The notes below the pieces were generated by a model that worked only from the letters and a program-made list of their open reading frames with translations, made no database searches and was not told the DNA's origin. Of a stretch of 64,000 nucleotides of DNA, positions 1 to 64,000 are shown piece by piece. Source of the stretch: an uncultured Thiothrix sp. (lineage in GTDB: Bacteria; Pseudomonadota; Gammaproteobacteria; Poriferisulfidales; GCA-002705445). Position 1 is the stretch's first letter, and each line of letters begins with the position of its first letter. Both the position numbers and the translations under genes were made by a program. Location of the stretch: the NCBI GenBank assembly GCA_902595225.1, contig CACJPG010000002.1, positions 1,151 through 65,150 on the forward strand, given 5' to 3'.

Positions 1-987
1 CAAGCTGGAAGATATTTACCTGAATACAAGGAAACAAGAAAAAAAGCAGGAAGCTTTTTAGGATTATGCAAAAATCCCGATTTGGCCTCAGAGGTTACTG
101 TTCAACCACTTAGAAGATTTGATCTTGACGCGGCCATCATCTTTTCTGACATTTTAACAATTCCTGATGCTATGGGACTCGAACTTAAGTTTGAAGATAA
201 TAGAGGGCCTTTTTTCGAAGCTCCTTTAAATAATATAAATGATGTTGAAAAATTAAATACAGATAATATAGCGGAAAAGTTGGATTATGTTGCAAACGCA
301 ATTATTGAAACAAAAAGTAAGTTAAATAACGAGGTTCCTTTGATTGGATTTTCTGGGAGTCCTTGGACCTTATCAACATATATGGTTGAGGGTTGTGCAA
401 CAAAAGATTTTAGAAAAATTAGATCTGCAGTATTTAATGATTCTGGAATGATTAAAAATCTAATTGATAAACTTACAATATCAATAACTGATTATTTAGT
501 AATGCAGGCCAAGGCAGGTGCAGATGTGCTTATGATTTTTGATTCTTGGGGTGGGCTATTAAATTCCGAAAATTATCTAGATTTTTCTCTTAACCCAATG
601 CAAGAAATCATTGAAAAGTTAAGAAATAACGATGCTTCAAAAAATATACCTATTATTCTTTTTACAAAAGGTGGTGGCAGCTGGTTAAAACAAATTTCTG
701 CTTCTGGTTGTAATGGAATTGGTCTTGATTGGACCACCAACATTAAATATGCCAGAGAAATCATTGGGGAAAAAATTTGTATTCAGGGGAATCTTGATCC
801 ATGTGCTCTTCATGGAACGGAACAATCTATAAAGGAAGCTGCATCTCGAGTAATTGATGGTTATGGGTATGGCCATAGACACATATTCAATCTCGGGCAT
901 GGTATTGATCAATTTGTAAAACCAGAAAAATTAGCAATACTTATTAATCATGTGAAAGATTATAGTACTCAGTACCATAAAAACTAA
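1..987 (+). CDS. hemE: uroporphyrinogen decarboxylase (5-prime end outside window)
   Basis: Frame 1 is open from base 1 (QAGRYLPEYKETRKKAGSF...) and continues into the 82..987 track ORF. URO-D family blocks RRFDLDAAIIFSDIL, IGFSGSPWT, FNLGHGI. Confidence 0.93.
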   Translation, partial: QAGRYLPEYKETRKKAGSFLGLCKNPDLASEVTVQPLRRFDLDAAIIFSDILTIPDAMGLELKFEDNRGPFFEAPLNNINDVEKLNTDNIAEKLDYVANAIIETKSKLNNEVPLIGFSGSPWTLSTYMVEGCATKDFRKIRSAVFNDSGMIKNLIDKLTISITDYLVMQAKAGADVLMIFDSWGGLLNSENYLDFSLNPMQEIIEKLRNNDASKNIPIILFTKGGGSWLKQISASGCNGIGLDWTTNIKYAREIIGEKICIQGNLDPCALHGTEQSIKEAASRVIDGYGYGHRHIFNLGHGIDQFVKPEKLAILINHVKDYSTQYHKN

Positions 988-3455
988 AATAATTTTTCAA
1001 GCTCTAATTCTTCTTCCTTAGATTTACTAATTTTATTTTCTTTACTAAATGTTTTTGGAACATTTTCCTTTCTAAAAACTTCTGTAATAGAATTTTTTGA
1101 GTCTGGAGAGGCCAATAAACCATTTTTACTATCAATTTTAGCGCTTACTAATCCATCTGGCTCCTCAAGATCTGATTTTGGAGTTCCTCGTAATGCAGTT
1201 TTCATATAGTCAATCCACATTGGTAAAGCCGCCGAGCTACCAAATTCTTTTTTTCCTAAAGAAGAGTGATCATCGAATCCCAAAAAGGAGACCGTAACTA
1301 TTTCTCTGTTAAAACCACTAAACCAAGCATCTTTTTGGTCATTAGTAGTTCCAGTTTTACCTGCAATATCAGATCGCTTTAAAACTTTTGCTTTTTTTGC
1401 AGTTCCGTATTTAACAACGTCTTTCATCATACTAACCATCAAATACACATTTCTTGGATCAACAGTTTGAGAAGCAAATCGAGGTAAACCAGCTTTATCC
1501 CTGAGCTCTGAAATTTCTTCGACTGAACTTGCTGAGGGGAATTGTAAAGTGTCTAGGCTGACATAATCACAAGGGTTGCCACAAACCCTTATAGGATTCT
1601 CCACATATATAATTTCATTATCTCTAGTTCTTACTTGTTCAATAAGATAGGGCTCAATACCATAACCACCGTTTGAGAAATAGGCATAAGCTTCAGCAAG
1701 CTCAACAGGTGTAATCTCTCCACTGCCAAGAGCTAACGTTAAATCTTTTGGTAATTTTTCACTATTGATTCCAAAATTTTTCATAAAATCTAAAGTGTAT
1801 TTAATTCCGATAGAGTCTAACAACCTAATTGATATCATATTTTGTGATTTCGCTAGACCATACCTAAGTCTTGTTGGCCCATAAAATTTCCCACCATAAT
1901 TTTTTGGTCGCCATGCACCGCTAACTGTGTTTTCCTTGAAAACTTTAGGCGCATCATTAATAATTGAGGCAGGAGTATAACCCTTATTAAGAGCTGCAGA
2001 ATATATAAATGGCTTAAAACTTGAACCAGGCTGACGCTTTGCCTGTGTTGCTCTATTAAATTTACTTAACCTAAAATCGTAACCTCCTGACAAAGCAGAT
2101 ATCGCTCCGCTATTAGAACTCATCGAAATTAATGCACCATTAACATTAGGAACTTGAGATAATCCCCATTTATTTTTTGTTTTTTTTATGCGGATCACAT
2201 CTCCAATTGAAAGAATTTTATTAAAATCCCTGATTCTTTTCTTATAATTCACATCATAATATTGAGACTTAATTAGATTATCGCTCAATGCAATATCTAA
2301 TAATTGATTTTCTTTTGAAAAAACTGTTAGTTTATTTTTTTCTACATTCAATATAACTGCTGGAACATTATTATTTATTGAATAATAATTACCTAAAAAT
2401 TTCTTAATATTTTTAATTGAAATATCTAAATCATATTCAAGTTCTGAATTTAATAATGCACTATAACTAATTTTAGACTCAGGGCCTCTATATCCATGCC
2501 TTATATCATATTTTTCAATATTTGTTTTTAATGATTTTTGAGCAACGGCCTGAAGGTTACTGTCAATTGTTGTGAATACATCATACCCAAGTGTATAAGC
2601 TTCACTCCCAAACCTTTCTTCCATTTCAGCTCTGGCCATCTCAGCAACATAAGGCGCCTTAAGCTCAATACTTACCTTGTTAAGCCTTGCAGTAACCGGA
2701 CTAAGATACGCTGTCACATAAGAATCTTTGTCTATAAAATTATTTTCTGACATTCTCCTTAACACATAGTCTCTTCTTTGTAATGCTCTCTTCTCGTTGG
2801 CGATTGGATTGTATCGTGATGGTGCTTTTGGTAATCCCGCGATCATTGCGACTTCGGCTAGCGTAAGCTCAGATAATCTTTTTCCATAATAAACTTGTGC
2901 TGCAGCAGCAACACCATAAGCTCTATGCCCTAAATAAATTTTATTCATATATAATTCAAAGATTCTTTCTTTACTTAAATTTCTTTCCATTTTATAAGCC
3001 AAAAGAATCTCTCTAAGTTTTCTTATTATCTTCTTCTCTCTGGTTAAATAAAAGTTCCTTGCTACTTGCATTGTAATTGTGCTTCCGCCTTGTGTGACTT
3101 TTCCTGTTGAAATAAAACTTTTAAAAGCACGAAGCAGCCCAAAATAGTCAACGCCATTATGCGAGTAAAATCTATTATCTTCTGCAGCAATAAAAGCGTT
3201 CTTTAAATCATTTGGTATTTCTTTGAAAGTAACGGGAATTCTTTTTTTCTCCCCATAAACTGCTATTAATTTTTTATCTTGGGTATAGATTCGCATGGGA
3301 ATTTGCATTTTCATATCTTGTAGCTCTTCAACAGTTGGTAAGCTACTAGCCAAAACAATATATAATGTTATTGAGGAGAATAACAAAAGCCCAAGGATAT
3401 AATAAATAGGCTTTAAAGCTTTTTTAAAAAATCTACTCATACTTGTTGGTGGCAC
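984..3455 (-). CDS. mrcA: penicillin-binding protein 1A (bifunctional transglycosylase/transpeptidase)
   Basis: N-terminal TM anchor. GT51 motifs EDNRFYSHNGVD and GGSTITMQ. Transpeptidase SxxK (GSSFKP), SxN (KSQN), KTG (GKTGTT). Confidence 0.93.
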   Translation of the reverse strand: MPPTSMSRFFKKALKPIYYILGLLLFSSITLYIVLASSLPTVEELQDMKMQIPMRIYTQDKKLIAVYGEKKRIPVTFKEIPNDLKNAFIAAEDNRFYSHNGVDYFGLLRAFKSFISTGKVTQGGSTITMQVARNFYLTREKKIIRKLREILLAYKMERNLSKERIFELYMNKIYLGHRAYGVAAAAQVYYGKRLSELTLAEVAMIAGLPKAPSRYNPIANEKRALQRRDYVLRRMSENNFIDKDSYVTAYLSPVTARLNKVSIELKAPYVAEMARAEMEERFGSEAYTLGYDVFTTIDSNLQAVAQKSLKTNIEKYDIRHGYRGPESKISYSALLNSELEYDLDISIKNIKKFLGNYYSINNNVPAVILNVEKNKLTVFSKENQLLDIALSDNLIKSQYYDVNYKKRIRDFNKILSIGDVIRIKKTKNKWGLSQVPNVNGALISMSSNSGAISALSGGYDFRLSKFNRATQAKRQPGSSFKPFIYSAALNKGYTPASIINDAPKVFKENTVSGAWRPKNYGGKFYGPTRLRYGLAKSQNMISIRLLDSIGIKYTLDFMKNFGINSEKLPKDLTLALGSGEITPVELAEAYAYFSNGGYGIEPYLIEQVRTRDNEIIYVENPIRVCGNPCDYVSLDTLQFPSASSVEEISELRDKAGLPRFASQTVDPRNVYLMVSMMKDVVKYGTAKKAKVLKRSDIAGKTGTTNDQKDAWFSGFNREIVTVSFLGFDDHSSLGKKEFGSSAALPMWIDYMKTALRGTPKSDLEEPDGLVSAKIDSKNGLLASPDSKNSITEVFRKENVPKTFSKENKISKSKEEELELEKLF

Positions 3456-3504
3456 TAAAATTTCTTGTTAATATCTATATAATACTATAAACACAAAATT
3501 TATC

Positions 3505-4038
3505 TTGTCTAAACAAAAAAACAATATAATTTTAATCGGCCCAATGGGCTCAGGAAAAACTTCCATTGGCAAAAAAATGTCAAAAATGATCAAATTTGAT
3601 TTCATAGATACTGACGCACTTATCGAGCAAAAGACAGGGGTTGATATCCCAACAATTTTTGAGCATGAAGGTGAAAAGGGCTTTAGGGATAGAGAATCTA
3701 AAGTACTGAAAGAGATTTCTAATAGCAAAGATACCGTTATTGGAACTGGCGGAGGTATAATAATATCTGAAGAGAATAGAGAAATAATTAAAAGACTTGG
3801 GTTTATTGTATATCTAACTGCCAGTATTAAGGAATTGGTTTACCGAACAGAGCATGATAAAAATAGACCACTCATAAAGAACGAAAATGCAGAAAGTACA
3901 ATGAAAGTATTAATAAGTGAAAGAGAAAAATTTTATGAGGATTGTGCAGATATTAAAATAAGTACAGACGATTATGATGCAACAAAAATTTCTAAAATGA
4001 TAATAAATAAATATGAAAACAATAACAGTAAAGCTTAA
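3505..4038 (+). CDS. aroK: shikimate kinase
   Basis: Walker A GPMGSGKTSIG, about 175 aa, directly followed by aroB as in other gammaproteobacteria. Confidence 0.92.
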   Translation: MSKQKNNIILIGPMGSGKTSIGKKMSKMIKFDFIDTDALIEQKTGVDIPTIFEHEGEKGFRDRESKVLKEISNSKDTVIGTGGGIIISEENREIIKRLGFIVYLTASIKELVYRTEHDKNRPLIKNENAESTMKVLISEREKFYEDCADIKISTDDYDATKISKMIINKYENNNSKA

Positions 4039-5080
4039 AGATAGATCATATCCAATATATATTGGTAAAGATATTTTAAAGAACAAGAATTTATTGAAAA
4101 AAATAAATTCGAATAACTTTGCACTTATTACAAATAAAAAAATTAAATCATTACATCTTTCAAAAATTAAAAATACTTATTTAAAGAAAAATTTAATAAT
4201 CTTAAATGACGGAGAAAAATATAAAAATCAGGATAGCATTTCTAAAATTTATAATTCATTATTAAAAAATAAATTTTCTAGAGATGGCTGTATTGTGGCA
4301 TTTGGTGGGGGTGTTATTGGAGATATGTCTGGATTCGCTGCAGCTACTTATCAAAGAGGTGTCAATTTTGTTCAAATACCCACGACACTTTTAGCAATGG
4401 TTGATTCATCTGTAGGAGGAAAAACAGGAATAAATCACCCATTAGGAAAAAATATGATTGGTTCTTTTCATCAGCCCTCTGCAGTCATTATAGATATTAA
4501 TGTTTTAAAAACTTTACCAAAACGTCAATTTAACGCTGGTATGGCCGAAGTAATAAAATACGGGATTATTGAAAATAAATCTTTCTTTAATTGGATAGAG
4601 AATAATATAGAAAAAATAAAATCAAACGAGGATAGCTCAATTATTAATATTATTAAAAAGTCTTGTGAGATTAAGGCGAAAATTGTCGCTATGGATGAAA
4701 AGGAAAAAAATATTAGAGCATTATTAAATCTTGGTCACACGTTTGGCCACGCAATTGAGAATAATTTAGGTTATGGAAAATGGTTACATGGTGAGGCAGT
4801 AGCCTGCGGCTTTCTTATTGCCTGTTCAGTTTCTATTCATAATAAAACTATGAAACAAGTAGATTATGAGAAAGTTAAAAAAGTAATTAAAGCTTTTGAT
4901 CTTCCCACAAAATTGCCTAGAGGGCTTAACTTAAAAAAACTTTACAAAACGATGACCTTGGATAAAAAAGTTAAAAATAATCAAATGGTATATGTAATAC
5001 CAAAGAATATTGGAAAAGCTTATATCACAAATAAAATTCATAAAAATATTGTGATGAAAGCGCTTGAGGAACATGTCTGA
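4013..5080 (+). CDS. aroB: 3-dehydroquinate synthase
   Basis: GGGVIGDMSGFAAATYQRGVNFVQIPTTLLAMVDSSVGGKTGINHPLGKN block and metal-ligand region LNLGHTFGHAIE...HGEAV. Confidence 0.94.
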   Translation: MKTITVKLKDRSYPIYIGKDILKNKNLLKKINSNNFALITNKKIKSLHLSKIKNTYLKKNLIILNDGEKYKNQDSISKIYNSLLKNKFSRDGCIVAFGGGVIGDMSGFAAATYQRGVNFVQIPTTLLAMVDSSVGGKTGINHPLGKNMIGSFHQPSAVIIDINVLKTLPKRQFNAGMAEVIKYGIIENKSFFNWIENNIEKIKSNEDSSIINIIKKSCEIKAKIVAMDEKEKNIRALLNLGHTFGHAIENNLGYGKWLHGEAVACGFLIACSVSIHNKTMKQVDYEKVKKVIKAFDLPTKLPRGLNLKKLYKTMTLDKKVKNNQMVYVIPKNIGKAYITNKIHKNIVMKALEEHV

Positions 5081-6221
5081 GGCTTTTGAAAAAAACTTAG
5101 CAAGCTACTCACTTAAATCGTCTAATACTATTGGAAGAAAATACAAAGAAAATCCTCCGAAAAGAAGAACCGAATTCCAAAGAGATAGAGAACGAATAAT
5201 TCACTCTACAGCTTTTAGACGACTTGAATATAAAACCCAGGTTTTTGTAAATCATGAAGGAGATATGTACAGAACAAGATTAACCCATACTATCGAGGTC
5301 GCTCAAATTTCAAGGGCTGTTGCTAGAGCATTGAAAATTAATGAGGATTTAACTGAAGCTATATCACTTTCCCATGATTTAGGTCACACGCCTTTTGGTC
5401 ACGCAGGACAAGATATTCTAAATGAATGCATGAAAAGTTTCGGAGGTTTTGAACATAACATACAATCTTTAAGAATAGTTGATAAATTAGAAAACGTTTA
5501 TCCAAATTTTTCTGGTTTAAATCTTTGCTTTGAAACAAGAGAGGGAATTCTAAAAAAATGTAATAAGGCGCGCGCAGAAAAAATCGGTGATATTGCGAAT
5601 AGAATTTTAAACAAGGAACAATCATCTCTTGAGGCGCAAGTTACAAATTTATGTGATGAAATAGCCTATAATAACCACGACATACAGGATGGTATAAGAG
5701 CAAAGAAAATTTTTTTAGAGCAACTCGAAGAGGTGCCGATATTTAAAGATCAGATGGTAATTACTCTAGAACAGTATCCAAAGCTCTCAAAATCAAAAAT
5801 TGTTAATGAAACTGTTAGAAGAATAATAAATTTACTAGTGACCGATTTAATATCAAATTCGGAAAAGAATATATTAGAGCAAAATATAGAAACACCTATG
5901 GATGTAAAAAATTGTGATAGGCAGATTGTTGAATTTTCTGAGAAAATAAAAAAAGAAAGCATGACTTTAAAAAGATTTCTTCATAAAAATTTATACCAGC
6001 ATCCTGATGTGAAAATGATGACAGATAAAGCTGTAAATGTAGTAAGCAATCTATTTGAAGCATATTTAAATGATATAAATCTATTGCCCAAAGAATATTT
6101 AAAATATAATTTGGAAAAAATTAATAACAAGTCAAAGGAAAGAGTTATTTCTGATTATATTGCCGGAATGACAGACAGGTTTGCTCTGGAGGAGTATAAA
6201 AAGCTATATAGCGATAATTAG
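5064..6221 (+). CDS. dGTPase-like HD-domain triphosphohydrolase
   Basis: FQRDRERIIHSTAFRRLEYKTQV and HD motif SHDLGHTPFGHAG. The true start may be the MSEAF Met 9 nt downstream. Confidence 0.82.
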   Translation: MRNMSEAFEKNLASYSLKSSNTIGRKYKENPPKRRTEFQRDRERIIHSTAFRRLEYKTQVFVNHEGDMYRTRLTHTIEVAQISRAVARALKINEDLTEAISLSHDLGHTPFGHAGQDILNECMKSFGGFEHNIQSLRIVDKLENVYPNFSGLNLCFETREGILKKCNKARAEKIGDIANRILNKEQSSLEAQVTNLCDEIAYNNHDIQDGIRAKKIFLEQLEEVPIFKDQMVITLEQYPKLSKSKIVNETVRRIINLLVTDLISNSEKNILEQNIETPMDVKNCDRQIVEFSEKIKKESMTLKRFLHKNLYQHPDVKMMTDKAVNVVSNLFEAYLNDINLLPKEYLKYNLEKINNKSKERVISDYIAGMTDRFALEEYKKLYSDN

Positions 6222-6263
6222 ACAGAATATAAGTATTATTCAACTCATATTTGCTTTTCCGCC

Positions 6264-6293
6264 TTGAAAAATGGGTCAATCTAGTCCTATAAT
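6264..6293 (+). promoter_or_regulatory. candidate sigma-70 promoter for the gltB leader
   Basis: TTGAAA (6264-6269), 18-bp spacer, TATAAT (6288-6293). The predicted start near 6300 sits just 5-prime of the riboswitch-like element. Confidence 0.45.
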
Positions 6294-6300
6294 GGAATAG

Positions 6301-6352
6301 TACGTTCATCCTCACTAGGACGGAAGTAGGCGAAACGCCGAAGGAACGCACC
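6301..6352 (+). promoter_or_regulatory. glutamine riboswitch aptamer (glnA RNA motif)
   Basis: ACGUUCAUCCUCACUAGGACGGAAGUAGGCGAAACGCCGAAGGAACGCACC. P1 is CGUUC 6303-6307 with GAACG 6344-6348. Hairpin GGCG-AAA-CGCC at 6329-6339. Conserved cores GGACGGAAGUAGG and CGAAGGAACGC. It lies upstream of glutamate synthase. Confidence 0.75.
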
Positions 6353-6376
6353 AAACTTTATACCTAGAGTTTGGTG
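6349..6376 (+). promoter_or_regulatory. 12-bp hairpin abutting the riboswitch P1 (putative expression-platform helix)
   Basis: CACCAAACUUUA (6349-6360) pairs with UAGAGUUUGGUG (6365-6376), loop UACC. No U-tract follows. Arm sequences are duplicated downstream (6386-6394, 6416-6420). Confidence 0.5.
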
Positions 6377-6420
6377 ATCTATCATCAAACTTTAATTAAC
6401 TAATTTATTGTGAAATTGGT

Positions 6421-9400
6421 ATGGAAGATGATAGAAAAAAAATAACCGGTCTTTATGACGAAAGCTTTGAAAAAGACAGCTGTGGTTTTGGTTTAATTGC
6501 CAATATCGATAATAATCCAAGTCACTGGCTTATCAATACAGCCATTACAGCACTTGAAAGGTTAGCACATAGGGGTGCTGTGGGAGCTGATGGAACATCT
6601 GGAGATGGATGTGGAATACTTTTCAAGATACCGGAATTCTTTTTTAGATCTATTGCAAATGAAGAAAAAATAAACATAGCAAAAAACTTTGCAATAGGAA
6701 TGTTTTTCCTTAATGTTGATGCTGATAAAAGAAAATCTTCTATAAAAATAATCGAAAAAGTTATATCGGAGAGCGGATTTTCATTGGCAGGATGGAGAGA
6801 TGTACCAACTGACAAGAGCATTTGTGGTGAAGATGCTCTAAAAACATTACCTTATATTGCTCAGGCATTTATTAATCCACCAGAAAAATTAGACCCTAAA
6901 GATATTGAGTCAAGATTATTTGTTATTAGAAGGAAGATTGAAATTTTAGTCTCAAAAGAGAAAGATGAAACTTTCTATATAACCAGTTTTTCATCCAAAG
7001 TAATTTTATATAAAGGCATGATAATGCCAAAGCACCTATCTAAATTTTATTTAGACTTATCAAACGATAAACTCGAAACTTCTTTGTGTGTTTTTCATCA
7101 AAGGTTCTCCACAAATACAACACCTCAATGGAGTTTGGCACAGCCATTTAGAATGCTAGCTCATAATGGTGAAATAAATACAATTAGAGGAAATAGAAAT
7201 TGGTCTCAAGCCAGATCAAGTATTTTTAAGACATCCAAAATTCCTGAGTTAAATGAGCTTAGACCTTTAGTCTCAATGAAAGGTTCTGATTCGAAAAGTT
7301 TAGATAATATGCTAGAGGTTCTTGTAACTGGAGGAGTAAATATTTTCAAAGCTATTAAATTACTTATCCCGCCAGCTTGGAAAAGTATTCCTGAAAGCGA
7401 CTCTGATTTAAAAGCCTTTTACGAGTATAATGCAAAACATATGGAATCTTGGGATGGGCCTGCTGGCATAGTTTTAACTGATGGCAGGTATGCCGCTTGT
7501 GTAACTGATAGAAATGGATTGCGTCCTGCAAGATATATTATCACTGATGATAGGCATATAACTGTTGCGTCAGAAATCGGTGTATACGAATACGACGAAA
7601 AGAATGTCATTGAAAAAGGAAAGCTTGGCCCTGGCCAAATCATAGCGGTTGATACATCTGATGGAAAAATATTATATTCAAGTGATATTGACGAAAAACT
7701 TAAAAACAGATGTCCCTATAAAGAATGGATGGACACTGGCGCTGAATCAATGCGTAGAATCATTCCCGATAAATTTCCAGAATTAGAGCTTTTTGACGAA
7801 GCTAAAATTAAGCAATACGAAAAAATGTTTAATATGACCTATGAAGAGAAGGATCAAATATTGAAGCCCTTGTCTAAATTAAGTCAAGAGGCCATTGGTT
7901 CTATGGGAGACGATACACCTTTCCCAGTTCTCTCCGATGAGATTAGATCATTATATGACTATTTTAGACAACAGTTTGCACAAGTCACAAATCCACCCAT
8001 AGACCCAATACGTGAGAGCAACGTGATGTCTCTAGAGACATACCTTGGCCCTGACCTTAATGTCTTTGAAGAAGGTTCAAAGCATGCGCATAGGCTAACA
8101 ATAGAGTCGCCAATTTTGTCCTATAGAAAATTTAGACAACTACAAGAACTCAAAAATAAGAAATTTACGTATAAATTTCTCGACCTAAATTATGAAAACA
8201 AAATTACTTTAAAAGAAGCAATAGAAAATCTAACAAATGAAGCTTTGAAGGCTGCAAAAGAAAACAAGGTGTTTCTAATTCTTAGTGATAAAAAAATACA
8301 AAAAGGCAAATTGCCTATTCACTCACTTCTTGCAACTGGGGCTGTTCACCATGCATTAATTAAAAATGGTTTAAGAACAAAAGTTAATATTATTGTTGAA
8401 ACTGCTACAGCACGAGACTCTCATCATTGTGCAACTCTGATTGGTTATGGTGCAACCGCAATTTACCCTTATCTAGCATATCAATCATTAAACGACATGA
8501 TTATAAAGAAAACAGAAGATAATTCTGAGTTTTTTGAGGCAACAAGAAATTATAGAAAAGGAATAAACAAAGGTTTATATAAAATTTTATCAAAGATGGG
8601 TATTTCAACCATTGCAAGTTATAGAGGTTCACAGCTTTTTGAAATAGTTGGTTTGAACCAAGAGATTGTAGATTTGTGTTTTTGTGATACGACAAATAGA
8701 TTATCTGGAACAACTTTCATCGACTTACAAAAAGATCAAGAAAAACTAGCAAAAAATACTTGGAGCCAAAGAAAAGACATAAAACAGGGTGGATTACTAA
8801 AATATGTTCATGGAGAAGAATTCCATGCATATAACCCAGATGTCGTTAGAACTTTGCAAGAGGCTGTAAAAAGTGGTGATTATGAGGATTATAAAAAATA
8901 TAGTGATATTGTAAATTATAGAGAAAAAATGGTTATTAGAGATATGTTTGACTTGAAAAGCTCAAAAGATCCTATACCTCTAGATGATGTAGAACCAATT
9001 GAAGATATTCTTCGAAGATTTGATTCAGCTGGTATGTCTCTTGGAGCCCTATCTCCTGACGCTCATGAAACTCTCGCACAAGCTATGAACAAGATGGGTG
9101 GCAGGTCAAATTCTGGAGAGGGTGGAGAAGATCAAAAAAGATTTAACACAGACAAAAATTCAAAAATCAAACAAGTCGCGTCCGGTAGATTTGGTGTGAC
9201 TCCACATTATCTGGTTAACGCTGAAGTCATTCAGATAAAAATTGCCCAAGGAGCTAAACCTGGTGAGGGCGGACAACTTCCTGGAGATAAGGTTGATAAA
9301 CTTATTGCTACTCTAAGATACTCAAATCCAGGTATAACATTGATATCACCACCACCTCATCATGACATATATTCTATTGAAGACTTGGCACAGCTTATTT

Positions 9401-10893
9401 TTGATTTGAAACAGGTAAATCCTGAAGCTCTTGTATCAGTGAAATTAGTTGCTGAGGCTGGAGTTGGGACTATTGCTGCTGGCGTAACAAAAGCTTATGC
9501 TGATTTGATAACAATCTCTGGATATGATGGTGGAACTGGGGCAAGTCCTTTATCCAGTATCAAGTATGCTGGAAGTCCATGGGAAATGGGCTTGTCTGAG
9601 ACACACCAAACATTAAGAGCAAGTAATTTGAGAAAAAATGTAAGACTTCAAGCAGACGGTGGTCTAAAAACTGGTTTAGATGTAATCAAAGCAGCTTCCC
9701 TAGGTGCTGAAAGCTTTGGTTTCGGCACGGGCCCAATGATTGCTATGGGTTGTAAATATCTACGAATATGTCATTTAAATAATTGTGCAACAGGTGTCGC
9801 TACTCAAAATAAAGTGCTTAGAAAATATCATTTCATAGGTAAGGATGAAATGGTAATGAATTATTTTAAATTTATTGCTCAAGAAACTAGACATATATTG
9901 GCATCTTTAGGTTTTAGAAAGTTGTCAGACATAATTGGTAAGACAGATATATTAGTAATTAAAAAAATTGATGAAGGAAAATTAAAGAATTTAGTAATTG
10001 ATCCTATTATATCTGATGCGAATGTAGATAAAGATATTGCTCACACATGTCAGGTCAAAACAAACGAACCATGGGATAAAGCAGAATTATCAAAAAAAAT
10101 AGAAAGTGATACAAAAACAGTTATAGCAGAAAAAATTGGTGGTGAATTTAGCTACTCAATTAAAAATACTGATCGATCAATCGGTGCAAATATCTCAGGT
10201 ATTATTGCAAAAAAATATGGTAACTACGGAATGTCCGAAAATCCTTTGATACTTAACTTTAAGGGAACTGCTGGGCAAAGTTTTGGGGTTTGGAATGCTG
10301 GGGGACTTCATCTTAATTTAGAGGGTGATGCAAATGATTACGTTGGAAAGGGAATGGCATCTGGGGAAATTGTTGTTCGCCCTCCAAAAAATATAAAATA
10401 TAAGACAAATGAGTCAGTAATAATAGGAAATACATGTATGTATGGGGCAACTGGTGGGAAGCTTTATGCTGCTGGTATTGCTGGAGAAAGGTTCGGAGTA
10501 AGAAACTCTGGCGCGACGGCAATAGTTGAAGGAGTAGGAGATCATGGATGTGAGTATATGACAAATGGAACAGTAATAGTGCTTGGTAAAACAGGGGTTA
10601 ATTTCGGAGCTGGAATGTCTGGAGGATTTGCAATTGTTTTAGATGAAGAAGGAACTTTTAAAAATAAATATAATCCTGAACTTGTAGAAGTCATCAAAAT
10701 TGATAAAAAGAAATATCCATTCCAAGAAACTTTTCTTAAAGAATCAATTGCTGATTATGTTGAAAAGACAAATAGTAATTGGGGAGGAATTTTATTAAAA
10801 GATTTTGATAATTATCTAGAAAAATTCCTAATTGTTAAGCCAAAAGCTATTAGTATTGAAGAAATATTCAATAAAGATAGCGTTGCGGCTTAA
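6421..10893 (+). CDS. gltB: glutamate synthase (NADPH) large subunit
   Basis: 1490 aa. Propeptide then the amidotransferase Cys (DSCGFGLIANI), FMN/Fe-S central domain, C-terminal GXGXG beta-helix (GTAGQSFGVWNAGG...). The N-terminus is enterobacterial-type. Confidence 0.96.
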   Translation: MEDDRKKITGLYDESFEKDSCGFGLIANIDNNPSHWLINTAITALERLAHRGAVGADGTSGDGCGILFKIPEFFFRSIANEEKINIAKNFAIGMFFLNVDADKRKSSIKIIEKVISESGFSLAGWRDVPTDKSICGEDALKTLPYIAQAFINPPEKLDPKDIESRLFVIRRKIEILVSKEKDETFYITSFSSKVILYKGMIMPKHLSKFYLDLSNDKLETSLCVFHQRFSTNTTPQWSLAQPFRMLAHNGEINTIRGNRNWSQARSSIFKTSKIPELNELRPLVSMKGSDSKSLDNMLEVLVTGGVNIFKAIKLLIPPAWKSIPESDSDLKAFYEYNAKHMESWDGPAGIVLTDGRYAACVTDRNGLRPARYIITDDRHITVASEIGVYEYDEKNVIEKGKLGPGQIIAVDTSDGKILYSSDIDEKLKNRCPYKEWMDTGAESMRRIIPDKFPELELFDEAKIKQYEKMFNMTYEEKDQILKPLSKLSQEAIGSMGDDTPFPVLSDEIRSLYDYFRQQFAQVTNPPIDPIRESNVMSLETYLGPDLNVFEEGSKHAHRLTIESPILSYRKFRQLQELKNKKFTYKFLDLNYENKITLKEAIENLTNEALKAAKENKVFLILSDKKIQKGKLPIHSLLATGAVHHALIKNGLRTKVNIIVETATARDSHHCATLIGYGATAIYPYLAYQSLNDMIIKKTEDNSEFFEATRNYRKGINKGLYKILSKMGISTIASYRGSQLFEIVGLNQEIVDLCFCDTTNRLSGTTFIDLQKDQEKLAKNTWSQRKDIKQGGLLKYVHGEEFHAYNPDVVRTLQEAVKSGDYEDYKKYSDIVNYREKMVIRDMFDLKSSKDPIPLDDVEPIEDILRRFDSAGMSLGALSPDAHETLAQAMNKMGGRSNSGEGGEDQKRFNTDKNSKIKQVASGRFGVTPHYLVNAEVIQIKIAQGAKPGEGGQLPGDKVDKLIATLRYSNPGITLISPPPHHDIYSIEDLAQLIFDLKQVNPEALVSVKLVAEAGVGTIAAGVTKAYADLITISGYDGGTGASPLSSIKYAGSPWEMGLSETHQTLRASNLRKNVRLQADGGLKTGLDVIKAASLGAESFGFGTGPMIAMGCKYLRICHLNNCATGVATQNKVLRKYHFIGKDEMVMNYFKFIAQETRHILASLGFRKLSDIIGKTDILVIKKIDEGKLKNLVIDPIISDANVDKDIAHTCQVKTNEPWDKAELSKKIESDTKTVIAEKIGGEFSYSIKNTDRSIGANISGIIAKKYGNYGMSENPLILNFKGTAGQSFGVWNAGGLHLNLEGDANDYVGKGMASGEIVVRPPKNIKYKTNESVIIGNTCMYGATGGKLYAAGIAGERFGVRNSGATAIVEGVGDHGCEYMTNGTVIVLGKTGVNFGAGMSGGFAIVLDEEGTFKNKYNPELVEVIKIDKKKYPFQETFLKESIADYVEKTNSNWGGILLKDFDNYLEKFLIVKPKAISIEEIFNKDSVAA

Positions 10894-10895
10894 AT

Positions 10896-12611
10896 ATGGC
10901 ACAAAGTATTCCAAAAGAATTTATCAACCATCTGCTTGAAAAAGTAAATATTGTTGATGTTATCAATGGATATGTAAAACTTGAAAAAAAAGGAAACGAT
11001 TATTGGGCAAGGTGCCCATTTCACAATGAGAAAACGTCTTCTTTCAGTGTAAGTGAAAGTAAACAGTTTTATTACTGCTTTGGTTGCGGCGCTACTGGGA
11101 ATGCTATTACTTTTATAATGGAGCATACAAATAAAACATACCCTGAAGCGATTGAAGAGTTAGCAAATTCTGTGGGAATGGATATACCCAGAACTAGAGA
11201 ATCAAATGAAAAATATGAAGCAAAAAAAACTATTCAAAATGCTTTAGAAGATGCAAAGAAGTTATTTACAGATAATTTGAAAAGGTCTGAAAAAGCAATT
11301 AATTATCTAAAAAATAGAAATATATCAGGAAACACAGCAAAACAGTTTGAAATTGGATACTCAGAGGATGATTTTCATAATCTTGGTCGTGCTTTAGGAG
11401 AAAATTATTCTGAATCGAACTTAATAGACGCCGGGTTATTAGTAAAGAAAGACAAAAACTCTTACGACAAATTTAGGGACAGAATAATGTTTCCAATCTT
11501 TGACATATACGGAAAAGTTATAGCCTTCGGCGGAAGAGATATTAGTGGGGATAAAAAAATTGATGTAGCAAAATACATGAACTCGCCTGAGACAAGTTTA
11601 TTTAGTAAGAAAAAAGTTCTTTACAACCTTCATATTGCAAAAGCGGATAAAATTTCAAAAGATACACTTTTAATAGTTGAGGGTTATATGGATGTAATTG
11701 CCCTTCATCAATCAGGAGTGAACAATGTTGTTGCAACCTTGGGCACTGCTGTTACTCCTGATAATTTAGAACAGTGTTTTAAATATACAAAAGAAATTAT
11801 TTGTTGCTTCGATGGTGATAGGGCTGGAAAAGATGCAGCTTGGAAAGGTGTAAGAAATATTATGTCTGTTATTAAAGATGGAAACAATATTAGCTTTGTT
11901 TTCTTACCCGAGGGTAGAGATCCCGATGATATTGTTAATGAGGGTGGTAAAGATTTGTGGCTTAAATATATTGAGCAGAAAGTTTCCCTGGAAGATTTTA
12001 TTTATAATAAATATTCAGATGAAGTTAATCTAGAAACTGCAGCAGGAAAAACACAGTATTTACAAAAAATAGAAGAATTATTAAAACCCTTAAAAGCACC
12101 AATTTTCAAAAAAATCCTTCACGAAAGTCTAAATGATAGAATCGGGTCAAAATATTTACCCCCATCGGAATTAAAAGATCCTAAGAAAGAAAAAATTTCA
12201 TCAAATAAAGCAAAGTCCCCTTTACAAAAAGCAATTCTTATTCTTCTTCACCATCCAAGTATAAATATTGATGAAGAGTTGTTGTCGGACAAAAGAATTG
12301 CCTCAAATGAGGGAGTAATATTATTAAAATCCATTGCTAAGAATATTAGCGAAAGCCAACCAACAAATCTCGGAAGGATCATTGAGAACTTTAGAAATGA
12401 TGAAAAAAATTATAAGACTCTTGAGAAAATAAGCGTTATGGAAACTATAGATTTAGAATGGCCTGAGAAAGAATTTAATGCTTGTCTGTGTTTAGTAATA
12501 AAAAACTTTCTTAAGGAAGAGCTCAAAAACGTTGATCCTCTGAATTTAGAGAAATTTTCTAATATACAAAGAGAGATATATGAAATTCAGGAGAAAGCCA
12601 AGAATTATTAA
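10896..12611 (+). CDS. dnaG: DNA primase
   Basis: Zn-ribbon CPFHNEKTSSFSV...YYCFGCGATGN, TOPRIM (LLIVEGYMDVIAL, CFDGDRAG). Confidence 0.95.
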   Translation: MAQSIPKEFINHLLEKVNIVDVINGYVKLEKKGNDYWARCPFHNEKTSSFSVSESKQFYYCFGCGATGNAITFIMEHTNKTYPEAIEELANSVGMDIPRTRESNEKYEAKKTIQNALEDAKKLFTDNLKRSEKAINYLKNRNISGNTAKQFEIGYSEDDFHNLGRALGENYSESNLIDAGLLVKKDKNSYDKFRDRIMFPIFDIYGKVIAFGGRDISGDKKIDVAKYMNSPETSLFSKKKVLYNLHIAKADKISKDTLLIVEGYMDVIALHQSGVNNVVATLGTAVTPDNLEQCFKYTKEIICCFDGDRAGKDAAWKGVRNIMSVIKDGNNISFVFLPEGRDPDDIVNEGGKDLWLKYIEQKVSLEDFIYNKYSDEVNLETAAGKTQYLQKIEELLKPLKAPIFKKILHESLNDRIGSKYLPPSELKDPKKEKISSNKAKSPLQKAILILLHHPSINIDEELLSDKRIASNEGVILLKSIAKNISESQPTNLGRIIENFRNDEKNYKTLEKISVMETIDLEWPEKEFNACLCLVIKNFLKEELKNVDPLNLEKFSNIQREIYEIQEKAKNY

Positions 12612-12629
12612 AATAAATTTAAAATAATA

Positions 12630-12638
12630 TGTTATAAT
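12630..12638 (+). promoter_or_regulatory. candidate extended -10 promoter element for rpoD
   Basis: TGTTATAAT (TG-n-TATAAT) 39 nt upstream of the rpoD ATG in the 65-bp dnaG-rpoD spacer. No good -35. Confidence 0.35.
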
Positions 12639-12676
12639 CTTCGTCCCATATATGCGTTATACACAAAGTTAATTAC

Positions 12677-14512
12677 ATGACCAAAGCCCAAGACCAGCAA
12701 GCAAAAATAAAAGAACTTATCACCAAAGGAAAAGAGCAAGGCTACCTTACTTATGCTGAAGTAAATGACCATTTACCAGAAGGCATTGTCGATTCTGACC
12801 AAATCGAAGATATCATTAACATGATAACAGAGATGGGTATTGTTGTTCAGGAGCAACCACCCGATGAGGATTCGTTAAGTCTTGGTGAGAATCAGACAAC
12901 GGATGAAGATGCTGCAGAGGAAGCTGCACAAGCTCTCGCAACAGTTGATCAAGAATTTGGAAGAACAACCGACCCTGTTCGAATGTATATGCGTGAAATG
13001 GGCACAGTAAACCTTCTTACACGGGAAGGAGAAATTAGTATTGCTAAAAGGATTGAAGAAGGAATAAATCAAGTAACACATGCGCTAGCATTTTACCCAA
13101 ATACAATTGAAAAATTACTCACATCATATGCTCTTGTAATCAATCAACCAGAACCTGAAGAAGATGAGGAAGAAGATATAGAAAGACTAAAATTAACTGA
13201 TCTTCTTAATGGATTTATTGATCCAACCGCAGATAATGACATAATTGAAAACCACGCACTCAAAGATGATGATGACGATGACGAGGAGGATGTAGAATTA
13301 GATACAGGTATTGACCCCGAAGAAGCAAAACTACACTTTGATAGTCTAATAAAACTTTTTAAAAAGACAAATCAACCTGCAGTCAAAAAAGATCCTAAAA
13401 AACTTTTCAAAGCTAGAGAAAAAACTGCCGATTACTTTATGAGGTTTAGGCTAGTTCCAGTTTTATTAACCGAACTCAAAGATGATTTAAAAATAATCGT
13501 TTCAAAGATCAGAGAAAACGAAAAAGCTATATCAAAAATAGCGATTTCATGTGGAATGCCAAGGAAGGAGTTTATTAAAAGTTTTACAGATAACAGTACC
13601 AACCTCCGCTGGGTTACAAACAGATTAATTAGTAAGCCGAAATATGCAAATAAATTGAAAAAAAATAAAGAAGAAATTGTTAAATTACAAAAAAAGTTGT
13701 TGAAAATAGAGGAGCAAACTAATTTATCAGTTACAGAGATAAAAGAAATTAATAGAAAAATGTCAATTGGGGAAGCGAAATCAAAACGTGCCAAGAAGGA
13801 AATGATTGAGGCAAATCTTAGATTAGTGATATCAATAGCAAAAAAATATACAAATAGAGGTCTTCAATTTCTAGACCTTATTCAAGAAGGAAATATTGGG
13901 CTTATGAAAGCAGTTGATAAATTTGAATATAGGCGTGGATATAAATTTTCAACATATGCAACTTGGTGGATAAGACAGGCAATTACAAGATCGATCGCTG
14001 ACCAGGCAAGAACTATAAGAATTCCGGTTCATATGATTGAAACAATCAATAAGCTCAATAGAATTTCAAGACAAATGACTCAAGAAAATGGCAAAGAACC
14101 AAGTCCAGAGGAACTTTCTATAAAAATGGGTATGCCAGAAGACAAAATAAGAAAAGTTTTAAAAATTGCCAAAGAACCTATATCTATGGAAACACCTATT
14201 GGTGACGATGAAGATTCTCATTTAGGAGATTTTATTGAAGATGGCAATATTCTTACCCCAATGGAGTCTGCTGCAAATGAAAGTCTTGGGGAGGCAACAC
14301 GAAGTATTTTGGGTTCGCTTACGCCTAGAGAAGCAAAGGTTTTAAGAATGCGTTTTGGTATAGATATGAATACTGACCATACTCTCGAAGAAGTAGGAAA
14401 ACAGTTTGATGTGACTAGAGAAAGGATTAGACAAATTGAGGCGAAAGCATTAAGAAAACTAAGACATCCAAGCAGATCTGAACAACTCAAAAGTTTTCTT
14501 GATTTAGACTGA
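12677..14512 (+). CDS. rpoD: RNA polymerase sigma-70 factor RpoD
   Basis: Regions 1.1-4.2 are recognisable ([11 protein letters not shown], acidic spacer, [57 protein letters not shown]). Confidence 0.97.
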
Positions 14513-14513
14513 G

Positions 14514-14702
14514 CTAGATAGGGATTGCCTGGGATATTGTTTCATGAAACTTCTCAATAATAATGTTTATTTCATTTCCAAAATAAATATACGCAAGTAG
14601 TATTAATCCACCTATAAGAAATATAAAAGTTAATAAAGTATAAGACAGCATCTTTATAAATAAGGTTGGGATAAATAAAATAATTTTCAAAATTAAACTC
14701 AA
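14514..14702 (-). CDS. hypothetical small membrane protein (two hydrophobic helices, TTG start)
   Basis: ORF only. Overlaps the upstream ORF stop in a TTGA junction. The hydrophobic pattern is plausible, but no known family and no ATG start. Confidence 0.3.
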   Translation of the reverse strand: MSLILKIILFIPTLFIKMLSYTLLTFIFLIGGLILLAYIYFGNEINIIIEKFHETISQAIPI

Positions 14703-15286
14703 ACTAAATTCCTTATAAATTCAAAGTAAAAGTAAGATTGCGTTGAAACTATAATAAGTAAGAAAATTAAAACTATTGAAAATAGAAAGCCAAAAAATAT
14801 GCCTCGCGATCTTGCATAATAGTCATCTAGCGTAACCTCAGATTCACTAACATCATAAGATGAATTATCTAAATATTTAGCCGATTTATTTGTTTGGGCA
14901 TTATATTCTTTTATAAAATCATTTAATTTTTTTTCTATAGATTCAATTCTTTTTAATCTTAAATTATCTGCGGCAGCATAACCTCTTTTGTTTAAATTAA
15001 TCCTGCTTCTAGATGGCATAGTTGATACATAAGTATCAGCGTCACTTTTCTCTTTTTTGTTAGATATTCTGTTGTTAATTCGAGATATATTATTTTCAAT
15101 TTCATGAATTTTTTTAAAAATTACATTATTGCTATCTGAATTTATTTTTTCGAAAGCATTATCCTTTGATAATAAAGATATATTATGATCTAACTCCTCT
15201 AGCTTATTCTCTAAATTAGCAATAATCGAAATTAACGATAGTTCTTCGTCAGATATATTGTTTTTTTTGTTATCGTTCCCGCTCAC
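14699..15286 (-). CDS. hypothetical tail-anchored coiled-coil protein
   Basis: 195 aa. Asn/Lys/Glu-rich heptad-like N-terminal region (LENKLEELDHNISLL, IENNISRINNRISN) and a single C-terminal TM (IFFGFLFSIVLIFLLIIV). No family recognised. Confidence 0.55.
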   Translation of the reverse strand: MSGNDNKKNNISDEELSLISIIANLENKLEELDHNISLLSKDNAFEKINSDSNNVIFKKIHEIENNISRINNRISNKKEKSDADTYVSTMPSRSRINLNKRGYAAADNLRLKRIESIEKKLNDFIKEYNAQTNKSAKYLDNSSYDVSESEVTLDDYYARSRGIFFGFLFSIVLIFLLIIVSTQSYFYFEFIRNLV

Positions 15287-15329
15287 AGTAAATATTTTAA
15301 CCTACATAATTAGTGAATTACACTGTTGA

Positions 15330-15932
15330 TTAAAAAAACTTTTTATATCTTAGCCAAGAATATGTGCCAGTTATTGATAAAATTATTAATCCAAGGGTAA
15401 CAAGGTCTACAAGAGTTACTCCAAATGTTCCAAAAAGTCTACCAGAATGCAAATCAACAATTACTCTCTCATATGTTATTGTTTTACTTATACTTTTATC
15501 TTCAATTATTTTTTTAAGATTTCCTGGGAGTATATTTTCTTCTAAACTAATTTTTACATTCTTTGGGGTCTCAGTGTGGCCTAAGTCAATAATTTCTCCG
15601 CTAGAAGAAACAGTGATTATATGACCATCATACAAAATTACATAATTATCATTCTTTTTATAAGCAGCTCTTAATGTTGTTATATTATTTACAATTCTTT
15701 TTTCTTCAAAATATAAATTGTTATTACAGATTGAAATCCACTTTGAGCTGATTGGAGCAGATGATATTACACAAGGCTTGATTCCATAAACATTTTTTGC
15801 GAATGTGCTAGAAGCATAAGTTTGCCGTATTTTAAAATCTTCTGCATGCTGAAGTAAGGTTCCTGTGACTGATAATACCAATACAAAAAGAACTAAAACA
15901 ATACCTAGAAATCTATGAATTTTTATAATCAT
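15330..15932 (-). CDS. PepSY-associated-TM-helix-like membrane protein (half-size, 2 TM)
   Basis: N-terminal IHRFLGIVLVLFVLVLSVTGTLLQH and C-terminal DLHSGRLFG...LSITGTYSW resemble the paired His-containing helices of the PepSY_TM/PiuB/FoxB family. Confidence 0.6.
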   Translation of the reverse strand: MIIKIHRFLGIVLVLFVLVLSVTGTLLQHAEDFKIRQTYASSTFAKNVYGIKPCVISSAPISSKWISICNNNLYFEEKRIVNNITTLRAAYKKNDNYVILYDGHIITVSSSGEIIDLGHTETPKNVKISLEENILPGNLKKIIEDKSISKTITYERVIVDLHSGRLFGTFGVTLVDLVTLGLIILSITGTYSWLRYKKFF

Positions 15933-16018
15933 AATATAATTATAATTTGTATTATATAAAAAAGAAACTTTCCTAAGATTTTGATATAGTTATGTATATA
16001 AAATAATTATAGTTAAAA

Positions 16019-17011
16019 ATGAGTAATAAAATTCTTTTAAAAATTATTATTTTTTCTTTCAGCTTTCTATTAATTAGTTGTAATAATAATAGCAGCTACT
16101 TAATCTCTGGGAATGCTTTTGGAACAATTTACCATGTACAAATTGAGTCTGACAAAAGGGTTGATACTAGTAAAGTAAAGTTCAATATTAGCAATATAAT
16201 CTATAATATTGACGTTATAGCTTCAAATTATTCAGAAAGTTCAGAAATCTCCCGTTTTAATAATTTAAATAGCACAAATTTTATATTTATATCATACCAT
16301 TTGTTTGAATTACTCAAAAAAGCAAATCAAGTTAGTGACATAACAGATGGATACTTTGATATTACAGTTGGGGATCAGAAAATAAAGAAAGGCTTTTATA
16401 TAAATCCAATTGAGTATGTAAAGGGAAAGGATAGAGGCTTTAATTATAAAGATATCATTCTCTCAGAAGAGAGAAGATCAGTAAAAAAGAAGATGAAAAA
16501 TATAAATATTGATTTATCAGGAATTGCAAAAGGTTATGCTGTTGATCTAATAACAAATTATCTAATAAGCATAGGGATCAATAATTTTATAATTAATATT
16601 GGTGGAGAAATAAAAGCTCACACAGATAATGAAGAATATATAAAAATATCAATCGATGATCCCTCCAAAAAAAATCAATCTGTTGAAGATATATTCCTAA
16701 ATAAAAAGGCTATAGCGACATCTGGCACTTATCAAGACCATGTGGAGTATAAAGGCAATAAAATCAGTCATATAGTGAATCCAAAAAATCTTAAAAATGT
16801 TTCCGATCTCAGCAGACTTGTTGCAGTAATTCATGATAGTTGTGCAACAGCAGATGCAATTGCAACTGGCTTTATAGCCATGGAAGCTAATGACATTGTA
16901 AATTTTGCAAATGAAAAAGGTATTGCCTTAATGTTTCTAAGAGAAATCAACGGAGTTGTTGAGAAAAGATACTCAAAAAAGTTTATAAAATATTTATCTG
17001 AGAAAGATTAA
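16019..17011 (+). CDS. apbE: FAD:protein FMN transferase (flavin transferase), lipoprotein
   Basis: Lipobox LLISC. ApbE family blocks DLSGIAKGYAVD, AIATSGTYQDH, SHIVNPKN, ATADAIATG. Confidence 0.88.
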   Translation: MSNKILLKIIIFSFSFLLISCNNNSSYLISGNAFGTIYHVQIESDKRVDTSKVKFNISNIIYNIDVIASNYSESSEISRFNNLNSTNFIFISYHLFELLKKANQVSDITDGYFDITVGDQKIKKGFYINPIEYVKGKDRGFNYKDIILSEERRSVKKKMKNINIDLSGIAKGYAVDLITNYLISIGINNFIINIGGEIKAHTDNEEYIKISIDDPSKKNQSVEDIFLNKKAIATSGTYQDHVEYKGNKISHIVNPKNLKNVSDLSRLVAVIHDSCATADAIATGFIAMEANDIVNFANEKGIALMFLREINGVVEKRYSKKFIKYLSEKD

Positions 17012-17514
17012 ATCTTTGAAGCCAAAAACAATGATAATTTAGAGAGTTTTCTCATTGAATTAACTGACATTGTCGCACCAGATATATTTGCCAGTCTATT
17101 TGTTAGCTTATCCTTACTTTTTAAACTATTACCTCTTATCTGGTTTAAAAAGAAATCATATGCAACTTCTCCGCCATAGTTTTCACGGTAAACAAGAACT
17201 TTTGCATCTGATATTTTATTATTCTCTACAACATAACCTGTTGTTATAAATTCATGCTTTCCTATAGCTTCTAATATGAAGCCGACTTTATTACCATTCT
17301 TATAATATTTTATTGCTGGAAGATGATACGTATCCTTCAAAATGTCTTTTACTCCAGCAGCAACATCATCTTTCAAAATAATATACTTATGAAAGGGCAC
17401 TTCAGAAACACCTAGTGCTTGTTTTAGAAAATCGTCTTTATCCATTATTACCTTTTCAGCATTAATAGAAAAAGATAACGTTAAAAGATATATTGTTAAC
17501 AAAAATTTTTTCAT
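17008..17514 (-). CDS. secreted FMN-binding-domain protein (predicted ApbE substrate)
   Basis: Signal peptide MKKFLLTIYLLTLSFSINA. Flavinylation-type motif NISGATMSVNS as in NqrC/RnfG FMN_bind domains. Convergent 4-nt overlap with apbE. Confidence 0.75.
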   Translation of the reverse strand: MKKFLLTIYLLTLSFSINAEKVIMDKDDFLKQALGVSEVPFHKYIILKDDVAAGVKDILKDTYHLPAIKYYKNGNKVGFILEAIGKHEFITTGYVVENNKISDAKVLVYRENYGGEVAYDFFLNQIRGNSLKSKDKLTNRLANISGATMSVNSMRKLSKLSLFLASKI

Positions 17515-17599
17515 GATTAATTGTAATATTATTTAAGAATATTTTTCACTGTATAAAATTAAAATAAAATCTGTAAAAAACTTTTAAATTTTACAACTT

Positions 17600-17740
17600 A
17601 AAAAAAGGATGGCTAGTTAACGTCGAAGTTTAAATATTAAGAATGAAAAGAACAAGGAGAATTTCTTCAAATCATTCGTTTTAAAGTTTAGCTCTTACTG
17701 AGTGGAGGAGAAAAAACTAAACTTTATTTGTCAACTAGCC
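17600..17740 (-). ncRNA. structured RNA element: three-helix junction ending in a U7 tract (porin 3-prime UTR / complex terminator / candidate sRNA)
   Basis: Minus-strand helices: P1 is 11 bp (17740-17730 with 17621-17611). P2 is 10 bp (17726-17717 with 17691-17682). P3 is 6+6 bp (17677-17663 with 17652-17641). Two G-U pairs would be A-C mismatches on the plus strand. The tail is AUCC-UUUUUUU. Confidence 0.45.
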
Positions 17741-17784
17741 AAAACACGCCCTAATGTGTTGTTATTGTAAAATTATTATTATTC

Positions 17785-18990
17785 TTACCATACATAACCC
17801 ATACCGATATGTATTCCATCGGCATCACTTCCACCATCTGGGTTAGAGTATTCTTTATCATAGTAGTTCACTTTAACTACAGTATCTGTGCCCATAGGCC
17901 AGTAACTAATACCGTATTGCATTACAGTGTACATTTTCGAAACAGCGTTACCTGAAACAATAGAGTTGTTAATAAACACACCTAAGTTTCCAGTTCTTTT
18001 TGACGCTTCTAAGAATGTACCTTGTTGCTCGTCAAGTCCTGCTGCGAAAGCCGCACCAGATTCGTCTTTACCATCGAATTCAGCTTGAACGTGAATAGCT
18101 CTAACTTCAAAGCCATCACCAAATCCATATATTGCTGAAGCACCGTAAAGATCTAACTTATCAACGTTATCAGATGATACTTGAGTAAAGTCAGATTGAT
18201 GATTGTAGAATACAGATGCTTTTAAACCAGGGAAACCTGTATATGTAAGTCTACCTGTGTAAGCTAAGTCATTTGCAACAGCACTAGCTGATTTTTGACG
18301 ACCTGCTCTGATGTCCATAGCTGTTGTACCTTCAAGACCTTCAGAAACCATCAATTCAAGCATTATACCATTGTCTGATCTGTAAATAAGTTCAGCACCA
18401 CCAGACCACCATGTTGTAGGAATTAAGTACTTCTCTACATCATTTCTCTCAACACCATAAAATGTTGGTGGTTCATGGTTTTCATTCAAAATACCTACTG
18501 GCATAAGAATCACACCAAATCTTGTTTGTAAATTGTCAGTAAGATCAATTTCAACATACATTTGTTCTAATTCAACTTCACCAGGTCCTGATCCATCAGC
18601 TGTATCTTTTGCTAATGCGTGCTCTAATTCGAATTCAGATCTAAATCTTACTGTGTCAGAGTAGTCATACCCAAAGAATAAAACAAATCTATGAGCATCA
18701 AGTGATTTAGATTTTGCACCTGCATCGGTTTCAGTGTCGTTATAGTGTAATTCACCATATCCACCGAGTGTGATTTTAGAGAACTTCTTAGCTGCCTTTG
18801 CAATTGAAGATTGAGAAGCTTCCGCCATCTCACCCTGCATTTTTACAGCCGCTTTTAATTCATTAATTTCAGCTTTTAACTGCTGAATGGTCTCCATAGC
18901 AAGATGAACTTCTTCTTCAACATGCTCTAGAGTTTCAGCAAATGTTACTGGCGTAATCGCTAGTAAAGCTGCTAACGCTAATTTTTTCAT
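17785..18990 (-). CDS. outer-membrane porin with N-terminal coiled-coil segment
   Basis: Signal peptide ending FA-ETL, about 50 aa helical segment (IQQLKAEINELKAAVKMQ), then alternating beta-strand pattern with a C-terminal aromatic residue (GMGYVW). GC-richer codon usage than neighbours. Confidence 0.7.
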   Translation of the reverse strand: MKKLALAALLAITPVTFAETLEHVEEEVHLAMETIQQLKAEINELKAAVKMQGEMAEASQSSIAKAAKKFSKITLGGYGELHYNDTETDAGAKSKSLDAHRFVLFFGYDYSDTVRFRSEFELEHALAKDTADGSGPGEVELEQMYVEIDLTDNLQTRFGVILMPVGILNENHEPPTFYGVERNDVEKYLIPTTWWSGGAELIYRSDNGIMLELMVSEGLEGTTAMDIRAGRQKSASAVANDLAYTGRLTYTGFPGLKASVFYNHQSDFTQVSSDNVDKLDLYGASAIYGFGDGFEVRAIHVQAEFDGKDESGAAFAAGLDEQQGTFLEASKRTGNLGVFINNSIVSGNAVSKMYTVMQYGISYWPMGTDTVVKVNYYDKEYSNPDGGSDADGIHIGMGYVW

Positions 18991-19030
18991 TGTTATCTCC
19001 TAAAGATTAATTATTAATAATTAGAGGTGA

Positions 19031-19059
19031 ATAGTAATAGTTCTGAGAAGCATTTGCAA
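19031..19059 (-). promoter_or_regulatory. candidate promoter of the coiled-coil porin gene
   Basis: Minus strand TTGCAA (19059-19054), 17 bp, TACTAT (19036-19031). A strong SD AGGAG lies 6 nt before the ATG at 18990. Confidence 0.3.
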
Positions 19060-19233
19060 GTCTAAATAGGAATTATTCTCAACTAAAATAAATAACTTAT
19101 TAAAATCATATATTTATATTGAAAAAAACTTTATAATATTAGCAAATTATTGAGTTATTATATAAGAAAAATGCTTAAATTATGCGATTTTATAAAAATT
19201 TACTAAAAAAACTAAATTTCTAGATAGCCTAAT

Positions 19234-19683
19234 CTATTGGTCTAAACTAAGCTCTTTATTCAAATATTGACAAAAAGAATGATCTGAATCTAAAACTTCA
19301 GAGAAAGTCTTTCCATCAATTTTTTTTGCAAGACCAGCGTTTGTTTTATAATTTTCGAAATAGTCTTTTGTTGCTTTAGCGGTCTCTCTTTTAGCTTCTT
19401 CAATATTAGATTTGTTAAAAGATATCCTCATTTGCGCTGCACGCATACTATTGATTATATATTGTTGCTCATATGTCTGAGCTCGTTCACCATCACCCTC
19501 TTCATTTTTAGTAACGTTATTCATATATAAAAATAAACCCGAGCACCTTTCGGTTACATATATAAATATTTTTGGATCTTCTGCCTTTAGAATAACGTCA
19601 TTTAACGGCCTGAATCCATAAGCTATTACTTCACAAGATATAATTAGCAATAGCGACAAAGAAATATTATTTTTAACTTTCAT
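19234..19683 (-). CDS. hypothetical periplasmic protein
   Basis: The track ORF 19234..19755 is trimmed to the Met that begins a signal peptide (MKVKNNISLSLLLIISCEVIAYG). No family recognised. Confidence 0.55.
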   Translation of the reverse strand: MKVKNNISLSLLLIISCEVIAYGFRPLNDVILKAEDPKIFIYVTERCSGLFLYMNNVTKNEEGDGERAQTYEQQYIINSMRAAQMRISFNKSNIEEAKRETAKATKDYFENYKTNAGLAKKIDGKTFSEVLDSDHSFCQYLNKELSLDQ

Positions 19684-19790
19684 TAATATAAGTTTAACAT
19701 TTAGCACAAAATAGATATTGAAATTTTTTTGCTTACGAATAATAATCAGAATCATTAAGGAGTGGCAACAAAAAAAAGGATGGTGATATT

Positions 19791-19970
19791 TTGAAGAAAA
19801 TAATTCTTATTTTCACATTTATTTTTTCGATCAATGCTCATGCTCACACTTCAAGTGATATTTTCCATTTACATATCAATGAATACTTGATAGCTGCATT
19901 GTTACTCTCATTCGTTCTTGCCTTTTATTGGATTAGGACAATTTTAAAAAAAGGAGATATAAATGTTTAA
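19791..19970 (+). CDS. unannotated 59-codon His-rich membrane peptide (TTG start), overlapping the sodN start
   Basis: Below the ORF-track length cutoff. Translation MKKIILIFTFIFSINAHAHTSSDIFHLHINEYLIAALLLSFVLAFYWIRTILKKGDINV: signal-like N-terminus with AHA, four His in 12 residues, one TM. The stop overlaps the sodN ATG (ATGTTTAA). AAGGA lies 10 nt upstream. Confidence 0.4.
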   Translation: MKKIILIFTFIFSINAHAHTSSDIFHLHINEYLIAALLLSFVLAFYWIRTILKKGDINV

Positions 19971-20433
19971 ATTACCTAAAGCTTATGCACATTGCGATAT
20001 ACCTTGTAAAATTTATGACCCTGCCGCTGCTCAATATGCAGTTTTAAGTGTTATAAGAATAATTGATTTACTAAATGAAATTGAGGAATCCCCATCTGAT
20101 AAAAAAAACATTGCTGAAGTTTCTCGATTAATCTCACAAAAAGAAGAGCATGCCAAAATAGCTAAAAAAGAGGTTATAACAATTTGGGGGGACTATTTTA
20201 AAGAACCACAAATCACAAAATTTCCTGAGGTTCATGATTTAGTCCATAGTATTATGATGTCAGGCTCAAAGTCTAAACAAGCACTTGATCGGGCTAACGC
20301 AGAGGAGCTTTTAGAAAAGGTAAATAAATTTGCGGAAATTTTCTGGGCAACAAAAAATATCTCTACTGAGCATAAAATTTGCCCATACCCACCAAGTATG
20401 AAAGTTGTATGTCCAAAATTAGAAGATGCTTAG
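19963..20433 (+). CDS. sodN: nickel superoxide dismutase precursor
   Basis: Pro-peptide MFKLPKAYA followed by the Ni-hook HCDIPCKIYDP. About 156 aa four-helix type. Strong SD AGGAG 6 nt upstream. Confidence 0.93.
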   Translation: MFKLPKAYAHCDIPCKIYDPAAAQYAVLSVIRIIDLLNEIEESPSDKKNIAEVSRLISQKEEHAKIAKKEVITIWGDYFKEPQITKFPEVHDLVHSIMMSGSKSKQALDRANAEELLEKVNKFAEIFWATKNISTEHKICPYPPSMKVVCPKLEDA

Positions 20434-20725
20434 AGCTTTTAAGGTTTCTGGTAGCAGCATGGAGCCGACATTAAGAACTGATGATATAGTCGTCGTTTTA
20501 AAAAAAAAGAACATCTCTGTTAATGACATTGTCGTTGTAGAGGATAGCGAATATGGCTTTTTAATAAAAAGATTAGAAAAATTTGAAAAAAAAGGAATTA
20601 AGCTAAGTAGTGATAATAAAAATAGCTTCTCACCAGCCACCAAAAATATTTATGACATATCAAATATTGTTGGTAAATATGTTTTTAAAATAAACGCAAA
20701 AAACTTGTTATGTAAATTATTCTAA
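20426..20725 (+). CDS. sodX: Ni-SOD maturation endopeptidase (S26 signal-peptidase-like)
   Basis: SGSSMEPTL catalytic-Ser block and the IKRL Lys block. 8-nt overlap with the sodN stop. Confidence 0.8.
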   Translation: MLRAFKVSGSSMEPTLRTDDIVVVLKKKNISVNDIVVVEDSEYGFLIKRLEKFEKKGIKLSSDNKNSFSPATKNIYDISNIVGKYVFKINAKNLLCKLF

Positions 20726-20732
20726 ACGTAAA

Positions 20733-21833
20733 CTAAAGGGAACATGCATCGTTTTTAAAATTTGATATTGTTTCTTTCACGCTTTCTGCCGCCGCTTTTT
20801 TGTCATTAGAATCTTTAAATAGCTCTGCTTGAGCAAAATGATGCATAAATAATGGGCTGTTCTTAACTTCTTTTCTCAAACAAAACTTATCTTCAGAAAA
20901 TAAAATATCGTCCCAAGTATATCTTACAATGTCCCAATATTCTTTTGTTGAGTTCCAATAATCATATGCTGAATTAAAATCATAATTTTTCACACGCTGG
21001 TATCTTGCTAAACCATACTCTGCGCCAACAAAACTTGATGGATTTTTAATTTTATCATTACTTTCCTCCATCACCCAACCCCAAGGAAGTATCGAAATTT
21101 TATTAATTCCTTGTAATAAATCGTAGTCGTTTCTTATAGTGTGCTCTCTTCTTGGCAGCGGACGTTTTGTAATTTGACTAATCCATCTTGAGGCACCTTT
21201 TTCATGAACCCATGTCCCGTATGACTCGTATCTTGGGGAATCATCAACCTGATAAACAGCCTGGCTCCAACTTCCTCTAATATTTTTATGATCTTTTATT
21301 ACCCATTCATTATTTCCTTGGAATTCTAAAATTTTTTTATCTTCATAAGTCCAATCCTGCCTCCAATGTTTTTGAACGAATGGTCCGCGGATCACACCTT
21401 TCTTATCTTTTGTGAACATAGCGAGGATATGCTGAAGAGAAATAAAATTTTCACTATTTTCAATAACTATTATTGTTTCAGTACCCCATGATTTATAAGG
21501 ATTATCTAAATTATAGTTTGGGTTACTACCAAAGATTTCTGTAAATTCAAAGTTAGCTTTGTGTTCGCCTGCCATTGCTAAGATAGCTAACTTATCCTTC
21601 TCTTTTTTGCTAAATGTGTTTTGAATTTTATCAAAGCTTTTGGAAATTTTTGTATCAATTTCCGGCTCTAGGCCATTTGTAGAGCCTCCTCTTGACTCTT
21701 GAACTGGATGCCTATCTAAAATCCAATTTAACTGACTTTGATCTATTTTATCTTTGACTGGACCATAGCTATTGTTATCGGCAAAAGCTAAAGAAAAAAC
21801 TATAATTGACAAAAAAATTAATAAAGATTTCAT
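20733..21833 (-). CDS. hypothetical secreted protein (Trp-rich, 366 aa)
   Basis: Signal peptide MKSLLIFLSIIVFSLAFA. Long intact ORF. No family I can name with confidence. Confidence 0.6.
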   Translation of the reverse strand: MKSLLIFLSIIVFSLAFADNNSYGPVKDKIDQSQLNWILDRHPVQESRGGSTNGLEPEIDTKISKSFDKIQNTFSKKEKDKLAILAMAGEHKANFEFTEIFGSNPNYNLDNPYKSWGTETIIVIENSENFISLQHILAMFTKDKKGVIRGPFVQKHWRQDWTYEDKKILEFQGNNEWVIKDHKNIRGSWSQAVYQVDDSPRYESYGTWVHEKGASRWISQITKRPLPRREHTIRNDYDLLQGINKISILPWGWVMEESNDKIKNPSSFVGAEYGLARYQRVKNYDFNSAYDYWNSTKEYWDIVRYTWDDILFSEDKFCLRKEVKNSPLFMHHFAQAELFKDSNDKKAAAESVKETISNFKNDACSL

Positions 21834-21983
21834 AAGTGTACTTTACTTTAATATTACAGAAATTTAAATTTACACAAAGTTTAGAAGATTTGATATATAA
21901 AGTTTAAACAACGAGGATTCAAACATATCGCCCAATTATGATATTATAATAGGTCATGTATTTCTTCACATGTAGCAAAATAA

Positions 21984-22060
21984 GGCCCTGTAGCTCAGTT
22001 GGTTAGAGCAGTGGACTCATAATCCATTTGTCGTAGGTTCGAGTCCTACCGGGGCCACCA
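21984..22060 (+). tRNA. tRNA with CAU anticodon (elongator Met or lysidine-modified Ile2; acceptor stem favours Ile2)
   Basis: Cloverleaf GGCCCTG/TA/GCTC-AGTTGGTTA-GAGC/A/GTGGA-CTCATAA-TCCAT/TTGTC/GTAGG-TTCGAGT-CCTAC/CGGGGCC/ACCA. Anticodon at 22018-22020. The GGCCC...GGGCC acceptor resembles E. coli ileX. CCA is encoded. Confidence 0.95.
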
Positions 22061-22095
22061 TTAAAAATCGAAAAAATGTTATAATTTGATTATAA

Positions 22096-22848
22096 ATGAA
22101 TAGTATAAGCATAATTATAATTGTAAAGAATGGGGAGAGTTTTATTGAAAAAGCTCTCGAAAGTGCTAAGTGGGCTGACGAAATTATAATTCTAGACTCT
22201 GGCAGTGAAGATAGGACAATCGAAATATCAAAAAAATACACAAATATAATTCATTATTCAGAATCTTGGCCTGGTTTTGGCATACAAAGGCAAAATGCAC
22301 AAAAATTATCTTCATCTAGGTGGGTTTTTATGCTTGATGCAGATGAAGAAATAAGCTTAAAACTCAAGGAATCTATTCAAAAAGTAATTAATGGTAAGGA
22401 TTGCATATACATGATTAATAGGTTGAGCAAGGCTTTTGGAAAAGAAGTAAGGCATTCTGGTTGGTATCCTGATTGGATATGTAGACTTTATCCCAGAGAG
22501 TTAACAACTTACAACAACGATTTAGTTCACGAATCACTGATTATTCCTTCAGGATATAAACCAAAAAAATTGAAAGGGAATTTATTTCATGAAACCTATA
22601 GAGATATGAAAGATTATTATAAAAAAATGAGTTTGTATATAGATGCATGGAGCTCACAAAATTTTCAAAAAAAGAAAGGTGGGGTATCGATAGGGTTTTT
22701 AAGAGGACTTTGGGCATTTATAAAAATGTATTTTTTCCAACTTGGATTTTTAGATAAATCTGTGGGTTTGACTTTAGCTATATTAAGGTTTGAGACGACA
22801 ATCACAAAGTACATTGATATAAAGATAAAAAGAAGTAAAAGCAGATAA
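22096..22848 (+). CDS. family 2 glycosyltransferase (LPS-core KdtX/WaaE-like)
   Basis: ISIIIIVKNGES...IIILDSGSEDRT and the DADE acceptor block. Confidence 0.8.
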   Translation: MNSISIIIIVKNGESFIEKALESAKWADEIIILDSGSEDRTIEISKKYTNIIHYSESWPGFGIQRQNAQKLSSSRWVFMLDADEEISLKLKESIQKVINGKDCIYMINRLSKAFGKEVRHSGWYPDWICRLYPRELTTYNNDLVHESLIIPSGYKPKKLKGNLFHETYRDMKDYYKKMSLYIDAWSSQNFQKKKGGVSIGFLRGLWAFIKMYFFQLGFLDKSVGLTLAILRFETTITKYIDIKIKRSKSR

Positions 22849-22861
22849 GGAATTTAGAAAT

Positions 22862-23560
22862 TTAACTTTTCAAAATTCTTCTTGTGTAATGTACACCAAT
22901 ATAAACTAACGGTGTATCTATAGCCGCAATAATAATTTTTACAATATAAGATGCAATTATAATATCAACTATAATATTCCACTCAAGATTTAAGCCTAAA
23001 TAAAGAAATATTGAATTAACAATTACTGTATCAATTAATTGAGAAAACATTGTCGATAAATTATTTCTCAACCAAAGTTTTTTTTCATTTGTTAACTTTT
23101 TTAAGTAATGAAATATCTTTACATCAATTAATTGTGCAACAAGATATGCAAGCATAGAAGCAGAAATTAAGAATCCTGGTAATGTAAAAACAGATTCATA
23201 AGCTGTTTGCATTTCACTGAGAGTCTCATAACCAAGCGAACTATTAATCCATACATTTGACCCAGGTAAAATAACTGCAATTTTAATGAATACTAATGAT
23301 ACAAGACTTGCTATAAAACCTAGAAGAACCATTTGACTTGCTTTCTTCTTGCCAAAAACCTCACAAACTATATCTGTTATCAAAAAGGTGAGTGGGTAGG
23401 TGATAAGACCTGTTGTCAAGGTTATTGGGTTCGTAAATAAAAAATTACTTGAGGGGTCAGAAAATATTTCAAAAAGTTTCACTCCAATTATATTTGTAAG
23501 AACAATCATTGTAATAAAGAGAGTTAGATAAAAACTATATATTTTTTCTGAGTTATTCAT
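22862..23560 (-). CDS. yhhQ: queuosine-precursor transporter (YhhQ/VUT family)
   Basis: Six-TM protein with ITYPLTFLITDIVCEVFGKK and FSQLIDTVIV blocks typical of DUF165/YhhQ. Confidence 0.8.
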   Translation of the reverse strand: MNNSEKIYSFYLTLFITMIVLTNIIGVKLFEIFSDPSSNFLFTNPITLTTGLITYPLTFLITDIVCEVFGKKKASQMVLLGFIASLVSLVFIKIAVILPGSNVWINSSLGYETLSEMQTAYESVFTLPGFLISASMLAYLVAQLIDVKIFHYLKKLTNEKKLWLRNNLSTMFSQLIDTVIVNSIFLYLGLNLEWNIIVDIIIASYIVKIIIAAIDTPLVYIGVHYTRRILKS

Positions 23561-23566
23561 TTATTA

Positions 23567-24067
23567 TCATTTCCTATTTTTTCTCCATTCCCATGGTGGA
23601 ATAGCTTTTTCAGACTTCCATATTCCAAGTCTTTTTCTTTTTGCAATAGATTCAGCGATCTTAATAATCGGTCTTTCACTATAACGTTCATAACACCATG
23701 CATGCCCGTTAATCACAAGGAAGTGATTAATCTCTAAATTTCCTTTATACACAATTCCAATAACTCGTTTATACCTATCTATACTTATTTTTCTAATTTT
23801 TACTTTTTTTTTAAAAATTTTTTTTTCCAAAACTTTTTTGGCCTGCATGCCATATGGCTGTTTAATCTCAGGGGTGTCTATATCTGCTAATCTTATCTTA
23901 ACAATGCCAAGTTTTTCATTTCTCACATAAATGGTGTCGCCATCAATTACCCTTGTAACATTACCATGGAATTCATCTGGTATAGTGGAAGAGTTTGCAG
24001 AATGTACATTTACTAAACAAAATAATATAATTAGAAAATAAAATTTATATTTTGATAACATCTTCAT
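23567..24067 (-). CDS. secreted thermonuclease (SNase-like)
   Basis: Signal peptide. VIDGDTIYV...IRLADIDTPE...QPYG...A SNase catalytic blocks. Confidence 0.82.
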   Translation of the reverse strand: MKMLSKYKFYFLIILFCLVNVHSANSSTIPDEFHGNVTRVIDGDTIYVRNEKLGIVKIRLADIDTPEIKQPYGMQAKKVLEKKIFKKKVKIRKISIDRYKRVIGIVYKGNLEINHFLVINGHAWCYERYSERPIIKIAESIAKRKRLGIWKSEKAIPPWEWRKNRK

Positions 24068-24595
24068 ATGACTTTGAGAAAGAATTTTTTATATTACACA
24101 ATATTATCAGTTTTTATCGTTTTTAACGCAAATGCTGGGGAGGAATTAAGTATTGGTATGGATGCACCAAATTTTAAACTTACAGATCAAGATAATATTG
24201 AAAGATCTTTAGAAGATTACAAAGGAAAATGGCTTGTATTATACTTTTATCCGAAGGATGACACGCCAGGATGTACAACGGAGGCATGTAACTTTCGAGA
24301 CAATATGGAGATTATAAATAAACTTAATACAAGTGTTATCGGAGTAAGTGTTGACTCCAATGAAAGCCATAAAAAATTTTCAGAAAAATACTCTTTGCCA
24401 TTTCCAATACTTGCAGATACGAATGGTGAAGTTGCAAAAAAATATGATAGTTTTGGCTCATTCGTAGGTTTCAAGTTTGCAAGTCGCCATACTTTTATTA
24501 TAAATCCATCTGGGAAGATCCATAAAATATATAAAAAAGTTAGCCCAAGTAAGCATGCTCAAGAGATAATTGAAGAACTAAAAAAACATATATAG
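24068..24595 (+). CDS. bcp: peroxiredoxin Bcp with predicted signal peptide
   Basis: YFYPKDDTPGCTTEAC peroxidatic-Cys block, preceded by MTLRKNFLYYTILSVFIVFNANA. Confidence 0.88.
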   Translation: MTLRKNFLYYTILSVFIVFNANAGEELSIGMDAPNFKLTDQDNIERSLEDYKGKWLVLYFYPKDDTPGCTTEACNFRDNMEIINKLNTSVIGVSVDSNESHKKFSEKYSLPFPILADTNGEVAKKYDSFGSFVGFKFASRHTFIINPSGKIHKIYKKVSPSKHAQEIIEELKKHI

Positions 24596-25402
24596 ATGAT
24601 TTCAAATCTAGCAAAGCCTCTAATTATTTTACTTTTTCTAATCAGTAATTCTCACGCCTCAGAAGTAAGCTTTCACGGAAAATTTGTTCAAGGGGGTATT
24701 ATTATTGGGCACAGTAGCTTGGTTGAAAAAGTATTTTTTGATGGTCAAGAACTTCAAATAAGTAATGATGGGAATTTTATTTTTGGGTTCGGAAGAAATC
24801 ATAAGCAATCGTCAATTATTAAACTAAAATTTCCCAATAAAACTGAAACTTACAATGTCGATATAAAAAAGAGTGATTATAAAATTGAAAAAATCGATGG
24901 ACTTCCTTCAAAAATGGTTACTCCTGGGCCTGAACTATATGAAAGAATTAAAAATGATAGAGTTCTAATTGGTCAAGCTTTAAAAGAAGATTATCAAAGT
25001 GAAAAATTCACCAATAAATTTATTTGGCCATCAAACGGTAGAATATCTGGTGTTTTTGGAAGTCAAAGAATATTAAATGGTATAAAAAAAAATCCTCATG
25101 GTGGTCTTGATATAGCAGCGCCTACTGGGACACCCATAAAGGCTATCGCTGATGGCAAAGTGTTAATGGCGGAAAAAGGACTTTATTATACCGGGAATAT
25201 TGTGATCATAGGACATGGTTATAAACTAAAATCAATGTATATTCATATGGAAGATATTAATGTTTCTAAAGGAGACAAAGTTTCTCAAGGGGATGTTATA
25301 GGGACAATTGGAATGACTGGAAGAGCAACTGGTCCTCACCTTCACATGAACATTTATTGGAACCGAATCAAAATTAATCCTGAATTACTTTTAGAGATGT
25401 AA
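24596..25402 (+). CDS. M23 family metallo-endopeptidase
   Basis: HGGLDIAAPTGTPIKAIADGKV and TGPHLHMNIYW (HxxxD / HxH LytM motifs). Signal peptide. Confidence 0.87.
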   Translation: MISNLAKPLIILLFLISNSHASEVSFHGKFVQGGIIIGHSSLVEKVFFDGQELQISNDGNFIFGFGRNHKQSSIIKLKFPNKTETYNVDIKKSDYKIEKIDGLPSKMVTPGPELYERIKNDRVLIGQALKEDYQSEKFTNKFIWPSNGRISGVFGSQRILNGIKKNPHGGLDIAAPTGTPIKAIADGKVLMAEKGLYYTGNIVIIGHGYKLKSMYIHMEDINVSKGDKVSQGDVIGTIGMTGRATGPHLHMNIYWNRIKINPELLLEM

Positions 25403-25404
25403 AA

Positions 25405-25887
25405 ATGAAATATTTAATAACAGTAATTTTCTTATTAATAAGTGCTGCATCAATTGCACAAGATAAAATTGATATTATTATTGTCAAAAAATCTGAAAGA
25501 ATTCTTTATGCAGTAAAAGACGATAAAATTATAAAAAAATATGATATTGCAATCGGACAAAATCCTGAAGGCCACAAATTGAAAGAAGGTGATAAAAAGA
25601 CGCCCGAGGGTTATTACTTTATAGATGGTAAAAATCCAAAAAGTAAATTTTTTTTATCGCTACATATGTCCTATCCAAATTTTCATGATAAAAAAGTTGC
25701 TGAAAAAAACAACCTTAACCCCGGAAGCCACATTGCAATTCATGGCTTGCCATCATTATCTATTCTTTCTCAGTATTTATATAATGGTTCAGATTGGACA
25801 GATGGATGTATAGCCTTAAATAATAGCGATATGAAGGAGTTATGGGATATGTCTGATGAAGGTATCCAGATTTTGATTAAGCCGTAA
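25405..25887 (+). CDS. L,D-transpeptidase-fold (YkuD domain, YafK-like) periplasmic protein
   Basis: Signal peptide. Catalytic His/Cys blocks IAIHG and WTDGCIAL. Confidence 0.75.
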   Translation: MKYLITVIFLLISAASIAQDKIDIIIVKKSERILYAVKDDKIIKKYDIAIGQNPEGHKLKEGDKKTPEGYYFIDGKNPKSKFFLSLHMSYPNFHDKKVAEKNNLNPGSHIAIHGLPSLSILSQYLYNGSDWTDGCIALNNSDMKELWDMSDEGIQILIKP

Positions 25888-27154
25888 TTTTATTCTTGTA
25901 AAAATAATATGAAATTAAAATTGCTGGTATTCCAATAGCAGCAGAGGCCAAAAATAATCCAGAGTAGCCAAATGCTTCTTGGAAAAGGCCTGAAAATCCA
26001 GCTAGAATTTTTCCAGGTATCATCAGCAATCCAAATAAAGCGGCGTATTGAAGTCCAGCGTATGCCTTATTTGTTAAAGAAGACAAATAAGCTATCATTA
26101 GTGTTCCGGCAAATCCTGAGGTAAAATTATCTAGAGCTATTGTCGCTATAAATAAATCCATATTTTTTTCGTTAATTGACATTAAGAAAAACATTAATGT
26201 TGTTGAAGCTATCATTATAGAACCAAAAAGAAGAGCATTTATACCACCTATTTTTTTCCAAAGAATTCCTCCAATTATTACACCTACAATTGACATTATT
26301 ACTCCGAATGTTTTTGCAACATATGCTATTTCTGTCAAAGTGAAACCAATATCTTTGTAAAAAGGCATGGCCATTGGCGCCATTGATAAGTCACTGGCTC
26401 TGTATAACAAAATTAACATTATTATTAAAACCGCATTTTTATGTCTTAATAATAAATCTCTTAAAGGCTCAATATATAATGCAAAAAGGAGATTACCTTT
26501 AATCTCTAGTTTTTTTGCAGTTTCACTTGGTTCTGGCGCTAATATTGTTGAGAATACTCCGACCATCATTAAAGCAGCCATAAACTTATATGAGATTTCA
26601 AATGAATAGTTATCTGCAATAACTAAAGCAAATGCCCCTGATGTGATCAATGCAATTCTATAACCAAGCTGATAAGAGGCGCCTAAAATTCCTTGTTCTT
26701 CTTTTTTGCCGATTTCAATTCTATAGGCATCTAAAGCGACATCTTGTGTTGCAGAGAAAAAAGCCACAAGAAAAGCAAAAAAAGAAAATAATAATAGATT
26801 TTCAGAATTAGGAGTAATGTTCGCAAGCATAAATATAGATACACCTGTCATAATCTGAGAAAAAATTAACCAACTTCTCCTTCTACCAAAAAAGATGTTA
26901 AAAAGAGGAAGATTAAAACGGTCCAAAAAAGGGGCCCATGAAAATTTAAGAGTATAAGTAATAGCAACCCAACTAATAAATCCAATCGTTACATTTTCAA
27001 CGTTTGCTTCTTTTAACCAAGCCTGCAAAGTTGAAAAAACTAGCAGAAAAGGCAAACCTGCCGAAAATCCTAGAGTTAGTAATATGAATACTTTTTTGCT
27101 CAATACTGCATGTATAGTATTTTTCCAAGATGGTTTGTTTGATAAATTTTCCAT
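25877..27154 (-). CDS. ampG: AmpG-family muropeptide permease (MFS)
   Basis: 12-TM MFS with GFSAGLPFLLVFSTLQAWL and FGRRRSW blocks typical of AmpG. Confidence 0.85.
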   Translation of the reverse strand: MENLSNKPSWKNTIHAVLSKKVFILLTLGFSAGLPFLLVFSTLQAWLKEANVENVTIGFISWVAITYTLKFSWAPFLDRFNLPLFNIFFGRRRSWLIFSQIMTGVSIFMLANITPNSENLLLFSFFAFLVAFFSATQDVALDAYRIEIGKKEEQGILGASYQLGYRIALITSGAFALVIADNYSFEISYKFMAALMMVGVFSTILAPEPSETAKKLEIKGNLLFALYIEPLRDLLLRHKNAVLIIMLILLYRASDLSMAPMAMPFYKDIGFTLTEIAYVAKTFGVIMSIVGVIIGGILWKKIGGINALLFGSIMIASTTLMFFLMSINEKNMDLFIATIALDNFTSGFAGTLMIAYLSSLTNKAYAGLQYAALFGLLMIPGKILAGFSGLFQEAFGYSGLFLASAAIGIPAILISYYFYKNKITA

Positions 27155-27921
27155 TACATTTTATAAGAGATTATTAGTGGAGCATGATCAGAAAAAAATT
27201 TATTTTTATATATTTTTTCACTTTTAATTTTGTCTTTTAAATTTCCCGAAATTATCTGGTAGTCTATTCTCCAACCAACGTTCTTCTCTCTTGCATTCCC
27301 CCTGTTGGACCACCAGGTATATTCATCTTCATTTTGATTAATACTTCTAAAAGCGTCTATGAACTTATCATCCGCAAATAAATCATCAAGCCACGCTCTT
27401 TCTTCGGGGAGAAAACCAGAATTTTTTTTATTTCCTTTCCAATTTTTTAAATCTATTTCTTTGTGAGCAATATTCCAATCGCCACATATTATTAACTTTC
27501 TTTTTGTTTTTAAAAGTCTCATTAAATGTTTTTTAAAAGACTTTAAGAATCTAAATTTTGCAGATTGTCTTTCATCGCCGGACGATCCTGATGGTGCATA
27601 TAAAGAAATTACAGAAAGATTACCAAATCTTGCTTCAATATATCTCCCCTCTTTATCAAATTCTTGATCGCCGTATTCATATATAATTTTATCGGGTTTC
27701 TTCCTAGAATGAATTGATACTCCGCTATATCCTTTTTTTTCTGCGCATTTTAAATAAGAGAATGTGTTTTTGGTAAACATAGTCTTTAAATCAATTTGGT
27801 CTGGTTGTGCTTTAAGCTCCTGTAAACATAAGATGTCAGCACGCTGGCTTTTTAACCAATCAAAGAAACCTTTGTTGAAAGCACTTCTAATCCCATTAAC
27901 ATTACATGTTACTATTTTCAT
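27154..27921 (-). CDS. xthA: exodeoxyribonuclease III
   Basis: MKIVTCNVNGIRSA, LCLQELK, GDWNIAH, SDHAPL EEP-family motifs. Confidence 0.9.
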   Translation of the reverse strand: MKIVTCNVNGIRSAFNKGFFDWLKSQRADILCLQELKAQPDQIDLKTMFTKNTFSYLKCAEKKGYSGVSIHSRKKPDKIIYEYGDQEFDKEGRYIEARFGNLSVISLYAPSGSSGDERQSAKFRFLKSFKKHLMRLLKTKRKLIICGDWNIAHKEIDLKNWKGNKKNSGFLPEERAWLDDLFADDKFIDAFRSINQNEDEYTWWSNRGNAREKNVGWRIDYQIISGNLKDKIKSEKIYKNKFFSDHAPLIISYKM

Positions 27922-27980
27922 AATATTTATAATTTTTAAGATATAATGTATTGATTCTATAATAACACTTTTACATTACA

Positions 27981-28619
27981 ATGGATTATAAAAAGACCTT
28001 CATAAAACTATGTATTGAAAAAGAAGCTTTAAAATTTGGCAAGTTTGAGCTTAAATCAGGAAGAACAAGCCCATTTTTTTTTAATAGTGGTGTATTTACG
28101 GACGGTCAATCTATCGATTTAATTTCAGAATTATTCCTACAAATTATTAAAGAAAAAAAAATTAATTTTACGAATATTTTCGGTCCAGCATATAAAGGAA
28201 TTCCTCTGGCAACAGGATTAGCACAAATTATGTTTAAGAATAACATGGGCGTTGTTAACTATGTTTTTGACAGGAAAGATGAAAAAAAACATGGTGAGGG
28301 AGGAGAGCTTGTTGGAACTTTTTTGCCGGGTAACACAATAATTGTAGATGACGTAATAACGGCAGGTACAGCAATAAAAAAATCTTTGGAAAATCTAGAA
28401 AAGTATAAAATTCAAATAAAAGATCTTATGGTCCTGCTTGACAGAAAAGAGAAGGGAACATCTTCTAAGGCAGCTTCAGAAGAAATAAAAATACAATATA
28501 ATATTAATGTTTACAGCATCATTACTATTCACGACATTTTAGAATACATAGAAGATAATTCTGAATTCAGCCAACATAAATCTGATGTAGAGAAATATAT
28601 AGCAAATTTTGGTATCTAA
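27981..28619 (+). CDS. pyrE: orotate phosphoribosyltransferase
   Basis: FGKFELKSGRTSPFFFN, GPAYKGIPLA, PRPP loop IIVDDVITAGTA. Confidence 0.94.
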   Translation: MDYKKTFIKLCIEKEALKFGKFELKSGRTSPFFFNSGVFTDGQSIDLISELFLQIIKEKKINFTNIFGPAYKGIPLATGLAQIMFKNNMGVVNYVFDRKDEKKHGEGGELVGTFLPGNTIIVDDVITAGTAIKKSLENLEKYKIQIKDLMVLLDRKEKGTSSKAASEEIKIQYNINVYSIITIHDILEYIEDNSEFSQHKSDVEKYIANFGI

Positions 28620-28677
28620 ATAAAAGCTCTAAATGGCATATTTTTTGCATTATATCTAGTAAAAGCCTATAGGTATA

Positions 28678-30084
28678 ATGTTTAATGAAGTATACGAAAA
28701 ACGTAGAATAAGATCTGTCTACTCCCCAGTAATAAATTGGGCAAAATCCTTGCCTGAGAGCACTATTTTAAAAAGAAAAAGCGAGGCAGAAAATCTTTTC
28801 AAAAAAATTGGAATAACTTTTTCAGTTTACAATAACTATGATACTTCAGAAAGACTTATTCCGTTTGATATGTTCCCAAGAATTCTTAGCAAAACAGAAT
28901 GGAAAAAAATTCAAAGTGGTGTTGTGCAAAGATCAATGGCTCTAAATGCATTTTTAAATGATATATATAATGATGGTGAAATTATAAAAGCAAAGGTCGT
29001 GCCGGCAGATTTGATTTATAAAAACCCCGCATATGAAATAAAAATGGTTGGGTTTAAAGTACCGAAAAAAATATATAGCCCAATAATTGGAACAGATATT
29101 ATTAGAGAAGATAAAAGAAACTTTAAAGTCTTGGAAGATAATTGTCGAACTCCATCAGGAGTCTCATATATGATAGAAAATAGAGAGATTATGATGAGGA
29201 TGTTTCCAGAATTATTTCAATCTTTGAAAATTGAACCAGTTGAAAATTATCCTGAAATCCTACTGAATACTTTGAAGAGCCTAACTCCTAAAAATTGTTC
29301 AAAAAATCGCAATATCGTAATTCTTACACCTGGCCCACTAAATAGCGCTTATTATGAACACAGTTTTCTGGCTGACATGATGGGCGTTGAATTAGTTCAA
29401 GGATCAGATTTGTATGTTGACCAAGGCATAACCTATATGAAAACAACAAGAGGCAGAGAAAAAGTCGATATTATTTATCGTAGAATTGATGATAATTTTA
29501 TTGACCCAATTACATTCGATAGAAATTCATGTATTGGGGTTCCAGGGTTATTTGATTCCTATAAATCAGGTAATGTAAATATATGCTCAGCGCCAGGATC
29601 AGGAATTGCTGATGACAAAGCAATATATACATACATGCCTGAAATAATAAAATTTTATTTAGGAGAAGAACCGATTCTTGAAAATATTAAAACATGGAGA
29701 TGTAGTGAAAAAAAAGATTTAGAGTATGTTGTAAAAAATTTAAAGAATTTAGTTGTCAAGGAAGTTCATGGTTCTGGTGGATATGGAATGTTAATAGGGA
29801 GTCATGCGACGAATAAACAAATATCTCATTTCAAAACAAAAATTAAGAATAATCCAAGTAATTATATCGCTCAACCAATAATAAGTCTTTCTTCGGTACC
29901 AATATTTAATAAAAAATCTTTATCACCTAGGCATGTTGATTTAAGACCATTTTGCCTTGTTGGAAGTAATTCGGTTAATTTGGTAAACGGGGCTCTTACG
30001 AGAGTTGCATTAAAAGAAGGATCACTTGTTGTTAATTCGTCTCAAGGTGGAGGCGTAAAAGATACGTGGGTCATGACAGAGTAA
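28678..30084 (+). CDS. circularly permuted type-2 ATP-grasp protein
   Basis: 468 aa. Architecture and blocks (EDNCRTPSGVSYM, VVKEVHGSGGYGMLIG, VDLRPF) fit the DUF404/DUF407 CP_ATPgrasp family. First gene of the conserved triad with alpha-E and transglutaminase. Confidence 0.8.
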   Translation: MFNEVYEKRRIRSVYSPVINWAKSLPESTILKRKSEAENLFKKIGITFSVYNNYDTSERLIPFDMFPRILSKTEWKKIQSGVVQRSMALNAFLNDIYNDGEIIKAKVVPADLIYKNPAYEIKMVGFKVPKKIYSPIIGTDIIREDKRNFKVLEDNCRTPSGVSYMIENREIMMRMFPELFQSLKIEPVENYPEILLNTLKSLTPKNCSKNRNIVILTPGPLNSAYYEHSFLADMMGVELVQGSDLYVDQGITYMKTTRGREKVDIIYRRIDDNFIDPITFDRNSCIGVPGLFDSYKSGNVNICSAPGSGIADDKAIYTYMPEIIKFYLGEEPILENIKTWRCSEKKDLEYVVKNLKNLVVKEVHGSGGYGMLIGSHATNKQISHFKTKIKNNPSNYIAQPIISLSSVPIFNKKSLSPRHVDLRPFCLVGSNSVNLVNGALTRVALKEGSLVVNSSQGGGVKDTWVMTE

Positions 30085-30087
30085 ATT

Positions 30088-31044
30088 ATGCTAAGTAGAA
30101 CTGCAGAAAATTTATATTGGACATCGAGATATATTGAAAGAGCGGATTCAATTGCTAGATTATTAGAGGTTGCGTATCGAATTAATCTTATACCCAATAC
30201 ATCTAGAACACAGAATGAGTGGACTTCTATTTTAGAAACTTCTGGCATTAAAGATGAATATATTCTTCATTACAAAGAAAATTTTAAAAAAGATAAAATT
30301 GAAAATTTTTTAATATTTGACGAAAAAAATGGCTCGTCTATTTTTGAATGTATACGAAAAGCGAGATCAAATATTAAGATGGTAAGGACTGCAGTAACTC
30401 TTGAAGTTTGGAATGCAGTTAATAGCACATTTCATGATATAGAAAAATTTAGTGAAAAAAAATACTCCTCGAGAGATTTGCCTGGGATAATAGATTTTGT
30501 TAAAAGTCGTGTGAATTTAATTAGGGGAACAATTCAAAATACGCAATTAATAGATGATACATTTGATTTTCTATCTATAGGAACATATGTAGAGAGAGCC
30601 GATTTTACAGCAAGAATAATAGACGTAAAATATTTCATACTTTTGCCAAGCAGTAATTATGTTGGCTCACAAATTGATAACTTTCAATGGACATTGATGC
30701 TCAGGTCTGTTTCAGCTTATAGAGGTTTTAAGCAAACATATGGAAATAATGGAGTAAACCATATGAATATTATTGAATTTCTTATTCTAGATATGACTTG
30801 CCCACGTTCTCTAATGTTTTCATTGGATAAAATTAACTCTCATCTAACCAATTTAAAGAAAATTTATAAAAAAAACTCAAAGGCGGAGGAAGAAATTAGC
30901 TTAATTGTTAAAAAATTTAAAAAACTTTCGGCAAAAAAAATATTGAATATAGGTTTACATGAGTTTTTATTAGAGTTTATAAGAAAATTATATTCTGTTA
31001 ATAGCAATTTACAAAATAACTATTTTTTTGGGAAAGAAAAATGA
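30088..31044 (+). CDS. alpha-E domain protein (DUF403)
   Basis: MLSRTAENLYWTSRYIERAD... and a second ERAD-type helix (GTYVERADFTARIIDV). Always follows the CP ATP-grasp gene in this operon type. Confidence 0.78.
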   Translation: MLSRTAENLYWTSRYIERADSIARLLEVAYRINLIPNTSRTQNEWTSILETSGIKDEYILHYKENFKKDKIENFLIFDEKNGSSIFECIRKARSNIKMVRTAVTLEVWNAVNSTFHDIEKFSEKKYSSRDLPGIIDFVKSRVNLIRGTIQNTQLIDDTFDFLSIGTYVERADFTARIIDVKYFILLPSSNYVGSQIDNFQWTLMLRSVSAYRGFKQTYGNNGVNHMNIIEFLILDMTCPRSLMFSLDKINSHLTNLKKIYKKNSKAEEEISLIVKKFKKLSAKKILNIGLHEFLLEFIRKLYSVNSNLQNNYFFGKEK

Positions 31045-31850
31045 AGATCAGTATAAACCACAAAACTACTTATAATTTTAGTTCAAATGTACCAAAGCTG
31101 ATGCAGTCTATTAGGCTCTACCCAAGTAATTGTAAAAATCAAAAGACAATAAGCTGGTCTATAAAATCTGATAAAGGAATGATCACAGAGTCACATAGTG
31201 ATGCATTGGGACATAAAATCTTTAACATTTATAATAAAGAAATTATAGGTAGCCAAACAATTATATCAAAAGGAATTGTTGAAACTAAAGACACTTCTGG
31301 TGTGTTAAAAGGCTTGAAAGAAAAAGTTAATACCTTATGCTTTTTAAGAGATACAGAACTAACTAAAGCATGTAGAAAAATTGATCTTCTCTCAAAAAAA
31401 TTGAGTAAGAATAAAAGTAATGAAATCTTATTTTGTCATCAAATGAACAGTGTTGTTTCACAATCAATAAAGTATATATCAGGCTCGACATCAATTTATA
31501 CCTCAGCAAGTGACTCTATAAGTCAAGGATCGGGTGTTTGTCAAGACTTCGCTCATATACTTATAAGTCTTGCAAGAAAAAATAATTTTCCAGCAAGATA
31601 CATAAGTGGTTTTTTAATGGAAGAAAATGGTAATGCTGAACAAGCAACTCATGCATGGGTAGAAATATTTATAAATGACCTTGGCTGGGTTGGTTTTGAC
31701 CCTTCGCACAATAAATGCATTGATGAAGGTTACGTTAGAGTGTGCTGCGGTCTTGATTCACTTGACTCTTCAATGATTAAAGGTGTAAAAACTAATTTTA
31801 ATGGAGATGAAAATTTAAAAGTTGATGTGTCAATTAGTAACTGCCAGTAA
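31041..31850 (+). CDS. transglutaminase-like cysteine peptidase-fold protein
   Basis: Bact_transglu_N-like start (KISINHKTTYNFS...RLYP). Catalytic triad blocks GVCQDFAH, THAWVE, GFDPSH. Confidence 0.85.
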   Translation: MKISINHKTTYNFSSNVPKLMQSIRLYPSNCKNQKTISWSIKSDKGMITESHSDALGHKIFNIYNKEIIGSQTIISKGIVETKDTSGVLKGLKEKVNTLCFLRDTELTKACRKIDLLSKKLSKNKSNEILFCHQMNSVVSQSIKYISGSTSIYTSASDSISQGSGVCQDFAHILISLARKNNFPARYISGFLMEENGNAEQATHAWVEIFINDLGWVGFDPSHNKCIDEGYVRVCCGLDSLDSSMIKGVKTNFNGDENLKVDVSISNCQ

Positions 31851-32663
31851 CTTTTCGTATAATCGCTTTGTAACATTTGGCCTAATTCCTTCCCATATGA
31901 AAAAAGACTCTGCCGCCTGTTCAATCAACATTCCTAGGCCATCATAAAAAATTAGCTGATTTTCTTTTGCGAAATTCATAAAATTTTTTGCAGCTGCTCC
32001 ATAAGATAAGTCATAGCATATAGAGCCTTTTTCAAAAATTCCTTCTGGAACTTCGAAATTTTCTGAACTCATGCCTTGAGATGTAGCATTTATAACTAAA
32101 TCAAATTTATTTTTTTCAATATTTTCCTTGTCTAATATAGATATATCGCCAAGAATTGAAAATTTTTCTATTACTTTATTTGCATTTTCGTATGTTCTAT
32201 TATAAATCTTTATACTTGATGGTTTTTTAAGAAAAATACTTGGAATTATTCCCTTTGATGCCCCTCCAGCACCTAATATAAGTATTCTTTTATCCTTTAT
32301 ATAAAAATCTTTATTTTTCTCAAGATCAGAAATAAATCCTATTCCATCTGTTGAATCACCAAAAAAAATTCCTTCATTTTTATAAATCGTATTTACTGAT
32401 CCGGTTATTTTTGCTAATTCAGAACTTTGTTGAACATAGTCGAAAGCATTTTGTTTAAAAGGCAATGTTACATTGCATCCTAAGCCACCTTCATCAAAAA
32501 ATTTATTAACTGCCTCAGGGAAACCATCTAAATTAGCTTTTATTTTGATATATGATAAATCTATACCTAAATCTTTAGCAAAGTGTTTGTGAATTTCAGG
32601 TGATAAGCTGTGGTCTATTGGATTTCCAATAACAGCATATTTTTTTAATTCTTGTTCAGCCAT
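31830..32663 (-). CDS. aroE: shikimate dehydrogenase
   Basis: GNPIDHSLSP, NVTLPFK, GAGGASKG NADP loop. Confidence 0.92.
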   Translation of the reverse strand: MAEQELKKYAVIGNPIDHSLSPEIHKHFAKDLGIDLSYIKIKANLDGFPEAVNKFFDEGGLGCNVTLPFKQNAFDYVQQSSELAKITGSVNTIYKNEGIFFGDSTDGIGFISDLEKNKDFYIKDKRILILGAGGASKGIIPSIFLKKPSSIKIYNRTYENANKVIEKFSILGDISILDKENIEKNKFDLVINATSQGMSSENFEVPEGIFEKGSICYDLSYGAAAKNFMNFAKENQLIFYDGLGMLIEQAAESFFIWEGIRPNVTKRLYEKLLAVTN

Positions 32664-33664
32664 TTAATTATTTCAGGTGTATAGTAAGTGAGCACTGCAT
32701 TACATCCTGCTCTCTTAAAACAGTACATTGCTTCAAGAACTGAAGATTCCTCATCAATATATTTTTTTAATGCAGCACTTTTAATCATAGAATATTCGCC
32801 ACTTACATGATAAGAAAAGACTGGGACTGAACACTCTCTTTTAATCTTAGAAACAATATCTAGGTATGGCAAGCCTGGTTTAATTATCACCATATCTGCG
32901 CCTTCATTAATATCAAGTTTTATTTCTAATGATGCTTCTGTGATATTTGCAAAATCCATTTGATAGGTTTCTTTTGATGACTCAGAAAGATTTTTTCTTG
33001 AGTCAATAGCGTCTCTAAAAGGCCCATAAAAATTTGATGCATACTTTGCGGCGTAAGATAAAATTTTTGTATTGTAAAATTTATTTTTTTCCAAAGCCTG
33101 TCTAATTTCTAAAACTCTTCCATCCATCATATCTGAAGGAGCAACTATATCTGAACCTGCCTCGGCATGAGATAACGCCTGTTTTTTTAGAACCCCAACG
33201 GTCTTATCATTTATGACATAACCATTTTTATCAATCAAACCATCATGCCCACTTAACGTATATGGATCTAGTGCAACATCCGTAATAATTCCAAGGTTAG
33301 GGTATTCTTTTTTTATAGTTCTAACTGCTGTTTGCACTAAGCCTTTTTGGTTATATGCCTCTTTAGCATCTTTAGATTTCTTTTTTGAATCAATGACAGG
33401 AAATATTGCGATTGCATTTAAACCATTCTTATGTAGTTTTTCAATTTTTTTTATAAGAACATCTACAGAATACCTGCTTTTCCCCGGCATAGAATTTATA
33501 GGTTGCTCTTTATTTTTGCCTGGAAGAATGAAAATTGGATAAATTAAATCATCTATTGAAAATGAAGTCTCTCTAACCAAATTTCTAATAAATTTAGCAG
33601 ATCGATTTCTTCTCATTCTTGTATTTGGATAGCTTTTCTTCATAGCGTTTAAGCTGAAATTCAC
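32645..33664 (-). CDS. hemB: porphobilinogen synthase (Asp-rich, Mg-type metal site)
   Basis: RMRRNR, ITDVALDPYTLSGHDG, active-site Lys blocks (MIIKPG, YHVSGEY). Confidence 0.95.
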   Translation of the reverse strand: MNFSLNAMKKSYPNTRMRRNRSAKFIRNLVRETSFSIDDLIYPIFILPGKNKEQPINSMPGKSRYSVDVLIKKIEKLHKNGLNAIAIFPVIDSKKKSKDAKEAYNQKGLVQTAVRTIKKEYPNLGIITDVALDPYTLSGHDGLIDKNGYVINDKTVGVLKKQALSHAEAGSDIVAPSDMMDGRVLEIRQALEKNKFYNTKILSYAAKYASNFYGPFRDAIDSRKNLSESSKETYQMDFANITEASLEIKLDINEGADMVIIKPGLPYLDIVSKIKRECSVPVFSYHVSGEYSMIKSAALKKYIDEESSVLEAMYCFKRAGCNAVLTYYTPEIIKWLNKN

Positions 33665-33688
33665 TCTTAATAAGCCTATAATATAGAT

Positions 33689-34192
33689 ATGTTCAAAGTA
33701 ATCAAATTAGAAACTTTAGGATTAATTTTAACAACCTCTTCCTTGGTAGTGGCTTTTATTTACTTTGATTTAATTAAAAAACTTGATGCCTGTACGCTAT
33801 GTGTTTTAGATAGATATCTTATTGCCTTTATTGGTATTGTATTTTTTATAATATTAATATCAAAAAGAGGGTTATTTTTTAAAACTCTTGTCTCGTTAAA
33901 TATATTTTTTTGTGCTATTGGAATAGTCAGCACAATCAGACATATTTGGTTACAGATCTTTAAAGACGAGAGTGCCATCGATGGATTTGGTTGTGGAGGA
34001 GGATTTTTTTACTATATATCTACTATGCCTTTTCTAGAAGCAATTAAGAATATTTTTGATAATCCTACACCATGTAATGATATAAAATGGCAACTTTTTG
34101 GTTTATCAATACCGATGTACACATTTATTTTATTTTTAGTTTTAACTATAATATTATTTAAATTATTTTTTGATAAGAGAACAGAAGTATGA
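33689..34192 (+). CDS. dsbB: disulfide bond formation protein B
   Basis: Four TM helices. First periplasmic-loop CxxC (ACTLCVLDRY) and a second Cys pair (GFGCGG ... PTPCND). Confidence 0.7.
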   Translation: MFKVIKLETLGLILTTSSLVVAFIYFDLIKKLDACTLCVLDRYLIAFIGIVFFIILISKRGLFFKTLVSLNIFFCAIGIVSTIRHIWLQIFKDESAIDGFGCGGGFFYYISTMPFLEAIKNIFDNPTPCNDIKWQLFGLSIPMYTFILFLVLTIILFKLFFDKRTEV

Positions 34193-34596
34193 ATAAGCAA
34201 ATTCTTTTTTTAATAATTCTTTTAACCGCTGGTATGGTAAAAGCCGGAAATCATGCGGAACCAACAATTGAGCTTCAAGGTATTGAAAACGGAAAGACGT
34301 ATGAATCACCAATTAAGCTTAATTTTGTTGTTAAAAATATTAAAGTCCTTCCAGCGGGTGTAAAGGAAGAAAATAGTGGTCATCATCACATACTTTTAAA
34401 TTTATCAGAGCTACCAGACCTAAATAGCCCGTTGCCTATGACAAAAAATATAATTCATTTTGGTAAAGGACAAACATCAACCTCTTTAGATCTTGAGCAG
34501 GGTGAGCATACAATTCAGTTACTTTTTGCTGATTATAGTCACACACCGCATAAGGTTCCTTTAATGACTGAAAAGATAACTTTTTATATAAAATAG
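34189..34596 (+). CDS. DUF4399-like periplasmic protein
   Basis: Signal peptide. SGHHHILLN motif and size fit DUF4399. 4-nt overlap with dsbB. Confidence 0.5.
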   Translation: MNKQILFLIILLTAGMVKAGNHAEPTIELQGIENGKTYESPIKLNFVVKNIKVLPAGVKEENSGHHHILLNLSELPDLNSPLPMTKNIIHFGKGQTSTSLDLEQGEHTIQLLFADYSHTPHKVPLMTEKITFYIK

Positions 34597-34614
34597 AAGT
34601 TTCATAGGTGTAAA

Positions 34615-35421
34615 TTGCACAATTCAATAAAAATTTTTTTAATATCTATTATTATTTCGTCTCATGCATATTGTGATGAGTTTTTAATAGTGCAATCAAC
34701 CACATCAACAGCCGATTCAGGATTTTATGATTTTATATTACCAGCTTACGAAGAGAAAACAGGAATTGATATAAGAGTTGTTGCTGTTGGTACTGGTCAA
34801 GCAATAAAAAATGCTGAAAATGGTGACGGAGATTTATTGATTGTTCATTCTGAGGAGGATGAGTCTATATTTATTAATAAAGGATTTGGAATAGCCAGAA
34901 AAAAGTTTATGTACAATGATTTTATTATCGTTGGTCCTGATAATGATCCTTATGATATTAGGAAGGAAAAAAATATAAAAGATGTTTTCAAAACTATTAA
35001 AGAAAAGAAGCTTTTATTTCTAACCAGAGGAGATAATAGCGGAACTCATAAAAGAGAGGTTTTTCTATGGAATCACTCTGGTATAAATACTGAAAATATT
35101 GATCCCAAGTACTATATAGATGTTGGTAAAGGAATGGGTGCTACTTTGAATATGGCTGCAACCATGAATGCATATACTATTACAGATAGGGGAACATGGT
35201 TAAGTTTTAATAATAAACAAGACCTTGGAATATTATTTTCAGAAGTCCCACCTCTGCATAACCAATATAGCGTAATTGTAATTAATCCGGCCAAACATCC
35301 ACACGTAAAATATGATGAAGCAGAAAAATTTTCTAATTGGTTAACTAGCAAGGAAGGTCAGGAGCTAATTGCGAATTTTAAAATAAATGGTCAACAACTA
35401 TTTTTTCCTAATGCCAAGTAA
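34615..35421 (+). CDS. tupA: TupA-like tungstate/molybdate-type periplasmic binding protein (no cognate permease or ATPase adjacent)
   Basis: QSTTSTADSGFYDFILPAYEEKTGIDIRVVAVGTGQAI...GDGDLLIVHS...MYNDFIIVGP closely follows the TupA TTTS..DSGL / VGTGQAL / YNDFV.VGP pattern. TTG start with AGGTG SD. Confidence 0.75.
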   Translation: MHNSIKIFLISIIISSHAYCDEFLIVQSTTSTADSGFYDFILPAYEEKTGIDIRVVAVGTGQAIKNAENGDGDLLIVHSEEDESIFINKGFGIARKKFMYNDFIIVGPDNDPYDIRKEKNIKDVFKTIKEKKLLFLTRGDNSGTHKREVFLWNHSGINTENIDPKYYIDVGKGMGATLNMAATMNAYTITDRGTWLSFNNKQDLGILFSEVPPLHNQYSVIVINPAKHPHVKYDEAEKFSNWLTSKEGQELIANFKINGQQLFFPNAK

Positions 35422-35423
35422 TT

Positions 35424-36338
35424 TTAATACCATTTTTTTGGTATCAGAAAATTTTTGTACAGATTATCTTCTTCACTTCCCTTTACAATCTTATAATCAT
35501 AATCCCATTTTACAAGTGGTGGCATTGACATAAGAATTGATTCTGTTCTTCCATTCGACTGAAGACCAAATAAAGTACCCCTGTCATAAACAAGGTTAAA
35601 CTCAACATATCTTCCTCTCCTATAAAGCTGAAAATCTTTTTGTTTTTCACTAAATGGAATTTCAAAACGTTTTTTTATTATTGGCTCATATGCAGTTAGA
35701 AATCCATGCCCGACATCTTTTATAAAATTAAAGCACTTAGAGAAATCCCATATATTTAAGTCATCGAAAAAAATTCCTCCAATACCTCTTGATTCTTTTC
35801 GGTGTTTAATAAAAAAATAATCATCACAATTTTTTTTGTATTCCTCATAAATATTTTTACCATAAGGTTCACACAAATCGTATGCCGTCTTATGCCAATG
35901 AATTGCATCTTCCTCATAGCCGTAATATGGCGTCATATCAAAACCACCACCAAACCACCAAATTGGATCAGAGTCTTTTTTAAATGCAACGAAAAGCCTC
36001 ACATTTAAATGAACAGTTGGAACATTTGGATTTTTTGGATGTGAAACCACAGAAACGCCCATTGCTCGGTAATTCCGCCCCTGTAAATCTGGGCGAATAT
36101 TTGTTGCAGCTGCAGGTAATTTGTCTCCTAAAATGTCAGAAAAGTTTACACCTACTTTATCAAAAACGCTTCCATTCTCTAGCAAGCAAGTTATACCTCC
36201 TCCACCTTCACTTCTATCCCATTTATCATCGATAAATTTTGTATTATCGAAAGTTTCGAGCATTGAGATAATTTTACTTTGTAAATTTAGCAAGAATTCT
36301 CTTACTTGCTCTATTTCTGTTGGCTTAATTTCTGACAC
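35424..36338 (-). CDS. hemF: oxygen-dependent coproporphyrinogen-III oxidase
   Basis: RSEGGGGITCLLENG, HPKNPNVPTVHLNVR, GGGFDMTPYY, RRGRYVEFNL blocks. Confidence 0.94.
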   Translation of the reverse strand: MSEIKPTEIEQVREFLLNLQSKIISMLETFDNTKFIDDKWDRSEGGGGITCLLENGSVFDKVGVNFSDILGDKLPAAATNIRPDLQGRNYRAMGVSVVSHPKNPNVPTVHLNVRLFVAFKKDSDPIWWFGGGFDMTPYYGYEEDAIHWHKTAYDLCEPYGKNIYEEYKKNCDDYFFIKHRKESRGIGGIFFDDLNIWDFSKCFNFIKDVGHGFLTAYEPIIKKRFEIPFSEKQKDFQLYRRGRYVEFNLVYDRGTLFGLQSNGRTESILMSMPPLVKWDYDYKIVKGSEEDNLYKNFLIPKKWY

Positions 36339-36917
36339 CTATCCTCCCTCTCTCAAAATTTCTTTTGACAATAAATCTACAATACGACTTGGTTTTTTGT
36401 TTTCCCCTATATTTCCCTCTATAATATAATCAACTTTTTCTCCAAAAACACTAACGCAATCAGAAAAATTAGTTATTGGCTTTTGACCAGATATGTTTGC
36501 GCTTGTTGAAATAATAGGAAATTCCAAACATTTGCAAAGTATTCTCGAAACTTCATGTTTTGTTATCCGAATGCCAACTTTCTTACTACCACCAGTTATT
36601 TCACCTAATATATTATTGCTTGCTGGACATAACCATGTTGTAGGAATTGCATCACTATTATTTTCGACAAAAAGTTTAAAATAATTATCGTCTATTAGTT
36701 CTCTAACTTTTTCGAGATTATCTGAAATAATAATTAGCCCTTTTGAGACATCTCTTTTCTTAATTTTTAATATTTTTTTTATTGAGTCTTTGTTATTTAT
36801 ATTACAACCAAGACCGTAAACTGCCTCAGTAGGATAAGCAAAAACTGCGCCAGCTTTAGCCGCCTCAATGAACACATTAAGCTTATCATTATTTTTTAAA
36901 TTGATAATCTCAGACAT
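36339..36917 (-). CDS. tsaC: L-threonylcarbamoyladenylate synthase type 1
   Basis: YrdC-domain blocks AYPTEAVYGLGCN, KKRDVSKGLIII, STSANISG. Confidence 0.88.
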   Translation of the reverse strand: MSEIINLKNNDKLNVFIEAAKAGAVFAYPTEAVYGLGCNINNKDSIKKILKIKKRDVSKGLIIISDNLEKVRELIDDNYFKLFVENNSDAIPTTWLCPASNNILGEITGGSKKVGIRITKHEVSRILCKCLEFPIISTSANISGQKPITNFSDCVSVFGEKVDYIIEGNIGENKKPSRIVDLLSKEILREGG

Positions 36918-36931
36918 AAATAAAGGGTAAT

Positions 36932-39337
36932 TTAAGTATTTTCAGCTTTCTTTTTAGTAGATTTTTTCTTTACCACTTTCTTTTTTGCTACCACCTTCTT
37001 CTTTGCCCCAAATCTTCCCCTTTTTACTGGAGCATTCTCAATCATATGAATACACTCTTCTAGAGATAACTCTTTTGGCTCTTGATCTTTTGGAACCTTA
37101 ACATTTTTTGTCCCGTCAGTGACATATGGTCCAAATCTACCATTTAAGACTTGTATGCCCTTCTCTTCAAAATTTTGTATTACTTTATTTGCTTCAATTA
37201 TTTTCTTTTCTTCAACTAAAGGTAATGCTTGCTCGAAAGTAATTGTGTATGGATCATAAGGATCTTCTCCTTCTTTTTCTAAACCCTTAAGCGACAAATT
37301 CTTTTTTTCACCATAGTTTAAATAAGGCCCAAATCTTCCAAGACAAGCTGTAATATGTTCGCCATCAGGTGTTTCGCCAAGTAATCTCGGTAACACAAAT
37401 AATTCCAATGCCTCCTCAAGAGTAATGGATGTTATATCCTGGCCGATTTTTAAAGAAGCTGATTTTGGTTTTCCAGCCTCCTTAGGATCATCTTTTGTGC
37501 CTATCATTGCATGTGGGCCGAACGGCCCATGTCGAACGCTTACAGTTCTTCCACTTTTTGGGTCAGTTCCCAACACTCTCTCTTGTTTCCTCTCTTCTGG
37601 GGAAAGTTTTTCAGTTTTGCCAACCATCTCAGTAAGGTACTTGTAAAATGAGTCGGTAGTGGGGATCCACTCCACCTCACCTCTAGCAATTTTATCAAGT
37701 GTTTCCTCAAGCTCAGCAGTGTAATTATATTTTATAAAGTCATTAAAATTTTTGTCTAAGAAAGCGCAAGCTGAGGCGCCTTTACCTGTGGGTGTTAAAG
37801 TTCTATTTTCAATTTCAACATATTCTTTCAATCTGAGCGTTTCAATTATCGCCGCATATGTTGATGGTCTTCCTATTCCTTCCTTTTCAAGATTTTTAAT
37901 TAAACTTGCTTCAGTATATCTTCCAGGTGGCTGAGTAAAATGTTGAACCGCATCGACTTTATTAAGTTTTATAACATCTCCCTCTTGCATAGGTGGAAGA
38001 ATTTTTGATTCTGCATCTAAATCTTCGTCGTCAGACCCTTCTAAATATACTTGCATAAAGCCTGGATATTTAATTGATTGTCCCGAAGCCCTAAAAGTTT
38101 TTTCTTTAGTGCCAAGATCTACTGATACAGAATCTAAAATAGCGTCATTCATTTGAGAAGCAACCGTTCTTTTCCATATCAAGGAATATAATTCATATTG
38201 ATCGTTATTAAGATATTTTTTTACATCTTCGGGTTTTTTTGTTACTGAAGATGGTCTTATTGCTTCATGGGCCTCTTGAGCGTTTTTTGAAGTATTTGAA
38301 TATACTCTCTTTTCAGCTGGAAGAGAATCATTTCCATATAGATCAGGTATTATCTCCCTAATCTCATTAATTGCTTCTTGTGCTAAATTAGTTGAATCTG
38401 TTCTCATGTAGGTAATTAGACCTATTGGACCATCACCTAAATCTATACCGGTATAAAGTTCTTGGGCAATTCCCATTGTTCTTCTGGGTGCAAATCTCAG
38501 TTTTCTTGACGCTTCCTGCTGTAGCGTGGAAGTAATGAAAGGCTTTGCAGGTTGCCTCTTTCTTTCTTTTTTTACAACTTTCAAAACCTTAAAATTTTCA
38601 TCAGGTATTTCAGAAATTTCTTCTTTTATCCTAATTGCTTTTTTTTCATCATCGATATCAAACTTTGATAACTTTTTACCGTCCAAGGTATGCAAAAAAG
38701 AATCAAAAACTTTTTTCTCTTTAGCAAAATTAGCATTTAACGACCAGTATTCTTGGGGGATAAATTTTCTTATTGCTTCTTCCCTTTCAACAATCATTTT
38801 TAATGCAGGACTCTGCACTCTGCCTGCCGAACCTTTTCTTATTCCAATCCCCCATAGTAAAGGAGATATACCCATTCCAAATAAATAGTCAATTGAGCGA
38901 CGAGCAAATTGAGCATTTATCAAGTCATAAGAAAGTTCTCTTGGATTTTTTATGGAATCTAATATCGCTTTTTTTGTTATTTCGTTGAATACAATTCTAA
39001 CAACTTCAATGCCCTCTAATGATTTCTCTTTTTCTAAAATATCAATTAGATGCCAAGCGATTACCTCGCCCTCTCTATCTTGGTCAGTGGCCAAATAAAG
39101 TTTCTTTGCATTTTTTAGAGCTTTTTTTATATCTCTAATAATATGTTCTGGTTTATTATGATCTCGATCAATCAGCTCATAATTCATTTTATAATCATTT
39201 TCTACATCTATACCCTTTTTTGAGGGTAGATTTCGCAAATGACCTACCGTTGAGATGACTTTAAAGTCGTTTCCCAAGTATTTTTCAATTGTTCTTGACT
39301 TTGCTGGCGATTCAACAATAACTAAATTATCACTCAT
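36932..39337 (-). CDS. topA: DNA topoisomerase I
   Basis: TOPRIM LVIVESPAKSRTIEKYLG, DQDREGE, active-site region GLITYMRTDS, Lys-rich C-terminal tail. Confidence 0.96.
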   Translation of the reverse strand: MSDNLVIVESPAKSRTIEKYLGNDFKVISTVGHLRNLPSKKGIDVENDYKMNYELIDRDHNKPEHIIRDIKKALKNAKKLYLATDQDREGEVIAWHLIDILEKEKSLEGIEVVRIVFNEITKKAILDSIKNPRELSYDLINAQFARRSIDYLFGMGISPLLWGIGIRKGSAGRVQSPALKMIVEREEAIRKFIPQEYWSLNANFAKEKKVFDSFLHTLDGKKLSKFDIDDEKKAIRIKEEISEIPDENFKVLKVVKKERKRQPAKPFITSTLQQEASRKLRFAPRRTMGIAQELYTGIDLGDGPIGLITYMRTDSTNLAQEAINEIREIIPDLYGNDSLPAEKRVYSNTSKNAQEAHEAIRPSSVTKKPEDVKKYLNNDQYELYSLIWKRTVASQMNDAILDSVSVDLGTKEKTFRASGQSIKYPGFMQVYLEGSDDEDLDAESKILPPMQEGDVIKLNKVDAVQHFTQPPGRYTEASLIKNLEKEGIGRPSTYAAIIETLRLKEYVEIENRTLTPTGKGASACAFLDKNFNDFIKYNYTAELEETLDKIARGEVEWIPTTDSFYKYLTEMVGKTEKLSPEERKQERVLGTDPKSGRTVSVRHGPFGPHAMIGTKDDPKEAGKPKSASLKIGQDITSITLEEALELFVLPRLLGETPDGEHITACLGRFGPYLNYGEKKNLSLKGLEKEGEDPYDPYTITFEQALPLVEEKKIIEANKVIQNFEEKGIQVLNGRFGPYVTDGTKNVKVPKDQEPKELSLEECIHMIENAPVKRGRFGAKKKVVAKKKVVKKKSTKKKAENT

Positions 39338-39373
39338 AATGGAATCTAAACCTTAAAAATTTAAAAAACCTAG

Positions 39374-39850
39374 TTAATGAATGTATGGTAAAGCTTTATC
39401 TGAATTTAGATTTTGCAACCAAGTATAACTACTTTCATTACCAGGAGTATTAAATAAAATCATTAACACCACCCATCTTATTTGACTTAAATCAACATTA
39501 TTTGTGTCTAGCGCCATTATTCTGTCTATAACGTGCTCTCTAATTTCGCCATGAAAAATACCAAGCCTTTCAAGGAACATTAAAAAGCTTAATCCCTCGT
39601 CACCAATTTTTCTATGCTCAGCATCACTAAAAAGCCTGAAACTATTTTTTGTTGGTTTATTTAATAAAGAGTTTTCGTCTGCACCTGGAAGACCTTCGAG
39701 CCATTCAAATGCTCTTTCAATATTATCGTCAGCGAACCCAGCATCAGATAAATTTTTGTGCAGGGATTCTTTATCGAGCTCTACCTCTTCGTTATCATCT
39801 ACATAGCTTTGGAACATAAACATTAAGACATCTAATATGGTTTCTTTCAT
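39374..39850 (-). CDS. smg: Smg (DUF494) protein
   Basis: ILDVLMFMFQSY start and size typical of Smg. Conserved position opposite def-fmt. Confidence 0.8.
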   Translation of the reverse strand: MKETILDVLMFMFQSYVDDNEEVELDKESLHKNLSDAGFADDNIERAFEWLEGLPGADENSLLNKPTKNSFRLFSDAEHRKIGDEGLSFLMFLERLGIFHGEIREHVIDRIMALDTNNVDLSQIRWVVLMILFNTPGNESSYTWLQNLNSDKALPYIH

Positions 39851-39984
39851 AGCGCTTCCTTAAGTAATTGATTTATAATGTAAAAATAAATTATAATATT
39901 GTTAATATTGCACCATCTTTTTAACATTAATACATTGTTGTTATTTAGTCAAAATTACAATAAGAATTAATATTTTTGGTAAGT

Positions 39985-40014
39985 TTTACACAACGTTCTA
40001 TACAATAGTATAAT
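39985..40014 (+). promoter_or_regulatory. candidate promoter for def-fmt
   Basis: TTTACA (39985-39990), 18 bp, TATAAT (40009-40014), 32 nt upstream of the def ATG. Confidence 0.4.
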
Positions 40015-40046
40015 TAGATTTATTAATCTTTTTTTGGAAGTTAATT

Positions 40047-40595
40047 ATGAAAAAGTTAGAGGTTTTGCATTTCCCTGATCCAAGATTAAGGAAGATTGCG
40101 CAACCAGTAAAAAATTTTGACAAAGATCTCAAGAACATTATTGATAGGATGTTTTTCACAATGTACGAAGAAAAGGGAATCGGTTTAGCTGCAACACAAG
40201 TGAACATTCATAAAAGAATTATCGTTATTGATGTTTCAGAGAAAAAAAATGAAAAATTATACTTAATAAATCCTGAGATTCTTTCTCTATCTGATGATAA
40301 AGACTCTATGGAAGAAGGTTGTTTATCAGTGCCTGGATTTTACGAATCTGTTGAACGTCCGAAAAAGATCAAAATCTTGACATACGATTATGATGGTAAG
40401 GAAATTGAACTTGATGCTTATGGATTATTATCTACATGCATTCAACACGAGATTGATCATTTAAACGGTAAATTATTTGTTGACCATATCTCGTCGTTAA
40501 AAAGAAGTCGTATCGAAACAAAAATTAAGAAATTAAAAAAAGACGGTTTGATAGCATCTAGAAAAGAAACTCCAAATTACAAATCAGCGGTTTAA
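40047..40595 (+). CDS. def: peptide deformylase
   Basis: GIGLAATQV, EGCLSVPG, HEIDHLNG motifs. Confidence 0.96.
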   Translation: MKKLEVLHFPDPRLRKIAQPVKNFDKDLKNIIDRMFFTMYEEKGIGLAATQVNIHKRIIVIDVSEKKNEKLYLINPEILSLSDDKDSMEEGCLSVPGFYESVERPKKIKILTYDYDGKEIELDAYGLLSTCIQHEIDHLNGKLFVDHISSLKRSRIETKIKKLKKDGLIASRKETPNYKSAV

Positions 40596-40605
40596 AAATT
40601 CTACC

Positions 40606-41538
40606 ATGAACAAGTTAAATATTGTGTTCGCTGGAACGCCAGAATTTGCAGAAAAACATCTATTAGCATTAATAAAATCAAATCATAATGTTCGTGCAGT
40701 TTTTACGCAACCCAGTAAAAGGTCTGGTAGAGGATTAAAATTCAAGCATAGCCCTGTAAGAGAAACGGCTTTTGAAAATAATATTGATATAAGACAGCCC
40801 GAAAAAATTACAATTAAAGAGATGGACGCTCTTAGTGAACTAAATCCAGATATAGTTGTTGTGGTAGCATACGGATTAATTCTCACAAAAGAATTTATTT
40901 CAATTCCAAAATATGGTTGTATAAACGTTCATCCTTCTCTGTTACCAAGGTGGAGAGGCGCAGCTCCGATTCAAAGATCGATTCAAGCAGGGGACAAACT
41001 TTCAGGTATTACAATTATGCAAATGAATGAGGAACTAGATAAAGGAGACATAATTTATCAGGAGCCAGTGACAATTTCTGATAACGATTCTTCTGTAACA
41101 ATGCACAAAAAATTTGCAGAAGTAGGTGCTAGCGCGCTTCTTGTAATACTTGATTCAATAAAAGACAACAACATAATGTTACATGCTCAGGATGATAAAT
41201 TAGCAACTTATGCGCACAAAATTAAAAAAAATGAAGCGAAAATTAATTGGGAAGACTCTGCTGAGTCAATTCATAAAAAAATAATGGCATTTAATATTTG
41301 GCCAATAGCTGAAGCATCTCTTGCAGGTGAAAGGGTACGAATACACGATAGTGAATTTAAAGAACTTGATATAAATGGGATACCCGGAAGTATAAAATCC
41401 TATGCAAAAAATAACATTGAGGTTTTTACAGGAAATGGATGTCTAATAATTAAAAGACTCCAAAAAGATAATTCAAAAGTAGTAAGTTCTGAGGACTTTA
41501 TAAATTCAGTAGATTTACAGGGTAAAAAATTTGAATAA
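40606..41538 (+). CDS. fmt: methionyl-tRNA formyltransferase
   Basis: IVFAGTPEFA, NVHPSLLPRWRGAAPIQRSI blocks. Confidence 0.95.
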   Translation: MNKLNIVFAGTPEFAEKHLLALIKSNHNVRAVFTQPSKRSGRGLKFKHSPVRETAFENNIDIRQPEKITIKEMDALSELNPDIVVVVAYGLILTKEFISIPKYGCINVHPSLLPRWRGAAPIQRSIQAGDKLSGITIMQMNEELDKGDIIYQEPVTISDNDSSVTMHKKFAEVGASALLVILDSIKDNNIMLHAQDDKLATYAHKIKKNEAKINWEDSAESIHKKIMAFNIWPIAEASLAGERVRIHDSEFKELDINGIPGSIKSYAKNNIEVFTGNGCLIIKRLQKDNSKVVSSEDFINSVDLQGKKFE

Positions 41539-41586
41539 CAAAGATTTATTAAACTTAGTAAATATGAACTATAATGTAAAAATATT

Positions 41587-42930
41587 ATGAAAATTATAAT
41601 CGTTGGAGCTGGTCAGGTCGGCAGCTCATTATCAATCAATCTTGTGAAAGAAGGTAATGATGTCACGCTAATAGATAAAAGCGCAGACTTATTGGAAAAT
41701 ATCGCAGAAAAAGTTGATCTTCAAACAATTCATGGTAATGGAGCACACCCAAGAATTTTAGAGGCTGCCGGTGCAAATAAAGCAGACATGATAGTAGCTG
41801 TGTCAAAGAGTGATGAAACAAATATGATAGCCTGCCAAGTTGCATATACTGTTTTTGGAGTTGAAAAAAAAATCGCACGAATTAGAGATCTTGAATATTT
41901 AAACTATGAAAATTTGTTTGCTGACGAGTCAACTCCAATTGACTTTACAATTAGCCCAGACTTAATAGCATCAAGTTATATTAAGAAGTTAATTAAATAT
42001 CAAGGGACCAGACAGGTTTTCAATTTTTCAAATGATAATGATTGTTTTATAAATATTGTTTTTAAAGAGAAAAATAACGAAGAAAACTCAATAATGTATT
42101 TTCAAGAATCATGCGAAAAATTTAATGCAAAAATTTGCGCCTTTATAAGAAAGGATAAGCTTTATTCAATTGAAGATGGAGATATTATAGAAAATAATGA
42201 TGAGCTATTATTAATATGTAAAGAGGAAAATATTGAAGATATCATGAAGCTGTTTGGGAGAAATAAAAATAATAAAAGAATTATGATAGCTGGTGGTGGG
42301 AATATCGGTAGACATTTGTCAGAAAATATTAGTGAAGATTATCAAGTGAAAGTTATAGAATCAAACGAAGAAAGGGCAGAGTTTTTGTCTGAGATAATTG
42401 ATGATGTGACAATAATAAATGCTGATTCTTCGAATGAAGATATCTTGCTTGAAGAAAATATTGAACACATGGATGTTTTTTGTGCCCTTACAAACGATGA
42501 TGAAGCAAATATACTTTCAGCAATGTTAGCTAAGAAACTTGGCTCAAAAACTGTTTTATCAATCATAAATAAAATAAGCTACTCAGATCTTGTTGAAAAT
42601 CAAGAAATTGACATTACTGTATCACCAGAGGATTTAACAATGGGAGCTCTTTTAACACATATAAGAAAGGGAAGTATTGTAAAAGCTCACTCATTAATGC
42701 GAGGAAATCTAGAATTATTAGAACTTGAGCTTAGAGACAAAGAAGACTCTAAAATTATAGGAAAAAATATTGAGCAAATTAATATTTCAGAAAATGTAAT
42801 TATATGCTGTATCATAAGAGATGAAAATTTTATATTTGATATATCAAATCTTTTATTGGAAAAAAATGATCGTTTGGTTTGTTTAGTAAATAAAAAAGAT
42901 GTCAAACAAATTGAAGAATTATTTGAATAG
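41587..42930 (+). CDS. trkA: Trk potassium uptake protein TrkA (two RCK/NAD-binding modules)
   Basis: MKIIIVGAGQVG and second IMIAGGGNIG Rossmann loops. Confidence 0.92.
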   Translation: MKIIIVGAGQVGSSLSINLVKEGNDVTLIDKSADLLENIAEKVDLQTIHGNGAHPRILEAAGANKADMIVAVSKSDETNMIACQVAYTVFGVEKKIARIRDLEYLNYENLFADESTPIDFTISPDLIASSYIKKLIKYQGTRQVFNFSNDNDCFINIVFKEKNNEENSIMYFQESCEKFNAKICAFIRKDKLYSIEDGDIIENNDELLLICKEENIEDIMKLFGRNKNNKRIMIAGGGNIGRHLSENISEDYQVKVIESNEERAEFLSEIIDDVTIINADSSNEDILLEENIEHMDVFCALTNDDEANILSAMLAKKLGSKTVLSIINKISYSDLVENQEIDITVSPEDLTMGALLTHIRKGSIVKAHSLMRGNLELLELELRDKEDSKIIGKNIEQINISENVIICCIIRDENFIFDISNLLLEKNDRLVCLVNKKDVKQIEELFE

Positions 42931-42935
42931 ACATA

Positions 42936-44381
42936 ATGCAAATTAAATCTGTAATCCGAATCCTTGGTCTTTTGCTAATGTTATTTAGCTTAGCAATAAT
43001 TCCTCCAATAATTGTAAGTTTAGTTTTTCAAGATAATGAAACATGGTCTTTTTTTTACGCTGGTATATTAATTTTTGTATCTGGACTGTTGTTATGGTTA
43101 CCTGCTGCTCAAGCTAAAACAGATCTTAAGCTTAGAGATGGTTTCATAATTGTTGTCTTATTTTGGTTTGTTTTAAGCTCTTTTGCATCACTTCCCATGA
43201 TACTCAGTGATTCTTTAGAAATATCAATTACAAACGCAATATTTGAATCAGTTTCTGGCTTAACAACAACTGGGGCAACGATTTTGAATGGAATAGATGC
43301 TTTGCCAGAATCAATTTTATTTTATAGACAATATCTTCAGTGGCTGGGTGGATTAGGAATCATAGTTTTGGCAGTAGCAGTGTTACCAATGCTCGGGGTT
43401 GGTGGGATGCAACTATATAAAGCAGAAGTTGCAGGGCCGATTAAAAACAAAATCACTCCGAGAATTACTGAAACTGCAAAATGGCTTTGGATAGTTTATT
43501 TGACAATGACTATTTTATGCGGGCTTGGATATTATTTCGCTGGTATGACAATATTTGATTCAATTTGCCACAGCTTCTCAACTATTGCCATCGGAGGATT
43601 TTCCACACATGATGCAAGTTTTGGATTTTATGATAATCAGTGGATTGAGTTAGTTGCAATAATTTTTATGCTAGCAGCTGGTTTGAATTTTAGCTTACAT
43701 TATTTAGCATTTAAAAATAAATCGATTCAGGCGTATAAGGACGATAATGAGTCCTTCTCATTTATTTTCATAACTATTTTTATATCAATTCTTACGATCC
43801 TATACATATATCAGCTAACATCTGAAATGAATACTAGAGAAATTATAAGAAATACTTTTTACGCTGTATCTATATCAACTACAACTGGATTTACTAATGC
43901 GAATTACTTTAATTATGTTGGGTTTTTGCCAATCCTACTAATACTTTTTAGTTTTGTTGGAGGCTGTGCAGGTTCAACTGCTGGGGGGATGAAGGTGATA
44001 AGAGTTATCTTATTGTTAAAACAAGGCTATAGAGAACTAATACGTTTGATACATCCTAATTCAAAAATCAAGGTAAAAGTTGGTAATTCAGCTATAAATG
44101 AAAGAACACTGGAAACAATCTGGGGGTTTTTTGCTATTTATGTGTTCGTTTTTTTTACAGTAATGCTATTACTAATGTTATCAGGATTAGATTTTTTAAC
44201 TTCATTCTCAGCAGTAGCCGCAACAATAAATAATCTTGGTCCTGGGCAAGGTGAAGTTATAAATAATTACTCGAACCTAACGGATGTTAATAAATGGATC
44301 TTATCCTTCAGCATGATAGTCGGAAGGTTAGAAATATTTACACTTCTAGTAATTTTCACCCCAGATTTTTGGAGAAAATAA
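42936..44381 (+). CDS. trkH: Trk potassium uptake protein TrkH
   Basis: Multi-pass membrane protein with pore-loop blocks SGLTTTGAT, STIAIGGFS, GGCAGSTAGGMKVIR. Confidence 0.92.
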   Translation: MQIKSVIRILGLLLMLFSLAIIPPIIVSLVFQDNETWSFFYAGILIFVSGLLLWLPAAQAKTDLKLRDGFIIVVLFWFVLSSFASLPMILSDSLEISITNAIFESVSGLTTTGATILNGIDALPESILFYRQYLQWLGGLGIIVLAVAVLPMLGVGGMQLYKAEVAGPIKNKITPRITETAKWLWIVYLTMTILCGLGYYFAGMTIFDSICHSFSTIAIGGFSTHDASFGFYDNQWIELVAIIFMLAAGLNFSLHYLAFKNKSIQAYKDDNESFSFIFITIFISILTILYIYQLTSEMNTREIIRNTFYAVSISTTTGFTNANYFNYVGFLPILLILFSFVGGCAGSTAGGMKVIRVILLLKQGYRELIRLIHPNSKIKVKVGNSAINERTLETIWGFFAIYVFVFFTVMLLLMLSGLDFLTSFSAVAATINNLGPGQGEVINNYSNLTDVNKWILSFSMIVGRLEIFTLLVIFTPDFWRK

Positions 44382-44392
44382 AAAAAATTTTA

Positions 44393-45277
44393 TTAATAAA
44401 TAGTTTCTTCTACCCCAGTTCTATTTCTAAATCTTTCATATGACCAAAGATATTGTGAGATGTTTTGATCTACTAATTGCTCAATAATTTTATTTAAAAA
44501 ATCTGCAGCATCTTTTTCATTAAGATCATAGAACTTTCTATCAACTCTACCAACAAAAATGTTAAAGCCATTTGAGTTCATAAGTCTTTCAGAAAATAAA
44601 TATATAATAGGAACTTTATTTTTTTTGCCGAGTTTGTAAATAAGTGTTGTTGTGTTTACAGGCACGTTATAAAAGGTTGACATTATTCCCTGATTAATTT
44701 TTGGGGTGTGGTCTGGTAAAATTCCTATTCCATAATTTTCGCGCAGCGCTTTTAATAATCTCTTTACTCCGGAATTATCAGTTTCAACTAATGAAGATCC
44801 CATTGTTTGTCTTCCTTCAAAAACGAACTCGTCTAAAATTTTGTTTCTTAATGGCTTGTACATTGTAAAAGTTTTAATTTTACTAGCTGCGTAAAGACCA
44901 CTTGTTTCCCAAGAACCATGGTGCGGGGTCATAAAAATTATCCCTTTTTTCTCACCTAGAGCATCATTAATTAAATTTTCAGAGTAAACCTTATTAATTA
45001 ATCTATTAAAATTTTTTTGGGATTTTCTATAGACATATGGCGTCTCAAGCATAGATTTTGCGTATTCTACTAAGGATTCTTTTGTTTTTTTTAAATACCA
45101 CGCTTTTGACTTATTTGGGAAGCATGCTCTTAAATTTTTATATGTCACGTGATATTTTTTACTATTTTTTGTAAAAAAAATTTTTGATAGAAAAAAAGCG
45201 ATTTTATGTGTAATTGATAAACTACAAAAACTAAGCAAAAATAGGCTAAATTTTTGTATTGTGCTTATTATCATCAT
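44393..45277 (-). CDS. lpxL: lipid A biosynthesis (LpxL/HtrB-type) lysophospholipid acyltransferase
   Basis: Family size, N-terminal TM, TPHHGSWE catalytic block and LPDH block. Confidence 0.75.
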   Translation of the reverse strand: MMIISTIQKFSLFLLSFCSLSITHKIAFFLSKIFFTKNSKKYHVTYKNLRACFPNKSKAWYLKKTKESLVEYAKSMLETPYVYRKSQKNFNRLINKVYSENLINDALGEKKGIIFMTPHHGSWETSGLYAASKIKTFTMYKPLRNKILDEFVFEGRQTMGSSLVETDNSGVKRLLKALRENYGIGILPDHTPKINQGIMSTFYNVPVNTTTLIYKLGKKNKVPIIYLFSERLMNSNGFNIFVGRVDRKFYDLNEKDAADFLNKIIEQLVDQNISQYLWSYERFRNRTGVEETIY

Positions 45278-45342
45278 TTAGTGTATATTGTGTATAAAAT
45301 TTTAATTATACTCGACTTTTACACAGTTTTTTTAGATATATT

Positions 45343-45939
45343 ATGAAAGAAAGAACATCATCAATTAAGCGAAAAACAAATGAAACCGATATCGAGTTAG
45401 ACCTAAATATCGACGGGACTGGAAAATGTGATGTTAAAACAGGCATGCCTTTTTTTGAGCACATGATAGAGCAAATATGTAGGCATGGACAAATTGACTT
45501 AGTGATAAAAGCCAAAGGAGATCTTGACGTAGACGCTCACCATACTGTTGAAGATATTGGAATATGTTTTGGTCAAGCTTTCAGCCAAGCTATTGGTGGC
45601 AAGGAAGGTATAAACCGTTATGGCCACGCATATGTCCCACTAGACGAAGCATTGTCCAGAGTCGTAATTGATTTTTCAGGAAGACCAGGTGTTGAATATA
45701 AGGCTGAATATCCTAGGCAATACATTAATGACTTTGATGTTGATCTTATTCATGAGTTCTTTCAAGGGTTTTGCAATCACGCAATGGTAACTCTTCATAT
45801 AGATAACATTAAGGGAGAAAATGGCCATCATATAGCTGAAACTATTTTTAAAGCTTTTGGAAGGGCATTTAGATATGCTAAGGAAGTTGATTTCGAAAAA
45901 CATGGAAAAAAACCGCCTTCTACAAAAGGTGTTCTTTAA
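45343..45939 (+). CDS. hisB: imidazoleglycerol-phosphate dehydratase (monofunctional)
   Basis: [26 protein letters not shown] metal-binding blocks. Confidence 0.95.
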
Positions 45940-45956
45940 TTCTCGGAATTTTAACG

Positions 45957-46577
45957 TTGAAAACTATTGCAATTATAGATTATGGAATGAGTAATTTGAG
46001 TTCTGTTCTTAAGGCAGTAGAGTATGTTGCCCCAAATGATAATGTGATTGTCTCATCTAGTCTTAAGGAAATTAATAATGCAGATAAAATAATATTTCCT
46101 GGGCAAGGTGCTGCAAAAAAATGTATGTCATCAATTAACGACAAAAATTTAGCTTGTGTCATAAAAAAAAATTCTATTGAAAAGCCTTTCCTAGGAATAT
46201 GCATGGGCATGCAAGTATTGATGGATTATAGCGATGAAAATAATGGTACAGAGTGCCTTGGAATAATAAAAGGAAAAGTAAGAAGATTTCATAAAACTAA
46301 AGATGGTATGAAAATACCGCATATGGGATGGAATAGAGTCAAGAAAAAAACCGATCACCCAATATGGAGCGGCATTGATGACAACTCATACTTTTATTTT
46401 GTACATAGTTATCTAATAGAGCCAGAAAATAAAGCAAGTGTAATTGGTGAGACCGAATATGGAGAAAAATTCTGCTCAGTAATTGCTAAAGATAATATCG
46501 TAGCAATTCAGGGACATCCTGAAAAAAGTTCAGCGATTGGCTTAAAGTTTTTAAAAAATTTTATTGAAATGAGTTAA
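45957..46577 (+). CDS. hisH: imidazole glycerol phosphate synthase, glutaminase subunit
   Basis: IAIIDYGMSNL, GICMGMQ nucleophile elbow, HPEKS. TTG start. Confidence 0.94.
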   Translation: MKTIAIIDYGMSNLSSVLKAVEYVAPNDNVIVSSSLKEINNADKIIFPGQGAAKKCMSSINDKNLACVIKKNSIEKPFLGICMGMQVLMDYSDENNGTECLGIIKGKVRRFHKTKDGMKIPHMGWNRVKKKTDHPIWSGIDDNSYFYFVHSYLIEPENKASVIGETEYGEKFCSVIAKDNIVAIQGHPEKSSAIGLKFLKNFIEMS

Positions 46578-46580
46578 GTT

Positions 46581-47327
46581 ATGAAAATAATACCTGCAAT
46601 TGATATACAAAATGGAAACTGCGTACGACTAAGACAGGGTGATTTCTCACAAGAAACCATTTTCAACAACAGTCCTCTTGATATAGCTAAGAAATGGGTA
46701 AAAGACGGCGCCCAAAGGCTGCACATTGTAGATTTAGATGGAGCAAGGCTTGGAGAGCCAATTAACATTAATTTGATTTCAAAAATTTGTAAAACGTTCC
46801 CAAGTATCCCGGTTCAAATTGGTGGAGGCATAAGAGATATGGAGACTGCTAGGAAATATATTAATGCGGGCGCAAGCTTTATTATTATTGGAACAAAAGC
46901 AGTTGAAGATCCTAACTTTGTCAAAGACCTATGCAGTGAATTTCATAAAAAGATAATTATTGGAATAGATGCCAAAAATGGTGAAGTTGCTACAGAAGGT
47001 TGGGTATCAAACTCAAAAGTAAATGCAATTTCTCTATCAAAGAAGTTCGAAGATTTTGGTGTTTCAGAGATTGTTTATACTGACATCGAAAAGGACGGGA
47101 TGATGGGAGGATTGAATATCAAAGCGACAGTAGATCTTGCTAAGGAGATAAATATCCCTGTCATTGCATCTGGTGGAGTAAGTAGCAATGATGATTTAAA
47201 AAAAATTATTAACTATGAAAAGTTTGGTATCTCTGGGGTAATTGTTGGCAGAGCTTTGTATGAAAATAAAATAAATATAAAAGAAGCTAAAGAAATTTTA
47301 CGAAATGTGAAAAATGCCGTTAACTAA
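46581..47327 (+). CDS. hisA: ProFAR isomerase
   Basis: [32 protein letters not shown] blocks. Confidence 0.94.
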
Positions 47328-48096
47328 AAGAATAATACCTTGTCTTGATGTTGATAACGGAAGAGTTGTCAAAGGAACGAAGTTTGTCGATATAAAAGAC
47401 GCTGGCGACCCAGTTGAAGTTGCAAAAAAATATAATGATCAAGGAGCCGATGAAATAACATTCCTAGACATAACTGCAAGTAGTAGCAATAGAAAAACAA
47501 TATTGGATGTTGTGGAGAATGTCGCTTCTCAGGTCTTTATTCCTTTAACCGTAGGAGGCGGTATTAGCAGTGTAAGTGACATTCGTACTTTGCTTAATTC
47601 AGGCGCCGATAAGATTACGATAAATACAGCCGCAATAAAAAATCCAAATTTAGTATCTGACGCAAGCGAGGCTGTTGGAAGCCAATGTATTGTTGTTGCG
47701 ATTGATGCGAAAAGAAAAAAAGTTTCTTCCTCAAAAGAAAGTTGGGAGATATACACTCATGGAGGAAGAAATGCTACTGGCATAGACGCTTTGAAATGGG
47801 CTGAAGAAATGGAGATTAGAGGAGCTGGAGAGCTCTTAGTAACCAGTATGGATAAAGATGGAACAAAAGAGGGTTTTGACCTAGAATTAATGCAGGAAAT
47901 AAATGCAAGAGTTAATATACCTACAATTGCAAGTGGAGGGGTTGGCACTCTTGAAGATATGTATAGGGGAATCGCTGTCGGTAATGCTGATGCAGTTCTT
48001 GCTGCAAGCATATTTCACTTTGGTACTTATACAGTTCATGAAGTAAAAGAATATCTTAGTAAAAAAGGGGTTAATGTGAGACAAGTTTATGAGTGA
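47314..48096 (+). CDS. hisF: imidazole glycerol phosphate synthase, cyclase subunit
   Basis: [32 protein letters not shown] blocks. Confidence 0.96.
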
Positions 48097-48406
48097 AATT
48101 TTAAAAAAATTAGGGGAAGTGCTTGAAGATAGAAAGACAAAAGCGTCTAGCGAATCCTATGTTTCAAGTCTATATGACAAAGGTATTGGGGAAATATGTG
48201 ATAAAGTCGACGAAGAGTCGAAAGAGCTAATAATTGCTCTAAAGACCGAAAGTAATGACAGAATTGTATCTGAAGCTGCTGATTTGTGGTTTCACAGCCT
48301 AATTGCTTTATCAATGAAAAATCTGTCCTCTGATGATATATTATTAGAATTGGAAAAGAGATTTGGTGTCTCGGGACATGATGAAAAGAAAAGTAGAAAT
48401 ACTTAA
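48089..48406 (+). CDS. hisE: phosphoribosyl-ATP pyrophosphatase
   Basis: SYVSSLY..G...I.KV.EES.EL and EAADLWFH blocks. No hisI between hisF and hisE. Confidence 0.9.
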
Positions 48407-48429
48407 TAATTTATAGGAGAGTTATAAAG

Positions 48430-48585
48430 ATGGCAGGAATAAGCGTTTGGTCTTTATTACTGATTTTTGTAATTGTACTTTTGCTATTTGGCACAAAGAA
48501 ACTTAGGAATATTGGTGGCGACTTAGGCAGCGCAATAAAAAATTTCAAAAAATCTGTTAATGATGACAAACCAGATAAAGATTAA
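48430..48585 (+). CDS. tatA: twin-arginine translocase subunit TatA (unannotated in ORF track, 51 aa)
   Basis: [51 protein letters not shown], the canonical TatA TM plus FG-hinge plus amphipathic helix. SD AGGAGAG upstream. Followed by tatB and tatC. Confidence 0.9.
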
Positions 48586-48600
48586 ATAGTGGTGATATAG

Positions 48601-48849
48601 ATGTTTGATTTTGGATTTTGGGAAATAGCTCTTATTCTAATTATAAGTTTAATCATACTCGGTCCAGAAAGGCTACCAGTTTTTGCTTCTCAGTTTGGCT
48701 CATTAGTTAAAAAAATTAAAGACTTCGCAAATAATTTAAAAACTAGCATTGAAAACGAATCGAGAATGAATGATTTAAAAAAAATAATCGAGGAACAAAA
48801 GGAAGAGCTTTCGGAGTTTGAAAAAAAAATAGACTCAGATGAAAAATAG
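48601..48849 (+). CDS. tatB: twin-arginine translocase subunit TatB
   Basis: MFDFGFWEIALILIISLIILGPERLP. Confidence 0.88.
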   Translation: MFDFGFWEIALILIISLIILGPERLPVFASQFGSLVKKIKDFANNLKTSIENESRMNDLKKIIEEQKEELSEFEKKIDSDEK

Positions 48850-49576
48850 TAAAAATTCGTTGACAAGTCATTTACTTGAATTGAGGAGTAGATTACTAAT
48901 TGTCATTTCTTCAATTCTTGTATGCGCTTTGATTCTATCTCCTTTTGCAAATTACCTCTATAATTTACTTGCATTACCTCTTACAGATATTTTACCTAAA
49001 GGATCTTCTATGATTGCTGTTGATGTGGCCTCACCATTTCTTGCGCCCTTCAAATTAATATTGCTATTATCTGTAGTTATAACTTTTCCAATTTCTATAT
49101 ATAATTTTTGGGCTTTTGTATCACCTGGCCTTTATAAAAACGAAAAGATGTTTTTGGCACCAATATTGATTTCAAGTACCTTATTATTTTATTTTGGAAT
49201 TCTATTTGCTTATTTTATTGTTTTCCCACTTGTATTTAATTTTTTTACTAGTATTGCTCCACAAGGAATTGAGATTGCTACAGATATTAATAGCTTCTTA
49301 AACTTTGCTATAAAAATATTCTTTGCTTTTGGGCTAGCTTTTGAAGTGCCCATAATTACTTTTTTAATCGTTATGTTAGGAATTAGCTCAACTGAATCTT
49401 TATCAAAGAAAAGACCATATATTATTGTTTTCGCTTTTATTCTTGGCATGATACTTACACCGCCTGATGTAATATCGCAAATTCTTTTGGCTCTTCCAAT
49501 ATGGCTACTTTTTGAGTTTGGACTATTATTAGCAAAACTTTTCTGCAAAAATAAAGCTAAGTCAAGCAGGGGTTAA
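48839..49576 (+). CDS. tatC: twin-arginine translocase subunit TatC
   Basis: Six TM helices, LTSHLLELRSRLL start, PGLYKNEK and TPPDVISQ blocks. Confidence 0.94.
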   Translation: MKNSKNSLTSHLLELRSRLLIVISSILVCALILSPFANYLYNLLALPLTDILPKGSSMIAVDVASPFLAPFKLILLLSVVITFPISIYNFWAFVSPGLYKNEKMFLAPILISSTLLFYFGILFAYFIVFPLVFNFFTSIAPQGIEIATDINSFLNFAIKIFFAFGLAFEVPIITFLIVMLGISSTESLSKKRPYIIVFAFILGMILTPPDVISQILLALPIWLLFEFGLLLAKLFCKNKAKSSRG

Positions 49577-49617
49577 TTTGTTAAAATTACTATGTTTAAA
49601 ATACTGAAAATATAGCA

Positions 49618-51156
49618 ATGACAAAAAATGAAGTTAACAGAGCTCTATTAATAGTACTAGATGGAGTCGGGCTAGGCCCCAAAGGCGATAATAATGGCTG
49701 GTCACTTGCCAATACACCTAACATTGATTTACTCTTGAAAGACTATCCATCAACATCAATTCAAGCTTCGGGTGAAAGTGTTGGTCTTCCTGATGGACAA
49801 ATGGGTAACTCAGAAGTAGGACACATGATTATAGGCTCAGGGAAAATATTTAAGCAAGATTTAGTTGTGATTAATGAATCAATCAATGATGGTAGTTTTT
49901 TCAAAAATGAAGCGATTCTTAACTCAATCTTATCTGTAAAAGATAATGATAGCGATCTTCACTTGCTTGGTTTAGCATCACCTGGCGGAGTCCATTCTCA
50001 TATTGATCATTTAGAAGCAATATTAAAGATGTGTAAATCTTATGGTGTGAATCCAAAACTTCATATATTTACGGATGGAAGAGATGACGACCCAAAGTCT
50101 GGAATAAAGATTCTAAAAAATCTTGATGACTCATTAAAGAAGTATGGTGGAGAAATATACACTATAATTGGAAGATATTATGCAATGGACAGAGATCAAA
50201 AATGGGATAGGACTGAGCTTGCATGGGACGCAATTGTCAATAATAAAGGACGGCACGCAAAAAATTATGAGGATTTAATAAGTTCTTCTTATGATAAAGG
50301 TATTACTGATGAATTTATATTGCCCACTGTATTAGAGGCAGCCAAGCCATTAAGTAAAAATGATTCACTACTTTTTTTTAATTTTCGAAATGACAGAACA
50401 AGACAGATAGCAAGAGCATTAAACGTTGAGAGATTCGATAATTTTAGAAGAACAAATAATAACACTGCATACTCTATTACAACGATGACAGAATATGACC
50501 CTTTTCTCTCATGTCCTGTGGCATTCAGAACAAAATGTCCGGAAGTTACTCTTGGAAGTGTAGTTAGTGAGCTTGGCCTAAAACAATTTCATTGTGCTGA
50601 AACAGAAAAGTATCCTCATGTAACTTATTTTATCAATGGAGGGAGAGAGGACCCTTATCCTGGAGAGAAAAGAGTGTTAATTCCTTCGCCAAACGTTGCA
50701 ACCTATGATTTAAAGCCAGAAATGAGCTGTAGAGAAGTGGGGGAGGAAGTAATAAGGGCAATTAAGAACGAAGAATATAAACTAATCGTAGTAAACTTTG
50801 CTAACGGAGATATGGTGGGTCATACGGCAGTTAAGGAGGCAATCATTCAAGCGATGAATGAACTTGATTCTGTTCTTGGGGAAGTGGTTTGTGAGGCAAT
50901 TGGGGCAAATGTCTCTACCTTGATTACCGCCGACCATGGTAATTGTGACGAAATTAATAATCCGAAAACTGGAAACCCAAATACTCAGCATTCTCACAAT
51001 CCCGTGCCTTGTATCATAATTGATAATAACAAGGAGTGGGAAATTATAAATCAAAAAGGAGGCTTATCTAATATCACCCCAACGGTTTTAGCAATGATGG
51101 GAATTCCGAAGCCTGAAGAAATGACAAGCGAAAGCTTAATAAAAAAATCTAATTAA
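49618..51156 (+). CDS. gpmI: 2,3-bisphosphoglycerate-independent phosphoglycerate mutase
   Basis: LIVLDGVGLG, GNSEVGHM catalytic Ser block, NFANGDMVGHT, ITADHGN. Confidence 0.95.
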   Translation: MTKNEVNRALLIVLDGVGLGPKGDNNGWSLANTPNIDLLLKDYPSTSIQASGESVGLPDGQMGNSEVGHMIIGSGKIFKQDLVVINESINDGSFFKNEAILNSILSVKDNDSDLHLLGLASPGGVHSHIDHLEAILKMCKSYGVNPKLHIFTDGRDDDPKSGIKILKNLDDSLKKYGGEIYTIIGRYYAMDRDQKWDRTELAWDAIVNNKGRHAKNYEDLISSSYDKGITDEFILPTVLEAAKPLSKNDSLLFFNFRNDRTRQIARALNVERFDNFRRTNNNTAYSITTMTEYDPFLSCPVAFRTKCPEVTLGSVVSELGLKQFHCAETEKYPHVTYFINGGREDPYPGEKRVLIPSPNVATYDLKPEMSCREVGEEVIRAIKNEEYKLIVVNFANGDMVGHTAVKEAIIQAMNELDSVLGEVVCEAIGANVSTLITADHGNCDEINNPKTGNPNTQHSHNPVPCIIIDNNKEWEIINQKGGLSNITPTVLAMMGIPKPEEMTSESLIKKSN

Positions 51157-52063
51157 AAACATCATCAGGAATTTGGCTACTGCTTCCATCAGAACTGTTT
51201 TCATAGGAATCTAGATCATCAAAGACCAAGGTTCCATCTACAATATCTTCATCTTTATCATTCGAGAATTTTATACCTTTCTCTTCCTTTTCAATTATAT
51301 ACTCTTGAGGCTCATCCGAGCCGCCAAAAGTTAAATCGCCCCCTAAATTATTTGGAGAGCTTCTTTTATTTTCTAAGTCTTTGTGAAACGCAACTATTTC
51401 TTTAAATGTTTCTAAAGCGTATTCAAAATTAAGCCCCTTTTTTAACGGGATTAAGACCTGGCCTTTATTTTTTGATAATCTTCTAAGTATTTTCTTTTTT
51501 AAAACATCAGCATCATACTGACTTAATTCATCCATGCCGCCAACAATTCTTGAGGTAACATTACCTTGTACTAGGATTTGTCGGTTTCCAAAAAATACTT
51601 TCTCTTTAAACTCTTTCTCTATAACTTCAACCTCTGATAACTTTATTGTAGTCAATACCTCCGCGCACCCTGCCTTATTATAGTCTGACGAATCCATAGA
51701 ACCTGGCTTTGCTAATCCCTCTTTTGCGCATTCATAGAGAATAAATGTTAATTTGTCTTTGCGGATTTGAACATTTGTCGCCCCCAAAGAAGACTTGAAA
51801 AAAACTTGCCTTTCAATTCTCATTTTTCTTACATATTCTTCGTCTTGCTCATCTGCATATTCCTCGCTGTATGATTTATAAACATCATCTTTAATGCTTG
51901 TCATACTGTCGCCGCTACATAGAGCTGTCACTTGTTCTGTTGTAAATCCTTTTTCTAAATAATAATTTATATCTTCTTTGCTGCATTTTGCATTTGCATT
52001 TTTACTTAGAAAGAAAATTAACAAAATAAATATGGCTTTATTTTTTAATATAGATTGTTTCAT
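51149..52063 (-). CDS. hypothetical secreted protein with acidic Ser/Asp-rich C-terminal tail
   Basis: Signal peptide (...FLSKNANA), four Cys in two pairs, C-terminal DDLDSYENSSDGSSSQIPDD. No family recognised. Confidence 0.55.
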   Translation of the reverse strand: MKQSILKNKAIFILLIFFLSKNANAKCSKEDINYYLEKGFTTEQVTALCSGDSMTSIKDDVYKSYSEEYADEQDEEYVRKMRIERQVFFKSSLGATNVQIRKDKLTFILYECAKEGLAKPGSMDSSDYNKAGCAEVLTTIKLSEVEVIEKEFKEKVFFGNRQILVQGNVTSRIVGGMDELSQYDADVLKKKILRRLSKNKGQVLIPLKKGLNFEYALETFKEIVAFHKDLENKRSSPNNLGGDLTFGGSDEPQEYIIEKEEKGIKFSNDKDEDIVDGTLVFDDLDSYENSSDGSSSQIPDDVFN

Positions 52064-52131
52064 GTGTTTAAATGTGAATTTATTTCTACTATTTTTTTAG
52101 ATTATTTTACCATTTAATATTCATTGTCTGC

Positions 52132-52161
52132 AAAAAAAACAGGCGCTATATAAGCGCCTGT
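52132..52161 (-). terminator. rho-independent terminator of the second porin gene
   Basis: Minus strand ACAGGCGCU-UAUAU-AGCGCCUGU (8 bp, GC-rich) followed by U8. 25 nt after the porin stop. Confidence 0.85.
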
Positions 52162-52185
52162 TCATATTACAAATTCTAAGAAATC

Positions 52186-53499
52186 TTAGAACATTGTTAA
52201 TATACCAAATTGGATAATTTCAACTTGGTTGTTCAAAGTACCAGAACCTAAAGCACTAATACCTGTACCATATTGACCATATGGGTCGTTTTCAACTTCG
52301 ATGTAAGATACATTCAATTCTGTTGAATCACCTAATGCATAGAACACACCAAATAATGTTGTGTCAGCACCAGTTTGCGCAGAGTTATCTGTAGATAAAC
52401 TTGTAGCATCCATATCTAACTCATCAGCTTCAGCATACATGAAACGGAAGTCAAAGTTTCCACCTGGCGCATATTTTCCAGAAATTAGGAAAGCGTCACG
52501 GTCAAATTTAACGTCTGTGTTAGCAGTACCACCTGCAAATGTTGAGCTACTAAAACCAAAGTCTTGTAACGCAGCACCTGGAGTTGTTGTGTTGTTAAAC
52601 TCATACTCTACGTTTTCAAACATAGCTGAAAGAGTCAAACTACCGCCATTTCCTAGGTCCATGATGTAACGACCAGCGATACGCCATGATTCAGCTTCAG
52701 AATCAGACATTGTTGCACCATCAAGTAATGATGCTGCCCATTCTTCGTGCTTCTGATAAGTTAAAGCACCCCAGAAAGGACCATCGCTGTATGCAATACC
52801 CATAGAGTAAATTACTGGGTCAGTTTCAGCACTTCCTCTAGCAGAAGTGTAGTCAGTACCATGATCAGCTGTCATAGCGAATCTGTATGATACTTTTCCT
52901 GTTGAACCCATGTATTGTAGGATTTCTTCCTGACGTCTGTTGAAACCCATGTTGTAGATACCACCGTAAGCACTGTAAGATACGAATGTTTGTGATCCAA
53001 AGTCTCCTAAGTTATAGAAGATTGTGTATGCACCAACAGAACCCATAATGTTTGTATGAGATGCAGAACCTGCGTCATACCATGGGTCTACCCAACCAGC
53101 GACCATTTCGTTGTATGGTAGTAACCAGTTAGCGAACATAATTTCACCAAAAGATCCTGAAATACCAACTTTTGAGTTACGGTTACACCAACCACCTGTA
53201 CCAGCGTAGTCGTTCATGTAAGTAAACTGTTCACAACGCCATGTTACTTTAAGGCCTTCGATTCCAGTGTCTACGAAACCAAGGAAACCAATGTTACCAG
53301 CATTACCATTAATAGCATGTTGGTCTGTATTACCATTAGCACCCTTTTCAATTATTTCGTAAGTATGGTTTTGCCAACCGTAGATTGTGATTGGATCCCC
53401 GTAAGGACCAACTCCACCACCACCCCAGCCTGCGTTTGCAGTAACAGGAAGCATGGCCAATGCTCCGGCTAGCATACTTGCTAAGATTTTTATTTTCAT
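52186..53499 (-). CDS. outer-membrane general porin (major, highly expressed type)
   Basis: Signal peptide ending TANA, Gly-rich N-terminus, amphipathic beta-strand periodicity, C-terminal Phe (GILTMF). GC-rich codon bias, own terminator, strong SD AGGAG. Confidence 0.75.
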   Translation of the reverse strand: MKIKILASMLAGALAMLPVTANAGWGGGGVGPYGDPITIYGWQNHTYEIIEKGANGNTDQHAINGNAGNIGFLGFVDTGIEGLKVTWRCEQFTYMNDYAGTGGWCNRNSKVGISGSFGEIMFANWLLPYNEMVAGWVDPWYDAGSASHTNIMGSVGAYTIFYNLGDFGSQTFVSYSAYGGIYNMGFNRRQEEILQYMGSTGKVSYRFAMTADHGTDYTSARGSAETDPVIYSMGIAYSDGPFWGALTYQKHEEWAASLLDGATMSDSEAESWRIAGRYIMDLGNGGSLTLSAMFENVEYEFNNTTTPGAALQDFGFSSSTFAGGTANTDVKFDRDAFLISGKYAPGGNFDFRFMYAEADELDMDATSLSTDNSAQTGADTTLFGVFYALGDSTELNVSYIEVENDPYGQYGTGISALGSGTLNNQVEIIQFGILTMF

Positions 53500-53940
53500 T
53501 AGGACTCCTAATAATTTTCTTAATTATTGTTTAAGAGGGATCTAAAAAAAACTAAAGTTCTTTCCCCCCACTAAATGCTATTAATATCTTATTTTTATAA
53601 ATCTGCTTAAACTTCATATGCAAATTTGAACATTCCGTTGTCCATAGCACCTCCCACATTTCTGCAGGATTTGTCAATTTTGACCAATCTTTCCGCCCAA
53701 GTCAATAAAAAAAGCACTTAAAAAGGGCAATAATGCATGTAAAATCAATCATATATAAGCGTTTACTAATTAAGTTTATTATTGATTACTTATATGAAGT
53801 TAGGTTGTTGAATAAGCGATAAAAATATGGCTAAAAAATTCCAATTGAAATTATCTATTATAGTCTTATTATTTGCACTTCTAAGTTATATAGATTATAT
53901 ATGTGTTATTACCATTTTTAAGGTTTACAAAAGATTCTCA

Positions 53941-54801
53941 ATGAAAGATTTTTTGAAATTTATTGCTTTTTTGCCAATGATATTTGTCGCAGGCTGTGGT
54001 GGCTTGGATCTTCCAGATTTGACATTCAGCGATGATGAAAGCCCGCGCGCAAATTTAGAAACGTACTACGAAGTCGTTCTTGACCCAAATTATTCTGGTT
54101 ATCAAGATGACGATGGTCTTGATAGAAAAGCGATAGAAAAAGGTGCGAAAAACTTCGCTGAATGTGCAAATTCAACAGAATGTAATTTGCTGTGGGATAC
54201 TGCAAAAACATGGCTCACCTCCAAATCAAAATATAAGGAAGATTTAAAAACAAATTCAAAGAATTTGCTCGAAACAAAACTTAATTTACGCGATAACAAA
54301 GATGATCAAATAACTTTTAAAGTTTCAAGAATACCTAAAGGCAAAATGAACGAGATTCAGATTGAGGCAAAATGTGAGAGAAGTTGCAAAAACTTTATTC
54401 ACAAACATCTGTTTGCTTTTAATAGTTATTTAAAAAATCATCTATTAGCATATCAAAACGGTGTTATAGGTTATGCTCAAGTAGAAAATGAAATGCTTGT
54501 TGGATTAAATAATTCTGATAATTTAAATATTGATTTCGATGATATGAGTGAAAATCCGCAAATATCGGTACTAAAAGAAAATGAATCATTGGATAAAATT
54601 GAAGTTACTAAATCAGGGAAAAAAAAATATATAGGCAATGTTGCTGAAACTCTTATTGATGATTATTCATGCAATAAAATGAGCGAAATAAATTTAGTTA
54701 AAAAAACCAGAAAAAGAGAGTTGTACGAAGTCAATTGTATTAAAGAAGTTAAAAGAATGATATTTGATTGTGGGCCAGATGGTTGTGAAGTTTTACAATG
54801 A
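53941..54801 (+). CDS. hypothetical lipoprotein (C-terminal 4-Cys module)
   Basis: The track ORF 53827..54801 is trimmed to MKDFLKFIAFLPMIFVAGCGG (lipobox VAGC). The C-terminus is C-x21-YEVNC-x10-C-x4-C. Confidence 0.6.
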   Translation: MKDFLKFIAFLPMIFVAGCGGLDLPDLTFSDDESPRANLETYYEVVLDPNYSGYQDDDGLDRKAIEKGAKNFAECANSTECNLLWDTAKTWLTSKSKYKEDLKTNSKNLLETKLNLRDNKDDQITFKVSRIPKGKMNEIQIEAKCERSCKNFIHKHLFAFNSYLKNHLLAYQNGVIGYAQVENEMLVGLNNSDNLNIDFDDMSENPQISVLKENESLDKIEVTKSGKKKYIGNVAETLIDDYSCNKMSEINLVKKTRKRELYEVNCIKEVKRMIFDCGPDGCEVLQ

Positions 54802-55115
54802 ATTACTTAAAACATAAATCTTTTCTGCTTTTACTCTCAGTCTCCATTTTTACTGGATGCTCATCAATGGAGTCATCTGGGATTAAAGAGTGGCTCAAAG
54901 AAGGCACGAAAGAATACCAAGTAGAAGATGAAGAAGTAACTTCATCTAGTAAAAAAGGTATCAAAAAATTACTGGAAAGGAGGGGCTGTATAAGTGGTTC
55001 AAGTGCAAGAGTTATAGAGACAGAAAATTCTGACGTTCGTGTTTACGAAGTAACCTGTGTTGAAAAGTCTAACCGATTCATTGTTAAGTGCGACGAGAAT
55101 TCGTGTTCAGAGTAA
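54798..55115 (+). CDS. hypothetical small lipoprotein, paralogous C-terminal 4-Cys module
   Basis: Lipobox FTGCSS. ATGA overlap with the upstream gene. The C-terminus C-x22-YEVTC-x10-C-x4-C aligns with the previous protein. Confidence 0.6.
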   Translation: MNYLKHKSFLLLLSVSIFTGCSSMESSGIKEWLKEGTKEYQVEDEEVTSSSKKGIKKLLERRGCISGSSARVIETENSDVRVYEVTCVEKSNRFIVKCDENSCSE

Positions 55116-55195
55116 AATCTTTAGCACATAATTTGTAAAGTTTAAATTTTTTTAAAATCTTTTATCTTAGATTCTTTATCAATGAACTCCTTAAC

Positions 55196-56641
55196 ATGAA
55201 AAAAATTATCTGGTTTAGATATGACCTAAGATTAGAAGATAATCAAGCGTTCAATGCATCTACTAAAAACGGTGAAGTTCTCCCAATTTATATTTATGAT
55301 GAAAATTATTGGAGACTGCCAACATCTAGCAGTTTTCATCTTAAATTTGTTGAGGATTCACTTGAAGGCTTGTCTGCAGAACTTTCAAAGCATAAATCAA
55401 AATTACATACATTCTATGGAAATACGCAAGAGATTCTAAAAATCTTAATCGAAAAGTACGGAATTCAAGAGATTTATACAAACAGGGTGATAAAAAATGA
55501 GTTCATTACAAATCTTGATAAAAAATGTGAAGACTTATTTAAAAATAAAGATGTGTTTTGGAAAAAGTATGATCAATTTGGTATTCAAATTAAAAAAAGA
55601 AAAAGAAGTGAATGGGCTAGTCACTGGAACAAATTTATTAATTTGAATCCAGAAGGCACCAAGGTAAATTGTTCTTTTATAGACATTGAATATCGAGATA
55701 TTGAAAAAGTAAAGACAAATCAATTAAAGACAAATTTTATTCAAAGAGGTGGGAGAGCAAGGGGGCAATCATTACTAAATAGCTTCTTATTTGAACGTTC
55801 AGAAAATTATCAATACGAAATGTCATCCCCACTAACTGGCCAGATCTCATGCTCTCGTTTAAGTCCACATATTGCACATGGAACAATTTCTTTGAGAGAA
55901 ATTAATTTTCATTTACAAAACTTATTGCAAAAAAATTTAACAATCAATAACCGCAAATCTCTCAAATCATTTAAAAGTAGACTAGCATGGCACTGTCATT
56001 TTATTCAAAAAATTTATGACGAACCAAGTATCGAAACACATAATATGAATAGAGCATATGACAGCCTGAATCGTGATAATGATGAAAAGAAATTTAATGC
56101 TTGGAAAAATGGACAGACAGGTTTTCCTTTTGTAGATGCCTGCATGAGGTATCTAAAAAATCGGGGCTGGATCAATTTTCGAATGCGAGCGATGCTTGTC
56201 TCTTTTGCATCATATCAGCTTTGGTTAGACTGGAGATTTACTAGTAAACATTTAGCTCAGTTATTTACTGATTACGAACCTGGCATTCACTATTCTCAAT
56301 TCCAAATGCAATCTGGCACAACTGGCATCAATACAATACGGATTTACAATCCAATAAAGCAATCATATGACCAAGACCCAAATGGTAATTTTATAAAAAA
56401 GTGGGTCCCCGAATTGAAACTCATGCCTAAACATTTAATTCATGAACCATGGAAAATTTCCCCAATTGAAAGAGCGGGTCTAGACATTGGTCATAGTAAT
56501 AAATATCCAGGCCCAATAGTTGATAATACTATAACGGCAAGGTCCGCAAGGGAAAAGATTTGGTCAATTAAAAAGACAAATAAAGCAAAAGAGCTTTCAA
56601 AGATTGTGCTCGCTAAGCATGCGAGCATGAAATCGCGCTAA
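55196..56641 (+). CDS. cryptochrome/photolyase-family FAD-binding protein (subclass unresolved)
   Basis: N-terminal [15 protein letters not shown] photolyase alpha/beta domain, [18 protein letters not shown]-terminal FAD_binding_7-like region ending HEPW. The active-site stretch is non-canonical. Confidence 0.8.
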
Positions 56642-56645
56642 TATA

Positions 56646-57287
56646 TTATCTGCTTCTTTTACTATTGAGCCAATCTATAATAGGTTCAAAATACTCACGA
56701 TCAACTTCGGTCATTGCGGGGCCCATTTCATAGATCCCAAGGCCTTTCTCAGCCCCTCGAATAAAGTTTTGACTGTCCCTAATCATTGTAAGAAATGGAA
56801 TCTTCTGTCTTTCCAAGAAATCATCTAACTCCCAATAAATATTAGTATAGTCTCTTCCTCTATTTGCAACTAAAGCAATTTTTGATTTTTTCTTAACCAC
56901 TCTAGAATGTTTTTTAATATTTTTTATGAAATCTTCCGCCGCTCTCATATCAATAGGCGATGGCAATACTGGGATGATTACACTCTCTGCCATATTTAAA
57001 ACTTTGGTTAGAGCAGCTCCTTGAAGACCCGCGGGTGCGTCTATAATCTTATAATCAACACCTCTCTTAACCTTTTCGCCATAGCCTTTTATACCAATGA
57101 TCGGTGGCTTAGCTGAAGAACGTGCTTTTAGCCAACTTATTGAACTTTGCTGAGCATCCAAATCCACTAAAGCTACTGATTTACCAATTGAGGCGAAGAA
57201 ACTCGCGAGATTTGTTGCAATTGTTGTCTTTCCTGAACCACCCTTTGAATTTAAAACAAGAATTGATCTCATATTTACATTCACCAT
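56646..57287 (-). CDS. orphan ParA/MinD-like P-loop ATPase
   Basis: Deviant Walker A NSKGGSGKTT, Walker A-prime DLDAQ, Walker B IIDAP. The likely true start is the Met at 57272 (GGTGA 8 nt upstream). No ParB-like partner is adjacent. Confidence 0.8.
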   Translation of the reverse strand: MVNVNMRSILVLNSKGGSGKTTIATNLASFFASIGKSVALVDLDAQQSSISWLKARSSAKPPIIGIKGYGEKVKRGVDYKIIDAPAGLQGAALTKVLNMAESVIIPVLPSPIDMRAAEDFIKNIKKHSRVVKKKSKIALVANRGRDYTNIYWELDDFLERQKIPFLTMIRDSQNFIRGAEKGLGIYEMGPAMTEVDREYFEPIIDWLNSKRSR

Positions 57288-57363
57288 TTATTTGTGATTA
57301 TTGAAATCATATTATCATTAAAAAAACCGAGTTTATAATTTTTTTGAAATAAATTTTCAAAAG

Positions 57364-58143
57364 CTATTTAATTTTTAAATCAAAAAAAGAGACAGCTGGA
57401 GCATGGTCTGAGGGTCTTTCGTTTTTTCTTGGGCCAATATCAATATGGCTTTTTGTACATTTATCCGCCAGAGCATTATTTGCTAAAATTAAGTCGATTC
57501 TTAGTCCTCGATTTCTCCTAAAAGCACCAGTTCTGTAATCCCACCAGCTAAATAAGTCTTTTTCTTGCTCAAATAATCTAAATGTATCCCTAAAGCCCAA
57601 ATCAAGGATTTTTTTTAAAGCACCTCTTTCTTTGCTGCTACATAAAATTTTGTCTTTCCATGCTTTTGGGTCGTATACATCTTCATCTTTCGGAGCAATA
57701 TTGAAATCCCCCAATACAACATAATATTTTGTTTTTGCTAAATCTTTCTTTATATGATTTGTAACATCTTTTAGCCAAGCAAGTTTATAATCGTATTTTT
57801 CAGCTCCGACTTCTTGCCCGTTTACAACATAAAGATTCAATACTGACAAATCTTTTCCGTATCTTGTAAGTAAGAACCTTTTTTGGTCTTGCTCTTTTTG
57901 GTTAATCTTTTTTATGGATTCTGTCGGAGGTTTTTTGCTAATTGTTGTAACGCCGTTATATGTTTTTTGGCCAATGAAATCACAAAAAAAGCCTGCTTCT
58001 TCAATTTCTTTTAAAGGAAAATAATTATCTTCTACTTTTGTCTCTTGAATGGCTAGAATATCCACATTACTTTTCTTGAGCCAATCGAGCACTTGTGGCA
58101 GCCTAACTCTCAAAGAATTTACATTCCATGAAGCTATTTTCAT
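57364..58143 (-). CDS. exodeoxyribonuclease III family AP endonuclease (second, ExoA-like paralogue)
   Basis: MKIASWNVNSLR, LAIQETK, GDFNIAP, SDHAP motifs. Confidence 0.9.
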   Translation of the reverse strand: MKIASWNVNSLRVRLPQVLDWLKKSNVDILAIQETKVEDNYFPLKEIEEAGFFCDFIGQKTYNGVTTISKKPPTESIKKINQKEQDQKRFLLTRYGKDLSVLNLYVVNGQEVGAEKYDYKLAWLKDVTNHIKKDLAKTKYYVVLGDFNIAPKDEDVYDPKAWKDKILCSSKERGALKKILDLGFRDTFRLFEQEKDLFSWWDYRTGAFRRNRGLRIDLILANNALADKCTKSHIDIGPRKNERPSDHAPAVSFFDLKIK

Positions 58144-60185
58144 TTCAAACCTAAGCTTTCCAACAGCGGCTCTATTTTAGGTTCCCGGCCTCTAAATTCT
58201 ACAAAAAGTTCCAAGGCGGGCTTGGACCCCCCGGTTTCAAGAATTTTTTTCATGAATTTATCGCCGACTTTTCTATCTACCAATTTTTTCTCTTTAAACG
58301 CCATAAATGCATCTGCGGAAAGAACCTCAGCCCATTTATAACTATAATATCCTGCCGCATAACCTCCTGCGAAAATATGAGCAAAGCTATTCTGGAATTT
58401 ATTGCTTTTATGTGCTGGGATTAGGGATGTCTCTTTTCTGACGTTTTTCAAAACTTTGTCTGCAAGATTGCGTTTATTTTTCGTTTGATCCATATGTAAA
58501 ATGAAATCAAAAAGAGAAAATTCTATTTGCCTTATTAAAGACATGCCGGAATTATAATTTTTTGTGGCTAATAGCTTTTTAAACAAGCTATTTGGTAATT
58601 TTTGCTTTGTTTTATAATGAAATGCGAATGTGTCCAAGACCTTTTTTTCCCAACACCAATTTTCCATGAATTGGCTTGGTAACTCAACAGCATCCCATTC
58701 CACACCGGATATTCCTGATATTCCTGCATAATCAATTTTTGTCAGCATATGCTGAAGGCCATGGCCGAACTCATGAAATAACGTCTCAACATCATAATGC
58801 GTGAAGAAAGCGGGACTTGTTTTTGTTGGGGGGTTTGAATTGCAAGTTATGAAAGCAACTGGCGGCTGAATCGAGCCATTTGACTTGATGCGTCTTTGTA
58901 TACATTCGTCCATCCACGCACCACCTCGTTTTTGTTGTCTAGCATAAAGATCGAAATAAAATTTTCCTCTTAGCTGATTGCTTTTGTCATAAATCTCGTA
59001 GAGCCTTACATCTTTATGCCAAACGTTTTTTGTATTTTTTCTTTTAACTTCTATGCCGTACAGGTTCTTAACAAGCTGAAAAAGTCCATTGATAACATTT
59101 TCTACTGGGAAATATTTTTTCAGCTCTTCTTGAGAGACGCCAAAATTATCTTCTTTATATTTTTCAGCCACGTAAGCTAAATCCCAAGGCTCAAATTTGT
59201 TCATTTTTAATTTATTTTTAGCATATTTTTTTAAAACCAAAAATTCATTTCTAGATTTTCTGATTGCCTTTTTCTTTAAATCATTCAAAAATTTAACAAC
59301 ATCTCCTGGTGTTTTTGCCATTTTTGTTGCCAAGGAATATTCTGCATAATTTTGAAACCCAAGAATTTCTGAAATGAGCTGTCTGAGCTCTAATATCTCT
59401 TCAATTATTTTAGTATTGTCCCATTTTCCTTTTACAGGAAACTCGCTTGATGCTCTGCTTGCATAGGATGTGTAAACCTTCTTTCTTAGAGTTCGATCTT
59501 CCGCGAAAGTCATCACCGCCATGTAGCAGGGTTGGTCCAGCGTAAGAGTGTACCCACTTTGTTTTTTTGACTTTGCTATTTCAGCAGCAGTTTCAATCGC
59601 ATTATTTGGCATTCCCTTAAGCGGCTTTTTTGTTTTAAAATTCAATTCCCACGAGTTTGATGAATCTAAGATGTTTTGCTCAAATTTAGACTCCAAAGTG
59701 GCAAGTTTCTCCTGACTATTTCTAAAAAGTTTTCGATCATCGCCAGTCAAATGAACTCCAGACAAGCGAAAACCTTTCAGAGAGTCAGACAAAAGTTTTC
59801 TTTGTTGTTGGTTTAAATTATTTTTGTGTCTGTTATAAAAATTCTCATATTTTGCATATAACTTACTGTTCTGACCAACTTTTGCATAATGCGAGGTTAG
59901 AAGATTTAATGATTTTTCATACTGCTTTCTTATTTTTGGGCTATTCATTACCGAATTTAGGTGCCTAATAGGAGCCCATGCCTTTGATATTTTGTCATCA
60001 GATTCTTCAAGTTTTTGAATAAAGTTTCCCCAAGTAAGCCTATCTTTTTTTTCTATTTCTTTAATTAATTTTTTGTTCTCATCCACAAGGTATTTGATAG
60101 CAGAAAACATGTGCTCTTCTTTAATTTTTATGAAATTCGGGAGTGATCTTTGCCCCATTAGCACATTTTTTTGGATAGTATTCAT
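58140..60185 (-). CDS. prlC: oligopeptidase A (M3 family)
   Basis: 681 aa. Zinc motif HEFGHGLQH. M3A architecture. Confidence 0.93.
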   Translation of the reverse strand: MNTIQKNVLMGQRSLPNFIKIKEEHMFSAIKYLVDENKKLIKEIEKKDRLTWGNFIQKLEESDDKISKAWAPIRHLNSVMNSPKIRKQYEKSLNLLTSHYAKVGQNSKLYAKYENFYNRHKNNLNQQQRKLLSDSLKGFRLSGVHLTGDDRKLFRNSQEKLATLESKFEQNILDSSNSWELNFKTKKPLKGMPNNAIETAAEIAKSKKQSGYTLTLDQPCYMAVMTFAEDRTLRKKVYTSYASRASSEFPVKGKWDNTKIIEEILELRQLISEILGFQNYAEYSLATKMAKTPGDVVKFLNDLKKKAIRKSRNEFLVLKKYAKNKLKMNKFEPWDLAYVAEKYKEDNFGVSQEELKKYFPVENVINGLFQLVKNLYGIEVKRKNTKNVWHKDVRLYEIYDKSNQLRGKFYFDLYARQQKRGGAWMDECIQRRIKSNGSIQPPVAFITCNSNPPTKTSPAFFTHYDVETLFHEFGHGLQHMLTKIDYAGISGISGVEWDAVELPSQFMENWCWEKKVLDTFAFHYKTKQKLPNSLFKKLLATKNYNSGMSLIRQIEFSLFDFILHMDQTKNKRNLADKVLKNVRKETSLIPAHKSNKFQNSFAHIFAGGYAAGYYSYKWAEVLSADAFMAFKEKKLVDRKVGDKFMKKILETGGSKPALELFVEFRGREPKIEPLLESLGLK

Positions 60186-60206
60186 ACTGACTTATTTACA
60201 CACTTT

Positions 60207-60503
60207 TTACACACATCCGGTTGGCTTTGGCAAGCCTCCGTATTTTGCTATTTTCTTCATCGGGCCAGACTGAAAAATTTCATAGAGTTTTGATGCTTTT
60301 CTGTCCATGCCAAATTGTTTTGCAAAATCTCGTATTGCAGGGACAGTGCCATTCTCACTATACATTTCTCTTGCTTTAAGGATATAGTTTTTTATCTCAT
60401 CAGTTATCTCAAAGTCGTCAGCCTGTGCCATTTGATACATTACCTCTTCAGACCAATCATCTATGCTTAGCAAAAAACCATCCCCGTCTCTATTTAATTC
60501 CAT
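60207..60503 (-). CDS. tusE: TusE/DsrC-family sulfur-relay protein
   Basis: About 98 aa with the invariant C-terminal arm GGLPKPTGCV. Only the terminal Cys is present, which is TusE-like rather than DsrC-like. Confidence 0.8.
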   Translation of the reverse strand: MELNRDGDGFLLSIDDWSEEVMYQMAQADDFEITDEIKNYILKAREMYSENGTVPAIRDFAKQFGMDRKASKLYEIFQSGPMKKIAKYGGLPKPTGCV

Positions 60504-60527
60504 TTGGTTAACCTCACTTGAGTTTCT

Positions 60528-63958
<3,431 letters not shown>

Positions 63959-63959
63959 T

Positions 63960-64000
63960 CTAGAGCCTCAAGGGCATTACAACGTATCTTGAATCAGGGT
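63960..64000 (-). CDS. dnaN: DNA polymerase III beta sliding clamp (3-prime end only)
   Basis: The minus strand reads ...PDSRYVVMPLRL-stop, the canonical DnaN C-terminus. The stop lies 1 nt before the recF ATG. Confidence 0.8.
   Translation of the reverse strand, partial: PDSRYVVMPLRL

Follow-up and report, generated by a model that had tools for sequence, protein, structure and literature searches.

We found that gltB in the 64-kb stretch of DNA analysed here (the window) is preceded by a type-1 glutamine riboswitch, whose read-out region we judge, with slightly better than even confidence, to be a four-segment relay platform acting as a translational ON switch at gltB. The sensor itself is ordinary, its aptamer class and predicted ligand being already known; the strongly conserved relay platform and the twin cassettes before gltD and gltB are undescribed so far. 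The features of the locus are as follows.

6227-6243, + strand: conserved upstream element ATATAAGTATTATTCAA, ~20 nt 5' of the -35 hexamer
6264-6293, + strand: sigma-70-type promoter, TTGAAA (6264-6269), 18 nt, TATAAT (6288-6293); 11/12 positions match
6301-6352, + strand: type-1 glutamine riboswitch aptamer (glnA RNA, RF01739), from the full cmscan model and the RNAalifold helices
6303-6307/6344-6348, + strand: P1, CGUUC/GAACG, from the RF01739 alignment and RNAalifold on 33 leaders
6309-6312/6317-6320, + strand: P2, from RNAalifold on 33 leaders
6329-6332/6336-6339, + strand: P3, the GGCG-AAA-CGCC hairpin (whole hairpin 6329-6339), from RNAalifold on 33 leaders
6349, + strand: C equivalent by the Rfam alignment to C60, directly 3' of P1 and also the first base of hairpin A
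6349-6360, + strand: segment 1, CACCAAACUUUA, 5' arm of hairpin A
6365-6376, + strand: segment 2, UAGAGUUUGGUG, pairing with segment 1 (hairpin A) or segment 3 (hairpin B)
6378-6386, + strand: UCUAUCAUC, 5' arm of helix C in the window's sublineage, 9/9 complementary to 6427-6435 and present in the MFE structure
6383-6394, + strand: segment 3, CAUCAAACUUUA, 3' arm of hairpin B; almost repeats segment 1
6399-6420, + strand: weak local hairpin ACUAAUUU/AAAUUGGU (-3.7 kcal/mol), covering gltB -8 to -1; counterpart of hairpin D
6421-6435, + strand: gltB start codon and codons 2-5, with GAUGAUAGA at 6427-6435 as 3' arm of helix C
6421-10893, + strand: gltB, glutamate synthase large subunit, 1490 aa (NF008730, 2440 bits)

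The window has a G+C content of ~32% and the gene order mrcA (minus strand), aroK, aroB, dgt, riboswitch-gltB, dnaG, rpoD. The spacer between the end of dgt (6221) and the start of gltB (6421) is 199 bp, and within it the promoter, P1, the GGCG-AAA-CGCC hairpin, the platform helix and the repeats of the original prediction were all found where it had placed them. gltD is absent beside gltB, whose direct 3' neighbour is dnaG. A TARA Oceans contig (CEPT01001774.1) is 97.7% identical to the window over 9.66 kb, and other relatives keep the gene order at ~76-79% nucleotide identity. A 69-aa minus-strand ORF at 6145-6354 overlaps the aptamer and was taken as spurious.

The cmscan search matched RF01739, the Rfam glutamine riboswitch, at 6301-6352 with 60.6 bits and an E value of 6.4e-11, covering model positions 1-53 of 53. 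This score is far above the curated gathering score of 35 bits and confirms the identity proposed originally. It was the sole riboswitch match in the window. A tandem arrangement, which is known in other lineages scanned, was not found, since the window contains a single RF01739 match. The window aptamer matches all upper-case consensus positions of the model, and its three-way junction of P1 and two hairpins was recovered by RNAalifold on the 33 leaders described below. Pair counts in P3 revealed GU, GC and AU variants. The junction and E-loop blocks GGACGGAAGUAG and CGAAGGAACGC are identical to the consensus in the window and near-invariant in the 33 leaders, in which two positions vary. Relatives scanned for RF01739 scored 55-66 bits, comparable to the window. 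The sequence and predicted fold of 6301-6352 are those of a genuine type-1 glutamine riboswitch aptamer. Glutamine-II (Downstream-peptide motif, RF01704) binds the same ligand in a nearly identical pocket (PMC6698751) but has a pseudoknot architecture, and the window is not a member, with 13.1 bits against a gathering score of 33 bits.

In the solved structure, G23-C60 is a ligand-dependent long-range pair, as far as the work of Ren et al. is recounted in PMC6212724. By alignment, C6349 is the C60 equivalent and the predicted partner of the junction G on ligand binding, and it is invariant in 33/33 leaders.

To define the family of leaders, metagenome contigs were scanned completely for the aptamer core followed by the tail CACCA, which gave 70 loci; the tail was also present on 22 unrelated small-ORF leaders. 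The gltB and gltD set, comprising metagenome and genome loci and the window, contained 33 gltB and 19 gltD leaders, of which 33 were distinct (20 gltB, 13 gltD), from marine metagenomes and MAGs and with the window included. Leaders of both genes have in common the upstream element ATATAAGTTATATTCAA, the promoter TATTGAATG-N-TATAAT, the aptamer and three platform segments. Conservation in orthologous leaders thus extends to both core blocks, P1 and the platform helix, for which the original prediction had set it as a check, and also to the promoter. On seven contigs gltD and gltB leaders lie on the same strand, ~7.9 kb apart in MDTC01139180.1 as computed from the scan coordinates. In one relative (L017), the end of the riboswitch-gltD unit is 85 nt upstream of the point corresponding to window position 1, which indicates by synteny that the twin of the window element lies just upstream of the window. 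In the window's lineage gltD is ~8 kb upstream of gltB with the same promoter, sensor and read-out cassette. Conservation in the related leaders shows this twin cassette before gltD, and the aptamer accordingly occupies the 5' leaders of nitrogen genes, lying between a conserved promoter and gltB with its twin before gltD.

The promoter match alone is not evidence, because shuffled sequences give as many promoter-like sites (5 found, 4.5 expected). TTGAAT-17/18-TATAAT is kept at the promoter position in 36/36 distinct upstream sequences (21 of gltB, 15 of gltD), which share the conserved TATTGAATG...TAGTCCTATAAT. Transcription is predicted to start at ~6299-6301, 2-4 nt 5' of P1. The aptamer and gltB thus have their own promoter, with the aptamer forming the 5' end of the gltB mRNA. 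A ATATAAGTTATATTCAA-like sequence is present at the same distance from the -35 hexamer in most gltB and gltD leaders, and the element at 6227-6243 is possibly a transcription-factor site common to gltB and gltD.

Downstream of the aptamer, the consensus of the leaders is CACCAAACUUUA for segment 1, CUAGAGUUUGGUG for segment 2 and CAUCAAACUCUAG for segment 3, in which the window has UUUA. Hairpin A consists of 12 bp between 6349-6360 and 6365-6376, including one G-U, with the loop UACC. Hairpin B forms between 6365-6376 and 6383-6394 around a hexaloop at 6377-6382. The two hairpins are nearly isoenergetic in the window (A, -13.7 kcal/mol; B, -12.8 kcal/mol), and over the 33 leaders 98.4% of the cells are paired in hairpin A and 95.7% in hairpin B. 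RNAalifold on these leaders returned the aptamer with hairpin A. The switchable platform proposed originally is thereby corroborated, as the 3' arm of its helix has a strongly conserved alternative partner downstream, namely segment 3. The repeated words on which the proposal was based are present, CAAACTTTA at 6352 and 6386 and TTGGT at 6371 and 6416, while the true direct repeat is 12 nt long (CACCAAACTTTA at 6349-6360 and CATCAAACTTTA at 6383-6394). Exact matches to CAYCAAACTYT in the 64 kb are the two segment sites and 6366-6376 on the other strand, and nowhere else, so that a dispersed repeat was ruled out.

Hairpin A depends on its first bases. Withholding C6349 costs hairpin A 3.1 kcal/mol in the window, and withholding both C6349 and A6350 costs 4.5 kcal/mol, which is enough to invert the local preference between A and B there. 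When the first one or two nucleotides of hairpin A were withheld, B was better than A in 33/33 leaders.

No intrinsic terminator was found in 5900-6900 or after either hairpin, in agreement with the original prediction. The sequence 3' of hairpin B is UUAAUUAAC in the window and CUCUAGU or CUGGUAAG in relatives, which does not constitute a terminating platform. The lack of a Shine-Dalgarno (SD) sequence at gltB, which had also been pointed out, is real but not notable, because ~45 of the 55 ORFs in the window are without one and ~10 have an SD-like motif. In such an SD-poor genome, the structure of the start region rather than SD masking is the expected control point.

In the window, TCTATCATC at 6378-6386 is fully complementary (9/9) to GATGATAGA at 6427-6435, which are codons 3-5 of gltB, a feature that the original prediction had overlooked. 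The 5' arm of this helix C overlaps the loop and the first 4 nt of the 3' arm of hairpin B, and hence helix C and hairpin B are mutually exclusive. The duplex has an energy of -12.6 kcal/mol, better than that with any of the window's other 54 start regions. In most leaders the start is (U)AGAGUAUGA, a mimic of segment 2 (AGAGUUUGG), which pairs with UCA-A-ACUCU of segment 3 and extends a conserved hairpin D (UAAGNU/RRCUUA) between them. Several variants keep the pairing: AAAGUUAUG with ACUUU in one leader (L127), GAAUAUG with AUUC in six leaders, and GAUGAUAGA in codons 3-5 with UCUAUCAUC in the window's sublineage. In the start-anchored register 75% of the cells are paired, compared with 28-41% when the partner was slid, and one start-region pair switches from C-G (14 sequences) to U-A (6 sequences). 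The shuffle control was not exceeded for helix C. The original prediction had assigned the start region to the ACCAA of the 5' arm of the platform helix, but the conserved partner is segment 3 with its 5' flank. The UUGGU that it had noted beside the AUG is present in the window and specific to its sublineage.

To evaluate the specificity of this pairing, the duplex of segment 3 with its own start region (-12 to +7) was compared with those formed with 40 other starts of the window. The median fraction of other starts that were as good was 0.05, and 14/33 leaders beat all backgrounds. Widening the start region to -12 to +18 weakened the test, giving a median of 0.13 and 6/33 leaders at or below 0.05. 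The start region was more accessible with hairpin B than with hairpin A in 30/33 leaders at 37 C and in 31/33 at 20 C. The mean change in accessibility was 0.115 for the real start regions and 0.036 for swapped-in ones, and just 11/33 leaders were at or below 0.05 in this control. The window was the top case, with a change of 0.36 compared with 0.055 +/- 0.076 for swapped-in start regions. These data provide moderate computational support for a coupling of segment 3 to the start region, which we infer.

On the favoured model, hairpin A would form first at low glutamine, and segment 3 with its 5' flank would close the start region, its partner being 6427-6435 in the window and AGAGUAUGA at the start codon in most relatives, so that translation is off. 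When glutamine is bound, the aptamer would capture C6349 and the base of hairpin A would be lost; G6376 would be freed and would nucleate hairpin B with C6383. Segment 3 would then be locked in hairpin B, the SD-less AU-rich start region would stay open, and translation would be on. The same cassette before gltD, ~8 kb upstream, would co-regulate both subunits of glutamate synthase (GOGAT). GOGAT synthesis would rise with its substrate and exert negative feedback on the glutamine pool, and for an enzyme that consumes glutamine, induction by substrate would have the homeostatic sign.

We infer the ON direction from an analogy, the validated gifB switch of cyanobacteria, which is experimentally ON in Synechocystis (PMC6212724). 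In the gifB-type leaders of cyanobacteria that we scanned, the helix starting from the same C is CGCCUC:GAGGCG, the tail against the SD, and the GltB-like leader found in SAR86 likewise has a tail helix that sequesters AGGAAGGA directly. The ligand-induced transition melts the helix attached to P1, according to the account of Ren et al. given in PMC6212724. In the window, the OFF state of the whole leader (hairpin A and helix C) is ~9-10 kcal/mol more stable than the ON state, which exceeds what binding of a ligand with millimolar affinity can pay. Purely thermodynamic switching was therefore rejected for the window, and kinetic, co-transcriptional control must be assumed. The released rest of segment 1 can also reach round hairpins B and D to pair with the start region, which would blunt the ON state.

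The opposite direction, in which a glutamine-stabilised P1 stacks on hairpin A and segment 3 closes the start at high glutamine, is unlikely but is the best of the alternatives. Under this OFF switch, GOGAT would be made mainly under nitrogen limitation. Hairpin A abuts P1 without a spacer, so that coaxial stacking is geometrically possible, and even without ligand hairpin B exceeds A in local stability in most relatives, by 2.2 kcal/mol on average, which makes an ON default turned off by ligand conceivable. In SAR11 under nitrogen limitation, the GltB and GltD proteins increased 1.7-2-fold with unchanged mRNA (PMC3870248), indicating that induction of GOGAT by glutamine is not universal. The gltBD genes of SAR11 are not known to carry the relay element. 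Against an OFF switch, the C with which hairpin A begins is the one that G23 takes as its partner once ligand is bound, and the P1-attached helix reportedly melts in this transition, both as far as the structural work is relayed in PMC6212724. Moreover, the sole validated member with the same topology is ON, and by our reasoning repression of a glutamine consumer at high glutamine would amount to positive feedback on the sensed metabolite.

Somewhat less probable still is control of mRNA fate, in which hairpin A exposes the AU-rich strand from 6377 onwards to RNase E or Rho and hairpin B protects it. This would fit a leader with no intrinsic terminator in 5900-6900, in which the linker and segment 3 are AU-rich and are single-stranded in the hairpin A state unless paired with the start, and the evidence for start-region pairing is just moderate in about a third of the leaders. 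However, most leaders show a specific complementarity between segment 3 and the start region, and the lineage variants retain this pairing whether the partner is AGAGUAUGA, AAAGUUAUG or the coding-region GAUGAUAGA. The leader is also poor in the C residues of a Rho loading site.

Segments 1-3 are almost invariant across the 33 distinct leaders. No two-sided (compensatory) changes were found in hairpins A or B among them, and the shuffle controls were not exceeded, so that the covariation test that the original prediction had proposed for the 6349-6376 helix gave no covariation. The changes that occur are one-sided and wobble-compatible only, for example C to U opposite G in 10 sequences. Covariation was therefore rejected as proof of hairpins A and B, the segments being simply invariant; both mutually exclusive hairpins are supported by their strong conservation. 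The invariance of segments 2 and 3 may be due to each base having two partners. A leader peptide starting from UUG or GUG in segment 2 was also considered and rejected. Short ORFs are present, but in seven leaders with a 7-nt loop the reading frame of segment 3 is shifted while its nucleotide sequence is kept, which fits a constraint at the RNA level better than a leader peptide. Near-invariance without covariation, beyond that of most aptamer loops, would also be expected if the segments were sequence-specific sites for a protein or small RNA, such as a nitrogen-responsive RNA-binding regulator, and their complementarity were incidental. We regard this as very improbable, because two direct copies and one inverted copy that form 12-13 bp hairpins of nearly equal energy are what a relay requires, two pairing constraints apiece explain why segments 2 and 3 do not vary, and the one-sided changes present are those that keep G-U pairs. 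Chance resemblance to the riboswitch or a decayed, non-functional aptamer is negligible in view of the E value of 6.4e-11 in the window and of core positions that are intact and conserved although the flanking genes are only ~76% identical between leaders, and no points in favour of it were found.

The preferred relay model can be compared with the leader of gifB in Synechocystis sp. PCC 6803 (Klahn et al. 2018, PMC6212724). The aptamer class and the conserved cores are alike, the helix starts at the C directly 3' of P1 in both leaders, a terminator is absent in both, and both are presumed to act on translation with negative feedback on the glutamine pool. The gifB leader has a two-segment design in which the SD GAGGCG is the direct partner of the tail CGCCUC, whereas the tail of the gltB leader pairs with a decoy (segment 2) and two more segments relay the change to an SD-less start. 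The gene is a GS-inactivating factor in the former and GOGAT here, and the present host is, unlike Synechocystis, a heterotrophic gammaproteobacterium whose leader has no NtcA box. A SAR86 leader (L116, CABZJI010000004.1) carries an RF01739 match of 65.7 bits before a GltB-like gene, also in a marine gammaproteobacterium. The protein is only 44% identical, however, and the platform, which has no three-repeat relay, consists of one hairpin, CAUCUUUCU/AGGAAGGAUG, in which a purine-rich SD-like element is sequestered. Mutually exclusive helices with 1:2/2:3/3:4 attenuator logic are familiar from the E. coli thiM TPP riboswitch and the trp leader. In these relays as in the gltB platform, exclusive helices pass a change at the 3' edge of the aptamer to a distant start. 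The gltB platform differs from them in its aptamer class, in its output, which is occlusion of an SD-less start rather than of an SD or a terminator, in having near-identical repeats as segments 1 and 3, and in a start region that mimics segment 2.

Marine glnA RNAs before glutamate synthase have been reported (Weinberg et al. 2010, PMC2864571; Brewer et al. 2021, PMC8632094) with the same aptamer and kind of gene, and the gltB locus is very probably one of these metagenome representatives. Those reports came without an organism, a platform or a direction, whereas here the lineage, the split gltD and gltB with twin cassettes and the platform are defined. The window locus and its 32 distinct relatives place one group of the marine copies in a marine gammaproteobacterial lineage. 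It is a fair question, to which we give slightly less than even weight, whether this streamlined, uncultured and abundant lineage has split gltD and gltB, each behind an identical cassette, and lets glutamine co-ordinately switch both on. The cassette would comprise the upstream element, the promoter, the glutamine aptamer and the four-segment relay on SD-less GOGAT mRNAs. If true, a glutamine riboswitch from outside cyanobacteria would for the first time have a mechanistic model and an assigned direction, and the lineage would exemplify RNA-based nitrogen sensing that takes the place of protein regulators in oligotrophic heterotrophs. The locus bears on how streamlined ocean heterotrophs sense their nitrogen status. 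The model, in which a one-base-pair event at the aptamer edge would be relayed over ~70 nt to an SD-less start codon, is testable by mutation. We also propose the platform as a compact glutamine-responsive translational element for engineering.

The glnA RNA class has been linked to glutamate synthase, among other nitrogen genes, since 2010 (PMC2864571; PMC8632094). It has been described as 'exclusively' cyanobacterial among RefSeq genomes, with the hosts and the regulatory direction of the marine-metagenome copies stated as unknown (PMC6212724), and RF01739 in SAR86 was mentioned in passing in 2025 (PMC12379486). The broader host range suggested originally is therefore new relative to the literature but not relative to databases, as public SAR86, SAR11 and SAR116 genomes carry many copies. 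When a single genome of each GTDB species was scanned for exact matches to the aptamer cores, at least 120 loci were obtained, which were grouped by record title. Among the loci listed, 47 were from Cyanobacteria, 33 from Alphaproteobacteria (SAR11, SAR116, Rhodobacterales and others), 22 from SAR86, 12 from other Gammaproteobacteria and 4 from other non-cyanobacterial taxa, and 2 were unlabelled. The genes 3' of the proteobacterial loci listed include amt, a GS-II-like glnA, gltD and gltB, as well as genes for small YRG-motif proteins and an ATP-grasp operon.

In the window, gltB is directly followed by dnaG-rpoD (10893-12611) and not by gltD. In the relatives, gltD shares the strand of gltB and precedes the gltB leader by ~6.4 kb, with mrcA, aroK, aroB, and dgt between them; it is itself preceded by its own copy of the cassette consisting of promoter, riboswitch, and platform. 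Judging from synteny with L017 (336-1857), the gltD counterpart would be expected upstream of window position 1. The gltB leader and the rest of the window contain the following additional features.

Additional features of the window
6227-6243: conserved element ATATAAGTATTATTCAA, ~20 nt upstream of the -35 hexamer, kept in gltB and gltD leaders alike
6145-6354, minus strand: 69-aa ORF with a TTG start, overlapping the promoter and aptamer as well as the 3' end of dgt
6374-6403: short ORF from a UUG or GUG in platform segment 2 to the UAA at 6401-6403, crossing segment 3
28678-31850: operon whose genes encode proteins of the circularly permuted ATP-grasp (PF14403), Alpha-E (PF04168), and transglutaminase-like types

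The element upstream of the promoter includes TATTCAA, the reverse complement of the TTGAATA-like -35 region, and may be a transcription-factor site common to gltB and gltD. The minus-strand ORF was taken as spurious. Short ORFs like that at 6374-6403 are also present in the relatives, and the frame is lost where the loop between segments 2 and 3 is 7 nt. A recognisable Shine-Dalgarno motif was found in only ~10 of the 55 long ORFs of the whole window, the start regions being mostly plain AU-rich sequence.

The first gene of the ATP-grasp operon shows ~67% DNA identity to a 468-aa gene that has a glutamine riboswitch in front in many SAR11-type single-cell genomes (e.g. L004, L050, and L053). 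No riboswitch is present at the operon in the window.

In the amt leaders of SAR11/SAR116 (loci L023, L035, L042, L010, and L002), the aptamers are arranged in tandem, with UCGGAAGUA marking the second as a variant. The CAUGC tail of the first aptamer and the GCAUG that follows the second are complementary, and their pairing is predicted to form a long-range helix enclosing the second aptamer. Smith et al. (2013) detected one Amt protein of SAR11 exclusively under nitrogen-replete conditions, its mRNA being unchanged, and termed the leader of its gene a 'novel riboswitch-like structure'; this gene may be one of the amt loci listed here.

The CACCA tail directly 3' of the aptamer core also occurs in metagenome leaders (L125, L132, L134-L140, L163, L166, L169, L173, L178, L187, and L188), which share upstream NtcA-like GTA-N8-TAC boxes, the motif CACCAAUACC...AAGUAAAGGAGC, and ORFs of 30-40 aa (MALILIKQK... 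and similar). Their platform is different from that of the gltB/gltD family, and cyanobacteria or cyanobacterial phages are their probable hosts.

In SAR86 (L090, L101, L001, and L115), the riboswitch precedes a gene for a secreted protein of ~200 aa, which adjoins a gltB with 67-70% DNA identity to the window gltB; in front of this SAR86 gltB itself, no aptamer exceeds the Rfam threshold. Single or tandem RF01739 aptamers in a Kiritimatiellaceae MAG (L117), Betaproteobacteria UBA3031 (L107), and Rhodospirillaceae (L095) extend the class to further non-cyanobacterial phyla and classes. A GltB-like gene (38% identity) is located ~270 nt downstream of the L117 aptamer.

Follow-up and report, generated by a model that had tools for sequence, protein, structure and literature searches.

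PepSY-like membrane proteins encoded together with flavinylation components were previously described by Meheust et al. (2021, eLife, PMC8238504), who proposed that such clusters serve iron reduction and assimilation; some were reported to be Fur-repressed. In these systems ApbE and a secreted flavinylation substrate, mostly DUF2271 (2833 of 3220), are encoded alongside a membrane protein of the PF03929/PF16357 type, and DUF4198 is often included. S. oneidensis SO1188-1190 appears to exemplify the DUF2271-type clusters. In PMC8238504, the inner-membrane protein VciB of Vibrio cholerae is cited as a characterised PepSY-like homologue that reportedly mediates periplasmic Fe(III) reduction promoting ferrous uptake, and is given no association with flavinylation components. 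A 2026 comparison of AF3 models places it among proteins with at least four TM segments; it is likened to our protein by description only.

FoxB of Pseudomonas aeruginosa (7ABW) is a further relative, which binds two b haems via conserved His residues (bioRxiv 10.1101/2021.01.28.428567). It has four TM helices, two PepSY domains and a periplasm-facing reductive role, the same kind of function as proposed here, and its gene adjoins that of a TonB-dependent transporter (TBDT). Other PepSY_TM ferrisiderophore reductases grouped with FoxB are FpvG, FhuB, FsrB and HiuB. As for the flavoprotein, its FMN_bind domain is also found in NqrC and RnfG, where the Thr of an SGAT motif is targeted by ApbE on the periplasmic side; both are subunits anchored in the membrane and belong to large ion-pumping complexes (Na+-NQR, Rnf).

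The module described here, a membrane protein of this type encoded in the window with ApbE and a secreted substrate, belongs to the PepSY-like flavinylation system already known from bioinformatics. It is set apart by an FMN_bind-domain substrate instead of DUF2271, by a dedicated porin partner and by an ApbE gene that is usually not adjacent. The text of PMC8238504 makes no mention of the porin, and a search of part of its supplements did not turn up PF07396.

A conserved porin, FMN_bind and PepSY-like operon

The window, i.e. the whole 64-kb stretch of DNA that was analysed, displayed the following features:

14514..15286, minus strand: 195-aa tail-anchored coiled-coil protein and overlapping 62-aa two-helix ORF
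15330..15932, minus strand: PepSY_TM-like inner-membrane protein with two TM helices, 200 aa; predicted b-type haem electron conduit
16019..17011, plus strand: ApbE FAD:protein FMN transferase, a lipoprotein of 330 aa (Pfam ApbE, lipobox LLISC)
17008..17514, minus strand: secreted FMN_bind-domain protein of 168 aa, predicted ApbE substrate (NISGATMS)
17515..17784, minus strand: porin-FMN_bind spacer of 270 nt, probably porin 3' UTR or attenuator
17785..18990, minus strand: outer-membrane porin of the OprO/OprP superfamily, 401 aa (signal peptide, 16 strands)
19041..19084, minus strand: two adjacent Fur-box-like operator sites (weight matrix from orthologous upstream regions)
20733..21833, minus strand: secreted DUF6607 protein (Pfam DUF6607, 214 bits)

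The four ORFs from the PepSY-like gene to the porin gene were found exactly as the original prediction had described them, motifs included. Likewise, the predicted 4-nt overlap between the ApbE and FMN_bind genes corresponds to convergent stop codons sharing TTAA (17008-17011).

Conservation was examined in the best 80 of at least 495 tblastn-confirmed porin relatives among species-representative genomes. These loci include cultured Shewanella, Colwellia, Ferrimonas and Aliikangiella, together with MAGs labelled Alpha- and Betaproteobacteria. Of 74 informative loci in this set, 73 had the FMN_bind gene directly downstream of the porin gene and in the same orientation; a PepSY-like gene followed in 64 of 69. 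The three genes were co-directional, with gaps often reduced to 4-40 nt or replaced by overlaps, in Gamma-, Alpha- and Betaproteobacteria. They thus form a tight co-directional operon, widespread yet unstudied, and the arrangement in the window is far beyond chance since identical gene order recurs across dozens of distant genomes. The porin linkage, originally flagged as one of the less described parts, proved to be the strongest feature. Of the expected four-gene co-occurrence, the porin, FMN_bind and PepSY-like genes were retained but ApbE was not: it is not a core member and lies next to the other genes at just 6 of 53 loci. The window layout, where a divergent ApbE gene interrupts the operon, is therefore a minority form, and this interruption counts against the iron reading developed below. 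At another locus (L009), the genes overlap in the order porin-FMN_bind-PepSY-ApbE, with ApbE inside the operon. Two loci (L041 and L036) displayed a cytochrome b561-like membrane protein (sub-threshold scores) in place of the PepSY-like one, which we read as non-orthologous displacement and count in favour of the iron reading. A TBDT was nearby in only about 6 of the 80 loci. The gap between porin and FMN_bind genes spans 4-200 nt in other lineages versus 270 nt in the window.

Profile searches gave no family match for the 195-aa protein and the 62-aa ORF. Only L011 and L012 were shown to encode a protein like the former; in the close relatives L001-L006 its position is occupied by a 192-aa ORF followed by a 45-aa ORF, and it was absent from the remaining loci. 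Both genes are lineage-specific and of uncertain membership in the module. This also applies to the DUF6607 gene, which lies directly upstream of the porin gene in L001-L006 and L011 and was not found near it in the other loci, synteny being limited to the window's own clade.

Features of the encoded proteins

The 200-aa protein, with its motifs IHRFLG, LLQH and DLHSGRLFG, matched Pfam PepSY_TM at 47.4 bits (cutoff 28.8) rather than an unrelated family; only profile positions 179-294, in its C-terminal half, were matched, and PepSY_TM_like_2 scored 27.7 bits. Its AlphaFold2 model (pLDDT 93.8) showed TM helices at residues 2-28 and 165-196. The family assignment was thus confirmed, but a PepSY fold for the periplasmic domain was rejected, since the model displayed an eight-strand beta structure with no PepSY-fold match. 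The family comprises 1270 representative clusters (E<=1e-30), nearly all of its best 150 clusters being 240-290 aa long. Three histidines were highly conserved, H6 and H162 in 64 of 64 sequences and H29 in 62 of 64. The family profile matches FoxB at TM1 and TM4, in segments that include H6 and H162; HRxxG at TM1 and HxGR before the last TM align in the two proteins, and both display conserved His at both membrane faces. Contrary to FoxB, the PepSY-like protein possesses two TM helices and a single beta domain of eight strands, and its partners are a porin and a flavoprotein. These conserved residues suggest that it binds haem and acts as a b-type electron conduit.

The FMN_bind protein scored 20.3 bits with Pfam FMN_bind, just under the cutoff of 22, and its orthologues from Shewanella and Colwellia reached 31.8 and 36.4 bits. 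The motif D-x-[IV]-[ST]-G-A-T-[LM]-S was present in 68 of 70 orthologues and T148, within NISGATMS, was invariant in the alignment; flavinylation by ApbE is predicted at this residue. The family profile weakly matched RnfG and NqrC chains in the PDB, and the window protein fell far under RnfG equivalog cutoffs. In contrast to these anchored subunits it is free-standing, small (168 aa) and secreted, with an N-terminus that looks like a cleavable signal peptide. ApbE itself was recognised by Pfam (179.9 bits) and by NCBIfam (E = 9.5e-37, below the equivalog cutoff), and its lipobox is visible in the translation.

The porin scored 24.7 bits with Pfam Porin_4, under the cutoff of 27, and had no sequence-level match among solved porins; 25 of 34 orthologues matched Pfam Porin_O_P. 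At the level of structure, its AF2 model is a 16-strand barrel whose fold resembles Omp32, OprP (2o4v) and OprO (4rjw) with TM scores of about 0.6 (Foldseek). The model bore out the N-terminal coiled coil of roughly 50 aa that had been predicted, with helices at residues 21-54 and 60-70 that would be periplasmic. Such helical extensions are shared with ScrY, DcaP and FapF; one orthologue weakly matched Sugarporin_N and one the FapF N-terminal domain. Between the window and a distant operon, the porins were 43% identical and the PepSY-like proteins about 26%, so that the porin appears, from such comparisons, more conserved than its operon partners, unlike general porins. The orthologues share numerous invariant Glu, His and Arg residues, mainly Glu and His and not an Arg/Lys ladder, and selectivity may differ from that of OprP/OprO. 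The superfamily is nevertheless known for anion (phosphate) selectivity, which counts against the iron reading. A further difference from OprP/OprO is the predicted control, of Fur type rather than Pho type.

Fur-like operator and linkage to iron genes

A de novo motif, AAATGCAAATCATTCTCATTT, was found upstream of the porin genes and resembles the Fur 7-1-7 box. It is located about 50-95 nt upstream of the porin gene (51-94 nt from the ATG in the window). To learn the weight matrix de novo, 75 upstream regions of orthologues were used, 61 of which beat all 25 within-locus controls in split-half cross-validation (mean of 19.0 bits versus a mean control maximum of 10.0). The operator was also found in GC-rich upstream regions. 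In the window, the ortholog-derived matrix scored the site at 19041-19061 with 13.8 bits and that at 19064-19084 with 11.3 bits, and at least 9 bits was reached by only 13 sites in the whole 64 kb. These two sites are weak, which counts against the iron reading, as does the fact that the matrix detected no operator for the window's PepSY-like gene. Both sites are kept at about -50 and -90 in the close relatives L001, L006 and L011. They overlap a putative promoter (-35 TTGCAA, -10 TACTAT), and the end of one RNA contig, at 19024, falls 7 nt beyond the TACTAT hexamer. The operator could also belong to another Fur-family regulator.

Transcripts of the porin gene were present in four ocean metatranscriptomes. 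The RNA contigs extend past the stop codon as far as 17616 and no further, covering the porin gene and not the redox genes; this counts against the iron reading, though contigs cannot demonstrate absence.

A linkage to ferrous iron uptake was observed in other genomes. Two members of the PepSY-like family end in a C-terminal FeoA domain, which scored 40.7 bits in P0157 and 54.1 bits in P0177 (cutoff 23), and feoB directly follows the latter. In three loci (L023, L027 and L063) feoB immediately precedes the porin gene on the same strand, and the neighbouring genes in L034, L041 and L073 include fur, bfr and exbB. Neither fur nor feoB is found within the 64-kb window, another point against the iron reading. 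The conserved Fur-like operator, the FeoA fusions beside feoB and the feoB, fur, bfr and exbB neighbours provide independent supports for iron, and with them for the original proposal of an extracytoplasmic flavin-dependent reductase, probably acting on iron.

Proposed function and alternatives

We consider it rather likely that the operon specifies an iron-starvation-induced, envelope-spanning module for reductive iron assimilation, most likely a route by which marine bacteria acquire iron through reduction in the periplasm. Under low iron, Fur repression would be lifted and the dedicated porin, presumably trimeric, would be made and admit iron species into the periplasm, e.g. inorganic or weakly chelated Fe(III). 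The PepSY-like protein is probably an oligomer, in the simplest case a dimer forming a FoxB-like four-helix bundle, in which the three invariant His would bind b-type haem. It would carry electrons from a pool in the membrane or the cytoplasm to the periplasmic side and pass them to the FMN covalently attached by ApbE to Thr148. The flavoprotein would then reduce Fe(III) to Fe(II), to be taken up by an inner-membrane ferrous importer, which would be FeoB in many relatives.

Flavoproteins under Fur control can be substitutes that spare iron instead of reducing it. By analogy with flavodoxin replacing ferredoxin, the flavoprotein could replace an iron-rich carrier such as a c-type cytochrome in a periplasmic electron-transfer branch and feed another periplasmic redox enzyme, with no iron reduction for uptake. 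Fur-type control suits sparing switches as well as uptake systems, the soluble cofactor of the module is FMN, and flavinylated proteins have many extracytosolic redox functions (PMC8238504). Yet we regard this as unlikely: a dedicated, extremely conserved porin as first operon gene and the FeoA fusions with adjacent feoB would be left unexplained, the operon has no terminal reductase gene as a conserved companion, and the proposed membrane partner itself requires haem iron.

Improbable, too, is that the module reduces, in the periplasm, some other metal or an oxyanion entering via an OprP-type anion channel, for instance Cu(II), Mn(III/IV), chromate, selenite or iodate. Not all PepSY_TM proteins are iron enzymes: CrpH supports copper-dependent oxidases (PMC13038864), which counts against the iron reading, and the porin falls within the Porin_O_P superfamily. 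One porin orthologue matched ExtI, the porin of a selenite/tellurite operon, but at 23.7 bits, far under the cutoff of 150. Close relatives have the cluster near znuA and a Fur-family regulator gene; however, only the window's clade has this znu neighbourhood, the operator is like a Fur box and unlike a Zur box, and fusions and neighbours (Feo, Bfr, Fur, ExbB) all have iron functions.

An MsrPQ-like defence or repair system, in which haem protein and flavoprotein supply electrons to targets oxidised in the periplasm, is suggested by the transmembrane core that PepSY-like cytochromes share with MsrQ-like ones (bioRxiv 10.1101/2024.03.13.584918). Between the porin and DUF6607 genes the window also contains the Ni-superoxide dismutase genes sodN and sodX, with a further Fur-like site at 19792 in the sodN upstream region. 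We hold it to be very unlikely, as sodN is absent from the cluster in L001-L006 and in other lineages, no MsrP-like or peroxidase partner is conserved, and the porin and Feo linkage would have no role.

That the genes are mere neighbours, the porin being a general diffusion pore and ApbE, so rarely adjacent, the cell's general flavin transferase serving Na+-NQR or another substrate, would agree with window genes on both strands, the 270-nt spacer and RNA contigs of the porin alone, but is strongly disfavoured and scarcely credible in view of an operon co-directional in 64/69 loci across three proteobacterial classes and of a porin that outconserves its partners, which is atypical of general porins.

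The conserved operon and its gene order

The four neighbouring genes that the original prediction had read as an extracytoplasmic flavin-dependent reductase module, probably for iron, were found exactly at the coordinates predicted in the window:

15330-15932, minus strand: PepSY-like protein with two transmembrane helices (2-TM protein), 200 aa; Pfam PepSY_TM and PepSY_TM_like_2 matches
16019-17011, plus strand: ApbE; PF02424 match and lipobox LLISC
17008-17514, minus strand: FMN_bind protein, 168 aa; signal-peptide-like N-terminus and NISGATMS
17785-18990, minus strand: porin, 401 aa; AlphaFold2 barrel and Foldseek matches

Their assignment as envelope genes (PepSY_TM, ApbE, FMN_bind and porin) was borne out by HMM scans, homologues and predicted structure. 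The stop codons of the ApbE and FMN_bind genes are convergent and overlap in the tetranucleotide TTAA. The porin, FMN_bind and PepSY-like genes belong to a real, conserved module, the best explanation of which is a Fur-controlled route of reductive iron uptake; in it, the porin would act together with a flavinylated protein of the periplasm and a small cytochrome of the membrane.

Close relatives displayed the order DUF6607, porin, FMN_bind, ApbE (opposite strand), PepSY-like and a 192-aa protein, adjoining rpoD and dnaG, and their PepSY-like proteins were 57-61% identical to that of the window. Among relatives this close, synteny alone could account for the shared order. What decided the case for a conserved porin/FMN_bind/PepSY-like unit was a pair of distant contigs (L009 and L010), where DUF6746, Porin_O_P, FMN_bind, PepSY_TM and ApbE genes were co-directional and overlapping; there, the PepSY-like proteins were about 26% identical to that of the window and the porins 43% (E = 5e-82).

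The alignment of PepSY-like proteins had no conserved stretch and was unusable as a seed for locus searches; the porin served as handle instead. Among species-representative genomes, at least 495 of 599 pattern matches were confirmed as porin relatives, and the best 80 loci were scanned with HMMs. In this set, which was chosen via the porin and cannot give the frequency of FMN_bind and PepSY-like genes without it, the FMN_bind gene was directly downstream of the porin and on the same strand in 73 of 74 informative loci, and a PepSY-like gene followed on the same strand in 64 of 69. ApbE occurred within 3 kb in 6 of 53 informative loci, so that its adjacency in the window is a minority layout. 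Co-occurrence was upheld for porin, FMN_bind and PepSY-like protein; ApbE is not a core member. No further gene family was conserved around this trio in the scans of the 80 loci, which, together with the above counts, makes the linkage to the porin, already proposed from the window, the most robust feature of the operon. The 80 loci included cultured bacteria (Colwellia psychrerythraea ND2E, several Shewanella, Ferrimonas and Aliikangiella) as well as MAGs labelled Rhodospirillaceae, Rhodocyclaceae, Nitrosomonadales and Hydrogenophilales.

L013 and L017, two MAG contigs under the label 'Halobacteria archaeon', also bear this proteobacterial porin operon and are probably mis-binned or mislabelled. 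In two relatives (L001:544-4681 and L006:619-4755), DUF6607 was located directly between the porin and a cluster of znuA, a 152-aa Fur-family regulator and znuCB; it could be a metal-related periplasmic protein.

Porin, predicted flavoprotein and half-size PepSY_TM protein

No NCBIfam model names the porin, the FMN_bind protein or the 2-TM protein. In the AlphaFold2 model of the porin, helices span residues 21-54 and 60-70 at the N-terminus, ahead of 16 strands, and Foldseek matched the model to Omp32, OprP and OprO at TM about 0.6 (0.61 for OprP/OprO). Hallmarks of the OprO/OprP family are a Porin_O_P match, a 16-strand trimeric-porin fold, and an Arg ladder with a Lys cluster that confer selectivity for phosphate. 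The window porin had no PF07396 match and stayed under the cutoff for Porin_4 (24.7 bits, cutoff 27); 25 of 34 orthologues matched PF07396 (Porin_O_P), with scores of 45 and 36 bits in two cases (cutoff 20.9). A PDB sequence search with the porin profile returned only spurious coiled-coil matches. The porin was unusually conserved, with many invariant residues that are mostly Glu and His and a few Arg, and with an invariant internal loop PVGILNExHEPPTFYGVERN.

The 168-aa protein scored 20.3 bits for FMN_bind (PF04205, cutoff 22), which is marginal. Its Shewanella and Colwellia orthologues reached 31.8 and 36.4 bits and many homologues have a precomputed PF04205 match, so that the domain is established at the family level and marginal for the window sequence. 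T148 of NISGATMS was invariant in 16 sequences and the motif D-x-[IV]-[ST]-G-A-T-[LM]-S occurred in 68 of 70 orthologues; on these sequence grounds, the protein is a predicted extracytoplasmic FMN_bind flavinylation substrate of the NqrC/RnfG type, carrying the [S/T]GA[S/T] motif with the acceptor Thr. ApbE matched PF02424 at 179.9 bits over profile positions 1-265 of 266. Its score for the NCBIfam equivalog was 126.7 bits (cutoff 498), which makes it a family member and not an E. coli-type equivalog.

The predicted PepSY_TM assignment of the 200-aa protein was confirmed by two matches above their cutoffs, PF03929 (PepSY_TM, 47.4 bits), which covered the C-terminal half of the profile only (positions 179-294), and PF16357 (PepSY_TM_like_2, 27.7 bits). 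Its AlphaFold2 model (pLDDT 93.8) consists of TM1 (2-28), eight beta strands (57-119), short helices and TM2 (165-196). FoxB-type siderophore reductases are defined by a bundle of four TM helices and by a pair of PepSY domains in the periplasm. The window protein lacks both features, as its model shows only two TM helices and a single beta domain of eight strands. The periplasmic domain gave weak Foldseek matches to beta-propeller blades and is not a PepSY fold; the whole model had no Foldseek match at E<=0.001, and FoxB was absent among the 50 matches listed.

The family profile matched FoxB (7ABW) at TM1 and TM4. In FoxB, the four-helix bundle holds two b haems via conserved His residues (bioRxiv 10.1101/2021.01.28.428567); in FoxB-type reductases, such haem-ligating His occur at both membrane faces. 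H6, H29 and H162 of the 2-TM protein were conserved in 62-64 of 64 sequences, and H6 and H162 were within the segments aligned to FoxB TM1 and TM4. As each chain offers three His, an oligomer is needed to ligate two haems in bis-His fashion, and a dimer is the simplest route from two helices and three His to a FoxB-like bundle. The 2-TM protein may form such a bundle as a dimer and is a candidate haem binder. An exhaustive search put the family at 5125 members with a threshold of E<=1e-3, and at 1270, counted as protein clusters at 50% identity, with one of E<=1e-30. Among the best 150, 148 were 239-289 aa long and two were longer (339 and 364 aa). The half-size form noticed in the window is therefore a large family of its own, of which the 200-aa protein is a short member.

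A Fur-like operator and porin transcription

The original prediction had called no Fur box with confidence; this can now be revised in favour of an operator at 19041-19084 that is weak but conserved in position. A consensus Fur scan of the window by itself gave 11-13/19 matches; the sites emerged only with a comparative weight matrix learned from 75 orthologous porin upstream regions. When 260 nt before each porin were scanned, the mean best match to the consensus was 13.3/19, versus 10.8 for random windows and 11.1 for shuffles. A Fur-box-like site was seen repeatedly between -50 and -95, including in upstream regions with a GC content of 55-62%. A Gibbs-type search without prior recovered the motif AAATGCAAATCATTCTCATTT upstream of the porin; this motif agrees with the 7-1-7 Fur box (TGATAAT-N-ATTATCA) rather than with a Zur core, and the candidate Fur site is written as AAATGAGAATGATTTGCATTT. 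When the matrix was cross-validated on split halves, 61 of the 75 upstream regions exceeded all 25 control windows of the same locus (means of 19.0 bits for upstream regions and 10.0 for the control maximum). Across the 64-kb window, the matrix found 13 sites of at least 9 bits, two of which (19041-19061 and 19064-19084) were 51-94 nt upstream of the porin ATG; the same pair was kept in three related loci (L001, L006 and L011).

These sites overlap a promoter-like element, TTGCAA-17-TACTAT, which is presumably the porin promoter; an RNA contig end at 19024 lies 7 nt after TACTAT. A general sigma-70 promoter scan was uninformative in the AT-rich DNA of the window (35 found, 29 expected). By this overlap, the porin would belong to the Fur regulon, the Fur box being named by resemblance to the published consensus. 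Four independent marine metatranscriptomes contained near-identical contigs over 17616-19024, i.e. the porin and about 170 nt of spacer. No metatranscriptome contigs covered 15153-17411, which, as contigs, cannot prove absence. This distribution suggests that the porin is the abundant transcript, with termination or attenuation in the 270-nt spacer. The contigs stopped after running through 17616-17784, beyond the porin stop codon, and such ends fit a structured 3' UTR or a terminator.

Fur-like sites were also recorded elsewhere. One of 14.0 bits (19792-19812) was found in the divergent region between the gene of a 173-aa putative lipoprotein and sodN (19756-19962), and a weaker one of 10.4 bits (19737-19757) where the lipoprotein gene has its 5' end; iron regulation may extend to Ni-SOD. 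Relatives L001-L006 lack the sodN/sodX insert, but L011 has it. In L009, a strong Fur-like site (941-961, 31 bits) belongs to the DUF6746 gene (1066-1437), which is located upstream of the porin, and DUF6746 is a candidate for a further uncharacterised member of the Fur regulon.

Iron linkage and relation to known systems

Iron genes occurred both next to the operon and fused to one of its families. Two representatives of the 2-TM family (P0157 and P0177) carry a C-terminal FeoA domain (40.7 and 54.1 bits, cutoff 23), and feoB follows directly after P0177. In three loci (L023, L027 and L063), feoB was immediately before the porin on the same strand, and bacterioferritin and exbB genes were near the operon in L041 and L073. 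In a gammaproteobacterial MAG (L034), a fur gene (PF01475, 134 bits; 2742-3203) lies upstream of the porin operon at a distance of about 2 kb, and no PepSY-like gene follows FMN_bind. In two loci, the PepSY-like slot was occupied by a cytochrome b561-like membrane protein (L041:11723-12424 and L036:12394-12945; 28.1 and 19.3 bits for PF01292, below the cutoff of 30.1), and this replacement suggests that the slot after FMN_bind requires a membrane b-type cytochrome. L041 additionally displayed bfr, exbB and a bfd-like gene (read from translation only) nearby.

PepSY-like flavinylation systems were operationally defined by Meheust et al. (2021, PMC8238504) as a PF03929/PF16357 protein in a cluster with ApbE or a secreted FMN-binding protein, and were proposed to have a role in iron assimilation. 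The window cluster falls within this definition, as both Pfam matches were above cutoffs and the ApbE and FMN_bind genes were immediately adjacent. The module is a variant of this bioinformatically defined kind. The typical form displays a DUF2271 substrate and a DUF4198 partner, whereas the substrate in the window is an FMN_bind protein; neither DUF was matched in any of the 9 neighbouring window proteins scanned. A porin partner is absent from the text of that study and of its follow-up (bioRxiv 10.1101/2024.03.13.584918), and PF07396 and PF13609 were not found in about 399,000 characters of the supplements of the former, an extent that does not prove absence.

Two Shewanella oneidensis candidates were discarded. 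The Fur-repressed genes SO1188-1190, annotated as PepSY TM helix protein and CbiK-like periplasmic protein, were rejected as orthologues and appear to be of the DUF2271/DUF4198 subtype. SO_3344, a 'predicted inner membrane protein' with a Fur box, was a guess only and was set aside. As for the metal, a 2026 study of CrpH (PMC13038864) cautions that the role of a PepSY_TM protein can lie with copper instead of iron; in the present case, operator and Feo linkage speak for iron.

A more tentative and rather doubtful reading is that the three proteins form a siderophore-independent and TonB-independent route of reductive iron uptake across the whole envelope. In this reading, the porin has a trimeric coiled-coil stalk that would serve as docking site for the flavoprotein, for the beta domain of the 2-TM cytochrome, or for both; iron would enter a metal-selective, Glu/His-lined pore, be reduced at the pore exit and be handed to a ferrous importer. 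If true, bacteria would have an equivalent of the reductive Fre/Ftr pathway of yeast, and such a route could explain the acquisition of inorganic iron in streamlined marine bacteria.

How siderophore-less marine bacteria acquire iron from seawater, at nanomolar to picomolar levels, is a long-standing question. The module would be a case of a flavinylated periplasmic protein that is coupled to a dedicated outer-membrane channel, and it would give 2-TM 'half' PepSY_TM proteins a defined role. The operon is widespread (porin relatives in at least 495 species genomes), with apparent Fur control, a Feo gene fusion and porin transcription in the ocean, and its three core proteins are so far without curated family name or experiment. 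Its presence in cultured strains, Shewanella atlantica HAW-EB5 and Ferrimonas kyonanensis DSM 18153 among them, makes the iron-uptake hypothesis directly testable.

The fusion of a 2-TM PepSY-like protein to FeoA, directly followed by feoB, was observed in L091:807-4024 and L092:600-3817. The FeoA-fusion contig encodes in addition MamC, a MamS/MamX-like protein and an MFS-Ferric_reduct protein and, given its Mam genes, appears to bear a magnetosome gene cluster.

Follow-up and report, generated by a model that had tools for sequence, protein, structure and literature searches.

A conserved structured RNA downstream of a marine porin gene, with loops that resemble the anti-Shine-Dalgarno sequence

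The question raised by this locus is what lies between a porin gene and the FMN_bind gene that follows it on the minus strand. The porin gene (17785-18990, minus strand) encodes a 401-aa protein of the Porin_4/OprO-P-like type, as assigned from Pfam and homologues. The FMN_bind gene (17008-17514, minus strand) lies downstream and has no Shine-Dalgarno (SD) sequence. The DNA is AT-rich (GC 32.6%). An earlier, sequence-only reading of the 64-kb window, which is the whole stretch of DNA analysed (64,000 nt), measured the porin-FMN_bind spacer at 270 nt, which is correct, and described a three-helix RNA within it. Three explanations were offered there: a small RNA derived from the porin 3' UTR, an attenuating terminator, and a MITE-like insertion. 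The answer that we tentatively prefer is a real RNA, ~158 nt long (17757-17600 of the window, on the minus strand), which forms the 3' end of the porin transcript.

The three-helix architecture is found on the porin-sense (minus) strand, where P1, P2 and P3 form a three-way junction. When the sequence was re-read, every helix was located where it had been proposed. P1 pairs 17740-17730 with 17621-17611, P2 pairs 17726-17717 with 17691-17682, and P3 pairs 17677-17672 with 17646-17641 and is extended by 6 bp (17668-17663 with 17652-17647). The two proposed loops UUUUUUCUCCUCCACUCAGUAAGAG and AUUCUCCUUG, the AUCC followed by U7 (17606-17600), and the third copy of UAAACUU (17632-17626) were present as well. 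Of the two G-U pairs said to discriminate between the strands, the one given as 17619/17632 was a typing error for 17619/17732.

The element was then delimited by alignment and folding, and all of its features lie on the minus strand. An AT-rich linker with repeated TAA (17758-17784) separates the porin stop codon from the RNA; this linker is only 9 nt in the distant relative L120. The first feature of the RNA, which goes beyond the helices already proposed, is a 5' box with a weak 4-bp hairpin, ACAU-UAGGGC-GUGU (17744-17757), whose 4 pairs show one-sided changes only. The 5' box, AUUAGGRCGUGUUUUGG, is nearly invariant, and its hairpin loop has an unpaired probability of at least 0.93. The R-N-A-U-U motif that starts the conserved block resembles an RNase E site, a likeness that is only suggestive. 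P1 consists of 12 pairs, 5 of them G-C, formed by the 5' arm UGGCUAGUUGAC (17730-17741) and the 3' arm GUUAACUAGCCA (17610-17621). P2 (17683-17725) has 16 pairs and is longer than proposed by ~5 U-A/U-G pairs, which leaves the apical loop CCUCCACUC (17708-17700). This loop includes the exact anti-SD core CCUCC and has an unpaired probability of at least 0.98. P3 (17641-17677) has 10 pairs and the apical loop AUUCUCC(UUG) at 17662-17653, with an unpaired probability of at least 0.92. While P3 is in place, its upper register is ambiguous; ViennaRNA and RNAalifold favour G17668-C17650, with a 7-nt loop AUUCUCC. The junction J3/1, UUAAUAUUUAAACUUCGAC (17622-17640), is single-stranded and AU-rich and contains a nearly invariant CUUCGAC. 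Directly 3' of P1, UCC and U7 (17600-17609) form a putative intrinsic-termination or 3'-end signal.

The minimum free energy of the minus-strand RNA was -41.7 kcal/mol, compared with -25.8 +/- 3.4 for shuffled sequences (z -4.63), and 0/200 shuffles folded as well. Both anti-SD-like loops and the loop of the 5' box were predicted to be accessible (unpaired probability 0.92-1.0).

Pairing was evaluated in 17 distinct orthologous copies, which provided 714 pair cells. Retention of the helices in orthologous spacers had been set as a test by the sequence-only reading, and 98.6% of the 714 cells were standard pairs. When the same pairs were slid by 1-3 columns as a control, only 30-52% were paired. 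Compensatory changes, which were also to be sought in orthologues, were found as double changes in 5 pairs, and 0/500 shuffles matched the covariation score, in a set of closely related sequences whose effective sequence number is 1.17. P1 has 3 of these pairs (C-G/U-A, U-A/C-G, and A-U/G-C via G-U) and P2 has 2. Among the 17 distinct copies P3 and the 5' hairpin had no double changes, and the substitutions in P3 were one-sided (G-U).

The same alignment distinguishes the strands. G.U pairs occupied 70 cells and A.C only 2, which identifies the porin-sense strand as the RNA strand. The antisense strand nevertheless carries GGA motifs in two hairpin loops, GGAGGAG and AAGGAGA, and an RNA made from it might act as a CsrB/RsmZ-like sponge for a CsrA-type protein. 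We regard this as very improbable. On the plus strand the 70 G.U cells become A.C mismatches and pairing falls from 98.6% to 89.1%, the fold is weaker in the same shuffle test (z -2.20; centroid -19 kcal/mol), there is no U-tail, and there are only two GGA sites.

The RNA was 82-98% identical to the window copy, compared with 66-89% for the porin coding sequence and 63-92% for that of FMN_bind (nucleotide identities). Primary sequence conservation reached ~92% in the loops and junctions, and the P2 loop was invariant in all copies except L081. As judged from these alignments, purifying selection acts more strongly on the RNA than on the neighbouring genes.

A single copy was found per contig, each time at the same locus, right behind the porin stop codon. 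The RNA started 9-40 nt past that codon in all members and followed a porin of the 17785-18990 type in every true member. Searching the 64-kb window with the covariance model gave one match (194.7 bits) and no second copy. Viral contigs, phages and plasmids gave no matches, and a covariance-model search next to 77 porin homologues of greater divergence (37-48% identity) was likewise empty. These results bear on the suggestion that the element is a mobile repeat of the MITE or REP type, bounded by 11-bp terminal inverted repeats, which P1 does resemble. A single locus-fixed copy whose arms evolve by compensatory and G.U substitutions refutes the MITE-like insertion, and we assign a mobile repeat next to no probability. 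In L081 the RNA is kept despite a different promoter and a different downstream gene, so it travels with the porin and not with FMN_bind.

Visual inspection and folding revealed two divergent relatives, L120 and L123. They keep the long closing stem and loops that bear CUCC, while the stem sequences are otherwise different and the inner hairpins are altered in number and sequence. With its filters off the covariance model matched only L120, and weakly (12.6 bits, E 0.1). Of 34 matches from a pattern scan of metagenomes, ~14 were discarded as chance similarities within coding or repeat DNA that is unrelated.

The sequence-only reading could place the element in no riboswitch or sRNA family, and Rfam 15 (4227 models) bears this out. 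At the gathering threshold the whole window contained only a tRNA and a glutamine riboswitch, and region 17450-17850 searched at E up to 10 gave only a 7.9-bit chance match to Ysr35, outside the element. A literature search by sequence string returned nothing relevant. An abundant non-coding RNA of SAR86 has been mentioned at a glycolysis/pentose-phosphate locus (Dupont et al., PMC3358033). We consider the element a well-supported new structured RNA and a candidate for a new Rfam family.

Does the element do anything beyond ending the porin transcript? The U-rich tail was kept in 17/17 copies, and a weaker one is present in L120. In five lineages (L003, L082, L083, L087 and L096) the FMN_bind ATG lies only 8-30 nt past the U-tail. 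A promoter would not fit into so short a gap, and the element must therefore serve as a leaky terminator there as well. There is thus support for the proposed attenuating terminator as one part, at least, of what the element does. As an intrinsic terminator the element is unusual, with a 12-bp helix that closes a 130-nt branched insert and a UCC that precedes U7. A simple terminator scan did not call P1-U7, the "loop" being this insert, and the three-way junction differs from the simple, short-looped (3-8 nt) hairpin of the genome's ordinary terminators. For the other porin of the window (porin 2), the previous description of a plain terminator is correct: an 8-bp GC-rich hairpin and then U8.

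A purely cis-acting intercistronic element, that is, a leaky terminator or attenuator combined with a 3'-end stabiliser, would set high porin and low FMN_bind expression and shield the abundant porin mRNA against 3' exonucleases. Its conserved loops and junctions would then contact a protein (for instance a chaperone, a nuclease or S1) and not mRNAs. We judge this explanation rather unlikely. The conserved tail and the read-through needed where the FMN_bind ATG is close are in its favour, as is a more distant porin-FMN_bind-PepSY_TM cluster, L121, which has a plain terminator hairpin at the same place. Termination alone would not call for such a design, however, since simple GC hairpins with U8 do this elsewhere in the genome, and it leaves the ~92% conservation of loops and junctions unexplained, which is above what a terminator needs (neighbouring coding sequences, 63-75%). 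The copy in L081 is kept beside a different downstream gene, and recurrence of CUCC in the diverged L120 and L123 points to a sequence-specific partner.

Conditional attenuation is a further alternative. Here the three-way junction would bind a metal, a flavin or a protein, as a riboswitch or protein switch, and this would stabilise or open P1 and so set read-through into FMN_bind. The junction with its conserved nucleotides, the U-tract directly after P1, an adjoining FMN_bind gene that lacks its own promoter in several lineages, and the metal- and flavin-related character of the locus are all consistent with such a switch. We nonetheless consider it improbable. No Rfam family was recovered even at E up to 10, and there is no supported antiterminator. 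The sole alternative pairing, in which the third UAAACUU was proposed to replace an arm of P2, fails covariation; a G-C pair of P2 changes to A-U in L082, L088 and L100 while the third copy is unchanged. Conservation is strongest in the terminal loops, whose anti-SD-like sequence would be atypical of a ligand pocket. In L081 it is the porin, not FMN_bind, that the RNA accompanies, and the number and sequence of inner hairpins change in L120 and L123. An FMN_bind promoter had been proposed just after the U-tract, TTTACA/TATACA. It was not confirmed; the hexamers are two copies of a conserved direct repeat, and the 14 promoter-like matches in this region were not above chance (11.3 +/- 2.8 expected from shuffles).

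The RNA may be expressed from the porin promoter. In the window this promoter (19030-19080, minus strand) has a -35 TTGCAA (19059-19054) and a -10 TACTAT (19036-19031) with a 17-nt spacer, and it carries two Fur-box-like operators, GAGAATAATTCCTATT (19080-19065) and cAGAACtATTACTATT (19045-19030), recognised as conserved blocks in 10 aligned orthologous promoters. The Fur-box likeness of the window copy is moderate, and a scan with the E. coli consensus does not discriminate in AT-rich DNA. At the -10 of L083, ATAATCATTATC agrees with the E. coli Fur consensus at 16/19 positions by a hand count rather than a tool score. A Fur-family gene is adjacent in L082-L085. PepSY-type flavinylation clusters have been tied to iron reduction and Fur repression (PMC8238504). 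Immediately 5' of the RNA itself, the alignment showed neither a conserved promoter nor a conserved Fur box. Two candidates were rejected: a -10-like hexamer at a fixed offset, in which the key A2 and T6 are missing in many copies, and TAATAATAATTTTAC, a match to the 7-1-7 Fur consensus that is not conserved.

If the loops pair with SD sites, which genes could be affected? The genome is nearly SD-free. Among the 61 annotated starts of the window, AGGAG occurs at SD distance only in porin 1, the parent gene, and in sodN and porin 2, and tatA is the fourth, so that ~4/62 window genes carry the motif. These are the sites that the sequence-only reading had listed, and all four were confirmed. At each of them the sequence is AGGAGA, the complement of both RNA loops.

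Three starts other than that of the parent gene are candidate targets. The porin 2 gene (52186-53499) has its translation start region at 53497-53509 (minus strand), with AGGAG at 53509-53505. Here GUCCUAAUG (53505-53497) is complementary over 9 nt to CAUUAGGRC of the RNA 5' box (17756-17748). The predicted duplex (-13.2 kcal/mol) ranked 10/305, which alone is not significant; the porin 2 5' UTR was invariant in 6 lineages. The sodN start (19951-19972, plus strand) offers AAGGAGA as a complement of loop 2 and GUUUAAAU as one of J3/1. Complementarity of AUUUAAAC in J3/1 to sodN positions +3 to +10 occurs in 3 lineages; it is short and AU-rich and can be taken only as a lead. For tatA (48430-48585) the candidate site comprises the SD UAGGAGAG and the start codon (48415-48432, plus strand), which complements the loops.

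Complementarity between loops and targets is only 5-7 nt, essentially the SD core, and the predicted target energies follow the values obtained with the 16S tail (r 0.63 and 0.49). All predicted seed-target matches (loops, 5' box and J3/1) were short and within the range of chance. The best-scoring targets among the 61 start regions, gyrB, hemF, a Vut_1 transporter and the recF upstream region, look like chance matches.

The parent gene has its own strong SD, UAGGAGAU (19001-18997), one of very few in the window. Its 3'-UTR loops could fold onto its AGGAGA and reduce translation or promote decay, an icaR-like cis autoregulation. Both loops complement this site, and the element is physically linked to the porin mRNA in every genome. 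We also consider autoregulation of this kind improbable, since the complementarity is only 6 nt and, in the porin 5' UTRs of the window, L081, L082, L107, L120 and L123, pairing neither extends nor covaries beyond the SD core. Sequence alone cannot separate it from action in trans.

The reading that we favour (probability about 0.42) is that the element is both the terminator of the porin 3' UTR and a regulatory RNA which pairs with a few AGGAG sites. The proposal of a 3'-UTR-derived sRNA with CU-rich loops directed against GGAGG sites fits all of the findings: the RNA is strand-specific, lies on the same strand directly 3' of the stop codon, is conserved above its parent coding sequence, and has invariant, accessible loops in a genome where few genes carry AGGAG. 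No convincing trans target was found, which counts in favour of a cis element.

In the favoured reading P1 and the U-rich tail would end most porin transcripts, with termination presumed to occur at U7, and a minority would read on into FMN_bind. The terminated 3' fragment, if processed and stable, or the 3' UTR while still attached, would then base-pair as a regulator. We infer that pairing would be with SD sequences, where the apical loops CCUCCACUC and AUUCUCC would mimic the 16S anti-Shine-Dalgarno and occupy AGGAGA sites. The probable targets would be a few highly expressed genes, namely porin 1 itself, porin 2, sodN and tatA. Given the Fur-box-like operators at the porin promoter, release of a Fur-like repressor would switch on synthesis of the RNA, and the signal is most likely metal limitation, probably of iron. 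The logic of repressing a nickel SOD under iron limitation is not obvious. It is doubtful, though worth stating, that in this globally abundant marine gammaproteobacterial clade, with its streamlined genomes and scarcely any SD-led initiation, the few very highly expressed AGGAG-led genes (the two porins, Ni-SOD and TatA) are jointly controlled by a metal-responsive, anti-SD-mimic RNA from a Fur-type-regulated porin mRNA which competes with the 16S tail, while its branched terminator meters read-through into the periplasmic flavoprotein gene.

Very little indeed is known of how the uncultured heterotrophs that dominate surface seawater use RNA in regulation, and this RNA sits in a putatively metal-regulated locus for outer-membrane and periplasmic redox proteins of such a lineage. 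If the anti-SD loops act on the few SD-bearing mRNAs, the element would show how a genome poor in regulators and SD sequences co-ordinates its most abundant envelope proteins, and it would provide a concrete marker of metal stress for marine metatranscriptomics. Read more cautiously, it would still be a clear case of a branched terminator under sequence constraint, by which the expression of one gene is set relative to its neighbour.

Several known systems resemble the porin RNA in part. CpxQ, SdhX, DapZ and MicL are 3'-UTR-derived sRNAs of Gammaproteobacteria. Like them, the porin RNA lies behind a stop codon on the coding strand, shares the (putative) terminator of its parent and is better conserved than the parent coding sequence, and its expression would follow the regulator of the parent. 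It differs in that the terminator is a 12-bp helix that closes a three-way junction and not a simple hairpin, that the seed is a generic anti-SD mimic and not gene-specific, and that there is no sequence similarity.

Small RNAs with C- or CU-rich loops that pair with SD sites include IsrR, RsaE and RNAIII of S. aureus and FsrA and RoxS of B. subtilis. The porin RNA shares with these several accessible pyrimidine-rich loops complementary to GGAG-type sites and, with IsrR and FsrA, a putative link to a Fur-type regulator. The known examples are from Firmicutes, have their own Fur-controlled promoters and use UCCC or CCCC motifs, whereas the porin RNA has CUCCUCC and UUCUCCU loops, belongs to an SD-poor gammaproteobacterium and has its Fur-like boxes at the parent promoter. 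RyhB and PrrF (RF00057, RF00444) share with it a gammaproteobacterial host and possibly induction on release of a Fur-like repressor; unlike them, the porin RNA has no Rfam match, no Fur box of its own and no identified iron-protein targets.

The Streptomyces s-SodF RNA, attributed to Kim et al. (2014), is reported to arise by processing of the sodF 3' UTR, with Nur, a Fur-family regulator, in control, and to repress sodN. The porin RNA likewise lies in a 3' UTR, has a parent with putative Fur-family control and is partly complementary to a neighbouring sodN start. The phylum, parent gene and sequence are unrelated, and the pairing of the porin RNA with sodN is short, AU-rich and predicted.

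In the S. aureus icaR mRNA an anti-SD motif in the 3' UTR mediates pairing between the 5' and 3' UTRs. The anti-SD-like motif in the porin 3' UTR could similarly pair with the SD of the same mRNA, but with only 6 nt of complementarity and without covariation with the porin 5' UTR. A final comparison is with MicF and MicC, which also have a porin gene as neighbour. As with these RNAs, the start of a second porin is a plausible target, given the 9-nt match of the 5' box to the AUG region of porin 2. MicF and MicC have genes of their own with divergent transcription, whereas the porin RNA is co-linear with its porin.

On the sequence evidence, the element behind the porin gene (porin 1; 17785-18990, minus strand) is a real, new RNA under strong constraint, and it would make up the 3' end of a porin transcript that is probably under Fur-type control. 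Reading 17400-17900 on the minus strand bore out the helices, loops and tail of the sequence-only reading at the positions it gave, except for a slip in one G-U pair, placed at 17619/17632 and correctly 17619/17732. The closing helix P1 pairs GGCUAGUUGAC (17740-17730) with GUUAACUAGCC (17621-17611) and encloses the hairpins P2 (17726-17717 with 17691-17682) and P3 (17677-17672 with 17646-17641, plus an upper stem), with the loop motifs CUCCUCC and UUCUCCUU. P1 is followed by AUCC and then U7 (17606-17600), and a third copy of UAAACUU lies at 17632-17626. ViennaRNA recovered the three-helix fold at -41.7 kcal/mol, compared with -25.8 +/- 3.4 kcal/mol for shuffled minus-strand sequences (z -4.63; 0/200 as good). 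In this fold P2 is longer, giving the apical loop CCUCCACUC, and a weak 4-bp 5' hairpin (17757-17744) is added. Both apical loops have a predicted unpaired probability of 0.92-1.0. The opposite strand gives only a poor fold (z -2.20, centroid -19 kcal/mol).

Related loci were obtained from a porin-anchored scan of species-representative genomes, from contigs encoding porin homologues, and from one exact-pattern scan of JGI metagenomes. These three sources yielded 28 element-bearing loci with 17 distinct sequences; about 14 further pattern matches were discarded as chance occurrences in unrelated DNA. Pairs were counted in an alignment of 17 sequences (A2), on which RNAalifold returned the same structure with 42 pairs. 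Standard pairs occupied 98.6% of the 714 pair cells, versus 30-52% when the pairs were shifted by 1-3 columns as a control. Compensatory double changes were found in 5 pairs, three in P1 (C-G/U-A, U-A/C-G, and A-U/G-C via G-U) and two in P2 (A-U/G-C and G-C/A-U), and the covariation score was matched by 0/500 column shuffles. In P3 and the 5' hairpin the only changes are one-sided and of the G-U type. The support from covariation is genuine, but it is thin given how close the sequences are to one another (effective number 1.17). The alignment contains 70 G.U cells versus 2 A.C cells, so that pairing would drop to 89.1% if it were read on the opposite strand. The RNA was therefore assigned to the porin-sense strand, and a sponge with GGA loops on the opposite strand was ruled out on the same grounds.

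All true copies begin 25-40 nt past the stop codon of the porin and share its strand, with one element per contig. The order porin, RNA, FMN_bind, ApbE, PepSY_TM is common to all loci but L081, where the promoter and the downstream gene are changed and the RNA is kept, which argues that the RNA belongs to the porin. The L081 porin promoter (2990-3060) is a consensus TTGAAA-N17-TATAAT without a Fur-like box, an unknown 651-aa gene stands in the place of FMN_bind, and the U-tail is poorer than in other copies. The element had also been proposed to be a MITE. No second copy was found in the 64-kb window, where the element scores 194.7 bits and nothing else exceeds 13.5 bits, nor was there a match in the viral contigs, phages and plasmids searched or beside any of 77 more distant porin genes. 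These results refute the MITE reading.

The RNA is 82-98% identical to the window copy, compared with 66-89% for the porin and 63-92% for the FMN_bind coding sequences of the same genomes (typically 92% versus 63-75%). Both apical loops, the 5' box AUUAGGRCGUGUUUUGG, the 3' strand of P3, and CUUCGAC in the junction J3/1 (17622-17640) are invariant or nearly so. Which features count most can be seen in two relatives at a greater distance. In L120 (porin 45% identical) P1 pairs GGCUAGUUAUUAU with AUAAUAACUAG, followed by CUCCUCC, a differing hairpin with AAUCUCCCAAA in its loop, and a U-rich tail. In L123 (porin 47% identical) a closing stem of 15 bp encloses just one hairpin, which has the loop CAUUUCUCCUUAAAA. 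What recurs is thus a closing helix of some length together with CUCC in accessible loops. At the corresponding position the GC-rich relative L121 carries nothing but an ordinary terminator hairpin. The 5' box of the two most divergent copies, AUUAGAA, is able to pair with UUCUAA just past P1 (L081, 4351-4357 with 4496-4501; L120, 1525-1533 with 1660-1669). This pairing, which the main clade lacks, would continue the closing helix on the far side of a bulge.

Every copy has a U-rich tail after P1. The spacer from the tail to FMN_bind is 85 nt in the window's sub-clade, and the FMN_bind ATG lies only 8-30 nt past the tail in five other loci (L003, L082, L083, L087, L096). There FMN_bind could hardly be transcribed other than by read-through, and by this spacing the element is most probably a leaky terminator that separates the very highly expressed porin from a minor protein of the periplasm. 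The sequence constraint is more than a terminator role alone would account for, because the second porin (porin 2; 52186-53499) ends, as had been noticed, in a plain terminator, a conserved GC hairpin plus U8. An element that works purely in cis, as an attenuator and stabiliser whose loops bind protein, is a less likely alternative at about one chance in four, and a conditional, riboswitch-like attenuator is less probable still.

The proposed FMN_bind promoter, TTTACA-16-TATACA, was not supported: its hexamers are the two copies of a direct repeat, GTTTTWTACAG, about 22 nt apart between the U-tail and FMN_bind (17549-17581, minus strand), and promoter-like matches in the spacer region were not above shuffle expectation. 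The repeat is conserved in four relatives (L001, L002, L098, L105) and may be a regulator-binding site. No Shine-Dalgarno site precedes FMN_bind (17515-17535, minus strand), and 5 nt separate its ATG from the end of a TACAAT hexamer, so the FMN_bind mRNA may be leaderless in the window's sub-clade.

Both apical loops contain UCUCCU, the complement of AGGAGA. Among the 61 annotated starts in the window, AGGAG occurs at Shine-Dalgarno distance only before porin 1 (UAGGAGAU), sodN (AAGGAGAU) and porin 2 (UAGGAGUC); a fourth site precedes the small tatA gene (48430-48585, UAGGAGAG), so the sequence-only reading was right about all four. Judged from the window, the genome is strikingly poor in Shine-Dalgarno sites; the mean predicted pairing energy of the 61 starts with the 16S tail is -4.7 kcal/mol. 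With so few AGGAG sites, an anti-Shine-Dalgarno mimic would meet only a short, well-defined list of partners, which are probably those mRNAs that are translated most strongly. Two further pairings are leads only. At the start codon of porin 2, GUCCUAAUG is complementary to the 5' box CAUUAGGRC, a candidate duplex of -13.2 kcal/mol that ranks only 10th of 305 comparisons. The porin 2 5' UTR (53497-53545, minus strand; compared in L124-L128), which includes AAUUAUUAGGAGUCCUAAUG, does not vary among six lineages, although protein identity falls to 60%, and its palindrome AUUAGG-AGU-CCUAAU, the 3' half of which is complementary to the 5' box, could sequester the Shine-Dalgarno site and start codon. 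J3/1 matches sodN +3 to +10 over 8, 11 and 9 nt in three lineages, an AU-rich match that is topologically awkward alongside loop pairing. No extended pairing of the RNA with the 5' UTR of porin 1 was seen. With the MITE and opposite-strand readings excluded, we tentatively favor (probability about 0.4) a leaky terminator combined with a 3'-UTR regulatory RNA, whose anti-Shine-Dalgarno-mimicking loops would act on the small number of mRNAs led by AGGAG, either in trans or on the mRNA that carries the element.

Porin 1 and the RNA are followed by genes for a secreted FMN_bind protein (17008-17514, minus strand), a convergent ApbE flavin transferase (16019-17011, plus strand), a PepSY_TM protein (15330-15932, in minus-strand order) and an unknown ORF; sodN (Ni-SOD) lies upstream in divergent orientation. 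The association of porin, FMN_bind and PepSY_TM reaches far beyond the RNA-bearing clade into more distant gammaproteobacteria (L120, L122, and L121, where a hemerythrin gene lies upstream), which suggests an old functional unit, possibly for periplasmic iron reduction behind a dedicated porin. The GC content of the window, 32.6%, is in line with published SAR86 genomes (PMC3358033), and the host is probably SAR86-like.

Elsewhere in the window a glutamine riboswitch (RF01739; 6301-6352, plus strand; 60.6 bits versus a gathering score of 35) lies directly upstream of a 1490-aa ORF (6421-10893), whose size makes it a probable glutamate synthase large subunit. Riboswitches of this class are best known in cyanobacteria and marine metagenomes; the host here is gammaproteobacterial and probably SAR86-like.

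Ten orthologous porin promoters share one layout: TGAGAATAATTCCTATTTA, cTTGCAAAT (-35), 7 nt, and GAGAACGATTACTATT including the -10 TACTAT. The boxes resemble one another and the 19-bp Fur consensus. In the window the Fur-box-like operator GAGAAYRATTMCTATT occurs twice in 19030-19080 (minus strand), flanking and overlapping the -35 TTGCAA and -10 TACTAT. A third copy, the near-perfect palindrome GAAAATAATTCTTATTTTC, lies at 19796-19814 (plus strand) between sodN and ORF 19234-19755. The window holds 4 matches to the box with 2 or fewer mismatches, 3 of them in the porin 1 locus. The -10 box of L083, ATAATCATTATC, agrees with the Fur consensus at 16/19 positions by hand count. The E. coli consensus alone does not discriminate in the AT-rich DNA of the window. 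A Fur-family gene (PF01475), absent from the window, stands immediately upstream of the porin in L082-L085. From these boxes, this neighbor, and the reported link of PepSY-type flavinylation clusters to iron reduction and Fur repression (PMC8238504), we infer that the porin, and the RNA with it, is induced by limitation of a metal, probably iron.
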